Both the position numbers and the translations under genes were made by a program. A stretch of 61,322 nucleotides of DNA, counting the filler, from Basidiobolus ranarum (taxonomy: Eukaryota): the NCBI GenBank assembly GCA_040143965.1. It is 15 parts of 15 records of this genome, joined end to end, with 100 filler letters (N's around TTAATTAATTAA, not from the genome) between each part and the next. Parts side by side here need not be neighbours in the genome. Positions count along the whole stretch, not along the records: positions 1 to 4,005 come from JASJQH010002165.1; 14 more parts are not named here. One strand, given 5' to 3'. The notes beneath the pieces were generated by a model. It was not told the DNA's origin and made no database searches. It worked only from the letters and a program-made list of their open reading frames with translations. Positions 1 through 61,322 of this stretch are shown piece by piece (positions within the stretch are counted from its first letter, which is position 1; every line of letters starts with the position of its first letter).

Positions 1-177
1 CAATTTTTGTTTAAGTTAAGATTTGGCTCCATTAGGTAGATACTAGATTGCATTCTACCAATTTGAACTTCCTTATTTTATCTAGGATATACTTAGATTG
101 GTTCAAAGTTATTGTTTTGGTATCTGTATCTATCTTTATTTGGATTCAAAGATAGTATGTCAGTTCACCATGATCAT

Positions 178-431
178 TGTTGAAACTTGTTAAATAGCAA
201 CACTTTGATTCACTTTTACCAATTTTCACTATTGTTCAAAACTTCTCCTAATAAACTCGAATTTTCACCCTTGCTTGACAGGCATGTTTGTTACAATCTA
301 AGCATATCCAATTGTCCTAATTCATAGTAAACTACAAATAGGACATATTCAATTCAATAAACCCTAAGTGTCTAATTCACAAATCCAAGTCTTGGACAAA
401 GCACTTTCAAGTAGCCTGAACACTTTGATCA
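178..431 (+). repeat. Copia LTR-A, internally deleted copy
   Basis: Starts TGTTGAAAC and ends ...CACTTTGATCA. Aligns by eye to the 352-bp LTR-A copies at 1092, 21587, 36999 and 60734, with about 100 bp missing. Confidence 0.7.
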
Positions 432-1091
432 GTTCAGGCCTTATGAAATTGACAGATGAGCTACTATTTGTTTTTCCCTAAATTCCTCAAGTCAATGGTT
501 GCTATGATACAGTCATCTAAAAATAAGGCTAGGAAAGCTGGATTGTTTTATGTGGCTGAAGTTTAGTCAGCAATATTCTTTTGAAACTTGGGTGTTTCCA
601 AAAAAGTGTCTATCTTGCTATTCCAAGCTCCTTGAGTTTGTTTAAGCTGTAGAGAGTTTTTGAGAGTCTGGGAACAATTTTCAAGGTTTCTGTGTCCACC
701 AGTCAATCTGACTTGTTTATATGGACCTTCTCAGAAAGCTCACCACTAAAAAAAGCAGTTCTAACACCCAGTAGCTGTATAATCAACTGATATTTAGCTA
801 TAAAATCTAATTTAATTAAACTTTAATACCAGGGCACAAGTCTCTGGAAAATCTGATCTTTGTGTTTGGGAATAGCCTTTGGCTACTGGTGTAGCCCTGA
901 ACCTTTCTATAATGCCCTCAGAGTTGTGTTTGACATTATAACCCAACAGCAGCCAATTGATGTTGGAGGATTAGGTAAGTTGGTTAAAAGCCAAGTTTGA
1001 ATGTGAATCAAAGCCTGGTACTCATGAGCCATTGCAGAAGCCCAAAAATACATGTTTGGACCATCCAGGGCCCCTCTTGCACTCTTGGGTT
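432..1091 (-). mobile_element. Decayed Ty1/Copia reverse transcriptase remnant
   Basis: Minus-strand peptide HEYQALIHIQTWLLTNLP..IGCCWV matches the Copia RT N-terminal motif (E..SL..N.TW.L..LP....IG..WV). The frame is broken by stops and frameshifts. Confidence 0.6.
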
Positions 1092-3290
1092 TGTTAACAT
1101 TAGGTAAATAGCAACTGATTATTTTGTAGTTAGTTTGATCATATGCCAATTATTTAGCACTCAGTACTGCCATTCAAAAATGTTTGTTTATTGCTCCAAT
1201 GGATTGATATATTAATTAGATCACTTTTTCCAATTTGCACTATTTTCCCAAAACCTCTCCAAATCACCTTGAATTTTCACCCATACTTAACAAGCATATT
1301 TGTTACAATCTAAGCATATTCATTAGTCCTATTTAATAGTGAACTATAAATAGCACACATTCAATTCAAGAAAACTCAAGTGTCCAATTCACAAATCCAA
1401 ATTTTTTCTAAAACACATCCAAGTCCCCTGAACACTATTATCAAGTAATGAGCCCCAAGCTAGCTGTTAAAGGAATGTATACTGGTATTATTACCAACAT
1501 GTTTGCAACCACAGAGAAGATTGCTGTTGAAGACTTTCATCTTTGGAAGAAGAATATGCAATTGCAGCTGCAAGACAAGGACCTATGGGGGTTTGTTACA
1601 GGAGAAGAAATAGAGCCAAACTGACTACCCAAAGCTATGCTGCTTTTCACAAGAAGCAGAGGAAAGCACTCTCTACACTTTGTCTACTTCTCAGAGACCT
1701 TCTATTGTGGCAGATACAATCAACCAATAACATCTAAAATGCTTGGGAAACATTTGAGGGTCTATATGAGACTAAAGGACTGGCTAATAGCTAAATCTTA
1801 GGTTAAAATTGTTCCCAATTCCAATGATTTCTGATGATTTTATGCTTAAATGTATAAATTGGATAAAAACTATGACAGATCAACTCTCATGAATTGCAGC
1901 ATCTCTAAATGAAGATGACTTTTTCATGACACTACTTGGGAGTCTGCCAGACAAGTTTGAGAACCTCATAATTGCCCTGGACTCAAGATCAGAGCCTTTA
2001 ACAATGGAATATGTTGGTGCTAGGCTCTTAAATGAGGAATTAAGGAGATCTAATTGTCAGAAAAAAATGCAGAATTGGCATTTTTTGGAGCTGTAAAACA
2101 TCCAAAAGGATTCAGTAATGGTTCCCCTAACCAGAAATCAATCATCTGCAAGTATTGCCAGAAACCAGGGCATATTTTCAAAGATTTCCGAAAAAGGATT
2201 TTGCTAAAAAGCTAAAATTGAAGCACCTCTAAGTGAAGATGACTTAGTCATGAAACTACTTGGGAGCCTGCCAGAGAAGTTTGGGAACCTCATAATTGCC
2301 CTAGAGTCAAGATCAGATCCATTAACAATAGAATATATTGGTGCTAGGCTTTTGAATGAGGAATTAATGAGATCTCATTCTCAGCAAAATATTGCAGAAC
2401 CAGTATTTATTGAAACTGCAAAATGTGCAACAGGCTTCAAAACTGGTGCCTCTAGCAGGAAATCAATCATCTGCAAGTATTGCAAGAAACTAAGCCATAT
2501 TGTCAGAACTTGCAGGAAAAGGATTTTGGCCAAAAAGCTCAAATTGGAACAAGCAAATCAAGTAAGCAATGATAGGGATCATCTATTTGTGTCTGCCCTA
2601 TTAGTAACCACTAAGAAAGACTCACAAACATGGTACATTGATTCAGGAGCTTCCCAGCATATGTCAAACTAGAAAGAGTGGTTTCCAGCTTAAAACCAAT
2701 CCTAACAAGGAAAGTCTACTTAGTTGATGAATGTACACTAGATGAAGTTGGTAAGGGTACAGTTGCACTTAATTTAGACTAAAATTCAGCTACACCATCT
2801 GCAAAATTGGATGATGTAATTAATGTACCAAATATAGCCAAGGATCTACTCTCAGTAAGCTAAGAAACAACACAAGGACTAAAATTTGCATGCAGCAAGG
2901 CTGGATATACCACCACAGATAAGAATAATATTAAATCAGCTAGTTAGATCAAAACTCAAAATGTATACCAGCTAGATATCTACAAATTGCATTCTGAGCA
3001 TGCTAACTTGGCCAAAACCAGTGAAATAGGCCGTCAAATATGGCATACAACATTAGGCCACATTGGGGAACAAAAACTGATCCAAATGATCCAAAATTAG
3101 CTTGTTTCAAGCTTGAGAGTTGAAAATATCACTAAATTGGATCTGTGTGAAGATTGCATATATGGTAAACATCACAGACAGCCATTTTCAAGCTATGGGG
3201 AGATCAAATCCACTCAGAATGTATTGATGACATAACAAAATATACTTGGGTATTCTTTCTCAACTCAAAATCTGAAGCCTTAGCTACATC
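1092..3290 (+). mobile_element. Ty1/Copia family 1, 5' part: LTR-A (1092-1443), PBS (1444-1456), degenerate gag-protease-start of integrase
   Basis: TG..CA LTR of 352 bp followed by AGTAATGAGCCCC. Zinc knuckle CKYCKKLSHIVRTC, protease motif WYIDSGASQHM and a GAG-pre-integrase remnant. Many stop codons. Confidence 0.9.
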
Positions 3291-3467
3291 TATAAACTTT
3301 TAGCAGGTTATAAGCCTATTTTATTGACCTGTGCCAGAATAAGTCCAAAGTTGGGACTCATCAATAAGGTAATCAGTGATGTTAATAAACTGATTGGATC
3401 TGCTGGTTTGGGATAAGGGAACTACACTTCTGTCATTATGCTATGTACATTGGGGGAGCAGAAGTTC

Positions 3468-3839
3468 TGTTGAAGTATTTACAGAAATGATATTTGATTT
3501 ATTAAGTTGACTTGAATTTATATGTAGGATTATATGAAGAGAATGTTCATTTTTAGATATTGAAATTATTTAGGGAGAAATATTGGTCTGGCCAGGACTT
3601 AAACCTGGGACCTCCTTCACTTTAGCAAGATGCTCTAACCACTGAGCTACCAGTCCTTGTATGCTATTCCTATATTGTTAGGGAACCTTAACCTAGTCCA
3701 TCAATGTATGGTACTTTGGCATTTCAGCTTTACAAGCAACTGATTGGCCTTAGACTTGGTGTTCAGATGCAGTCACCACACTCCATATTTTTCTCTTTGG
3801 GAATTACTGCTTGTAACAAAACTCACCAGACTTTCAACA
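3468..3839 (-). mobile_element. LTR-B (372 bp) of a tRNA-carrying TRIM-like non-autonomous LTR element
   Basis: Minus strand starts TGTTGAAAG and ends ACTTCAACA (TGTTGAA/TTCAACA inverted termini). It is directly preceded by the PPT TTGAGGGGGAA. A second copy starts at 44781. Confidence 0.8.
3584..3656 (-). tRNA. tRNA-like sequence embedded in LTR-B (pseudo-tRNA / Pol III promoter; nominal anticodon AAA)
   Basis: GGACTGG TA GCTC AGTGGTTA GAGC A TCTTG CTAAAGT GAAGG AGGTC CCAGG TTTAAGT CCTGG CCAGACC A. 73 nt, acceptor stem 6/7 paired, perfect D and T stems, intact A box, B box GGTTTAAGTCC (GGTTCGAGTCC after CpG decay). The anticodon stem is imperfect. Confidence 0.8.
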
Positions 3840-3890
3840 TTCCCCCTCAAGCAGGATTTCCAGATTTAGCACTAACTGGGACTCATAAAC
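3840..3890 (-). promoter_or_regulatory. Miniature internal domain: PBS (3878-3890), 27-bp spacer, PPT (3840-3850)
   Basis: Minus strand reads GTTTATGAGTCCC-AGTTAGTGCTAAATCTGGAAATCCTGC-TTGAGGGGGAA between two LTR ends. The PBS is a 2-mismatch variant of GGTTATGAGCCCC. Confidence 0.75.
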
Positions 3891-4005
3891 TGATAAAACT
3901 GTTTAGGAGTTTTGGAAGTGTTTTGGACAAGATTTGGATTTGTGAATTAAACACTTGAGTTTTATTGAATTGAATATGTCCTATTTATAGTGTACTATTA
4001 AATAG
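3891..4005 (-). repeat. Copia LTR-A 3' portion, truncated by contig end
   Basis: Reverse complement ...CTATAAATAGGACATATTCAATTC...CAAAACACTTCC...TTTTATCA matches the LTR-A end. Confidence 0.85.
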
Positions 4006-4105
4006 NNNNNNNNNNNNNNNNNNNNNNNNNNNNNNNNNNNNNNNNNNNNTTAATTAATTAANNNNNNNNNNNNNNNNNNNNNNNNNNNNNNNNNNNNNNN
4101 NNNNN
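4006..4105. other. Artificial contig spacer (first of 14; the others start at 8108, 12209, 16310, 20410, 24508, 28605, 32700, 36794, 40887, 44977, 49066, 53153, 57239)
   Basis: Identical N44-TTAATTAATTAA-N44 block with stops in all six frames. Contig lengths decrease monotonically. Confidence 0.98.
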
Positions 4106-7100
4106 TGCCATGTATTCTGCTTCTGTAGTTGATAATGCAACAATGTGTTGTTTCTTGCTAAATCAGCTTATTGGCCCATCGACTAGCTTAAACACATGTC
4201 CAGTTCTGGACTTACAGTGTTCTGTATTGTGAGCCCAGTCTGCATCAGCATATCCTTCAAAAATAAGCAAAATGTTGTTTTGCTTTCTAAATTGAATTCC
4301 AAGATGTATTACACCTTTCAGATAGCATATTATCTGTTTCACAGCTATCCAATGTGGCATTGCAGGATTCTCCATATATTTGCTTACTATGCTTATGGCT
4401 GTGGCAATATCAGGCCTAGTACCAGTTATTGCATATATGAGACTTCCTACTAAACAACAGTAAGGAATATGTTTCATGATTTCAATATCTTCAGAGGTCT
4501 TTGATTCCATATTCTTAGTGAGCTTCCAAATACATAGTGGATTTGAAACTGTTATACATTCTGACAAATTGAATCTGTTTAAGACATCTCCATTATATTT
4601 TTCTTGTGTAATACAGAGTGTTCCAATAGGGGGATTTTGCTGTATCTGCATTCCAAGACAATATGCTAGTGATCCAAGATCTTGCATTTCAAATTTGATA
4701 GATAGCCAGGTCTTAGTTTGTTGCATCAGATTTGAGCAATTACCAACTTTTATGATATCATCAACATAGAGGGCAATTATGTCTTTGGTGGCTTTGATAG
4801 TCTTGAAGTAAATGCATTGATCAGCTTTGCTACAATGGAAAAGATGTTTCATGAAGATCTGATTGATTTTGATATTACATGTGCAAGGAGCCTGTTTCAA
4901 ATCATATAGACTCCTCTGTAACGTCATACTTAATGTTCTTTTCCTTTTGCAACATATCCCTCAGGTTGATTCATATATACATCTTCATCAATTTCTCCAT
5001 TACAAAATGCTGCCTTGACATTCATTTGTTCAATTGGCAATTCTTGGTGGGTAGCAATGGCTAGGATTGCTCTGATTGAGGTAAACTTAGCAACAGGAGA
5101 AAATTTTGCATCATAGTCAATGCTATGTTTCTGAGCACAGCCTTTTACTACCAATCTTGCTTTGTACTGGTTGATAGATCCATCTGAGTTAAGTGTTAGT
5201 TTCAGCACCTATCTATTACAAATAGTTTTTCTTCCTGTAGGTAAGTCCACAAGGATCCATGTGTAATTTGTGATTAGGGAGTGAATTTCATCATCAGTAG
5301 ATTTTCTCCACTCTGTTGCTTAATCAGATCTCGGAGAATGTGCAAATTTTCTGGTTCAGAAAATGCTATATGTGAAGATATCTTCCACCCTTTTTCTGAA
5401 TTGAAGCTATGGATTTTGTGCTCTGATTTGAGACATCCAAAGTCCTTGGTAGAATGATCAGATGTTTCACTTACAGGATATTTCTGATTTCTGCTTGGTA
5501 AGATTTCTGAGACCTGATTACCTGAATTTTGGGATTGATTTAATACTTGTTGTGATTGATTGCATATTTCCAATAATTGAATGCATCCAATTTCAGCCAA
5601 ATTGAGAGTAGAAAACTTCTTAGATATGTGATTGGTCAGAAAATCATTGCCTTGTGTCTGAGGCCAATTTCCTGATTCATGATTGGCTGGAAAAAATCCA
5701 TTTTCTAATTATCTTATTATTCATTGCCAGAGATAATATGCTAATTTCCAGAACCTGATTCCAAACTATCAGTATCCTTGGAGTACTTATCAAGTTTTAT
5801 TGTATAAATTGATGATTTCTGCTGATCTTTTATGGCTGCTTGATTCCAGAATATCATATAATAGTTTGTTCTCCTTGGTTTTGGTACTTATAGTGAAGTT
5901 TGACGCAGGATTATTGCTGGTTAGTTTTCTGCTAGGAATATTCACCACAGGGATTGGTAATGATTTGAGCTTTGTCATATATTCATTGGTTGCTGATACT
6001 TTAGACCTTGTCCCAGATGTGATATTTTCAAAATTTGAAAAATGTTGATAGATAGTTTCAGATTCCAAATTTGGCCTAATTCCAGTATCTATTTCCAATG
6101 TATCATTTTCCAAGTTGGTTTCGGTACTCATTAGCTCAAGTTTGGTTTCAGAACTCACAACTCAGAATTTGAGTTATTGAGAAATTGATTTTCAGCCAAA
6201 ATCAAATTCCCTTGATTAGAAGATTTGATATTTTCTTCAATGAGTATAGTATCTCTGGAGTTGATGATTTGATTTGTGCCAGCAATCAGGAGACAATAGC
6301 CTTTGTTTTAATATCCCAATAGGATATAGTTAATTGCCTTTTTGTCCAATTTCCTATGCTGTTGCTTAGGAATTTGAGCATAAACTATGATCCAAAAATT
6401 CTGAGGTGATTCAGATTAGGTAGTTTCCAGTCCTGATTTCAATAGGAGTTTTAGAGTCATGGTTGTTACATGTTGGACTTGTACTTTGGTGCTACATAGT
6501 TGTAAAAATAGCTCCACCCCTTAAGGTCTTAGGCAGACCTAAATCAATCAGCTTTGTATGTGCTTTCTCTACTAAAGTCCAATTGATCTTTTCTGCAACT
6601 CCATTTTGTCCTGCACTATATGGAATAGTAAATTTGCAGCTGAATTCTTGTTCTTTGACAAAAGCTTGTCATGGCTTTAATGCCAAATTCAGCTCCATTA
6701 TCACTTCATAGGTACTTGATTTTTTTTCCTGCGGTTGTTGTGACTGTTGCTTCATATATCTTGAAATATGAAGCACTTCTCCATTGCTTGACACAAGATA
6801 TGAAACTATGAAGTGAGATTTATCATCAATAAAGATGAGTAAATATCATTGCTTACTTGGTGTCAGAGTTTGCATTGGGCCACATAAGTCTATATGGATA
6901 AGATCCAACAAATCCTTGGCTTTGGAAGCTCCTTCTATTGGAAATGGCTTTCTGGTGTTTTTCCCTGGAATACAGCTTTCCCATTTAGTAATATCTGAGG
7001 GCTTAAGATCCATTCCAGTACATAGGCTATTTCTATATAATAGTTTCACACTGTTGTAGTTAAGATGACCTAAGTACCAATGCCAAGTCATCAAGTTTCC

Positions 7101-7360
7101 AGATATAATTGTAGCAAAGTTAGAAACAGTCTCAGTTATTGCAGCAATATCCAGGTGATATAGATTCTTAATTCTTGTTCTAGCTACTACCATCAAGTTG
7201 TTTGTTTTATATATGGTTACTTTTCCTTTGTTGAATTTGACATCATGATGTTTCTTGTCAATTGCTCCAATTGAAAACAGATTTTTTGTAAATTATGGAA
7301 TATATAAGACATCTTCCAAGGTTACCATTACACTTTTGGTTTTACTTATATGTAAGTCAA
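4106..7360 (-). mobile_element. Degenerate Ty1/Copia pol (GAG-pre-integrase, integrase, RT, start of RNase H)
   Basis: WHWYLGHLN, LDLIHIDLCGPM, YKARLVVKG, SLYDLKQAP, LYVDDII, TRPDIA and GYADADWA motifs occur in Copia order (INT before RT). Broken by stops. Confidence 0.93.
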
Positions 7361-8107
7361 CCATAACAGAAAATAGAGGATAGTTATTGTACAAAAACCA
7401 TCACAATATTAATCCATTTGGGATTGATTGTTTACTTACCATCATAAAATCATCAAGTTGGATTCGATTTTAATCAATTTTTTCAGTTTCAGGAGTGAAA
7501 TTTCATGAACTTGCAAAAGGTTGTACATGATTGGCTACAAGCTCAGAGAACTATGGATCAACACATGTGCAAAAAACATAACTCAATTATACATAATTAC
7601 CACTTGAATGCTAATTTGTCACCTTTTAAATCCCTAGTCTCTTAGATATATTCTGCTCAACAATTTTATAGAGTTCTTCATACCCAAGGTTTAGCTCATA
7701 CCCAACACAAGTTTGCATCAATATCTCTATCAAAGCCCACCATTGCACTAATGTTGCTGAATCAACATTCTTCCAGCTATCTGGTGGATACCCTTCAATA
7801 CTGTGCCACTCTGTATTAGGTTCTTCCCAGACATCTGCACAGTCAATACCAGACTGAATGTCAAGTTAAATGTTCTTCTTCTGAAGCCACTTTCTGCATA
7901 CTTGCACTCCATTTTTCCCTTCATACTTTCAAAAATACTCCTCAAGCACTTTGACTATTTTTGTACATCCATGTAGTGTGACACTTTGGAGGGTGATTTG
8001 TGGTGTTTGTGTGGCTTTTTGCTTGCCTTTAACTTTGGGGCTAATTTCAACACTTTGAAAAGTACCAGTTGAGGTTGGAGAGCCATGAGTTTTATTTGCT
8101 GGTGTTT
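7361..8107 (-). mobile_element. CMC/CACTA element: ORF2-side terminus and ORF2 3' end, inserted in Copia pol
   Basis: Begins CCATAACAGAAAAT, a variant of the TIR CCCTAACAGAAAT. Colinear with 35992-36793. Confidence 0.75.
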
Positions 8108-10422
8108 NNNNNNNNNNNNNNNNNNNNNNNNNNNNNNNNNNNNNNNNNNNNTTAATTAATTAANNNNNNNNNNNNNNNNNNNNNNNNNNNNNNNNNNNNN
8201 NNNNNNNCAATGTTCAAATTGAAATTTTAAAGGTGTACAAATTGCACCAAGCATATCCTTGTTCCCGCTATGGTGGCCAGCAAGAGAAGCATGGTGCTGA
8301 ATAAGAAAGAGCAATCCCTTAAAGAAACGGTCAACGGAGCTATACTCATCCTCTTTATGGCCTTCAGTATGAGAAAATCATAGGTCAATTTCGAGATAAT
8401 GGAAATTGAAGCTTGAGTTTTGGAACAAGAGTGTTTGATAACCAAGATGTGCTGTGACGGGTATTAAATGTTATGATATATTACAGGTACATATTCATAC
8501 TCTAAATGGATGGAGTACTTCATTAACACTCGGTTGAACTTTGATAGATTTCCTTCAAAATTGCCCTGAAACCATGTATCCCTCTTACGCTTAATTTTAA
8601 GAAATAGTATCTTCATCTTCCACAGTATATTCATAGTCCTCTACATCACCATGCTCTATGTATTAAGTATCATTATCCTCTCCGTCACCGCCACGAAAAC
8701 TGTTGCTTTTCAATGAGACTTTGGATACGATACTGAAAACATTTCCCTAATAAACGCGAGCGATATGGGATAGCTTGTTGATAAACTTCCGGCGGACTTA
8801 GTATTTGACAACCGTCTCACTAGACCCAATCGTCACAGAAAATTCCATGATTCGTTATATACTAAGCATAGAGCTAACTAAGTTTGAGGAAACAGTTACG
8901 AATATTCGATTTTCATCATATCATTCATATTGAAGCTATATTCGAAGAGGATTGAGAACAGAGTGTGTTTTTCCTTGACTAAGTTAAGATCATTCTATTA
9001 AATATGTTCCTTTGAACTATCCAATAATTCCAAGTTATTTACAAATCCAGTTTGCTTATTGTTGCCTATCAAATATATTCGTAGTTTAACGCCACAATTG
9101 ACCAGTATAACACTTACGATCCTTGTATATCCAGATGCTAGGCGATCATAGCTGCATATGTAATAATTAAATCCTACTATTACACCTCCATTCAGACTAT
9201 GAGTAAAGCTCAATTTATGTTGCAACTCGGATGGTAAGGCATATAGAAATAGTTTCATGCTTTAATTCATCTATTATGCTTTAGAGACTCTATTGCTACT
9301 GCATCTTCCGTCATTTCGTATTATAGTGTTCCCATAAAAATTGAGAGCTCAACTTTAATCAGTTTCTGGGCATATTTACTTTTCACCTGAAGGGCATGCG
9401 CTATCATTTCGATATCTTTCATGACTGCAAATTGCAACGTATATCTAGCAGTGTTAGAAATAATGCATACCAAAGATGAAAGTGACAAATGCTCACTTAT
9501 CTGTGGAGCCATTGCTTACGAGAGGACACATAATGAGATCTTATACTGCAACTGTAGTTAGATCAATTAGGTTTCATTAAATTTAACATCCAGAATCTGA
9601 ACCTGTGGCTGACATTACTCACATCTTCATCAGGTTTCCATGCACAATATCACGGATCCATTTTCTCTTCAACATTAGCACTGTATTGTTGTGCCACCCA
9701 TTCGCATACATCACGGGCAAAGCATTAATTGGAGGAGGGAACCATTTAATATCTTACTAAAACCCGTTACAGAAGCATATCCTCCTCTGGGCATAAATCA
9801 TGAATTGAATCTATTCTTTGGACTCTCCCTTTCGTGGATGTTCTAGTATCTGTAGTGAATACAACTGGTAACAAACGAGCATTACATTTGTGTCAGTGGT
9901 ACAATATGCAACATTAATTCAGGACAGCGTAACGTCTTAGGGAACATAGATCGTTCATGAATTTTCATATGTGACGATCAAATCCATCCGAGGAGAACAC
10001 ATAGCGTTTCATACGTTATTTTCACATCTCCAATCATTTACTAATTTGGGAGAAATTAAAATTTGTGTGACCATGAGATACTATTATTGAATACCAACTA
10101 TTGTAAACGGAGGGGAAATATTGAAGAGATGAGAAAATTACTCTCTCGTTCATCTCGTGGACTTGCCTAAATAATTCATTAAGCCATTTCGATACGTAAC
10201 TGGTCTCATAATCTAGTGTTGGGTGTGTACAAGGAAAGAGAGGTTTCCCAAAGGTAGCTAGTTACGGTTCCTTCCAACTTTAAGAATTGCTTGGAATCGA
10301 GGCGATTACTATCTTTCATACTGAATTCTTCAGCTGCCAACATCCAGATATTCACTATAAATATCCAAGGATGCCTATTACTTGACCTTCAGTACAGATC
10401 GCTTCACTTTGAATATTTTGCA

Positions 10423-11301
10423 ATGAAATTCTCCAGCTTCCTCCCATCTGCCGCCTTCACTCTCAGCCTAGTGACATTGACTGTTGCTCACATGGAAATG
10501 ATCCAGCCACCTCCTCGTCACTCCAAGTACAATCCTACTTTTCAAGGGACTCCAGATTACAATATGGTCAATCCTTTGGGCACTTTTCCTTGCAAGGGCT
10601 ATGAACAAGGCAATGTTGTTCAAACTGTGCAAGCTGGTAGCGCCATCAGTGTCAAAATTAATGGAATTGCTACTCACAATGGAGGCCATTGCCAATTCGC
10701 TATATCATACGATGGTGGTAAAACCTTTGCCGTCTTAAGTACCATCTACAGTAACTGTATCATCTCTTCTCTGGATTATTCTGTAACCATCCCAAGTACT
10801 GCTGGTGCCAGTAAGAATGTGATTTTTGCCTGGACATGGATCAACAAAATCGGCAATCGTGAGTATTATATGAATTGTGCAGATATCGAGATTACTGGTT
10901 CCTCTGATGGTTACATTACTGGTCCAAGTCTTTTGGTTGTTAATCTTCCGGGTTATACCACTATCCCAGAGTTCCCACAGGATGGGCCCAATGATGGAAG
11001 AGACTTGTTGGCGGCGCGACCAACCATCACTATTCGCCCCCAAAGAGACACTTCTCCAACTACTACTACCACCACTTCCATTCCAACTACAACAAGCGCC
11101 TCTAGCACCACTAAATCTACCACCCCTACGTCAACCCCAGGTGCTGGAATTTGTAATGGAGTCGGTGCTTGGAACGCCGGAACAGCATATTCGGAATCTA
11201 AAAAAGCCACATACAATGGCCACTTATGGCAGGCCCAATGGTGGACTCAAAATGAGACTCCAGGCTCTAACAGTGCTTGGGTAGATCAGGGAGCATGTTA
11301 A
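10423..11301 (+). CDS. Secreted lytic polysaccharide monooxygenase, AA11 family, with Thr/Ser/Pro linker and C-terminal CBM5/12 chitin-binding module (292 aa)
   Basis: 22-aa signal peptide followed by the N-terminal His (HMEMIQPPPR). Motifs THNGGHCQFAISYD and FAWTWINKIGNREYYMNCADI. C-terminus AWNAGTAY...YNGHLWQAQWWTQNETPG. TATAAA lies about 65 bp upstream. The true start is the ATG at 10423, not the TTG at 10291. Confidence 0.9.
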   Translation: MKFSSFLPSAAFTLSLVTLTVAHMEMIQPPPRHSKYNPTFQGTPDYNMVNPLGTFPCKGYEQGNVVQTVQAGSAISVKINGIATHNGGHCQFAISYDGGKTFAVLSTIYSNCIISSLDYSVTIPSTAGASKNVIFAWTWINKIGNREYYMNCADIEITGSSDGYITGPSLLVVNLPGYTTIPEFPQDGPNDGRDLLAARPTITIRPQRDTSPTTTTTTSIPTTTSASSTTKSTTPTSTPGAGICNGVGAWNAGTAYSESKKATYNGHLWQAQWWTQNETPGSNSAWVDQGAC

Positions 11302-12308
11302 ATTTACAAATGCGCGATCAGACCGACACAGGATGAAATAAAATCCATTTTAACATGATCACTTCAAAATCTTTCGATTACCAATTCTGTAAACATATGA
11401 GTAGGCAATTTAATGCGAGAGATATAGATATAGATGCTGGTTCTTTTTTGATTTTTAGAATGGACCTTGCATGTTCAAGGTTCATACAAATCAAGATGAT
11501 GGTAAGAAGCAACCAACACAATCAGGAGATTACTTCGATTTTTCAAGAGGACTGAGTTGTAATTTAGATAACGATCTTTTAGAAGTAAATACTAGAGTAC
11601 TCTTTATTGCTTATAAAAAGGGAAGTATTAGCTAGCAGCAACATGATCTTCCAAATGAAACTGATACTGCATGCAATAAATGGTGATATATATGACAAGA
11701 AAATTTGAAAAGTCCGCATGAATTTTGATTGATTTAGAAATTGCAGTAACTGGAATCTTAACTGAAATCTAAAGATTGGCTATGGTTATTATAGGTATGG
11801 TGATTATATTCAATCTTGGGAAAATAAGCATTACTATATTATGCAGCAGTAAAATAAGGCTACTCAACACTATCATTATACACCCAACTTTTTCATATAT
11901 CACAGCAAAACTGGTTGAAAGTAGTTAGTCTAATATCACTTAACTGTATATTGAATTGTTTACTCAGTATATGTGTGAGTCAATCAAAAATTAACAATGT
12001 TAAACTTGAAATTTGTGCTTAACTATGTTCTATATTCTAGTATATGCTGATAGGTAGTACTTTGCATACTTTAGTATATTATGGAGAAACTCTACACTTA
12101 GGGTATAGATGTTCTGGTAAGGGTAAGGGAGGGTAAGGATGAAAAGAGGGGGTCTGGGGGATGCAGTCCTCCCAGTATAAAAAGAAAGCAGGGGGTATGG
12201 GGGATGCANNNNNNNNNNNNNNNNNNNNNNNNNNNNNNNNNNNNNNNNNNNNTTAATTAATTAANNNNNNNNNNNNNNNNNNNNNNNNNNNNNNNNNNNN
12301 NNNNNNNN

Positions 12309-13084
12309 TGGCTCCCCCCTTCTCAATTACAAAACCATTGGAGAACCATCACAATATTGGTAGCTTGCATTCTGCCAGGGATTTTGATGGTGAGATGGTA
12401 GCTTCTTGACAGTATTTTGATGGTATTCACTTATGGTAAAAATTTTGATCCTGATATTTGGCTTATGTAATTTAATTTCCAACAATTTTTGCAAAAAACT
12501 AATCTTCAAGTGGCAAATCACTGAGTATACTGCTGCAGGAGTTGGAATCAACATGCATGCCTTTATTTAGATATTTTAGGCTTGGTATTCCAGCCATAAT
12601 ATGAATCAAAAAATACAAGTATCTTATTGTGTTTAGTATCTACATGTGGGCATACTTGACTGATCAGGCATAACTCAGCAACTTCAATATGCTTTACCAG
12701 CAAATTTATGGTGGAAAAACTTCTAAACATCTGAAATTTTGAATAGCACTGACACTTGGCAAAGAGATGACTCTTGTTGAGGCTCACAATAGGAATAAGC
12801 TCTTGGCTTTTGGCCAATTTCTGTAAAGAATGCAGCAAATATATCCCCAACTTGCAGTCATTAAATATCATGCCACAAGTAGATGTGACATTGCTTGAAT
12901 AGGTGACCCTATGGCTTAAATGATAAAATACTGCATATCTTGATCTATCTCACCAGGAAGTCTGTCTTGCAGCTTTCCTAGAAGGACCATCAGATAATAA
13001 CACAAACAAATTAGTCCAATTCATAGAGATAATTACTCAATGTCCATGGATTGGGTTTTGTTGCTGTTACTGTGCTCTATTAAT
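12309..13084 (-). mobile_element. CMC/CACTA element, transposase 3' region remnant
   Basis: Colinear, diverged duplicate of about 15325-16070. Interrupted at 13085 by another copy's terminus. Confidence 0.7.
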
Positions 13085-15276
13085 CCCTAACAGAAATTTG
13101 AGGATTATTAACATAGGAAAACCTTTTTAACTTTGATCCATTTTGGATGGACTGTTTAATCACCATGATAAAATTGTTAAATTAGATTTGATTCTAATAA
13201 TTTTTTTCAGTTTTAGGAGTGAATTTTCAAGATCTTACAAAATAGTTTCCCACAATTAGCTACATTCTTAGAGAACTATGGATTAACACATTTGCAAAAA
13301 ACATAACTCAAGTTTTACCCATTTACCACTTGAACACTAATTTGCCTCCTTCAACATTCCTTGGTACTTTGATACATTGTCTTGAATCTTTATATAGAGT
13401 TCTTTGTACCCAAGGTTTAGCTCATATCAAACACAAGTTTGTATCAATATCTCCATCAAAGCCAATCATATATTAATGTTGCTGAATCAGCCCACCACTC
13501 CATAAACATTGCTGAATCAACATTCTTCCAGCTATCTGGCAGATACCCTGCAATATTGTGCTGCTCTGTATTAAATTCTTCCCAGATATCTGCATGGGTA
13601 ACACCAGACTAAATGTCAAGTTGAATGTTCTTCTTTAGAAGCCACTTTCTGCACACTTGCACTGTGTTTTTCTCTTCATACTTTTGTATATACTCCTAGA
13701 GCACTTTTACCATTTCTATACATCCTTGTAGTTTGATACTGTCTAGGGTGCTCTGCAGTGTTTGTGTGGCTTTTTGCTTGCCTCTAAGTTTGGGGCTAAT
13801 TTCAACACTTTGAAAAGGACCAGTTGTGGTTGGATGGCCATAAGTTTTCTTTGCAGGTGTTTTAGCTTGCTGAGAGATGCCAGGAATTAAATAAAACACC
13901 AACTTGTTGTTTGTCTTCCAAAGCCACTTTCTACATACTTGCACTGCATTTTTCCTTTCATACTTTTGAAAATACTCCTCAAGTACTTTTGCTATTTTTA
14001 GAAATCCTTGTAGTGTGACACTAGTGAGGATGCTTTGTGGTGTTTGTGTGGCTTGTTGCTCACCTATCTGTTTGAGGCTATTTTCAACACTATGAAAATT
14101 ACCAGTAGAGGTTGGAGAACCATGAGTCTTATGTTATGGTGTTTTAATTTGATGCAAGGTACCAGGTGTTGGTTAAACCTCCAAATATGGCACTCTTGCA
14201 ACTGGTGTACCTGGTTCCATGGTGAAATTAAGCTTTTTTGCCAATATATCTGACTGTGATAATACAGATCTTCATAATGGTGTGAAGCACTTGGTAAGTA
14301 GGACATCAGAACCTGAACTCACTGGTTCCTTTGCTTTTCCCTTGGGTTTAATAACTTCCAGCTTTTTGGTACTTCTTTAGCTGCCTTTCTTTAATTTCCA
14401 AGTTGATAATTGTGTACATTTTTGTGATGTTTCATGAATAGGCCTATACTAGCTCAATTGCCATTTGCTAGCAAAAACTCAAAATAAGCCACATGTAATA
14501 TGTCAAGACCTTTCAGAGTAATGCCTGGTTTTTGGTTTTTCCACAATTGGCTCAAATCTAGGGGATTTTGGGCAAGATTCCACACAGTTTCCAAAATGTT
14601 AAACCACTCATCATCAGAGCAAGTGATGGCAGCTCTAACACTCAGAGTCTTTTGGTTTGCTGGTGTTCCTATGAGATTTCTACTTTCATGTTCACATGTA
14701 TCATTGGGTTGTTGTGTAGGCTTAACGGTCACACACATATTCTGCTCTGCTGGATTGTCATGGTGACCTTCAGATGTATGGTGTGGGATTGATTGAAATG
14801 CCATATGAGAATGGATGGAGGGAATAGCATGTGACTGTAGCTCAAGTATAGTATTCTTAAGGTCTTTTATCATTGTTCAATGACCCTCTAACTGTGGACT
14901 AGTTGCTTCCAAATGCTGCATTAATTGTAATGATGAGGTATTTTTGCTTGTCAAGGCCTGTATAGCAACTGTGTAGTTTTTACTAATGATTGCATACAAA
15001 TCACAATTGTGTTCTGCCTGCGATTCCCTTTTTGTAACAATTCTATCAAAATTTTCCATGGAGGATTGTTCAATTGTTTGCACTGTACTCATTTTGGAAG
15101 CAATAGTCCTGACAGTGTTTCTGTTGAACTTTGCTCAACTATTGACTTACTATGTGATGTGGGGGATTACAAGCTCTTCACTTGCACTATTGCTTGAAAA
15201 GCACACATCCAATAAATTAGTTAATGCTTGATCATTACTTGAGTTAGGTTTTGGCATGTCAATGCCTTCTAAAGTA
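13085..15276 (-). mobile_element. CMC/CACTA element: TIR CCCTAACAGAAAT plus nearly complete decayed ORF2
   Basis: Perfect terminus at 13085. ORF fragments 13696-15092 match ORF2 peptides (WFNILETV..LDLSQLWKNQKPG, VQVCRKWL). Contains an internal duplication. Confidence 0.8.
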
Positions 15277-16309
15277 CCCAACAAAAATACAATTAATTAG
15301 ATCCGGATTAGATCACTCTACTGAATTGCAAAACCATCAGAGACCTATCAAAATATTGGTGGCTTGCATTCTGCCAGGGATTTTGATGGTGTGATGGTGG
15401 TTTCTGGATGATATTTTGACGGTATTAATACATGTTAAAGTATAGATCCTCATATTTGGCATGCATTATTTAATTTCCGGCAATTTTTGCAAAATTCCAA
15501 TTGTTGAATTACAAATTACTGGGTTTACTGCTGTAAGAATTCAAATTAAGATGCATGCCATTGTTTAGATATTTTTGGCCTTGTATTCCAGCCTCAACAA
15601 GAACCAAAAAATACAAGAATCTTGTTGTATTTAGTCTCTACATATGCAAATACTTGACTGATCAGACATAACTCAACAACATCAATATGTTTTACCTACA
15701 AACTGAAGTTGGAAATATTGCTAAACATCTGAGATTTGAAATGGCACTGACACTTGGCAAACAGCTGACTCTTGTTACTGTTCAGAATGAGAATAAGCTC
15801 TTGTATTTTGGCAAATTTCCATAAAGAATTCAGCCAATATAACCCCACTTGCAGTCAAAAAATGTCCTGCCACAAGTAGATGTGTCATTGGTTCAATAGA
15901 TTACCTCATGGCTATAATGATGATACTGCATATTTGATCTATCTCACCAAGAAGTCTGTATTGCAGCATTCTTGGAAAAACCATCAGATAATTACACAAA
16001 CAAATTAGTCCAAATTATAGAGGTATTTACTGTGTGTCCATGTATTGGGCTTTGTTGCTATCATTGTGCTCAAACAATGCAAAAGCCAGAGAGCACATTG
16101 AAAAGAGCCCGTTGTTGGAAGGTTAATACACTCTGGAGTCTCCTTAACTCATTTCATGACATCCATCACTGATTTTGCCAATATATTATTAGTCAGATTA
16201 ACACATGGTAATACTGACAATTTTACATGGAGCATCATTTCACCATTGGTGCACTCCATTGGGAACTCCCAGAATCTATAGCCAAGGTCTTGAATCTCTA
16301 AGCATTGAG
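15277..16309 (-). mobile_element. CMC/CACTA element: transposase-side terminus and transposase C-terminal region
   Basis: Terminus CCC-AACAAAAAT (compare 40642-40654). The minus strand near 16280-16190 reads FWEFPMECTNGEMMLHVKLSVLPCVNLTNN, the W.FPMER..G....VK.S..P..NL.N motif of CACTA transposases. Confidence 0.75.
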
Positions 16310-16461
16310 NNNNNNNNNNNNNNNNNNNNNNNNNNNNNNNNNNNNNNNNNNNNTTAATTAATTAANNNNNNNNNNNNNNNNNNNNNNNNNNNNNNNNNNN
16401 NNNNNNNNNTTAAAACTATCATGGTTTTCCTACAATAACAATCCTCAAATTTCTGTTAGGG

Positions 16462-17490
16462 TTGCATACTAAAAAATAGCTCCATTATAGCAAAGAAATA
16501 AGTATCTGGTTATAGATCTCCTGTCTTCAATATCTCTTCCCCAATTTGCATCTGAATATCACATCAGATCAAAGTTTGATCCAGGACATGTGTATTTTAA
16601 GCACAGATCCACAGTACTTTTCAAATATCTGATAATTGACGCAACTACTATGATTTGATCAAATCCATAATTCTGAAGATATGAAATTCTCTTATTCCAT
16701 AATTGAATAGTTTCTTGATTTGAATAATATATATTTCTACATAAACCTCTTGGATTATATGTAAGTTTGTATAAGCTCTGATCCTTTTCTCCCAAAGCTA
16801 AATAATTCCCTTTTTGATCAGCCATGGTGCATCCTGACTTAACAAAATTAAATTTTTGCTCATCTGAGGTGGCCTTGCATACAGATATCAAATTAGTGGC
16901 AATATCTGAAACATGTAGTACATCCTTAAAGATATGTATCTTCTCTTCAGAAGCTCCAGTTAAATTGACTTGAATTGTTCCCATTCCAATAGCATCCAAT
17001 GTGTGGTCAGCTCCCATGCAAACCTTTCTAATTGGGATTTCTTCACAATCCCTAAACTAATGTTGTTCATATGTGAAAAGCTGGGAGGCTCCAGAATCAA
17101 TATACCACATCTGAGAATCCTTGCTGATAGTCATAGATAGAGCAGATATGATCAAGTGATCTTCTATTGTAATCACATTTCCAGATTCAGTATGTTTTTC
17201 TGTTGCAATTTTTTTAAAGCAATCCTTGCTTAAATGGCCAGTTCTTTTACAATAATCACAGAATGTGCTACTGTTCTTCTTAAAGTGCTTTTGACCTTCA
17301 TAGGAAGGTTTCCCATAGCCTATTAAAGAATTTTCTTCATTCTTTTGGTTGGATCCTAATTTGTGTGAATCTTCATCCAGAAGTCTGCCAAATACATAAT
17401 TTAAGGTCAAATTTTCAGTTCTTGATTCTAGAGCCATTACTAGGCTCTAAAACTCATGTGACAGGCTATTCAGGACTGTAACTATGATAT
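16462..17490 (-). mobile_element. Ty1/Copia family 2 gag C-terminus and protease remnant
   Basis: CDYCKRTGHLSKDC knuckle, WYIDSGASQ, DVLHVSDIATNLISV. Near-identical peptide to the gag at 44544-44780. A CACTA terminus (...CTGTTAGGG) ends at 16461 beside it. Confidence 0.85.
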
Positions 17491-18116
17491 CTTCAAACCA
17501 CTTCCAATAGGCTCCCAAATACCTCAACAGTTTCTGACTATTGAGTTGAGGGAGAGTGTTCCATATTTCAACAAATTCCCAAAATATTTCAACATTTCCT
17601 TCAGACTAGAAATAGCTCAATTAATACTTTTTGCATGGAGTAGTCAACCTTTCAAATTGTAGTTATGTCCAGGCACAATTTTGTCCATAAATATCACTAA
17701 TTGGCAAAAATCTGGATAAAAATTTATTTGTAAACTTTGATTTGAAAGCAATGGTAGCAAGATCTATTTTAACATTATATACAGGCCACTTGTCATAATA
17801 ATGCTTCACGTGTTAGTGGCATCACTTTCTTGATCAGTTACATCAGAAAAGTGGTACAGTAGATGTGTCCAAGTGCAAAAGTTAAGTATCGACTTCGATT
17901 ACCTATGCTAGGCATATATGAATGGTAAGAAACCTGGACTTGTAGATATCTCTAGTTAAATGGTATGGCTATTTCATGATACGGACATCCTATTTCTTAA
18001 GTATGATGGCGTAAGGAATTCTAACTGTACAATTATTTTATAACTTATCAAAGAAGAACACGCAGCAAGCTAGAAACTCTATAGGATAACAAAGTTATTC
18101 TATGAGTATAATCAAA

Positions 18117-19705
18117 TTATTGTCTATCGATCTCATTTGGCTGTGAAGCCAATAAAATTTTTATTCGCTCCAACTCCTTAGCCTGCTCCTTGATGATGCG
18201 ATTTTGGTCTTTGAGCTGCTTGAAAAGATGAACCTTGTTGTTTTCAGCCGATTCAACATATTTTTGAAACATTTTAGAGCATGCCGTTACGACCCCAGCC
18301 TCGGGCTCAAAAGCTTTGATATTATCGCTCACATGAAAAACGGCATTCCGCAAGTTTGTGGGACGAGCAACTGCCATAAATACAATCGCTCCAGTTTGTT
18401 GCTCAATTTGTTTGGCCTGCAGTAAGGTATTTAGAGAATGAAATTTCTGCAAGCACCTCTTTCTCTTCGTCAAAATATACACTAAGCGTACCTTTTGAAT
18501 CATTCTTCTTGTAGCTTTGAAATAGGTCTGAGCGCGGGAACGACTACTAGAAAGAAAAGTGTATTGCTTTTTGTTTTTGTCTCCGGAAGCTCCGGATCTA
18601 CTTTTGGAGTCTGTTAACATTTGTTAGTATTTCGTGATTGACTGTTACAGGGTGTGCTTAATATTTACTAGAGGTTTCGTCGTCTGAATCGGAACTGGGA
18701 ATGGTGAGCATCTTTGGGTCTACCTCATTTAGTGGTTCACTTGGTTCTTGATCCATGAAATACTGAAAGCTTTCCCAATTCAACTCTGGTAACAAGATCT
18801 CCTCTGAGGAATGATTAAACATATTTTGAGATAGACGAGTGTCTTGATTTCTGGTTGTCGAATCTGTACATAAATAAAGCCTAAATAATCGTCGCTGTAT
18901 ATCCAATAGCATCATTCGTGTTCTCACCTTTTTCTACCGCTTCCAAAAAGTTACCAGACAGTATACCATCCAACTCCTCAGCTGTACAGTGAACACCGCC
19001 CAATTCTATTTGAGCTTTGATTTCGGAAAGGGTTGCTCCTGTAAATGTAATTAGAATGTACCTTTCAAAGTGCGAAGGTATTGAAAGGAAGTACCATGAG
19101 ATTCTGAAATGTTCTTGATCCAAACACGTACTAGAGTGGAATGATCTTTGAAACGGCCTTTAACGGCAAGGAATAGCTTTGCAATATCGGAAAGGTAAGT
19201 GGATCGTAAGATGGGTAGAAAAGGTGGATAACCATAGCGGGTTCGTAAGTAGGTATTTAGTTGACCTATATTGGTGAGATCATCGATATCTTTATATGGA
19301 TGAGAGCACTGACATAAGAAAATAGGGCAGACTGTAGACATGTGGTCTTACCAAGAATCTGCTCTTCGTTCGAAAGCTCGTCGAGTTCTGGTATGAGTAT
19401 ATTTGGATTCTTTTGTTGAGACTGCAACCTTGTAGATCCAACATTTTCAACTTGCGGAGAAAGTGGAGATGAGTTGAAACTAGAGATATCTAAACAAAGC
19501 TCTTAAGTAACTAAACGAAGAACAAACAGTGAAGGAAAGTAATCATAAACTCTTGTCTACCATTTAGGCTATGTGTATTCGAACTGGAAAAGCTGCCTGA
19601 AGATATTTTGAATGGGATGTGTGAGCTCGAGTGAACATTGCATGAACAAAGGACATTTCCGTTAGCATCGTGACTGCATCCACAGAGGGTAGTTGGCTGG
19701 TTCAT
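18117..19705 (-). CDS. 7-exon gene, about 400 aa, with a divergent C-terminal MADS-box-like domain and coiled coil. Model: complement(join(18117..18416,18492..18610,18669..18863,18928..19038,19095..19289,19352..19489,19561..19705))
   Basis: Six GT-AG introns of 56-75 bp join the ORF-track fragments into one open 1203-nt frame. Spliced peptide FLSSSRSRAQTYFKATRRMIQKAKQIEQQTGAIVFMAV. CpGs are retained, unlike in the repeats. The acceptor at 19290 (AAG) could instead be the in-frame TAG at 19267. Confidence 0.75.
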
Positions 19706-20040
19706 ACTTGAGCCTCACTGTCAATTTAAAGAGCAGAAGTCTAACTATGTATTGTCGTAGTTGTGATGAAATCAAGAAGTGAAATTGCCACTATAACTTA
19801 ATCTAGTTATACAATATTGAAGAGATGTTTATTTCCAAAAGATTTTCATATCACAAGAATCATTGATTAGCTCAAATTTGTCAACGGCACCAGTGATGAC
19901 TGGTGATAATTTTGATAGCATGAAAAAGATGTAGGGCCGGTGCATTTTATCCGAGCCAGTTTGATAATTATCTGGAATATATAAGATACTCTAGCTGATA
20001 TTGTGAAATTGGGAACATATCTAAAGAAGACGTCTTGCCT

Positions 20041-20409
20041 TCAATCATCATCATTATCATCATCATCATACGGTCTTTTTAAACTCCACTCTCCTTTGGC
20101 TCCCATTTTCTTTAATAGACGGTCTGCAGCTTCCAATTGTTGCTTAGAAGGCTTATAATGCCCACTTGCATTGGTTAGTTCTCTGAGTTCTCCGTGTGAC
20201 ACTGCGATCGTTCCTCCGCACAGTACTGGCCCACCTGCTAGAAAGGTTGAATGATGAAAACGTCCGGCAACTTTTCGTCCCATATAGACAATCATATCAG
20301 GGCTTATAACATAGATGCCTTCAAAGCCCTTCAAATATGTCTTTTGTAAGTGTACAAGTTCGCCGCTTTTTTTGTATATTAGCTTTCCATCATCATTAGC
20401 AATCACTGC
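20041..20409 (-). CDS. 3' part of a gene with an IQM-family C-terminal-like domain (FHHSTFLAGG...NASGHYKP), 5' end off contig
   Basis: GIYVIS...YMGRKVAGRFHHSTFLAGGPVLCGGTI..SHGEL..LTNASGHYKPS resembles the FQHSSFLAGG...SGHYxP domain of plant and fungal IQM proteins. The frame is open to the contig edge. Confidence 0.7.
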   Translation of the reverse strand, partial: AVIANDDGKLIYKKSGELVHLQKTYLKGFEGIYVISPDMIVYMGRKVAGRFHHSTFLAGGPVLCGGTIAVSHGELRELTNASGHYKPSKQQLEAADRLLKKMGAKGEWSLKRPYDDDDNDDD

Positions 20410-20509
20410 NNNNNNNNNNNNNNNNNNNNNNNNNNNNNNNNNNNNNNNNNNNNTTAATTAATTAANNNNNNNNNNNNNNNNNNNNNNNNNNNNNNNNNNN
20501 NNNNNNNNN

Positions 20510-20617
20510 TTCCAAAATGGTAAATAACATCGTGCCGGATAGTGCCCAATCATGCCAATTTGTGCTGGCACACTTTTTAGCTGGCCTGATCTGGCTCAAT
20601 AAAATGGAACAAGTCTA
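20510..20617 (-). mobile_element. Possible hAT-like DNA transposon terminus inserted in Copia RT
   Basis: Minus strand begins TAGACTTGTTCC and has several GGCAC/GTGCC subterminal motifs. Copia RT resumes abruptly at 20618. Confidence 0.35.
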
Positions 20618-21938
20618 ATCCTTATCTTGGTACTGTATGTCAAGGAATTGATTATAGCCATAAATGATCTAGAAGCACTTAGTCAGACAAAAAAAGCTTA
20701 GCAAACCAATTTCAAATGGTCAGTATGGATGAATTAAGTTTTTTTCTTGCAATTCAAAGAGAGATAACCCAAACACAAAATCTTGCTGAATCAGTCTAGA
20801 TACCTCCTAGACATCCAAAAAGGCTTCAACTTGCAGAATAGCAAGCCTGTATTGCTACCAATGGATCCCAATGTTAAATTACTCCCAATTTCATCTTATT
20901 AGGCCCTTCATGTCTCAAATCAAAGCCAGGAGTTCCCTTATCAACACATAGTTGGTAGTTTAACATATAAAATGGTTGGAACACGTACAGGCTTTTCTGT
21001 GGTAGTGGGAACTGTCTGCAAATTTCTCCAAAATCCTGGATCTGAGCACAAAACTGCAGGAAAACAAATGCTCAGGCATTTGATAGGAACTGTAGATCTA
21101 ATTCTTGAATACTCTGTCATTCTGGATACACCAAACTTTGAAGGCCACAGTGATGCAGACTGGGGAAGAAACCTAGCTGATTGATGTTCAACAACTGGGT
21201 AAACTTTTCTCCATGATAATGGTGCCATATTTGGAGTAGTAAGAAGCAACTGACCATAACACCTTTCACTACAGAAGCTGAGTCTATGGCTGCCTCTGCT
21301 ACTAGACAAGAAGCTATGTGATTAAGAAAGTTATTTACAGACTTAGGATACATACAAAAAAGGCTATCACACTATTTGCAGATAAGTAGAGTTGTATTCC
21401 ATTAGCTAAAAGCAGGCATCATTTTGTTGGAGAAGTAATAGAAAATGATATTACTGCACTTGTCTATTGCTCTAATGAAGATATGATAAGTGGCATCTCA
21501 ACCAAGTCTTTAGCTAAAGCATAATTTGAACTATTCAGATACAAGTTAGATGTAAGAGAATAACAAAATCATTAGTTGAGTGCAAATGTTGAAACTGGGT
21601 AAATCGCAACTCATTATTTGGTACCTAGTTTATTCATATTCTGAATATTTAACACTCAATTCTGCCATTTTAAGATGTGTGTTTATTGCTCTAATTGATA
21701 GAGATATTAATTTGATCCCTGTTATCAATTTTCACCATTTTCTCAAATCTTGTCCAAATCATCTCAACTTTTCACCCATTCTTAAAAGGCATGTTTGATA
21801 TGATCTAAGCATTTTGAATAGTACTGTTTCATAGTTAACTATGAATAACATGTATTTAATTCTATAAAACTTAAGTTTTTAAATCACAAATCAAATTATT
21901 GTCCAAAACACTTCCAAATTCCCTAAATGCTTTTATCA
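20618..21938 (+). mobile_element. Ty1/Copia family 1, 3' part: RT/RNase H, PPT, 3' LTR-A (21587-21938)
   Basis: FEGHSDADWG and WSSKKQ..TTEAE motifs. PPT TTGAGTGCAAA, then a 352-bp TG..ATCA LTR. Confidence 0.88.
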
Positions 21939-22089
21939 ATTACTACTATCTAAGTACAACTCTAAACTCCATAATTGTACCATCAAGAGCCTTGTCAGAT
22001 TTCACCATGCCCACTGATATAAGCTCACGAAATAGTTAGTCTAACATCACACTAAGTATTAGTAATAAGCCCCAGAATATAATCTAAAA

Positions 22090-24360
22090 GTGGTTCAGCT
22101 GGAGCCAGTGCTTCCTATTAGGCACTCTACACTGACTATTCAACATCATTCCAATACTATCTACTCAGCTGCAAAGTGGAAAATTTAATCCAAATGTGCA
22201 ATACAAGATAGGAACAAAGTTTGAATCAATTAAGAAGAATTTCAAAACATGAAGATACCATCATAATTTCCCAGGACACCCATCAATAACTACTTGTCTA
22301 GGCATTTTTATAGAGTTGCAGACTTGAAGTAATGGACATGTGTATATTCAAGTGGAATCTTGAAAAGATTTCTACCCAATAAGTACTAACAGCATTTGAA
22401 GTTTTTGTTAATATTCTCATGGCCTCAATTTACATTGACAGATCTCAAGCATATACAGCAACTATGTGAATTTTTTATAATTTAATATGATACGCTTTAT
22501 TTCAGGTTTAAAGAAGGTAGATTGAATCCAAGCTAGTGCTCAATACATTTCCTGCTGCATCTTTCACAATACTTAGAGGTTATAGGCCCTTCCTATACAT
22601 TCTGGCAATTCCCAACTGAACCTACCTGTGGTAAAAAGAAGCTTCATGTATCATTGTCAGTACTACCATATGCTAATCAGTTTAACAATATGTCAGCAAG
22701 ATCAATCATTGATGTATCATACTGGGTTAAGGAGATGCATTAACCTTCCAACACAGGGCTCTTGTCTATGGGCACATGGGCTTTAGCACCATTTGAGAAC
22801 CATATCGGTAGCAAAACCCAATTCATGGACAAAGACTAAGTATCACTCAAAGACAAACTTTGCGCAAATGCTTGTGTTGCAGCATGAGAAGGATTTTGCT
22901 GTAGTAAAAAGACACCCATTATGTCAGGTTGTTATTCTAGATATATCCAATCAAGGCTATGAGCTAACTCTGTCATGATGTCATAGGTGAGTCATTGGTG
23001 GAATTACAAGAAATTTCCAATCATCAGCTCCAATTTTGGCTTAATATAAGTTGTTCCTATGCAATTTCTTTACACCAAGCCAATATCTGATTAATTCAAT
23101 GGCATTGAAAAAGTATCCCTTATCCAAATCAAAGTTGGCTACCCGGGCAAAAGCCTGCTAGTAGAAATAAAAAACTAGCAAGAACTTAAGACTTGTTTAG
23201 TGAATAGCATAACAATCAGCTACCCACTTTTGAAATATTGATATGCCCTCAACTATCTCAAGTAACAATAAGGATTATTTGATATACCAGAGGCATTCCT
23301 TTTTAGAACAGTATAAGTGAAGAGATTACAATTCCACTGTTATGTAGTAAGTCAATAGTTAAGTAAAGCTCAAATAAACACCTTCAAGAACATCAGCTTG
23401 CAAAATGCCATCAACAACAACTGTTGAATATCTCACAGTTGCCAATTTTTATAGAATCATACTAATAAGTAAATCTCTGGCACAACATATTATTGATTTA
23501 TATGAAATCATAAGTAAAAACTACAAAGTTGCCATACAGGCCATGACATGCCATAAATTAGCCATATTTCTAATCATTCAGCATTCTGAAGCAATAAATC
23601 ATCAGTTAAACAGTCTGTCCTGAATGATACAGGACTTTGGGAAAGCTGTGCTCTCAATTCATTCTCATATGGGACTTCAATGAATCCAGACTACACATAT
23701 GAAAGCCACTGTCACAATGCAGTAGAGCAGAATATGTTTTGAGAATTCAGGCCTTCATTCATAGGTAAAAACTACAAAGTTGCCATAGAGGCCAGGACAA
23801 GCAAGAACACCACAATAGTGCAATTCATGCACCATTCTGAAGCAACTATTTAACGGTCAGAGAATCACTCAACAATGATACAAAACCTCAGAATGCTGCA
23901 CTCAAGCTTCAGCAACATGCTGCTCCCTCTGTACATTCTCATAAGGGATTTCAAGCAATCTCACACCGTACGTATGAATATAACCATGGTAATCTAGCAG
24001 AGCAAAATATGTGTTGGACCATTAAGCCTACACAATGACCCAAAACTACTTGGGCACAGCAAAGTAGAAATTTCATATAAAAACCTGCAAGCCAAAATAC
24101 TCTGAATGTCAGAGCCACTGGCTTTGCTCTGATCATGAATGGTGTCACTTTGTGGTAACTGTGTGGAATATTGCCCACACTTGCCTTGATATGGGCCAAT
24201 CATAGAAAAACCAAAACCAGGTGTTACTTGGAAGATTTTTGACTTATTTCATGTGGCATATCCTAGGTTTTTGTAAGCAAGTGGCAATTAGGCTATCATG
24301 GGCCTATTCATGAAACTTCTCAAAAATGTGTGTAAGTATTGAACTGAAAGCAAAGAAAAG
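22090..24360 (+). mobile_element. Old, rearranged CMC/CACTA remnants (transposase C-terminal part about 22090-22830; ORF2 about 23098-24360)
   Basis: Similar to 50330-50830 (reverse), 16050-16309 (reverse) and 33243-34260. Heavily decayed, and boundaries are approximate. Confidence 0.6.
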
Positions 24361-24607
24361 CAGATAAAGCTACATGCAAGAAGCAGGAAATTGGGACATG
24401 CATCTGCGTTAGTGGAAAGTACCATGTCTACACCTGCAAGCCATCTTAATAATTCTAATAAAGATGCGCCTAATGTGCCAAGCGGGGAGTTCACCGAAAG
24501 CTCTTTTNNNNNNNNNNNNNNNNNNNNNNNNNNNNNNNNNNNNNNNNNNNNTTAATTAATTAANNNNNNNNNNNNNNNNNNNNNNNNNNNNNNNNNNNNN
24601 NNNNNNN

Positions 24608-27600
24608 CAGCAGAGCCTTTACAATGTAATATGATGGTGCTAGTCTTTTAAATGAGCTATAGAGGAGATCTAATTCTCAGCAAAATAATGCAGAACAGGC
24701 ATCTTTTGGAGTTGTAAAACATCCAACAGGCTCCAATAATGGTGCCCCTATAGAAATCAATCATGTGCAAGTATTGCAAGAAACCAGGCCACATTATCAT
24801 AAATTGCAGAAAAAGGATATTTGCCAAAAAGCTAAAATTGGAACAGGCAAATCAAGTAATCACTGATATGGATCATCTATTTGTATCTGCCATATCAGTA
24901 AGCACTAAAGAAGACTCATAAATGTTATACTTTGAGTCAGGAGCTTCTAGCATATATTAAACAGGACAGATTGGTTTTCCAGCTTAGAAACAATCCAAAC
25001 AAGGTGAGTCTACATAGGTGATGACTATGTGCTAGACGCAGTTGGTGAAGGCATAGTTGTACTTAATTGAACCAAAATTTAGCCACACCATCTGCAAAAT
25101 TGGAGGATGCACTCTATGTATTGAATAGAGCCGAGAATCTGCTCTTAGCAGGCCAAGCAACAGCTCAAGGACTGAGCTTCATATTTGGTAAGGCTGAATG
25201 CACTATCTCATATCAGAATAATACCAAATTAGCTACTGGGATACAAGCTCAACACATATACAAGCTAGAAATCAGCAAATTGCATTTTGAGCATGCAAAC
25301 TTGGACAAAACCAGCAAAGTAAGCTGTTGAACATGGCATAGAAGATTAGGCCACATAGTGGAACAAAAACTGATCCAAATGATCCAAAATCAGTTTGTCT
25401 CAGGCTCAGAAATTGAAAATGTCACTAAATTTGATCTGTGTGAAGTTTGCATATATGGAAAACATCACAAACAGCCTTTTTCAAGCTCCGCAGAGATCAA
25501 ATCCACTTAGAATTTAGCCCTGATTCATTCTGATCTCTAGGGACTCAAGAAAAATGTCTCTGTAAGTGGGAAAAGATACTGGGATGACCTTTATGGATGA
25601 CAAATCAAGACATACTTGAGTATTCTTTCTCAAATCAAAATCTGAAGGCTTGCTGTGTGAAAGCGCTACAAAGAAATGGTAGAGAAAGAATCAAAACAAA
25701 GAAGAAGGGTACTCAAGAGTGATATTGGTGGAGAATAATGCTCTAAAGACTTTATGAGTTTTTGTTCTAAACATGGAATGAAATAACAAACTATTAAACC
25801 TATACTTCAGAGCAAAATGGTGTAGCAGAATATGCTAACATGACCATAGTGGAGATGGCAAGATCAATGTTATTTGATTAAAAGTTCCATTATCAACTTT
25901 ATGCTGTATCTGTCTCCACTACTGACTATATTGTAAACAGATGCCCAACAAGAATGTTTCAAAGTTGTGCTCTATTTGAATCCCTATGTGGATCAAAACC
26001 AAGTATTGATTGTCTCAGGATCTTTGGTTGCACAGCATGTTGCCTAATTCCTGCTCAAAAATGCTCTAAATTGGAACCCAAAATATAATAAATCAATATA
26101 TCTTGGTTACTGTGAAGGATCCAAGGTTACAGTCTATTTAGTATCAAAAATCAGAAGCTAATCAAGTGCTGAGATGTAATTTTATGGAAAAGCATATATT
26201 ACATCTCAAATCACAGTTCTTGATCTAGAAACACAATCAGCACTATTTGAGAAGCTTTTGACAAAATTCCACCATATTGGAGCCCAATTCAATCACAATT
26301 CAAGTCCCAATTACTTCACAGGATGATTCTGGGCCCTGAATATAATCCCCAAGGAAAAATAAGCCAGGAAACTGGAGGAACACTTTCAATGATATTGTAT
26401 ATGCTTATTCAGCAGTCTATAACAAGCCACAGACTCTAGATCAAGCTCTAAGGTGTCCAGAATCAAAATTATGGGAAAAGCAATGTTGGATGTGTATTGT
26501 TAACTGCAGGTCAGTAAAAGTGTGTTTTAGGTCATCTACCATCAGGGAGAAAGCCAATTGGTTGCATATGGGCTTACAAAGTCAAAAGCCAAGCTGATGT
26601 AACAATAGAAAGGTACAAAGGAAGATTAGCTGCAAAAGGTTATTCACAGACTCCAGGAGTTGATTTAAATGAAACCATTACTCCAGTATCTAAGTATAAC
26701 TCCCTTAGATTGAACCTGACACTCTCAGCAGGCCTTAGCTTTGATTTACATCAAATAGATGTAAAAACAGCCTTTCTGAATGGAATTCTAGAAGTGATCC
26801 ATAAGGAGCAACCAGATGGATTTGTTGACTGGGATATCCTTATATGGTTTATAAACTGCAAATATTGCTATATTGACTTGAGTAAGCACCCAGGGCAAGG
26901 TATCTCAAGACAGACACCTGTTTGAAATCACTAGAATTTGAAAAATGCACAGCAGATCATAGCATTGGCATCAAAACAACTGTAAATGGTATGCTTATCT
27001 TGGCACTATATATAGATGACTTGATCATGGCCACATATGATCTTGAAGCATTTAATCTGACAATAAGCAGCTTATCAAACAAATTTTAGATGCTAGATAT
27101 GGTAAATTAAGTTATTTTCTTAGAATCCAAATCAACAATGATAAACGCAATCAGAGAATCATACTGAATCAGTCTAGATAGATCCTAGACATCCTAAGAA
27201 GTTTCAACATGGAGAATAGCAAGCCCATATCAACACCAGCTGATCTCAATGTTTAGTTGAACAACATCTCATCTGATTTGCCCCAAAATGACTCCAACCA
27301 TCACCAGATGTTCCCTTATCAATCTATAGTGGGTAGTTTAATGTATAAGATGGTTGGAACATATCAAAATAATGCTGTAGCAGTGGGAATTGTCAGCCTA
27401 TATCACAAAAGTCCAGGATCTGAGCACAAAACTGTAGTAAAACAAATATTCAAGTATTTGAGAGAAATTGTAGATCTAGTTCTGGAGCCTTCTGCCACTC
27501 CTGGTGCACAAAGTTTTGAAGGCTACAGTGATGCAGACTTGGGAAGAAACCCTAATGATACAAGATTGATAATTCAGCAACTTTTCTCTATGGTAATGGA

Positions 27601-27905
27601 GCCATAACGTGGAGTAGTAAGAAGCAACAAACCATAGCACATTTCCCTACTGAAGCAGAGTACATGACTGCCTCTGCTGCTACACAACAAGCTCTGTGGT
27701 TAAGAAAGTTGTTTACAGACTTAGGATTAATGCAAAAACTTGCTATTTCTGTATTTGAAGATAATCAAAGTAGTATTTCATTTGCTAAAAACCCTATATT
27801 TCATGCTGAACAAAACATACAGATTACAGGCATCATTTATTAGAGAAGCAGTAGAGATTGATATCATTGAACTTGTCTATTAGCCTATTGAAGAAATGAT
27901 AGAAA
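24608..27905 (+). mobile_element. Ty1/Copia family 1 internal region, gag knuckle through RNase H, pseudogenised
   Basis: CKYCKKPGH knuckle, WHRRLGH, EQNGVAE, HQIDVKTAFLNG, YIDDLI, FEGYSDAD and WSSKKQ occur in order, with numerous stops. Confidence 0.92.
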
Positions 27906-28604
27906 AGTCATGGAGTTTAGTTTTGTATTTGGATAGTAGTAGTGCATATACCTGATAGAGTAGACTCAATTGATTTGTCAAAAACAGCTGCAAAATAGTG
28001 CATTGTGCCTGCATAAACCTCCAGGCTTACTGATGGCAAGAGTGTGACTACTACATACAATGATATTAGCCTTGATAAAATATTCACCCATCTGAACCCC
28101 ATTTGATAACCATTCAAATTCAAATAATCAAAGGCTCTAAGAAGATATCTATACGCACTGGTGATATAGATCCATATATGATGTATAGTATTGGAATACT
28201 ATGACACTCATACTGTTCAGAAGGAGGAAGATTTAAATTAATATACTCTATTGGCCAGTAAGCCTCTCTAACAGTATATGTGTTTACTGAGAAACCAACA
28301 AGAGCTAATGAAAATGGATGATCATAGGTGCTCTCAAAGAAATCTTGACTTTTTGGATACTGAGGCAACATCCATTAAGTATGTTCATCATACTATCAGC
28401 TTTAAAGTGAGTACTTTGGTGTTAGATGAAAGATCTATATTTGGGTGAGTTCATCAATACTATAAGATCGGGAATCAATGGAATTTGAGCCAAACATGCT
28501 CAACATGGACGTGATTTAGTGATTGCCAATTGTATACAAGCTGTACATTACTTCAGAGTTTTCAGATCATAAGTGAAAGCCAAACAACAGTTTGGACATC
28601 AATG
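27906..28604 (-). mobile_element. CMC/CACTA transposase core remnant
   Basis: LALVGFSVN...YWPIEYINLNLPPSE...FLEPLI. Colinear with 50945-51640. Confidence 0.8.
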
Positions 28605-29270
28605 NNNNNNNNNNNNNNNNNNNNNNNNNNNNNNNNNNNNNNNNNNNNTTAATTAATTAANNNNNNNNNNNNNNNNNNNNNNNNNNNNNNNNNNNNNNNN
28701 NNNNGATGATGTTCCTAACATGATGTGACCGCTCCCTCTTCTAGAGCAGGCAAATTTTTTTTCTCTGCACTAAAACGTCAATGATCTAGTGTTTACGTGA
28801 TAGCTTGGTTGGAATGGGCTTTAGAATTACACATGTGCACAGAACCAGGTTATGGGGTTTGGAGCTCACAAAGACTCCATTACTCAATGATGAGCACATT
28901 CTTAACATGGTCTAGATCCCTTGGACTGTGAGCGTACAGCCCAATCAATGTGACTACAGTTTTGAAGGTTTATACTTTATAGTTTATTAGTTAGATAACA
29001 AATGAATAAATGAATCTCTCGTCTAGCAGCAGCTATTTACATAATCCACAGAATATATTGGCAGTTCCTTTCTCGTTTTAAATGGGTTAGGAGTAATCAG
29101 AAGTATGTAGGTCAAAAGGGTAGCGAGTATTCCCCTCGTAAACAAAGCTAGTGACACAAAAAGAATTTAGTTCTATTTACAAATGTGTATATGTGAGGAT
29201 TCGGTTATGATAAATTAGTGCAAAATATATAATGGAAGTCTATTAATGGGATTGAGAAGAGTATCCGAAC

Positions 29271-30961
29271 TTATTTGCTGTTGGATTTTTGTAGCTTCTT
29301 GCGAAGGGCTAGACGAATTCCATCCTTCTCACAGAAAACTGCCACCAGTGGAAGGTGGTCAGATGGGCAATGCCAGTTGGGAAGGTGCAAGTGACCTTGT
29401 TCTTTTGGTAATCCATCAAGAACTGCGAGAAGATCGAGTGAGTGAAGAGTATAAAGAATATGATCGATTACTCCTTGGAAACCCTTGGTGCGGTTGGTGT
29501 AATATAAATCGGGTGAGGTCTTATCCGTGCAAGCGCTGCGGAGTCTTAATTGGTGACGAAGGGGGTGAGCACTATACCGTCCAAAATCATGTCCACTGAA
29601 GGCAGATGAGGGAGCACGTCCTGAAACCAAATACTGAAGAACTGAACTGGTAGGTAACGAGTTTAAATCCCCACAGATAACAGTTGGATGCTTGAACTTC
29701 TGGAGGCGGTCAATAAGAATGGCTGCTTGAAGTAACTTAGCATCCTGGTATTCTGGGTCTGCGAGTAAGTGTGTATTGGCAACACAAAGCTTGGATTGAG
29801 TCTCTATATTACGGAAAACTCCAACTAGTGCGAGATTATTGAACATGTTGAATCTGATGGCTGTATCACGCGCTAGAGAGTGACGACGTTCATCATCAAG
29901 GTTGGTCTCGTTGTACCGAATCACATGAGTTTTGATTAGTTCAAAGCGATGTTTCTTATAAAAAGTTGCACAGCCATCTTGGACTACTTGGTTAGTCTTA
30001 TTCTCGTAGAACCCGGTATATCCGTACTGTTCTAAGGCTGGTATGAAAAAATCGTCAAAGTCTTCTGGTTCAACTTCTTGGAGACAGACAAAGTCTGGGA
30101 GTAGACCAACAATCTGTCCGAGAATAGTGTGTTTGCGATACTCCCAGTCAAGATAAGGCCAACTATGACAGTGAAAACGACTGGTTGTTGTAAGATTGGG
30201 TGAAAGGATGTTCCAAGACATGGCCACAAACGCACCACTGTCAAGTTCCTCTTCAGGTGTAAAATAATTCCAGTTGCGAGTTTGGTAATTTCTACTGTCA
30301 TCGTCCAAAAGAGGTGCATGCTTTTCATCGTCTAGCTCATCATATTCATTGACCTCCCATTCACCAGTAATACTCTCGGTCTGAATGAATTCCTCACATT
30401 CGTCATGCTGGATGCTGGAAGTGTCGCAGGTGTCGCTAGAGTCGGAGGAGCCATCATAAAGAGATGGCACTGGGCTGGGGGTTTCCTGATTTTCAATGCC
30501 AATGGACTCAATATCAGAATGGGAAGATTCACTGTGGGTGGTTGACTCCTCTTCTGTGAATAAGGTGCTTGTGGTAATGCTCTCCGTCTCGGATTCGTCA
30601 ATTTTGATTGTAGGCAAGGCAACGAATCTATGGTTCTTCTTCTTCTGACGTTTCTGCGATTTTTTGTTTCCCTTAGTGGTGAGCTTTGGGGAAGTAGGCG
30701 CTACGTTTTCATTAATAGTCGATTTCTATGAAGTTTTCTGATTTAGTAATGTTTCACAGAAACCCAAACCGCTGCTGGGTAGATTGGGGGAGGGGTAAAG
30801 AAGGCAGAAATGAAGGATATTTGATTACATACCTTTTGCTCAATCACAGAGATACGTGTCTGTAGGGTAGCCTTGAATACATCTAGTTCCCTTGTGGTGT
30901 CGAGCTGCTCAAAGCTGCTCAGATTCTTAGCGAAGGTTTGTAAGCTGTTCCAGGCGAACAT
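29271..30961 (-). CDS. CCR4/nocturnin/Angel-type EEP-family nuclease (deadenylase-like) without LRRs, 527 aa. Model: complement(join(29271..30725,30833..30961))
   Basis: Motifs SWNIL, CLQEVE, DGCATFY, NTHL, CGDLNSLP, IDHILY and PSDHLPL. A 107-bp GTATGT...TACTAA...TAG phase-0 intron links exon 1 (MFAWNS...EQK) in frame. Basic NLS-like stretch KKSQKRQKKK and an acidic low-complexity region. Confidence 0.9.
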
Positions 30962-32957
30962 ATTTATGTGTGGAATGTGTTCAGATAGGCACAGCGTGTA
31001 TAAAGATATGGACCGGTATCAAGAGATCAGTAAGAAAGGTATAGAAGAGCTAAGGTTGGTTGCGTTTGTGTGGATCTAGGTGTGCTGGAAGAAAGCTCAG
31101 TTGATATTTTGACGACTTGATCATTGTGGACAGATGCCTCCTCTTTATATCAAATTGGATATTGAAATGACACGAGGGTGGCCATGGGGGTGGGGTTATT
31201 TCACGAGTTTACAGCTTACATTTTCTGGTTCATGAAAAAATCAAGGAATTTCAAGATTCTCCTAATTTGGCTCTTACATCAGTTCTAAGTGGAAAGTGCA
31301 ATCGGATTTCACATTAACCTGTCATCCTGATCCAATCTCCGAACTCCCCGCTCTTACCTTACTTTTACTTTACACTACCATTTCCTAAAAAGAAAATGAT
31401 ATGTGATTTCATTGTACTGCTTCTATATATATATATATATATGATATTCTTATTCTAACAGATTAGTTTAGATTCAATTTAAGATTCATTTAAAAAGATA
31501 AGTTAAAATCGAATTTCTAATATGGAATTCGGCTGAGGAGCTCCCCCCACACATATTATCATCTTCTTTGAAAGAATGTCCCATTTTTAGAAAATCAGTG
31601 TATAGCCATACTTGACTATTCGTCATGACATTGCCTAAATAGTGTCTTTGTATTGGATTTGGTAGATCCACAGTCAATTTGTTCTCCCGTTACAAAAGGG
31701 TTCGTTTTTTTCACCCAGATTGGCGCTAGTGGTAGGAGGGTGCTACCAACAAGTTCGCAGTGTCATAAGAAGCGTCACTCTCCAGCATAGCCATGCCAGG
31801 CTGTGTGAAATACACCAAGCTAATCCCGAGCTATCCCAAGCATGGGCTTTCTTGCGCTTACTCAATCTGCCTCTTAAATTAAAGCTGGAATATATATATG
31901 TCTTATGGCCAATTTAGCCGTTCCATTGATTATTCTGTACAGGTATATATATTCACAGCCACATTTTACGCTCTATGGGTCGGCAGTGCATTCCATAATT
32001 TATCTTCGAAATATATATGGGTTTTCATTATCTGGATTAAGCTTGTTACACAATTCTACATGCCAAATGGCTCGGAAGATTCGGATACAAACATTCCAGT
32101 TGTAACAATTCTGCGGATAAACAGCAAATAACCTTAAACTCTATGCGTAACAGTCGCAACACCTCTCTCTAATCATACCCTTGGCTGTGGCAAGGGAAGC
32201 ACCCTTTCCTCTTCTCAGCCAGTGTTTTAATCTATCCAACTGATCGTATCAGCACTCACCAAGGCCTTATAATTCATGCATGAATTTTTTTCATCTGTGC
32301 CTAAAATAATCCCATTCAATCCCATTTCTCCCTCGTCAACTGACATAAAAGCCATATTATTTCGCCAGAAATCCATAAATTAAAGGCCTAATTTAGAGCG
32401 ATTGAAAACCCACTTACTACATATGGAAACTAGGATATAAGAGTTAAAATTAAACGCCATCTACATCTGAAAATCATCCTAAAAATATCCACTCGATGCT
32501 CAGCCTTCAATGGGTTCACCGATTCACTTGAGGTATCAGATTGGATACCAACCGAATTTGGTTAATAGAGTCACGAAACTACGGTGGTTTCAGAAGTAGA
32601 TTGAGCGTATGGTAATGGCTGGTTTTCGGGTTAGTCATAAATAGGATTCTCTGTGTTGCAAACTTGCGCATCATCCGGATTTGCACATCCATCATTAAGN
32701 NNNNNNNNNNNNNNNNNNNNNNNNNNNNNNNNNNNNNNNNNNNTTAATTAATTAANNNNNNNNNNNNNNNNNNNNNNNNNNNNNNNNNNNNNNNNNNNNA
32801 TTCTCACATAATTCACATATATATAAAATATATGTTCCGATTTGCAGCTAAGTGATATTTGACTAAATAATGTTGACTAACTAATATGTGATATATGAAA
32901 TAGTTAGGTGCATAAAGATAGGGATAACAAATATGATAAAGACAATAAACTTCAACA

Positions 32958-35246
32958 GCCTCTGGCTTTCATAGCAAAAGAGTTTGTGACAAAAACAGCA
33001 GGGCTTCTTGAGACATTTATGTTGCAGTATGAGAAGGATATTGTGGCAAAAAGAACACCTCCCTTGTAAGGGTGGTATTTTAGGTATAGCCCATGAATAT
33101 CCTCAGCTGATTCTCAGATGGTGTCACAGATGAGTCATCAGGGGATTTACAAGATATTTTTGGCAATGGATGGCAATTTTTGTTTAGTATAAGCTGTCTC
33201 TAAGCAATTTCATTACACCAAGTATACCACCTGAAAATTTCAATGCCATTCAAAAACTGTTCAAAATCTAAATCAAAATCAGCTTCCAAGCCAATGCCTG
33301 CTTGCACAAAAGGAAAAAACCAGCAAAAACAGAGGTCTTAATTGATGAGCAGTCTAGCAATCCACTATCCACTTTGGAAGGCAGTAACATGCCAGATATT
33401 AACTCAAGTAATGATGAAGCATTAATCAATTTACCAGATGTGTTCCTTTCCATCAATAGTGCAAATGATGAGATTGTAATCCACCAATTACATAGTAAAT
33501 CAATAGTTGAGCAAAGTTCAACCAAAACACTGTCAAGACCATCAACTTCCAAAATGGCTACTTTGTCCACTATTGAACAACTCTCCACAGAAAATTTGTA
33601 TTAAATTATTATCACAAGGGAATTGCAGGCAGAACACCATAATGATTTGTATGTCATCATAAGTAAAAACTACAAAGTTGCTATACAGACCATGACAAGT
33701 AAAAACACTGCAATATTGCAATTAATGCAGCATTTGTAAGCAACTGGTCAACAGTGAGAGAGTTACTCAACAATGATACAAGACCTTCAGCATGCTATAC
33801 TCAAGCTACAGCAACATGCTGCTCCCTCTGTCCATTCCCATATGGGATTTCAATCAATCCCACTCTAAACATAGGAACATCACTGTGACAATCTAGCAGA
33901 GCGGAATATGTGTTGGACCATGAAGCCTACACCATGACCTGAAATTGCTTGGGCACGTGAAATAGAAATCTCATAGGAAAACTGGCAAACCAAGAGACTT
34001 TGAATGTCAGAGCTGGCATCACTTGCTCTGATGATAGTGGTTCAACATTTTGGAAACTGTGCGGAATCTTTCCCAACATCACCTGGATTTGAGCCAATTG
34101 TGGAAAAACCAAAAACCAGGCATTACTCTGAAAGTTCTTGACTTATTTCATGTTGCTTCTCCTGGGTTTTTGCAAGCAAATGGCAATTGGTCTAGTGTAG
34201 GCCTATTCATGAAACATCTCAAAAATGTATGCAATTATCAACTTGGAAAAAAAGAAAAGCAGCTAAAGAAGTACTCAGGGAGCAGTAAGTTAGTAAGCCC
34301 AAGGGAAAAGCAAAAGAGCTAGTGAGTTTAGTCTCCACTGTACCACTTAGCAAATTATTCACACCATAACAAAGATCTGCATTTCCAGAGTTAGATGTAC
34401 TGGCAAAAAAGCCTAATTTCACCATGGAACCAGATACACCAGTTGGAAGAGTGCCAAATACAGAAGTTTATCCAACACCTGGCACCTCTCAACAAACCAA
34501 AACACCAGCAAATAGAACTCACAGCTCTCCAACCTCAACTGGTACTTTTTAAAGTGTTGAAATTAGTGCCAAACTAAAGGCAAACAAAAAACCACACAAA
34601 CACCACAAAGCACCCTTGGTAGTGTCACACTACAAGGATGTATGAAAATAGTAAAAGTGTTTGAGGAGTATTTTGAAAAGTATGAAGGGAAAAATGCAGT
34701 GCAAGTATGCAGAAAGTTTCTTCAGAAGTAGAACATTCAACGTGAAATTCAGACTGGTGTTGACCATGCAGATATTTGGGAAGAACTAAATACAGAGTGG
34801 CACAATATCACAGGATATCTGCCAGATTGCTGAAAGAATGTTGATGCAGTAACATTAATACAATGATGGGCTTTGATGGAGATATTGATACCAACTTGTG
34901 TTGGATATGAGCTAAACCTTGAGTATGAAAAACTTTATAAAAATAATCAGGAAAATATATTAAAGAAGCTAGGAATTGTAAAGGTGACAAATTAGCATTC
35001 AAGTAGTAAATGTGTAAAATTTGAGTTATGTTTCTTGCACATGTGTTGATCCATAGTTCTCTGATATTATAGCCATTCATGTGCAACTATTTTGCAAGAT
35101 CTTGAGATTTCACTCCTGAAATTGAAAAAATTGATTGAAATCAAATCTAACTTGTAATTTTATGACAATAAGTAAATGGTCAATACCAAATGGATTAAAA
35201 TTGTGATGGTTTTCCTGCAATAACAATCCTCAAATTTCTGTTAGGG
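32958..35246 (+). mobile_element. CMC/CACTA element: transposase 5' end (minus), intergenic region, full ORF2 (plus), terminus ...ATTTCTGTTAGGG
   Basis: Ends in the reverse complement of CCCTAACAGAAAT at 35246. The left side is cut by another LTR end (...AAACTTCAACA, 32957). Confidence 0.82.
33243..34995 (+). pseudogene. CACTA-associated ORF2, about 580 codons when reconstructed, unknown function
   Basis: ATG (MPFK...) shared with 52507 and 57473. The ACAAATTAG stop is shared with 36245, 38016 and about 7612. Stops differ between copies. Confidence 0.7.
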
Positions 35247-35991
35247 ATATCATTAATACCCAGCCACCAATTCATAGTATAAAATTGTGGCCATTTCTTG
35301 ATATAAGCAACCCTTCCCCCAAGTGAAGGATTTCTAGCCCAGGGACCTTCCAAAACTTCACCATATCCTTTATCCTTACTTATACTAGATATTCTACACT
35401 GTATCATAATAGAATAATAAAGATTCCTGTAGCAACTCCAGTAGACTTGACAATTGAAGTTCAGATTTGTTTATAATTATCTTCACTTTTGCAGCCATAG
35501 AATGCACTTCACTCATGATCAAAGTCTTTGCAATCTTAAACAACTATGTTGTTTTCTTCCGACTTTAAGTTAGAGAAACCACCAGAGATATATGTACCCT
35601 TGTAGTATTGAAGATTCTTGATAGCTCTATCAGCAGAAATAATCTTTTCTTAGAAAGTCTTCAAGCCATTGACATACAACAGTGAGTCTTCACCCATTAG
35701 AGATAGAGTGAGAAATATATGTCCTCACAATATTTTTAAGCTTCCCATATAAAAATTCAGCTTTTCTGGGGATTTGTGATGGGATTTAACTTTGTTCTGA
35801 GTATTTAAGTAACACTCCTCTCCCACACTACAAATGTTAAAGTATTAGGGAGCCTCTTTGAAGTGGTTTGGAGAATTAGAGGAATTGGTGGTTTTCACTT
35901 AATGATCCATTGAGCGAAAAGTTGAAATTTATAGTTTTGTCAAGATGTAGACAAAAAAAACATGTAGAATGTGTTAAGGATGGTCCCAGGA

Positions 35992-36793
35992 CCCTAACAG
36001 AAATTTTCAGCATTGTTATCCTAGGAAAACTGTCACAATTTTAATCCATTTGGGGTTGACCATTTACTTTCCGTCATAAAATTGTCAAGTTAGATTTTAT
36101 TTTAATCAATATTTTCAGTTTCAGGAGTGAAATTTCAAGATCTCACAAAATAGTTGCAAATGATTGGCTAAAATCTCAGAGAACTATGGATCAACACATG
36201 TGCAAAAAACATAACTCAAATTTTACACAATTACCACTTGAACGCTAATTTGTCACCTTCAAAATCCCTAGTCTCTTTGTTATATTCTCCTGAATATTTT
36301 CATGGAGTTCTTCATACCCGAGGTTTAGCTCATACCCAACCCAAGTTTGTATCAATATCTCCATCAAAGCCCACCATTGTATTAACGTTGCTGAAGCAAC
36401 ATTCTTCCAGCTTTCTGGTAGATACCCTGCAATATTGTGCCACTCTGTATTACATTCTTCCCAGATATCTGCATGGTCAACACCAGACTGAATGTCAAGC
36501 TGAATGTTCTTCTTCTGAAGCCACTTTCTGCATACTTGCACTGTGTTTTTCCCTTCATACTTTTGAAAATACTCCTCAAGCACTTTGACTATTTTTGTAT
36601 GTCCTTGTAGTGTGACACTACTGAGGGTGCTTTGCGGTGTTTGTGTGGCTTTTTGCTTGCCTTTACCTTTGGGACTAATTTCAACACTTTGAAAAGTACC
36701 AGTTGAGGTTGGAGAGCCGTGAGTTTTATTTGCTGGTGTTTTGGCTTGTTGAGAGGTGCCAGGTGTTGGATAAACTTCCGAATTTAGCACTCT
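35992..36793 (-). mobile_element. CMC/CACTA ORF2-side terminus and ORF2 3' end, inserted in an LTR-C (35835-35991)
   Basis: CCCTAACAGAAAT at 35992. The 181-aa open stretch 36245-36790 is the best-preserved ORF2 C-terminus. Confidence 0.82.
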
Positions 36794-36893
36794 NNNNNNN
36801 NNNNNNNNNNNNNNNNNNNNNNNNNNNNNNNNNNNNNTTAATTAATTAANNNNNNNNNNNNNNNNNNNNNNNNNNNNNNNNNNNNNNNNNNNN

Positions 36894-37350
36894 CATGATT
36901 ACTAAAATCTTAACCAAACCTTTGGCTAAAGCACAATTTCAAGTATCAAGATATAAGATAGGTTCAACAGAAATAGAAAATAATTAGTTGAGTGGGAATG
37001 TCAAAATTAGGTAAATAGTAACTCATTATTTGAAAGTTTGTTTATTTGTAGTCAGTGTTTTTAGCACTCAATTCTGCCATTCAAAAATGTGTGCTTGTTG
37101 CACACATTGATAGAATTATCATTTGGATCACTCTTTTCACTATTCACTATTTTCTCAAAACTTTTCCAAATCACCTCAAATGTTTGCCCCAGATTATCAG
37201 GCATATTTGTTATGACTTAAGGACATCCAATAGTTCTACTTCATAGTACACTAAAAATTGGACATAATCAATTTAATAATACTGAAGTGTCTAATTCACA
37301 AATCCAAATCTTATCCAAAACACTTCCAAATACCCTAATCACTTTTATCA
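36894..37350 (+). mobile_element. Copia family 1 RNase H end, PPT and 3' LTR-A (36999-37350)
   Basis: LTKPLAK motif, PPT TTGAGTGGGAA, and a 352-bp TG..TATCA LTR. Confidence 0.85.
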
Positions 37351-37767
37351 TGATTAACTTTAAATTTCAGGTACTGCAGCTTGGAGACCTTAGTTTGAGT
37401 ACAATAACCCAGCAATATTCTACAATATATTTATGATTCAGATTTAGAGCCATACTTGCTTGCAATCTCGATATAAATGACAACATTCTGATCGCAGCAT
37501 ACTCATTTACTGCAAATGGAATTCTTCTATTAATGGATTTCGACATCATATCTGCTGTCCATCTTTTCATGGTAATCTTGTGCTAGTCCATCCAGGCTAA
37601 ATTAGATGGAAATTGTGTTCTTTGGAATAATCCATGAAATCTAAACTATCATTTCATCCATCAAGTAGTATATTTCCACCAAGACCGTACATGGAAGGTC
37701 ACCAGATAATCCTTAATCATCCCCCTTCATATAATTCTTTTAGTCCCCAACATCCCAACACTTGATC

Positions 37768-40654
37768 TCCTAATAGAACTTGAGGATTGTATTGTAGGAA
37801 AACCATCACAATTTCAATCCATGTTGGATTGACCATTTACTTACCATCAAAAAATAGTCAAGTTAGATTTGATTTTAATCAGTTTCTTTAGTCTCAGAAG
37901 TGAAATTTAAAGATTTTGCAAAAAAGTTGCACACAATAAGCTACAATCCCAGAGAACTATGGATCAGCACATGTGCAAAAACATAACTCAAATTTTAAAC
38001 GTTTACCACTGAACACTAATTTGTCACCTTCCTAATCCCTTGTTTCTTTGATAAAATCTGCTGAATAATTTTATAGAGTTCTTCATACCCAAGCTTTTGC
38101 TCATATCTAACACAATTTGATATCAACATCTCCATCAAAGCCCACCATTGTTTCAATGTTGCTGAATCAACAGTCTTCCAGCTATCTGGCGCATACCTTG
38201 CAATATATACCACTCTGTATTAAGTTTGTCCCAGATATCTGCACAGTCAATGCCAGACTGAATGTCTAGTTGAATTTTCTTCTTCTAAAGCCGCTCTCAA
38301 CATACTTACACTGCATTTTTCCCTGCTTACCATTGAAAATACCCTGCCTGCACTTTTACTATCTCTATATTTCCCTATAGTGTTACACTACTGAGAGTGC
38401 TCTGCAGTGTTTGTGTGGCTTTTTGCTTGCCTTTGAGTTTAGGGCTTATTTCAACACCTTGAAAAGTGCCAGTTGATGTTGAAGAGCCACAAGTTTTATT
38501 TGCTGGTGACTTGGCTTGTTAGTCAATGCCAGGTGTCGAATAGACTTCTAAATTTAGCACTTATCCCACTTGTGTACCCTGTATCATGGTAGAATCAACC
38601 AATTTTTGCCAGCATATCTGACTCTGGAAATATAGATGTTTGTAATGGTATCAAGAACTTAGTAAGTAGGACATTAAAGCCTAAACTCACTAGCTCCTTT
38701 GCTTTTCCCTTGGGTTTATTAACTTCCTGCTGCGTAAGTACCTCTCTAACTGCTTTTCTTTCTTTTCCTAGTTTATAATTGTGAACATTTTGAGATGCTT
38801 CATGAATAGGCCTATACTGACCAGATTGCCATTTGTTTGCAAAACCCCGTATAAGCCACATGAAATAACCACTCAGTGTAATGCTTAGTTTTTGGTTTTT
38901 TCTACAATTGATGCAAATTAAGGTGCTTTTGGGCAAGATTTGCACAGTTTTCAAAATGCTGAACCATTCATCATCTGAGCAAGTGGGAGCAGCTCTGACA
39001 TCAAGAATCTTTTGGTTTACTGGTTTTCTGACAAGATCTCTACTCTCATGTGCTCAAGCAATTTTGGGACACTGAGTAGTCTTAATGGTGTGACACATAT
39101 TCTGCTCTTCTAGATTGTCATGGTGATATTCAAATGTATAATGTGGAATTGATTGAAATCCCCTATTCAAATAGACCAAGGAAGCAGCTTGTTGCTATAG
39201 CTCAAGTACAGCATTCTGAAGGTCTTGTATCTTTGTTTAGTGATTCTGTTACTGCTGACCAGTTGCTTCAGAACTGAGCATTAGTTACAAAATTACAGTG
39301 CTACTGCTTTTCATGGCCTGTATAGCAACTTTAAAGTTTTTACTTATGAGTGCATTCAAATAATTATTGTGTTCTGCCTACAATTCCCTGTTTGTAATAA
39401 TTCTATCCAAGTTTTCTATGAAGGATTGATCATTAGCTGGCAAAGTAGCCATTTTGGGAGTATATAGAAGTAAATGAAGACAATGGTTTTGTTACAGACT
39501 TTTTGTTATTAGCAGGCATTAGTACACTTAAAACACTTACAGTAAAGAAAACAGCTTTGATTATTGAGGAGTAGAGAGTTCAATCCAAACTTAGCAATCA
39601 GGTGTTTATTGTTTTTCATACACTTTTACCACAGTTGATCGGCAACTGTTGCTTGCCACAAACCTGGTTCAAGTGGAAAATTCTTTTTAATCTTGTGACT
39701 TATAAATCCTTCAGTAATTAAACCACCATCATGTCCAAATGGTTGTTTGGCTTTCCAAAAGTACTCACCATAAAGCTGATAGTATTACCAACGTACTTGA
39801 TGGATATGACTACCAAAATCTGAAAAGTCAAGGTTACTTTGAGAACACATATGATTTTGCATTAGCATTGGCCCTGGACCGTTTGTCATTAAACAAATAT
39901 ACCATTGGAAAGGCTTGTTGGCCAATAATTTTAATTAACTTAAATTTTCCTCCTTCTGAATTGTATAATAGTCTTGATACTTCAATACTATCAATCACAT
40001 CTGGACCTAAATCACCAGTGCTTACTGATAGTTTCTTGCAGCCTTTGATTGTGGAATTTGAATGGTTATGTAATAGGGTTCAGATTGGTGAATATTTCTT
40101 AAAAGTTGATATCACCCTATTTATTGGTGACACTCCTGCCTTCATTAAACTTGGATGTTTTTGCAGGCACAATGCAATATCTTGCTGTAGATTTTGTCCA
40201 ATCAATCAAGTTTACTCTATCTGTCATATGCATTACCACTACCCAAATGCAACACTAAACTCCATGATTTTACCATCAAGAGCCCAGTAAGATTTCATCA
40301 TGCTCACTGATATCAATTCACCAGGTAGTCAGTAAAACATCAAACTTGGTACTAGCTGTAAGCCTAAGATTATATTGCTAAAGAGGTTCAGCTCAAGGAT
40401 GAGCTTCACATTAGACACTATGCACTTACTAGTCACCAACATTACAATACTACCTACTCAGCTATATAGTGGAAAATTGAACATGAATGGGCCATTTGAG
40501 ATAGGGCCAAAGTTTCAATTGATGAGGAAAAAGCTTGGAAATGTGAAGATACTGTCATATTTTGCCAGGACTCCCATCAATATCCACTTTGATAATTTTG
40601 CAATCCACAATGGCAGATCTGATCTAGATCAAATTGATTTAATTTTTGTTAGGG
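37768..40654. mobile_element. Internally deleted CMC/CACTA copy retaining both termini (ORF2 on minus, transposase on plus)
   Basis: Left end TCCTAATAGAACT (decayed TIR) and right end ATTTTTGTTAGGG. Transposase motifs ALDRLS..CWPIILINLNFPPSE, GPKSP, IGDTPA..CRFC and LDTMH. Confidence 0.8.
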
Positions 40655-40802
40655 TTGAGTTTACCACAGTATATTTTCTATTTAGTATATCATGTTTAAC
40701 CCTGCAATATATACATAAGCCCCCTGTTTTCCCTGATCAGACCTTAGTCTGATCAACACTAGTTATCAATAAAGATTCTTGCCAAAGTATCATCCTTGTC
40801 CA

Positions 40803-40834
40803 GTCTTGTCTTGTCTTGTCTTGTCTTGTCTTGT
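40803..40834 (+). repeat. (GTCTT)6 microsatellite
   Basis: Direct read of six perfect units plus GT. Confidence 0.95.
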
Positions 40835-41054
40835 GGGCTACACTCAAGTACCCTGCTGCTTTCTAGCCTCTTGTCTCTGCTTCCAGNNNNNNNNNNNNNN
40901 NNNNNNNNNNNNNNNNNNNNNNNNNNNNNNTTAATTAATTAANNNNNNNNNNNNNNNNNNNNNNNNNNNNNNNNNNNNNNNNNNNNGGAAAACTTCAATG
41001 CCCAGCTGCAATAATGGGCATGCAGTTGGGCAAACCATCTTCAAAAATGTATCT

Positions 41055-41618
41055 TCACCATACATCACAATCTCTGCAGTCATACGAATCATTAAAGGTT
41101 ACATATGGCTTTGGTACTGGCTTAGTTACATATGGCTTTGGTACTGGCTTAGTTACATATGGCTTTGGTACTGGCTTAGTTACATATGGCTTGGGCTTAG
41201 GCTTAGTAACATATGGCTTCGGTGCTGGCTTAGTCACGTATGGCTTGGGTTTGGGCACATATGGCTTAGGTCGCGGAATATATGGATTAGGTTTGGAAAT
41301 ATTTGGCTTAGTGTATGACCCATACGACCTCGATGGAGACTTGTATGCTCTTGATCCACTGCTCTTGGGTGACTTCTCCTTTTCATCATCATCATCATCG
41401 TCATTATCATTAGATTTTGGAACCAGCTTGGCATTTGACTTGGAGCCATACGATGGTAGTCCTCTTTTCTTTAACATAACGGAGTTCTCAGAATTAACTG
41501 ATGCCCCTTCCCCACTTGCTTCTAAATCCATTGGAGTTGCATGCGCAAAGAAGTCTTGTGATACAAGCGCTAATGCGCCGGTCATCATAAGATATAAAGC
41601 TTTGCTTTTTAGCATCAT
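41055..41618 (-). CDS. Secreted Pro/Lys/Tyr-rich tandem-repeat protein (about 187 aa)
   Basis: Hydrophobic N-terminus ending AHA-TP, a KKR (Kex2-type) site, an Asp run, then PKPYVTKP(V/A/K) repeats. TATAAA lies about 100 bp upstream on the minus strand. Confidence 0.8.
   Translation of the reverse strand: MMLKSKALYLMMTGALALVSQDFFAHATPMDLEASGEGASVNSENSVMLKKRGLPSYGSKSNAKLVPKSNDNDDDDDDEKEKSPKSSGSRAYKSPSRSYGSYTKPNISKPNPYIPRPKPYVPKPKPYVTKPAPKPYVTKPKPKPYVTKPVPKPYVTKPVPKPYVTKPVPKPYVTFNDSYDCRDCDVW
41098..41290. repeat. 27-bp coding minisatellite (GTTACATATGGCTTTGGTACTGGCTTA)
   Basis: Three identical units at 41098, 41125 and 41152, then diverged units at 41179, 41206 and 41233, and shorter degenerate ones. 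Confidence 0.95.
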
Positions 41619-42739
41619 TATTTCAAAACCAAAGGGATTATGAAGTGAGGGAAGAGGAAAGGAGAGAACGGATCTAACCAAGATGGGTGATTTTTTTCAT
41701 TCTTGGACGTTGTGGTTTTATACTCAAATGAATATCAGAAAATCATAAAACCTAGTTTGAGATGTGTTACAAACAGAACAGATTATAATGATGTTAATTC
41801 ATATATTACTGCAATATGTTACATCCTTTTTGCATCAATATGCGAACGATAGCTACGACAAGGATGTAAATTTGTTATTGATGGTTAAAAGCCCCATGAA
41901 CTAACAACCTTGAAACTGTAGGTGGAATGACACTGAAGCAGTGTTGTGCATTTTCGATGTTATTTCACTGTTATTGTTTGAGATATGTAGATTTCCAATC
42001 GAATTTAAAGCTTGGTATTGGTTGTATACTTGTAGTTAACACCGTAGTTTCTGTCTAAAATTGCACTGCATGAATATCCTTAGATAGACTCAGGAGAGTT
42101 TACCCATTTCCTTGTCGCTCAATGAGACAGGAAGGGGCTAATTGCCCAAAACTCTTTTGTAAGCAACGTACACAGTTAAACGTGACTGTTTAGAATGTAT
42201 AATTTACCTATAATGGGATTTTTGCCACTTGTTGACCGCATCATTATCTTAGCTGATTAGGTGCCTTCTTAAGATAGAAGCACTGAACTATTTACCAGAA
42301 AAGTCATTCATACTGAGCACCGTAGCAACTATAGTCCTTTACTAGTAGGTCATAATCATTTGAGTGCAAAATACTCTCTTTCATATCTGGTCACTACTCT
42401 CTCGCCGTTTGTTTTCAAGGTACATCAAATAGGTATATCTTGACAGTTGGCATCATATGAAAATCGAATATTTCCATGTTAGAGTAATTCATACCAATGA
42501 GTATCATAATATATGACACATCACATGACTCGTATCATAGTATAAGGGTCGCCAAGTCAGTTTTGTTGATCCGATTACTTTTTATCAACAGTGTACACAT
42601 GTTCTCAATTATATTGGATTGAGTTCATCAATTTTATATGTATAGTCGCACGCACCGATCAGCAGTGTGTAATTCTGCGATCGTCCTTCAAGTGCAACTC
42701 TGCTAATTCTGGGTTAATAAAAGTATTTTCAAAACATGT

Positions 42740-43030
42740 TTTTACCGTTAACTGAGGGAAAATTTGAATTACTAATATTTATTGAGTTAGATGTGATTTG
42801 AGATAGTTAGGTGCTTAAATATATAAAGTTTTGATCAGATATTGATATTAAACTTCAACACTTTCACTCAACTAGCTGAGGATATATATTCAGAGTGCTC
42901 AAGCTGGAGATGCTTACTCTGAATACTTCCCCAACAAATTGATGAATAAAAAAGCATTTAGCTAAGCAAGTGCATAATGCGCTAATTTATGGCTTTGTAT
43001 GGTATATCTAATATCGATCAGACTATCTGT
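42740..43030 (-). mobile_element. Remnant of a further Copia family: RNase H end, PPT (42861-42871) and LTR start at 42860
   Basis: Minus strand IDIRY motif, then TTGAGTGAAAG|TGTTGAAGTTT. The LTR resembles about 32860-32957. Confidence 0.5.
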
Positions 43031-43163
43031 AAAGTACTTGTATATTAAATGTATATCATTGTGAATCCTTACAACATATCCTTATAGTAGTAGAGAACTT
43101 GTTTTCCTATTCCCTATAGACTTCCGGTATAGGTAGATCTATAGGCTCTGTTACACCCAAGAC

Positions 43164-43756
43164 TGTTAAAGGAATTTGGAAGCCTGTTGGTAGTGGTTTG
43201 GAGGGTTAGAGAAATTAATGGTTTTAACTTACTGATTTACTGAGTATTCATTTGACATTTATGGTTTTGTCAAGATATAAGCAAACTATCATGTTGAATG
43301 TTTTTAGGAAGGTCTCAGGAACATGTATGCAAACTTTGTGACTTTTAGCACAAGCTTGAAAAAATCTATATATCTGAGAACTTCTAACTTGGTAAAATAT
43401 TCCTAGGAAATTCTGATTAAGAATAATGGGTAATATCTTTGTAGAAGTTAGCATTACCCAAGCATCTATATAGTCATATATAGCTTAGTTTTTAGTTTCT
43501 CTAAATTCTACAAAGATATTACCCATTATTCTCAATTGGGACTTACTTAGAATATATCTACCAACTTAAAAGTTCATAGAAATATACATTTATCAAACTT
43601 GTGCTAAAAGCCTCAGACTTTGCACACACATTGCTGGGGCCTTCCTTAATTTATTCTACATATTAGTTAGCTCATATCTAGTCAAAACTATAAGTGTCAA
43701 TTGAATGCCCAATAAATCAACAAGGGAATAACACTAACTTCTCTAATTCTCTAAAC
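43164..43756. repeat. Two truncated LTR-C copies (43164-43439 minus; 43440-43756 plus)
   Basis: Both match the solo LTR-C at 56435-56763, and each is cut exactly by the TG start of the next LTR-C. Confidence 0.8.
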
Positions 43757-44780
43757 TGTTGAAATAAGCATTGCCTAAGCACCAATATAGTCATATATAG
43801 CTTAGTGCTTAGTTATCTTATAATTTACTAAGATATTATCCATTATTCTCAATTGAATTTATTTGAATATTCTTACCAACTGAGAAGTTCTCAGATATAT
43901 AGATTTTTCAAACTTGTGCTAGAAGCCCCAACCTTGGCACACATGTTTCTAGGACCTTCCTTAACACATTCTACACACTGGTTTACTTACATCTTGACAA
44001 ACCTATAAATGTCAACTTTCTACTCAATAATCAATAAATGAAAACTACCAATTTATCTAAATCTCCAAACAACCTCCAACTGACTCCCAATTACTTGAAC
44101 AGGTTATGAGCCCCAAGCTTGCACTCTCTCTAATGTCTACTTCTCAAATCTATGGAACTTTGCTCTCTTTTGAAAAATTGGATGGAACCAATTATCAAGT
44201 TTGGAGAATTAAAATGCAAATGCTGCTGCAAGAAAAAGAACTTTGGGACACTGTTGTAGGAGAAGTAGACAATGCAAAACTATTTGAAACTAAAGCTTTA
44301 CTCCAGGTTAAAAATGAACAAAGTGCTTTTAACACAATTTATCTTAATGTTAAAGACAAATTGCTACATCAATATTCAAGAGCTAAAACTGCCAAGAAGG
44401 TATGGAAAGCCTTGGAAGACACCTACAAAAAAAGCTCTGTTGCCAATAAGATGTGTCTAAGAAGACAATTCTTTAACTAAAAGATGAAGTGAGGAGAAGA
44501 CATTAAATTACTAATTAATAGAGTCACTATTTTAGTAGATGAAATGGAATGCATTGGAGTACCTAACACTGATCAAAATATCATAGTTACAGTCCAGAAT
44601 AGCATGCCACATGAATTTCAGAGCCTAGTAATGGCTCTAGAATCAAGAACTGGAAATTTGATCTTAAATTATGTATTTGGCAGACTTCTGGATGAAAATT
44701 TATGCAAATCAGGATCCAACCAAAAGAATGAAGAAAATGCTTTAATAGGCTATGGGAAACCTTCCTACAAAGGTCAAAAG
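43757..44780 (+). mobile_element. Ty1/Copia family 2, 5' part: LTR-C (43757-44101), PBS (44102-44113), gag from 44133
   Basis: TGTTGAA..AACA then a perfect GGTTATGAGCCC. Gag EKLDGTNYQVWRIKMQMLL..LW and TAKKVWKALE. Interrupted at 44781 by LTR-B. Confidence 0.92.
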
Positions 44781-44976
44781 TGTTGAAAGTCTGGTGACTA
44801 GTGGTACAAGCAGTAATTCCCAAAGAGGAAAATGTGGAGTATGGTGACTGCATCTGAACACAAAATCTAAGGCCAATCAGTTGCTTGTATAGCTGAAATG
44901 CCAAAGTATCATACATTGACAGACTAGGTTAAGGTTCCCTAGCAATATAGGCATAGCATACAAGGACTGGTAGCTC
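44781..44976 (+). mobile_element. Second copy of tRNA-carrying LTR-B (5' 196 bp; tRNA starts at 44964), inserted in Copia gag
   Basis: TGTTGAAAGTCTGGTGA... is colinear with 3839-3644 (minus). GGACTGGTAGCTC begins 183 bp from the LTR start in both copies. Confidence 0.85.
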
Positions 44977-46105
44977 NNNNNNNNNNNNNNNNNNNNNNNN
45001 NNNNNNNNNNNNNNNNNNNNTTAATTAATTAANNNNNNNNNNNNNNNNNNNNNNNNNNNNNNNNNNNNNNNNNNNNATCGTGAAATAATTACCGAGGAGT
45101 ATTAGTAACCATGGAAAATGGAGGTGATAGGCAATTTCGCCCATGAATTTCATCCTAGAGAGCCATAATATACTCGGAACGCAACCAATGCTGCCCAAGC
45201 TCTTTGCCCTCCACATTGACTCGTGCTTGTGGTTTGCTTGGTACTTCCTCTGCACCACCATCGCAATTGGCAAGTTATCAACAAATGAGTCGTGAGTTAG
45301 TCATTTACAAAATGTTTCAAGTGCGGGGATCCTGATTGAATGCTGTTTCAGATAGCATAGGCCCAGATTCACTCATCTGATTCATCCTACTCATAGCATC
45401 CGAAAGAGAAACATTGATGCTATCAGTAAAAGGTTAGAATCGGCATTTCAAACTACACTCGTGTCAATTTATGGATCTATTGGCATTTAAACAAAACACA
45501 TCAATCCTACTAATAATGACCGAGAAGATTCCTGCTTTCACATATTTACTTCCTCTTTTTCTGCCTCATTTAACATGCATTTGGCCTGATATCCTTATTG
45601 GAGTAGTTCCCATTCGTTCACTTAACGATGACCCATCGACCAATATTGTCCTGAAGGATTTCTGAACAATGCGAACATACTCAACTGATATGGCCATTGT
45701 CTGGCGCTTATTTCACCATCGATGATTCTACAGACGTGTAAAAATGCAATTTAGTAATCAAATGGAACTACCTGAACGCATGGTTTATGTGGTTGGTGGC
45801 GCATTCTGCAACTAATCACTTCGTAATCAACATAAGCCAAGCTTACGCAACAATATACACTAGATAACAGCAGTGCATTCTCATTCTCTTCCTGGTACGG
45901 ATTGTTCTGAACTTAAAGATTAATATTTAAGGGAAACAATCTCCGTTTAAAATAGCGATCATCTTTTTACTTGTTATCTTAAAATGGGATGGTAAATTTG
46001 GCATTGAATAGTTGGGGTAAATCATGGGATCCACAAAGAATCTAAATGATTAGCTACCACTCTTTGCTTATTTGGCTTCTCAGTAAGAGACTTTATTTAT
46101 CCAAC

Positions 46106-47068
46106 ATGAGTTTGCCTCGTTTTTTACAAGAGGTTACTACCAGTAATTCTAAGCTTTCTTCCCGGGTACTTGCTGGAAAATATGCCAAGATTAATGAAAT
46201 AGAAAATACCAACTTGAAGGGATGGGAAACGCCAGCTCACCCCTATTGCGTCCTTGAGGCTCTCAAAGAATCCAATCTTCCGAAAAATAGATATTCTGAT
46301 ATTATTCCGTATGATCGTAACCGAATTAAACTGCAAGAAGTTCGATCTAACATGACTGACTACATCAATGCTAGCTACGTTGCCGTTCCAAATAGTGATC
46401 GGGAATATATTGCTACACAAGGGCCTAAACCTAACACCATAGGTGATTTTTGGCAAATGGTTTGGGAACAAAGATCTCGAGTTATTGTCATGTTAACTAA
46501 AGTGGAAGAATCAGGAAGAATAAAGTGCGAGCCTTACTGGCCCACTACCACTCAGGCTTGCTTAAACTTCCCAGAGTTCGGTTTAACTATATCTATGCTA
46601 GAAGAAAAGTACATCGCAGATGACAACTGTATTGTTCGAGTATTACGACTTAAGCGGAGCACTCCTTCGCAGGATGGAGTCCAAGAACTAACTGTTACCC
46701 AGTATCACACTTTAGACTGGCCAGATCACGGTGTGCAATCTCATCCACAAAGTATACTGGACCTCATCAAGTTGTCTAATCAAGAGCAGAAGAAATATGA
46801 ATTAGACAGTCAGGCCAACGGTTTCAAGTGTGGACCTGTAGTTGTTCATTGTAGTGCCGGTTGTGGTAGAACAGGCACTTTTTGCACAATTGATACAGCC
46901 TTATCTCTTTTACCAAAGCTGGAGGACGATTCCATAGATATTATTTTCGGAATTGTAATGAAATTCCGTGAGCAGCGACGAATCATGGTTCAAACTGCTA
47001 AGCAATATGAGTTTTGTTATGTAGCACTCCTAACAGAGCTTCTATCAAGAAACAAATCCTCACATTAG
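46106..47068 (+). CDS. Classical non-receptor protein tyrosine phosphatase (PTP1-like), 320 aa, intronless
   Basis: KNRY, DYINAS, YIATQGP, DFWQMVWE, WPDHG, VVVHCSAGCGRTGT and MVQTAKQY motifs. The start could alternatively be 46046. Confidence 0.95.
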   Translation: MSLPRFLQEVTTSNSKLSSRVLAGKYAKINEIENTNLKGWETPAHPYCVLEALKESNLPKNRYSDIIPYDRNRIKLQEVRSNMTDYINASYVAVPNSDREYIATQGPKPNTIGDFWQMVWEQRSRVIVMLTKVEESGRIKCEPYWPTTTQACLNFPEFGLTISMLEEKYIADDNCIVRVLRLKRSTPSQDGVQELTVTQYHTLDWPDHGVQSHPQSILDLIKLSNQEQKKYELDSQANGFKCGPVVVHCSAGCGRTGTFCTIDTALSLLPKLEDDSIDIIFGIVMKFREQRRIMVQTAKQYEFCYVALLTELLSRNKSSH

Positions 47069-47499
47069 CTATTTGACTTAGTCAATTATACATATATTAT
47101 TGCAATACTTTAATGTGTTGTTCGTTTTTAGTTTTAAAGTCAGCATTCACTTCGAGAGTCAGAATTATTGATGGAGCCTTGGCTTTAAGTATCTACTGTG
47201 CAATAACTCAAGGATTTACCACAAACTTTCAAGTCATTGACCAGACTCCAAGACCTCAAATAAATAAACCTATCATGGAAGAAATTGTCTTTTACATTGG
47301 AAACATAGCAGAAGAGATTCATAGGCCACTTGTGAACCAAAAGTACCTCAGTGTTGCTATCCAGTATCTGATGAATCCAACCCCTTTGTAACTAATATTA
47401 ACCTTAATTTGTTGGTGTTCCATGTTTTTATTATACCAATGGCCCAGTTGCTTATCACAAAAATCAATTTATTATTTGGCCATACTTTTACAATCATCT

Positions 47500-48201
47500 T
47501 AGTTTTGAAGGATTTTGAGATTTATTAGAAGTGGTTTGGAGAGTTGTAAGACTTTGTGACTTTTACTTATTTATTTATTGAATGAAAAGTTGACATTTAT
47601 AGTTTTGTCAAGGAGTAAACAAATAAACTGTTAAAGTATTTTGGGAACCTTTTGGAAGTGGTTTGGAGAATTGAAGGAATTGGTGGTTTTCACTTATTGA
47701 TTTATTGAGTAGAAAGTTGACATTTATGCTTTTGTCAGGATTTAAACAAACTAACAAGTAAAATGTGTGAAGGAAGGTCCCAGGAGCATATGTGCAAAAT
47801 TTGGGGCTTCTAGCACAAGTCTGAAAAATATATATATATATGAACACTTCTAAGTGTAAAATTAACATTTCCTAAGCACCTATATAGTCATATATAGCTT
47901 AGAATTTAGTTCTCTTATACTACAATAAGATGCTTCTCATTATTCTCAATTGGAATTTACTTAAAATAGTGACACCAACTGAGATATTCTCAGATATATA
48001 GATTTCTCAAACCTGTGATAGAAGCCCCAAGTTTTGTGCACATGTTCCTGGGACCTTCCTTGATGTATTCTACATGTTATTTTGCCTACATCTTGAAAAA
48101 GCTCCAAGTATCTACTTTCTACTCAGTAGAGAAATAAGTGAGAACCACCATTTTCTTTACTTCTCCAAACTACTTCTAACTGGCTCCCATATACTTTAGT
48201 A
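47500..48201. repeat. Stack of three LTR-C copies (about 47500-47628 minus, 47629-47854 minus, 47855-48201 plus)
   Basis: Each matches LTR-C. Followed by a Copia protease remnant (48202-48510), a CACTA end (48511-49014) and another LTR-C end (49015-49065). Confidence 0.75.
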
Positions 48202-49165
48202 GTTATAACTGAAGATCAGTTACTTGTTACTGCTCTATCAATGACTGCTCACAAGGATTCTCAAATGTGGTATAATCATTCTGCAGCTTCCCAACAATAC
48301 ACAAATGAAAACATTGGTTAATGAATTATGAAGAAATCCCAATTTGAAAGGATTTCATGGGAGATGACTATACATTAGATGTCATTGGAATGGGAACAAT
48401 TTAAGTCAATTCAACTGGTTCTTCTGAAGAGAAAAAGTATACTTTTAGGGATGTACTACATGTTTCAGATATTGCCACAAATCCAATACCTGTATGCAAG
48501 ACCACTTAAACTCTAATAGCAATTTGAGGATGGTTATCATAAGATAACCATCACAATTTTAATCCATTTTTGGTTACCCATTAGCTTACTGGCATAAAAT
48601 TCTAAGGTTAGATTTGATTTTAATCAATTTTTTCAATTTCATGAGTGAAATTTCAAGATCTTACAAAGTAGTTGCATATGATTGGCTACACTATCAGAAA
48701 ACCATGGATCAACACATGTGTGAAAAACATAACCCAAATTTTATATATTTACCATTTGAATGCTATTCTGTCACCTTTGAAATCCCTGGTTTCTTTGATA
48801 TATTCTGCTGAATATTGTTATAAAGTACTTCATACCCAAGGTTTAGCTTATATCCAATACGAATTTATATTGGTATTTTCATAAAAGCCCACCATTGTAT
48901 TAATGTTATTGAATTATTATTCTTTGAGCTATCTGGTGAAAACCCCACAACATTGTGATACTCTGTATTAAGTTCTTCCCAGACATCTGCATGATCAACA
49001 CCAGACTTAATATTTGTTAAAGTATTTAGGAATCTGTTGGTAGTGGTTTGGAGAATTAGAGAAATNNNNNNNNNNNNNNNNNNNNNNNNNNNNNNNNNNN
49101 NNNNNNNNNTTAATTAATTAANNNNNNNNNNNNNNNNNNNNNNNNNNNNNNNNNNNNNNNNNNNN

Positions 49166-49958
49166 ATTTCATCCACCAAAATAGTGATTCTATTAATTAG
49201 TGATTTATTGTCTTCTCCTGGCTTCATCTTTAAGTTAAAGAATTGTCTTTTTTGTGACATTTTTTTGGTAGCAGAACTTGTTTGGTAGCTGTCTTCCAAG
49301 GCTTTCTATACCTTTTTGGCAATTTTAGCCGTTGAATATTTAGTTAGCAATTTGTCTTTAACATCAAGACAAATTGTGATAAAGGGACTTTGTTCTTTTT
49401 TCACTAGGAGTAATACTTTAGTTCCAGACAGTTTTGCCCTGTTTTCTTCCCCTACAACAGTATCCCAAATTACTTTTTCATGCAGTGGCTTTTTCATTTT
49501 AATTTCTGAAACTTGATAACTGGTTCAATCCAATTTCTCAGAAGAGGGAAAAGTGCCACAAATTTGAGAAGTAGACATGACAGACAGTGCTAGCTCAAGG
49601 CTCATAACCTGTCAAAGTATTTAGGAGCCTGTTGGAAGTGGTTTGGGGAATTGGGGAAAATGGTGGTTTTCATCTCTTGATTTATTGAGTAGTAAGTTGA
49701 CATTTATAGTTCTGGCAAGATGTAAATAAACTAGCATAGAGAATGTGTTAAGCAAGGTCCCAGGAACATGTATGCAAAGTTTGGATCTTCTAGCACAAGT
49801 TTGAAAAAATCTATATATCTGAGAACTTCTGACTTGGTAAAAATTTTCTTAGTGAATTCTGATTGAGAATAATGGATAATATCTGGGTGAATTGTAAGAT
49901 AACTAATTACTAAGCTATATATGACTCTATGTGTGCTTAGGCAATGCTAATTTCAACA
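49166..49958 (-). mobile_element. Ty1/Copia family 2, 5' part: LTR-C (49610-49958), PBS (49598-49609), decayed gag
   Basis: Minus strand ...TACTTTGACA|GGTTATGAGCC. The gag is colinear with 44133-44545. Confidence 0.88.
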
Positions 49959-50329
49959 GTATCCACTATGAACTCTTGCTTGGTTATATGGGAGTTAAAG
50001 ATAAACCTGACAGAAGGTGGGGAAGGGGACATCAGTCAAAAGTAGAAGCAACTTTTGACTCTGCTTTGGGGGAATACTTTGACTTCAGACCTTCAGAAGT
50101 CTGCAAAAAAATAGCAAATATAACTAATGAGGATAGAAAGTTCAAATTGAGAAGTAGGAATTTTGATTTTGAATCCACAAAGTCACTGTTCCAATGGCAT
50201 TTTTGCCTGCATGGATTAGAAGCAATCATGGCAGCATTGTGTTCAGAGACAAAAGATATCCTAAATAGATATCTACCACCACTCAATGAGTCTTCGCAGC
50301 AACTGTTTAAGGAGGTTGTATAGCAAGGG

Positions 50330-52293
50330 CCTACAATCTTTAAGCATTGAGAAAGATGCAGCAGGGAATGTATTGAATACTGGCATAGATTAGTCTATTT
50401 TCCTTAAGCCTGTAACAAAGTTTTTTATATCCAATTACAAAACCTTTGTGCAGTTGCTGTATCTGTCTGAGATTTGCCCATGTGAGTTGATGCTGTAAGA
50501 ATATATTAACAGTATTGACAAATAGTTCCCAATGTTGCCAATACTTATCAGTCAGAAATCTTTTCAGGATTCCACTTGAATACATACAATTCCAATACTT
50601 CCAGTCTTTGCATTTGTGAAAGTGCCTAGATGAGTGGATATTGATGGAGTCCTAGTAAAATATGATAGTATCATGACATTTTCAAGCATTTTCCCAATTG
50701 ATTAAAACTTTATTTCTATCTTGAATGGCTCATTCAAATTGCACTTTCCATGATATAGCTGAGTAAGTAGTATTGGAATGTGGTTGAATAGTTAGTGCAT
50801 GGTGCCTATTGAGAAGCTCTTGCTCCAGCTGATCCCCTTTAGCAATATAATCTTGGGCTTACAGATAATTCTAAGTTTGATGTTAGACTGACTATTTGGT
50901 GAATTAATAGCAGTGATCATTTTGAAATCTGACTAGGCTCTTAATGGTAAAAGCATGGAGTTTAGTTTTGTATTTGGATAGTAGTAATGCACATACCATA
51001 TAGAGTAAACTCAATTGATTTGATGAAATCAACAGCAAGATATTGCATAATGTCTGCAAAAACCTCAAAGTTTACCAATGGCAGGAGTGTCACCAATACA
51101 TACAATGATATTAGCTTTAGTAAGATATTCACCCATCTGAACCCCATTAGATAACCATTCAAATTCCACCATCAAAGGCTCCAAGGAGCTATCTATAAGA
51201 ACTGGTGATATAGGTCCAGATATGATAGATTGTATTAAAAATTTATGACTCTGTTACAATTCAGAAGGTGGAAGATTTAAGTTAATTAAAACTATTGGCC
51301 AGCAAGTCTTTCCAACAGTATATTTGTTTAGTGAGAAACCATCTAGAGCCAATTCAAATGCATGATCATATGTGTTCTCAAAGAAACCTTGACTTTTCAG
51401 ATTCTGGTAGTGACATCCATCAAGTATATTGGTAATACCATCAGCCTTATGGTGACTACTTTGGTATTGGATCAATGATCTATATTTGGGTGATTTCATC
51501 AAAACTTTACAATGGGGAATCAATGGTATGTAAGCCAAATAAGAATGATATTTACCTGAATCAGTGATTGCCAATTGTGTGCAAACAGTAGATGACTTCA
51601 GGTTTTTCAGATCACCAGTGAAAGTCAAACATCCATTAGGACATGAAGGTAGTTTAATTACTGAAGGATTATATGTCAGACAATTGACAAGTATTTTCCA
51701 CTTGTACCAGGTCTGTGGCAAGCATCAGTTGCCAATCAAATGTGGTAAAAGTGTAAGAAAACCAATAAACACCTAGTGGCTAAGATTGGATTGAACTCTC
51801 CACTCCTCAGTAATCAAAGCTGTTTCCTTTACTGTAAGTTTTATGAGTGGACTAAAGCTTGCCAAGAACAAAGAGTCTACAACAAAATCATTGTCTTCTT
51901 CTTCAACTTCTGATATACTACCATCAGTACTGGAATAACCAAGGTCAACATCTAGCAGCACATCCTCAAGGTTGTCTGGACTTACTGGTTTGACCAAAGT
52001 TGCATTTGTATCTATGTCATTCTGGTCACATAACTGTGGTAACTTCATGGTATGTTTACTTTTGGTAGTGTTACCAAAACTTTGAGGCATAGTAGAGTCA
52101 GTGGACTCAGTGGGCAAAACTAAAGTAGATTTTGTGCACTTATCACTGTTGATATTAACCAAGCTTTGTGCAGCTGGTGGCTTTGTACAGTGACATGCTT
52201 GTGATTATTCTTTCTATGAAGCCTCTGGCTTCCATAGCACAACAATTTGTGACAATAATAGCAGGGCTTCTTTAAACATTTGTGATGTGGCAT
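50330..52293 (-). pseudogene. CMC/CACTA (EnSpm, Transposase_21-like) transposase, decayed
   Basis: N-terminal CxxC..H motif, CPNGC, ALDGFS..CWPIVLINLNLPPSE, GDTPA, YWQHWELFV and HSLLHL..GP motifs in order. Confidence 0.85.
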
Positions 52294-52506
52294 GAGAAAG
52301 ATATTGTGGAAAAAAGAACAACTTATATATAAGGGTGGCATTTTAGGTAGAGCATATTAATATCAGCAGCTGATTCTAAAACTGTGTCATAGATGAGGCA
52401 TCAGGGGATTTACAAAACTATTTCTGGTAAAGGATGGCAATTTTGGTTCATTACAAGCTGTTTCTAAGCAGTTCCATTACACCAAGCTTACCATCTGAAA
52501 ATTTCA

Positions 52507-52780
52507 ATGCTATTCAAAAAGAATCCAAAATCTAAATCAAAATTGGCTTCCAAGCCAAAGCCTGCTGGCACAAAAGGAAAAAAACCTGCAAGAACAGAGG
52601 ACTTGAATGATGAGCAGTCTAGTGATCCACTGTCCGCTTTGGAAGGCATTAACATGCCAGAAACTAACTCATGTAATGATGAAGCCTTAATCAATTTACC
52701 AGATATGTTCCATTCCAGCAATAGTGCAAATGAAGAGATTGTAATCCCCCAATTACATAGTAACTCAATAGTTGAGCAAA
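52507..52780 (+). pseudogene. CACTA ORF2 5' end, divergent from the transposase
   Basis: MLFKKNPKSKSKLASKPKPAGTKGKKPARTEDL... The same arrangement occurs at 33243 and 57473. Confidence 0.75.
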
Positions 52781-53152
52781 GGGAGGCCATAGGGCTGATG
52801 TCTTGGAGTCTTCACTTGAGTACAAGTATCACAGGTCAAAACATAAGTCTTGACAAATGCAAACATTTTGGGCCACCAATAATCCCTAGATACCAACATA
52901 TATGATTTGGCAACACCGAAGTGTCCTGCTAGTGGTGAGTCATGTCTTTCCTGCATGATTTTGAGTCTTGAAGTGGGGTCTGGAATGTAAAGTCGCTTCT
53001 TATAAAACAAGAGATCATTCATGATAGAGAAATGGCAGTATAGGTTCAAGCTTGAGAGGTCCTTGGGTGTTTCCTGGGCTTTCTTGATTGATTTTACCAA
53101 TGGGTCTTCAGATTGAAGTTTGCGGATGTTTTCATGGAATGTGCTTGAACTG
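52781..53152 (-). mobile_element. Ty3/Gypsy integrase N-terminal HHCC zinc-binding fragment
   Basis: LLFYKKRLYIPD..HDSPLAGHFG..K....SRDYWWPKM..V..YV.TCDTC...K..RH.PYG. Confidence 0.88.
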
Positions 53153-53360
53153 NNNNNNNNNNNNNNNNNNNNNNNNNNNNNNNNNNNNNNNNNNNNTTAA
53201 TTAATTAANNNNNNNNNNNNNNNNNNNNNNNNNNNNNNNNNNNNNNNNNNNNGTATCAATTTTTTTGCCTCACATTTCTGCTATTCCTAGATGACACAAA
53301 TTTGCTGATTTTCGAATTGTTATTGCGCAGTTAGCTCCATGGACTATGCATAAATTTTAC

Positions 53361-54152
53361 CACAAAGTAACATCAGGAGCAACGCCTACAAAGTTGCTGT
53401 CATGGGCACCAATGATACCGGCAACATGAGTTCCGTGGCCTTGACAATCCTTTGGATCACTATCTCCTTTAATTGATCCCACTTTACCATTGTAAGCATC
53501 ACCAACAAAGTCGTATCCATATTGGACTCTGCAATTCTTGCCGAAACAACCACCAAGTGCGGGATGGGTATAATCGATACCAGTATCGATAACACCAACC
53601 TTAATACCAGAACCAGTGTTCTTGAGAGTCTCATGAACTTTATCGACACCAGTCATAACATGTGGAGAAGAGATAAGATTGGCAGGTAGGCTTCCTGAGC
53701 CGAGAATTTTACTCTGATCAATAGCGGCGTTTCTCTTGTGTTGAGTCTAAAAAGATAAGCGCAAGTTAGCTAAGAAAAACTATGCATCTATAGATTGTAC
53801 CTAGAAAACCTACAATTGGCCAGACGGCTTTAACACCCTGAACAGAGGCCAATAAATCAGCATGTTTGGAGTCAACATTCAAGGAAATACCGCTGAAAGT
53901 ATCCGAGAAAGTAGTACGTTCTTGAAACACAATTCCTTGTTGCTTAAGATTAGCTAAAAGGTGTTCGCGGGCAGAGGACTTCAAATCCTTGCCATCTTCA
54001 TGGAATTCTACGATATAAGCATGAGGAACAACAGAGATAGTGTTATCACCGAAGCCAGCAGGAACACTTTTGAGGACCCCGATAGGTCTACTACCAAGTG
54101 CATATTCGGCCATTAAGACGGCGGACAAAAGGAAGAGTTGCTGTAATCTCAT
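53361..54152 (-). CDS. Secreted subtilisin-like S8 serine protease with I9 prodomain, 5' part (exon 1 53814-54152, intron 53747-53813, exon 2 from 53746)
   Basis: Signal peptide, YIVEF...VKAVWP prodomain, catalytic Asp ([15 protein letters not shown]) and His ([10 protein letters not shown]). The Ser motif is not on this contig. The 67-bp GTAGGT..GCTAAC..TAG intron restores the frame. Confidence 0.88.
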
Positions 54153-56434
54153 TTTCAAAATAAGATTTGTACGAAAGAATGCAAAAAGAGACGATAGTGA
54201 GAAGCTTGAGTTTAGAACTGAAACTCGGGTACATATTTATAGTCATAAAAGAATCAACTTCTGATGGTTACCTAAGGAATCAGAAGACCTCACTCCCTGT
54301 ACTAATAATCTGGTGTAGTATCTATGCAAAGTGAGTAGTACTACGAGCGATATTCTCACATCTTGCGGTTTTCATGAGCACGAGTTACTACATAACAGTT
54401 GCTGTAGCTACTATGAGTCACCCAGTTGATACCAGGTTTCCCTTATACAAAGACCGACTTTCTTATTGCTATCTACAGCATGCCATTCAAAACCATTTTT
54501 GTCCGGGTTTATCTCCACTCAACTTTATTTGGATATTTTTATGATTATACTCCTTGTATTTCTGGCTAATTTTGAAACTATTAACGTCGATCACTACATT
54601 TGGTAACTAGCTGTTCAGAATGCCATATGGGAATATTCCAACAGTATGGTATAAATTTAGTTGGTGAAACATTGATATTGAGTCATGAATTTCGCTGCTT
54701 TGCTCTCTGCAGATACTTTATTCTATATTGACATAACCGTAATGGAATTCAACTCATCTGATGGCCAAATGCTAGTTCACCTCAATAAGTGTGGTCTGTC
54801 TCTTCAATAAAAACGGAGTGAAAATTTGAACAATATTTGCTAGTGATATATAAAATCAATCTAGATAGAATATTGATTTTTCTGAAACAACCAACGAAAT
54901 CCTGAATCACGCCATTCGCCATTCATCATACCAAATCCTACTAATCGGATGAAAGTAGGAATTCAGGGTAGCATACCGTAGCTTTATTCCCAAGCATTGC
55001 AATCCATTCATTACAGCCCTACTATGCTGTGCAACTTCTCATTAAACATATCCGGACCTTTGGTGAAAATTCGCAATATGGTCACTTGCGTCATATATTT
55101 ACCAGATCGCTCATTTTCACACGAATATCAACTGAGTTTTTTTTTCGTAAGTGGATTTGCTTTACACCCTCACCAATTTGGATTTGCTTTGATTTGTTAA
55201 ATGGCTTACCCAGTCTCTATTGATAGTATCCATTGATGCTACCTAACCCGTAAGTTCCATATTACTACATGACATGAGAATGTAGTAACTTGTTATTTCT
55301 TCAAATACTAAAATTCCGAATGTTTGGTAATATAATGAATACTACTACAATAGGGGAAATGAGGAACCAGTTAGATAACTTTCCATTGAGGTATTCCCGT
55401 GGGATGGTTGGACAGATCAGCAGATCCTTTGTAGTAGCAATTGGTAGAGTAAGATTGAGAACAGAATGCGTTCAGAATATCTCCTCAATTCTATTGTCGT
55501 TAGCATGTGATCTTTTATAAATCGACGGTATTACTGGATGATTTCTTCACACTCCGATAATGGTGTAACCAGGAATATTGTGGATTTTGTAAGCAAGTGG
55601 TTAAGGAATGGGTACTGGACAATGTTATGGAATGTAGTGTACTAACTGATAACTTACGACCTCGATTTGGTAAAAAACGTAAAAATTCGCTGATTTAGAG
55701 ACTTCGTCTAAGTGATTATTGGTTCTATCAGGCTAGGAAGTGACAAAGGTACCAGGACTAAGTCGATTGAAATTGATCATAACTGAAAGTGCCGAATAGT
55801 GCCAGACTGAACCACATAATTTGCCTTACTAAATATTGCGTTTCTGTTATAATAAATGGGAGTAACTTCATTGGATATGTTATATTTTTTCTTTAAACCA
55901 TTGTTGCTAGAGTTTCTCTTAAAAGGTATAAATTTCGAAATTTATTCCCGCTAACGAATTTCTCTATCTCTTTTGAATATATTGTATGTACTACATTAAC
56001 AACTAAACTTAGCATTGCTACTTTGATACGAAGAATGTAATGAAAGCAAAATTTGTACTTTGACAGGCCTAAATCAGCACATTAAACTATAACCATCTTT
56101 CATTTAAATACCCCCTCTTCTTATATATAAGGAATGAAAATTATCATACTGGAGACATATACTTTTATGGCATGAATTAGCCGTGTGGTTTCAATGCAGA
56201 GATATATAGTCACTATTGTAGCTCATATAGGGAACAACAACTTTTTTTTTGAATACAAATGAACAAATTCAAATTGTTATTTGTAATCTTCTACATATTT
56301 AGCCAAGGCTATTTCTGAAAATACTACAAGTTCCTACTGAGATATATATACATATATATGATCAGAGAAATTGCAGATTGGATTAGCATTAAGGCAAAGC
56401 ATCAACTTTTAAAATGCCTATAAATAGACAACGT

Positions 56435-56763
56435 TGTTGAAGTTAACATTGCCTAAACACCTATTTAGTCATATATGGCTTAGTACTTAGTTATCTTATA
56501 ATGAACTAAGATATTATCCATTATTCTCATAAGGAATCTACTTAAAAGTTCTCAGATATACAGATTTTTCAAGCTTGTGCTAGAAGCCCCAAACTTTGCA
56601 CACATATTCCTGAGACCTTCCTTTACACATTCTACACATTAGATTGCTTACATCTTGACAAAACTATTAATGTCAACTTTCAACTCAATAAATCAATAAA
56701 TGAAAACCACCAATTTCTCTAATTCTCCAAACCACTTCCAAGAGGCTCCCAAATACTTTAACA
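56435..56763 (+). repeat. Solo LTR-C with imperfect 5-bp target-site duplication
   Basis: TGTTGAAG...ACTTTAACA flanked by AACGT and AACCT, with no PBS or PPT. Confidence 0.85.
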
Positions 56764-57338
56764 AACCTCAATATCTTCCTATGCTAAGCACTTTTTTCAA
56801 CACTCTGCACTGTTGATGTAACTGCATTAATATTATTAAGATGGTAAAGTATATTAGTACATATCATTTGATTGAAAATGTAGTGCTGGGTTTCAGCACA
56901 ACAGCTAAAAATACACAAGAATAAATACAACAACATCAGTAATGTATTAGAAGAAGTTTAATTTTATGCCAATGTAATAGCACCAGCAAAGACTCTGTAT
57001 TAAAAAACTATATCCACAAGGAATAGCTCTGAAAATTAGTTATCACCAAGAAACCATGAAAATTAAGCAGTATATAGAGTTACAAGAGCGTATGCCATAT
57101 AGGAATTTCTCTTATTTCAGTTTTTAATGTGCATGCTACGAGGTAGATTTATTATGCGTAGCTATGTAATAAGCAACATTTATTTGAATGACTCCAAATG
57201 CTTCCTATTCACTGCCTATATATATTCTTTTATATATTNNNNNNNNNNNNNNNNNNNNNNNNNNNNNNNNNNNNNNNNNNNNTTAATTAATTAANNNNNN
57301 NNNNNNNNNNNNNNNNNNNNNNNNNNNNNNNNNNNNNN

Positions 57339-59340
57339 CAAAGTGGATAGTGGATCACTAGACTGCTCATCAATTAAGTCCTCTGTTCTGGCTGGTTTTT
57401 TTCCTTTTGTGCCAGCAGGCTTTGGCTTGGAAGCCAATTTTGACTTAGATTTTGAATGCTTTTTGAATGGCATTGAAATTTTCAGATGGTAAACTTGGTG
57501 TAATGAAATTGCTTAAAACAGCTTAAAATAAACCAAAATTACCATCCATTACCAGAAATAAGTTTTAAATCCCCTGATGACCCATCTGTGACACAATTTC
57601 AGAATCAGCTGATGATATTGATGGGATATACCTGAGATACCACCCTTTTATAATTGGTATTCTTTTTCCACAATATCCTACTCTTGCTATAGCACAAGCA
57701 TTTAAAGAATACATGCTATGAATGTCTCTTATACTTGTGCTATAAAAGCCAGAGGCTTCATAGAAATAGTAATCACAAGCACAGTTGTTGTACATAGCCA
57801 CCCGCTGTGCAAAGCCTAGTGAGTATAAATAGTAATAAGTGCACAAAATCAACTTAAGTTTTGCCCACTGAGTTCACTGGCTGTGCTTTATCTCCAAGTT
57901 TTGGTAACACTGCTGAAAGTCAAGAAACTGTGCAGTTACCACAGTCATATGACCAGAATGATGCAGGTAGAAATTCAACTTAAGTCAGACCAGTAAGTTC
58001 AGACAACTTTGAGGACATGCTGCTAGATGTTAACCTTGGTTATTCCAGTACTGATGGTAATGTTTAAGAAGATGAAGAAGATGACAACACTTTTGCTATG
58101 GACTCTTAGTTATTGGCAAGCATAAGTCCACTCATAGCACTTATAGTAAAGGAAGCAGCCTTGAAGATTGAGGAGTGGAGAGTTCAATTCAATCCTAGCA
58201 AACAGGTGTTTATTGGTTTTCTTATGCTTTTACCACAGTTGGTGGGCAATCATTGCTTGCCACAGACCTGGTACAAGTGATAACACTTGTCAAGTGTATG
58301 ACTTATAATCCTTCAGTAATTAAACTGCCTTTGTGTCCAAATGGTTGTTCGGCTTTTACCTGTTATCTGAAAAACCTGAAGTCCTGTACTAATTGCACAC
58401 AATTGGCAATCACTGAATTGGGTATATATCATTCATAGTTGGCATACATACTGTTAATTCCCTGTCTTAAAGTTTTGATGAAATCACCCAAATATAGATT
58501 TTTGATCCAATACCAAATTACTCAACATAAAGCCAATGGTATTACCAATATACTTGATGGATATCATGCCCAGAATCTGCAATGACAAGGTTACTTTGAG
58601 AACATGTATAAGCATGCATTTTCATTGGCTCTGGCTGGTTTCTCATTAAGCAAATATACCATTGGAAAGGCTTGCTGTGCAATATTTTAAATAACATAAA
58701 TCTTCATCTTTCCAAACAGTGTAAGAGTCATAATATTTTGCTACTATCCATTACATTTGGTCCTAAATCCCCAGTGCTTATAAATAGCTTCTTGGAGCTT
58801 TTGATTGTGGAACTTGAATACTTATCTGATGGGGTTCAGATGGGTGAAAAACTTTTAAGTGCTAGTGACACTCCTGCCAATTTGAATGGTTATCTAATGT
58901 GGTCAGATGGGTGAATATTCTTTTAAAGCTAATATCATTGTGTGTATTGGTGATATGTATGCCATCAGTAAACATGGAGGTTTTTGTTGGCACAATGCAC
59001 TATCCAGCTGTGGATTTTGTCAAATCAGTGAAGTTTACTCCACCAGGCAAATGTGTTACTATTGTCCAAATACAGCACCAAGCCTGATGATTTTACCATC
59101 AAGAGCCAAGTCAGATTTCAACATGCCTACCAATATCAATTCACCAGATATTCAGTCCAACATAAAACATAGGATTAGCCATAGGCCTCAGAGTTTATTG
59201 CTAAAGGGGATCAGTTAGAGCCAGAGCTTCAGCTGTAGAGTGGAAAATTCAATCTGAATGAGCCATTTGAGATAGATTCAAAGTTTGAATTGATTAGGAA
59301 AATGCTTCAAAACATCAAGAGACCAGCATATTCCACCAGG
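57339..59340. mobile_element. CMC/CACTA central region: ORF2 5' end (minus, ATG 57473) head-to-head with decayed transposase (plus)
   Basis: Reverse-complement colinear with about 50650-52640. CPNGC, GPKSP and CGFC motifs. Confidence 0.82.
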
Positions 59341-60733
59341 CCTGGTTTGATAATCTGCTTTTTGCCTGATTTTATTGATTCCAGATTGCTCGTGGCTATG
59401 ATCAAGTCATCCACATATTGTGCTACAATATGGATCCTTTTCAGGTTGTTTTTATGTACATATGGTGATCTGCTGCAAACTTTTGGTATTACAGTGATTA
59501 CAAATTGGTATCTATCTTTTTGCATCATATCCATGGTGCTTGCTTGAGTACAACATATTGCAATTCTTGCAGTTTGCAGATCATATCAGGGTGTTTTGCA
59601 TCTACAAATCCATCTGGTTGCTCCATTTAAATCTCTTTCTCTGTACTACCATTCACAAAGGCTGGTTTTACATCCAATTGATGTAAATCAAGGTTATTGG
59701 TGACTCAGAATGCCAGGATTAATCTAATGGAGCCGAACTTAGCTACTAGAGCAAAACCTCCATTGAAATCAACTTCTTGATTCTGGAAAAACCTTTTGCA
59801 ACTAATCTTACTATGTACCTTTTGATGGTTCCATCATCTTGGTTTTGACTTTGTAGATGCATTTGCAACCAATTGGCCTTCTTTCTGATGGTAGAGACAT
59901 TTAAACCCACATTTTGTTGTCCTGAAGTCAAGAAAAACCATCAGACAATGCCCTTTCCCATATATTTGATTCTGGACACTCCAGATCTTGATCTAGAGTC
60001 TGTGGCCTATCACAGATTGCTGCACAAGCATAGACATCACCATCGGAATTGTTTTACCAGTTTCCTAGCTTGTTACTCATTCAAGATGACCTTTTAAGTC
60101 CTTAATCATCCTCTGATGTAATTAGGGATGGAATTTTTGTTGATTTAGGCACAGTTACAGCTGAAATTTTGCCAGACACATCCTGAATAATGCTAATGGT
60201 TATTTCAGAATCAGGAGCTATGATTTGAGTTGAAACATTTGCTTTTTGGTCAAAAATCACATCTCTGCAGTTAGTTAACTTCTAATTTTTGATATCAAAA
60301 GTCAGTAGACCTTAGATCCATTACAGTAACCTACAAAATATGCATTTTCTGCTTTTGGGTTCCAATTTAGAGCCTTTTGAGCTGGAATTAGGAAATATGC
60401 TGGGCAACCAAAGATCCTGAGATGACCTGCACTTGGTCTTGATCAATATAGGGCTTTGAATGGAGTAGAATTTTTTAGCATCTTGTGGGGCATTTGTTTA
60501 TGATATAAACTGCAGTAGAGACAGATTCTACCCAATATTGGTAATCTAACTTTTGATCATGTATCATTGAACTTGCCATCTCCACTATGGTCCTATTACA
60601 CATGCTGCAACTCCATTGTGCTGGGGAGTATGATGTACAATACCGCTGAAACAAACTGATTTTGATTGACTTGGGTCAGTTTTTGTTCCCCAGTGTGGCC
60701 TAACTTCTTATGCCAGGTTTGACAAATTACTTC
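59341..60733 (-). mobile_element. Decayed Copia family 1 integrase/RT
   Basis: YVDDLIIA and RYIVRLVAKGFS motifs. Reverse-colinear with about 25330-27070, with deletions. Confidence 0.85.
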
Positions 60734-61322
60734 TGTTGAAATTAGGCAAATAGCAACTCATAATTTAATAGTAAGCTTATTCATATTCTGATTACTTAGT
60801 AACCAACTGTGCCATTCAAAAACATGTGAGTATTGCTTTAATTGATAGAAATATCAATTAGGTCACTTTTACCAATTTGCACTATTTTCTGAAAACCTCT
60901 CCATATCACCTCAATTTTTCACCCATGCTTAACATGCATGTTTGTTATGATCTAAGCATGTCTCATAGTGCTACTTCATAGTAAACTATAAATAGAAAGT
61001 TTTCAATTCAATCAAACTCAATTGTTTAATTCATAAATCCAAATCTTGTCTAAAACACTTCCAAATCCCCTCAACACTTTCATCAAGTTATGAGCCCCAA
61101 GCTAGCTGTTAAAGTCATGTCTACCAGTACTATTACCAACATTTTTGCATCCACAGAGAAGTTTGATGATGAGAACTTTCACCTTTGGAAGTTCAACATG
61201 CAAATGGTGCTGGAATATGAAGACCTTTGGGGATTTGTTACAGGAGAAGAAACAAAGCCAAAGGGACCACCAGAAGCTATCCTTGCCTTTAACAAGAAGG
61301 GGAGGAAGGCACTCTACACTTT
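60734..61322 (+). mobile_element. Copia family 1, 5' end: LTR-A (60734-61085), PBS (61086-61098), gag from ATG 61117 (open to window end)
   Basis: 352-bp LTR followed by AGTTATGAGCCCC. MSTSTITNIFASTEKFDDENFHLWKFNMQMVLEYEDLWGFVTG is a Copia gag N-terminus. Confidence 0.92.

Follow-up and report, generated by a model that had tools for sequence, protein, structure and literature searches.

A tRNA-derived module within a Copia-type long terminal repeat of Basidiobolus ranarum

In a 61,322-nucleotide stretch of the Basidiobolus ranarum draft genome (GCA_040143965.1; hereafter the window), we identified a 372-bp long terminal repeat, designated LTR-B, which carries a tRNA-derived module, occurs as two insertions and has the same cis signals as the Copia elements residing in this genome. 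We propose, with a probability of about 45%, that LTR-B represents a Copia-mobilised, non-autonomous, Helenus-like LTR family in Basidiobolus. According to this proposal, LTR-B would be the 372-bp LTR of a retroelement family from the Copia clade, with which this genome is filled, and some 30 nt ahead of a TATA-like box its U3-like part would hold a tRNA copy that has decayed and is probably non-functional. LTR-B would be copied and integrated in trans by the proteins of the resident autonomous Copia elements, because it shares with them its ends, its polypurine tract (PPT) and its half-tRNA-iMet primer site. At positions 3468-3890, LTR-B would act as the 3' LTR of a mini-element in which nothing but the primer site and the PPT is left of the interior, and this copy would have been rearranged since, its 5' LTR coming from another family. 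We infer the non-autonomy of the family, its mobilisation in trans and any Pol III role of the module. Overall, LTR-B is most likely an old, decayed Helenus-like family in a new host lineage, and it establishes no new mechanism.

The window consists of 15 contigs of 3,984-4,005 bp, arranged with the longest first and connected by linkers of the form N44-TTAATTAATTAA-N44 (joints at 4006-4105, 8108-8207 etc.); the adjacency of contigs across these joints is meaningless. The two copies of LTR-B lie on contig 1 (1-4005) and contig 11 (40987-44976). The Copia pol region at 4106-4960 was rejected as a continuation of the LTR-B locus, since it sits on another contig.

LTR-B, its tRNA-derived module and its two insertions

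The first copy of LTR-B occupies positions 3468..3839 on the minus strand (372 bp, TGTTGAAAGT...TACTTCAACA), in the position of a 3' LTR with a PPT before it. The initial annotation had described here a 372-bp TGTTGAA...TTCAACA unit, and both its length and its termini were borne out at 3839->3468, the ends TGTTGAA/TTCAACA forming a 7-nt terminal inverted repeat. The 5' TG was positioned on two grounds, namely that copy 2 breaks a gag gene at this very dinucleotide and that the PPT adjoins it in copy 1, and the 3' CA was placed at 3468 because a plus-strand Copia gag/protease fragment stops exactly at 3467/3468. This insertion-site flank (3286..3467, plus strand) comprises a gag C-terminus and the beginning of a protease broken at its active-site motif, and its reading ...KVISDVNKLIGSA... 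/ CYVHWGSRS parallels QVITDMDHLFVSA and WYIDSGASQ of other Copia copies. This plus-strand reading led us to discard a candidate for a second primer site, at 3363->3352 below LTR-B, and also LTR-B ends near 3439 or 3396; alignments assuming such longer LTRs scored no higher than the best of 200 shuffles. Hence placed, LTR-B displays the cis signals of the Ty1/Copia clade, i.e., TG...CA ends with an inverted repeat, an abutting PPT and the primer site of the clade.

The tRNA-derived module (3584..3656, minus strand) is 73 nt long, corresponds to nt 184-256 of the 372-nt LTR, has AAA in its anticodon loop and is devoid of CpG. ARAGORN called it a tRNA-Phe(AAA), the sole tRNA in the 61 kb, and the Rfam tRNA model (RF00005) matched it with a score of 53.0 bits (E 1.7e-10, against a gathering score of 29 bits), which was the only Rfam match in the 61 kb. 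The tRNA-shaped sequence of 73 nt previously noticed 183 bp from the start of the unit is thus well founded. The accompanying description of a complete cloverleaf with A and B boxes is right in part. The minimum-energy fold is cloverleaf-like, and the box A-like TAGCTCAGTGG (3639..3649, minus strand; tRNA nt 8-18) fits, as TAGCT...TGG, the TRGCY...YGG motif of Helenus elements (PMC10886601). By contrast, the acceptor stem and the anticodon stem have one non-pair each, and the box B-like GGTTTAAGTCC (3595..3605, minus strand; tRNA nt 52-62) matches the Helenus motif at four of five positions (GGTTT versus GGTTC; PMC10886601). The folding energy, which is ordinary (z -0.24), was dropped as an argument for the tRNA, and it is the covariance-model score that carries the claim. 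The module is unlikely to be a working tRNA, because of its AAA anticodon, its two stem mismatches and its total loss of CpG; the match at 3584-3656 would be better flagged as a transposon-borne pseudo-tRNA than as a gene.

With regard to SINEs, tRNA-derived SINEs (SINE2) and LTR-B both possess a tRNA-derived part with A and B boxes. SINE2 elements carry it as a head at the 5' end of the unit, unlike LTR-B, where it begins 183 nt into a TG...CA unit that follows a PPT, with an equal offset in both copies. The hypothesis of a SINE insertion bounded by flanking repeats was rejected; the best repeat flanking the module is 7 nt long, which was equalled in 721 of 2000 shuffles, and no significant repeat or tail was found around the module. 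BLAST and Rfam detected no free-standing copy of the module in the window.

The second copy (44781..44976, plus strand) comprises the first 196 nt of LTR-B, including tRNA nt 1-13 at 44964-44976, and is cut at the contig end. It aligns with copy 1 gap-free over these 196 nt, with 15 mismatches (92.3% identity). It begins at the same TG as copy 1, directly behind a Copia gag ORF (44061..44780, plus strand; Pfam Retrotran_gag_2 and DUF4219) which halts a few codons before the zinc knuckle, and whose 5' LTR is the family LTR-C (43757-44101). As to the independent second copy announced by the initial annotation, the common TG and the insertion in a Copia gag were found as described, and the claim that the tRNA lies at the same offset is to be read as resting on the 13 visible nucleotides. 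The mobility of LTR-B is upheld by these two insertions, in which the module keeps a fixed offset of 183 nt. As the copies share the start of the tRNA at one offset, the tRNA was therefore present in their common ancestor.

In support of the non-autonomous reading, it is worth noting that interrupted Copia coding sequence bounds both termini of LTR-B, with gag at the TG and gag/protease at the CA. Against this reading, the 60 kb of the window contain only two copies, one of them with no more than 13 nt of the tRNA. Each copy shows one outer end inside its contig, the second outer end lying outside the view. Neither of the two is attached to a gag-pol, the interior of copy 2 lying past the contig end and that of copy 1 being 51 nt long. 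Exact-pattern scans for stretches of LTR-B and its tRNA returned no match in metagenome contigs and none in viral contigs. Being CpG-depleted and 8% diverged from copy 2, copy 1 is to all appearances old and dead.

Two further observations concern contig 11. It ends (44976) 13 nt into the tRNA module of copy 2, perhaps because the assembly ran there into a repeat that branches or has more copies; such a break would be consistent with a tRNA module that is commoner than the 5' part of LTR-B. At the other end of this contig, a frame of 213 aa that is not of transposon type (41055-41696, minus strand) displays KPYVTKP(V/K/A)P repeats together with a run of acidic residues; a protein database search among proteins of 117-373 aa found no relative of it.

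The resident Copia families and the 51-nt interior

Two tRNA-less LTR families of the window serve as references for LTR-B. The first one, R2, has 352-bp LTRs (in all four full copies measured) flanking autonomous Copia elements; behind its 5' copies come (A)GTTATGAGCCCCAAGC and the gag start, and ahead of its 3' copies come pol and, just before the LTR, TTGAGTGGGAA or TTGAGTGCAAA. The second one, LTR-C (345 bp, contig 11), has the same type of ends and primer site as R2. LTR-B and these Copia elements have in common the termini TGTTGAA...(T)CA(A/T)CA, the PPT TTGAG(G/T)GGGAA and the primer site (A/G)GTTATGAGCCCCA, so that the Copia-type nature of these three signals is supported. Their LTRs are also of similar size (372 bp versus 345-352 bp). 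In contrast, the tRNA module occurs in LTR-B only, R2 and LTR-C having none according to ARAGORN and Rfam, and the body of LTR-B cannot be aligned with theirs: BLAST found nothing, and local alignments of LTR-B with R2 and LTR-C scored 36-42, as compared with a mean of 28-29 (sd about 5) and maxima of 44-49 for shuffles.

The interior upstream of copy 1 (3840..3890, minus strand) is 51 nt long, which leaves no coding room, and is made of an R2-type leader (nt 1-26), a segment of nt 27-40 and the PPT (nt 41-51). The PPT TTGAGGGGGAA (3840..3850, minus strand) adjoins the TG of LTR-B (3850->3840), as initially reported, and matches at 10 of 11 positions the TTGAGTGGGAA found before the R2 Copia 3' LTR at 36999. 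The half-tRNA-iMet-type primer-binding site TTATGAGTCCCA (3877..3888, minus strand), which corresponds to interior nt 3-14 and falls within the R2-type leader, has one mismatch to the primer site behind the 5' LTRs at 1446, 44104 and 61088. Its presence further up, with no coding sequence in between, was likewise confirmed, 26 nt beyond the PPT. The alignment of interior nt 2-26 with the R2 leader was reached by 1 of 1000 shuffles. Like the interior of a Helenus element, this one is non-coding, with the primer site at its 5' end and the PPT at its 3' end.

Beyond this interior stands the 3' part of a heterologous 5' LTR of family R2 (3891..4005, minus strand), of which 115 nt are visible before the contig end. 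The 129-nt segment 3877-4005 shows 80-87% identity with R2 copies at five further places, and its comparison with LTR-B by BLAST gave no match. The structure seen is thus [R2 5' LTR]-[primer site ... PPT]-[LTR-B], with unlike LTRs. The call of a TRIM made in the initial annotation did not hold at this point: the only interior joins LTR-B to R2, a tRNA-less family, the visible 115 nt of which are all that flanks the interior upstream, and the window contains no LTR-B pair, i.e., no LTR-B/primer site/PPT/LTR-B unit. One round of reverse transcription leaves both LTRs of an element alike. As the LTRs are unlike here, copy 1 has therefore been rearranged after its integration, or it was mis-assembled.

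The unlike LTRs at the only interior, together with the lack of an LTR-B pair or full element in the window, speak against the non-autonomous reading. The unlike LTRs also favour a rival explanation which we regard as doubtful rather than improbable, namely that LTR-B would be a normal LTR, driven by Pol II and belonging to an autonomous Copia, the master copy of which gained a tRNA or tRNA-SINE fragment in its U3, the 51-nt interior being an accidental R2/LTR-B deletion joint in a rearranged nest of transposons. The length of LTR-B (372 bp versus the 345-352 bp of its neighbours) would agree with such an origin, and contig 1 does contain other non-canonical joints (1893-2096 / 2208-2400; 3285/3286). 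This rival would have to account for the following points. First, a random deletion sparing 26-40 nt plus 11-25 nt, with exactly both sites, seems improbable. Second, no gag-pol attached to LTR-B occurs within the window. Third, the flanking repeat expected of a SINE insertion is not significant (721/2000 shuffles). An interior pared down to the two cis-required sites would be the product of replicative selection in TRIMs, and it is because a random deletion is unlikely to spare just these two sites that we rank the non-autonomous reading first.

We also considered that the R2-interior-LTR-B arrangement might be a mis-join in a fragmented, repeat-rich draft assembly, which would make the interior uninformative. 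The contigs of about 4 kb do end in repeats, contig 1 in an R2 LTR and contig 11 at 13 nt into the tRNA. Nevertheless, such a mis-join is very unlikely; the repeat copies, being 76-92% identical, are divergent enough for a unique assembly, and the joint has no shared stretch long enough for a false join.

Two features of the Copia element of contig 1 deserve mention. A gag segment is duplicated in tandem at 1893-2096 and 2208-2400 (plus strand; ...LLGSLP(D/E)KF(E/G)NLIIAL(D/E)SRS...), and in the same element the integrase jumps back to the gag/protease fragment at 3285/3286.

Pol II-type and Pol III-type signals

The part of LTR-B that follows the tRNA is 116 nt long and contains Pol II-type signals (3498..3555, minus strand), i.e., TAAAAAT, TATAAAT and AATAAA at 88, 55 and 36 nt from the LTR end, respectively. 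The TATA-like boxes of R2 (four copies) and LTR-C are located 98-99 nt from the LTR ends, so that LTR-B and the resident Copia LTRs are alike in possessing a TATA-like box in their last 100 nt. The TATA-like and AATAAA signals in comparable positions are in line with LTR-B being the ordinary LTR of an autonomous Copia.

As previously described for copy 1, 3890->3468 contains a single TTTT, which precedes the tRNA and lies at 3821; there is none from the tRNA to the LTR end nor in the interior. The initial annotation regarded these missing T-runs as what one would expect if Pol III has to read through the element. This argument fell, in that TTTT-free sequences accounted for 26.8% of 11,496 windows of 167 nt and for 19.7% of shuffles of the two segments, and in that the tRNA is followed closely by a T-run in the fungal Helenus LTRs available to us. 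Avoidance of T-runs was consequently rejected as a signal, since the absence observed is not beyond chance.

These data bear on the possibility that LTR-B belongs to a working Pol III-driven TRIM (TRIMp3), in which transcription would start at 3656 in a 5' LTR-B, proceed through the primer site and the PPT and end in the 3' LTR. The sense orientation of the tRNA, the fit of its box A and its near-consensus box B would suit such a mechanism, as would the lack of TTTT between the tRNA and the LTR end or in the interior, the precedent of Cassandra and the proposal made for Helenus (PMC10886601). We consider it unlikely in the light of four facts. First, 20-27% of stretches of this kind would be free of TTTT anyway. 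Second, the visible part of the 5' LTR present here is devoid of a tRNA, and none of the R2 copies has one. Third, LTR-B is missing the T-run seen behind the tRNA of the fungal Helenus consensus sequences in the part of DataS1 available to us. Fourth, both copies of LTR-B are CpG-decayed (observed/expected ratios of their contigs, 0.02 and 0.34). Judged from its sequence, some Pol III drive of LTR-B is possible.

Comparison with Helenus and Cassandra, and composition of the window

In the portions of Kojima 2024 (PMC10886601) available to us, Helenus elements are defined as TRIMs whose LTRs contain a tRNA-derived sequence (TRIMp3). The screening rule was a whole element below 1000 bp, and the elements found range from 311 to 1263 bp; an LTR-B element would reach 795 bp given two LTR-B copies, its actual 5' LTR being cut at the contig end. 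Fungal Helenus elements, which Table 1 of that paper assigns to rust fungi and a few Agaricomycetes only, are Copia-dependent, mostly use a 3'-truncated tRNA-iMet primer and generate target-site duplications of 5 bp (4-6 bp in Helenus at large). Their consensus sequences (DataS1 of the same paper) start with tgttga... and have interiors running from ggttatgagccc... to ...gggggaa. A T-run comes within a few bases after the tRNA, with about 25-45 nt left to the end of the LTR. One Helenus interior corresponds to the first 198 and the last 12 bp of a Copia interior. The paper further remarks that tRNA-like sequence is present in "not a few" of the LTRs in Repbase, a statement that would favour LTR-B being an autonomous Copia LTR with an acquired tRNA fragment, and it proposes the insertion of a SINE into an LTR as the origin of Helenus-type elements. 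Pol III transcription has been demonstrated for Cassandra, and Helenus is proposed to work likewise (PMC10886601).

The likeness of LTR-B to Helenus, already pointed out in the initial annotation, is confirmed for the cis signals and for the layout of a tRNA within an LTR (PMC10886601). Both have a sense-orientation tRNA-derived sequence inside a TG...CA LTR, and in both the tRNA copy is unlikely to be functional; copy 1 and Helenus alike have an interior reduced to a Copia leader and a PPT; and LTR-B shares with rust Helenus the tgttga... start and an interior extending from ggttatgag... (half-tRNA-iMet) to ...gggggaa (PMC10886601, available parts). Comparison by eye with the available DataS1 sequences extends this likeness to the module itself. 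Several rust Helenus elements have, as LTR-B does, acaa before GACTGG, the 5' half of the acceptor, as well as the identical 13-mer GAGGTCCCAGGTT, located in the variable/T arm, and Helenus-4_PGr has after its tRNA a T-rich CCCTAAA stretch similar to that of LTR-B. These by-eye similarities could reflect a common tRNA source.

Other characters set LTR-B apart from Helenus as reported in the same source (PMC10886601). Its LTR measures 372 bp, versus a reported maximum of 323 bp, and the 51-nt interior of copy 1 compares with 76-92 nt for the shortest fungal Helenus interiors in the available part of DataS1 and 85 bp for that of a Selaginella family. Its tRNA is followed by 116 nt with TATA/AATAAA-like signals and no T-run, instead of a tail of about 25-45 nt with a T-run. 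Helenus elements have a matched LTR pair, which does not appear in the visible copies of LTR-B, and a target-site duplication, for which each of these copies shows one outer end only. The size of LTR-B, its TATA/AATAAA-like signals, its lack of a post-tRNA T-run and the deviation of its box B thus weigh against the non-autonomous, Helenus-like reading. None of five LTR-B-specific 9-12-mers was found in the available text of DataS1, a search blind to motifs that run across a line break.

Cassandra elements, which are short and non-autonomous, resemble LTR-B by the presence of a small-RNA gene copy inside the LTR (PMC10886601). They differ in that this copy is a 5S rRNA with a conserved Pol III terminator in the account available to us, whereas Rfam recognises in LTR-B a tRNA only, with no T-run after it.

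The Basidiobolus lineage is absent from Table 1 of the Helenus paper (PMC10886601), and six names of early-diverging fungal taxa, including Basidiobolus, gave no match in its supplement text; our literature search, at the level of titles and abstracts, found no later report. A Copia-type LTR with a tRNA module in Basidiobolus widens the known fungal range beyond rusts and Agaricomycetes. It is decidedly unlikely that LTR-B represents a Pol III-capable, Helenus-type TRIM lineage in Basidiobolomycota with a module homologous to, and not convergent with, that of rust Helenus. If this homology were true, tRNA-bearing Copia parasites would be as old as the split between early-diverging fungi and Dikarya, or would have been transferred horizontally between fungal phyla. 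LTR-B is possibly an intermediate form, with a full-sized LTR and Pol II-type signals beside a tRNA copy, and as such it bears on the origin of these elements. More generally, LTRs with copies of small-RNA genes (Cassandra, Helenus and Ajax) can be seen as the SINEs of the LTR world, and because of them too many tRNA genes are predicted.

Concerning base composition, the G+C content is 35-41% in every contig. The CpG observed/expected ratio is 0.02-0.12 in the transposon-filled contigs versus 0.45-0.65 in the gene-bearing ones, with TpG/CpA in excess. This loss of CpG from repeats, along with the TpG/CpA excess, is consistent with a methylation-driven decay.

Several other frames were noticed in the window. 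The Copia reverse transcriptase ORF at 4163-4960 has a best database identity of 45%, to unnamed proteins. In contig 12, a tyrosine-phosphatase ORF shows 80% identity, across 93% of its length, with a protein of Basidiobolus meristosporus; its identity with a partial protein of B. ranarum is 71%. The 347-aa frame at 10258-11301 (plus strand) ends with a C-terminal CBM_5_12 chitin-binding module (E 2.4e-07) and gives a weak, sub-threshold AA9-like match; its product is possibly a secreted protein resembling lytic polysaccharide monooxygenases. Two related frames, at 39718-40290 (plus strand) and 51254-51724 (minus strand), the first of which matches Pfam Transposase_21 (tnp2 family; E 1.1e-07), indicate a putative family of DNA transposons besides the Copia elements. 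Lastly, related minus-strand frames at 13696-14133, 14454-14876, 36245-36793 and 38595-39053, on contigs 4, 9 and 10 (...QATQTPQS(I/T)L(T/S)SVTLQG...), form another repeat family.
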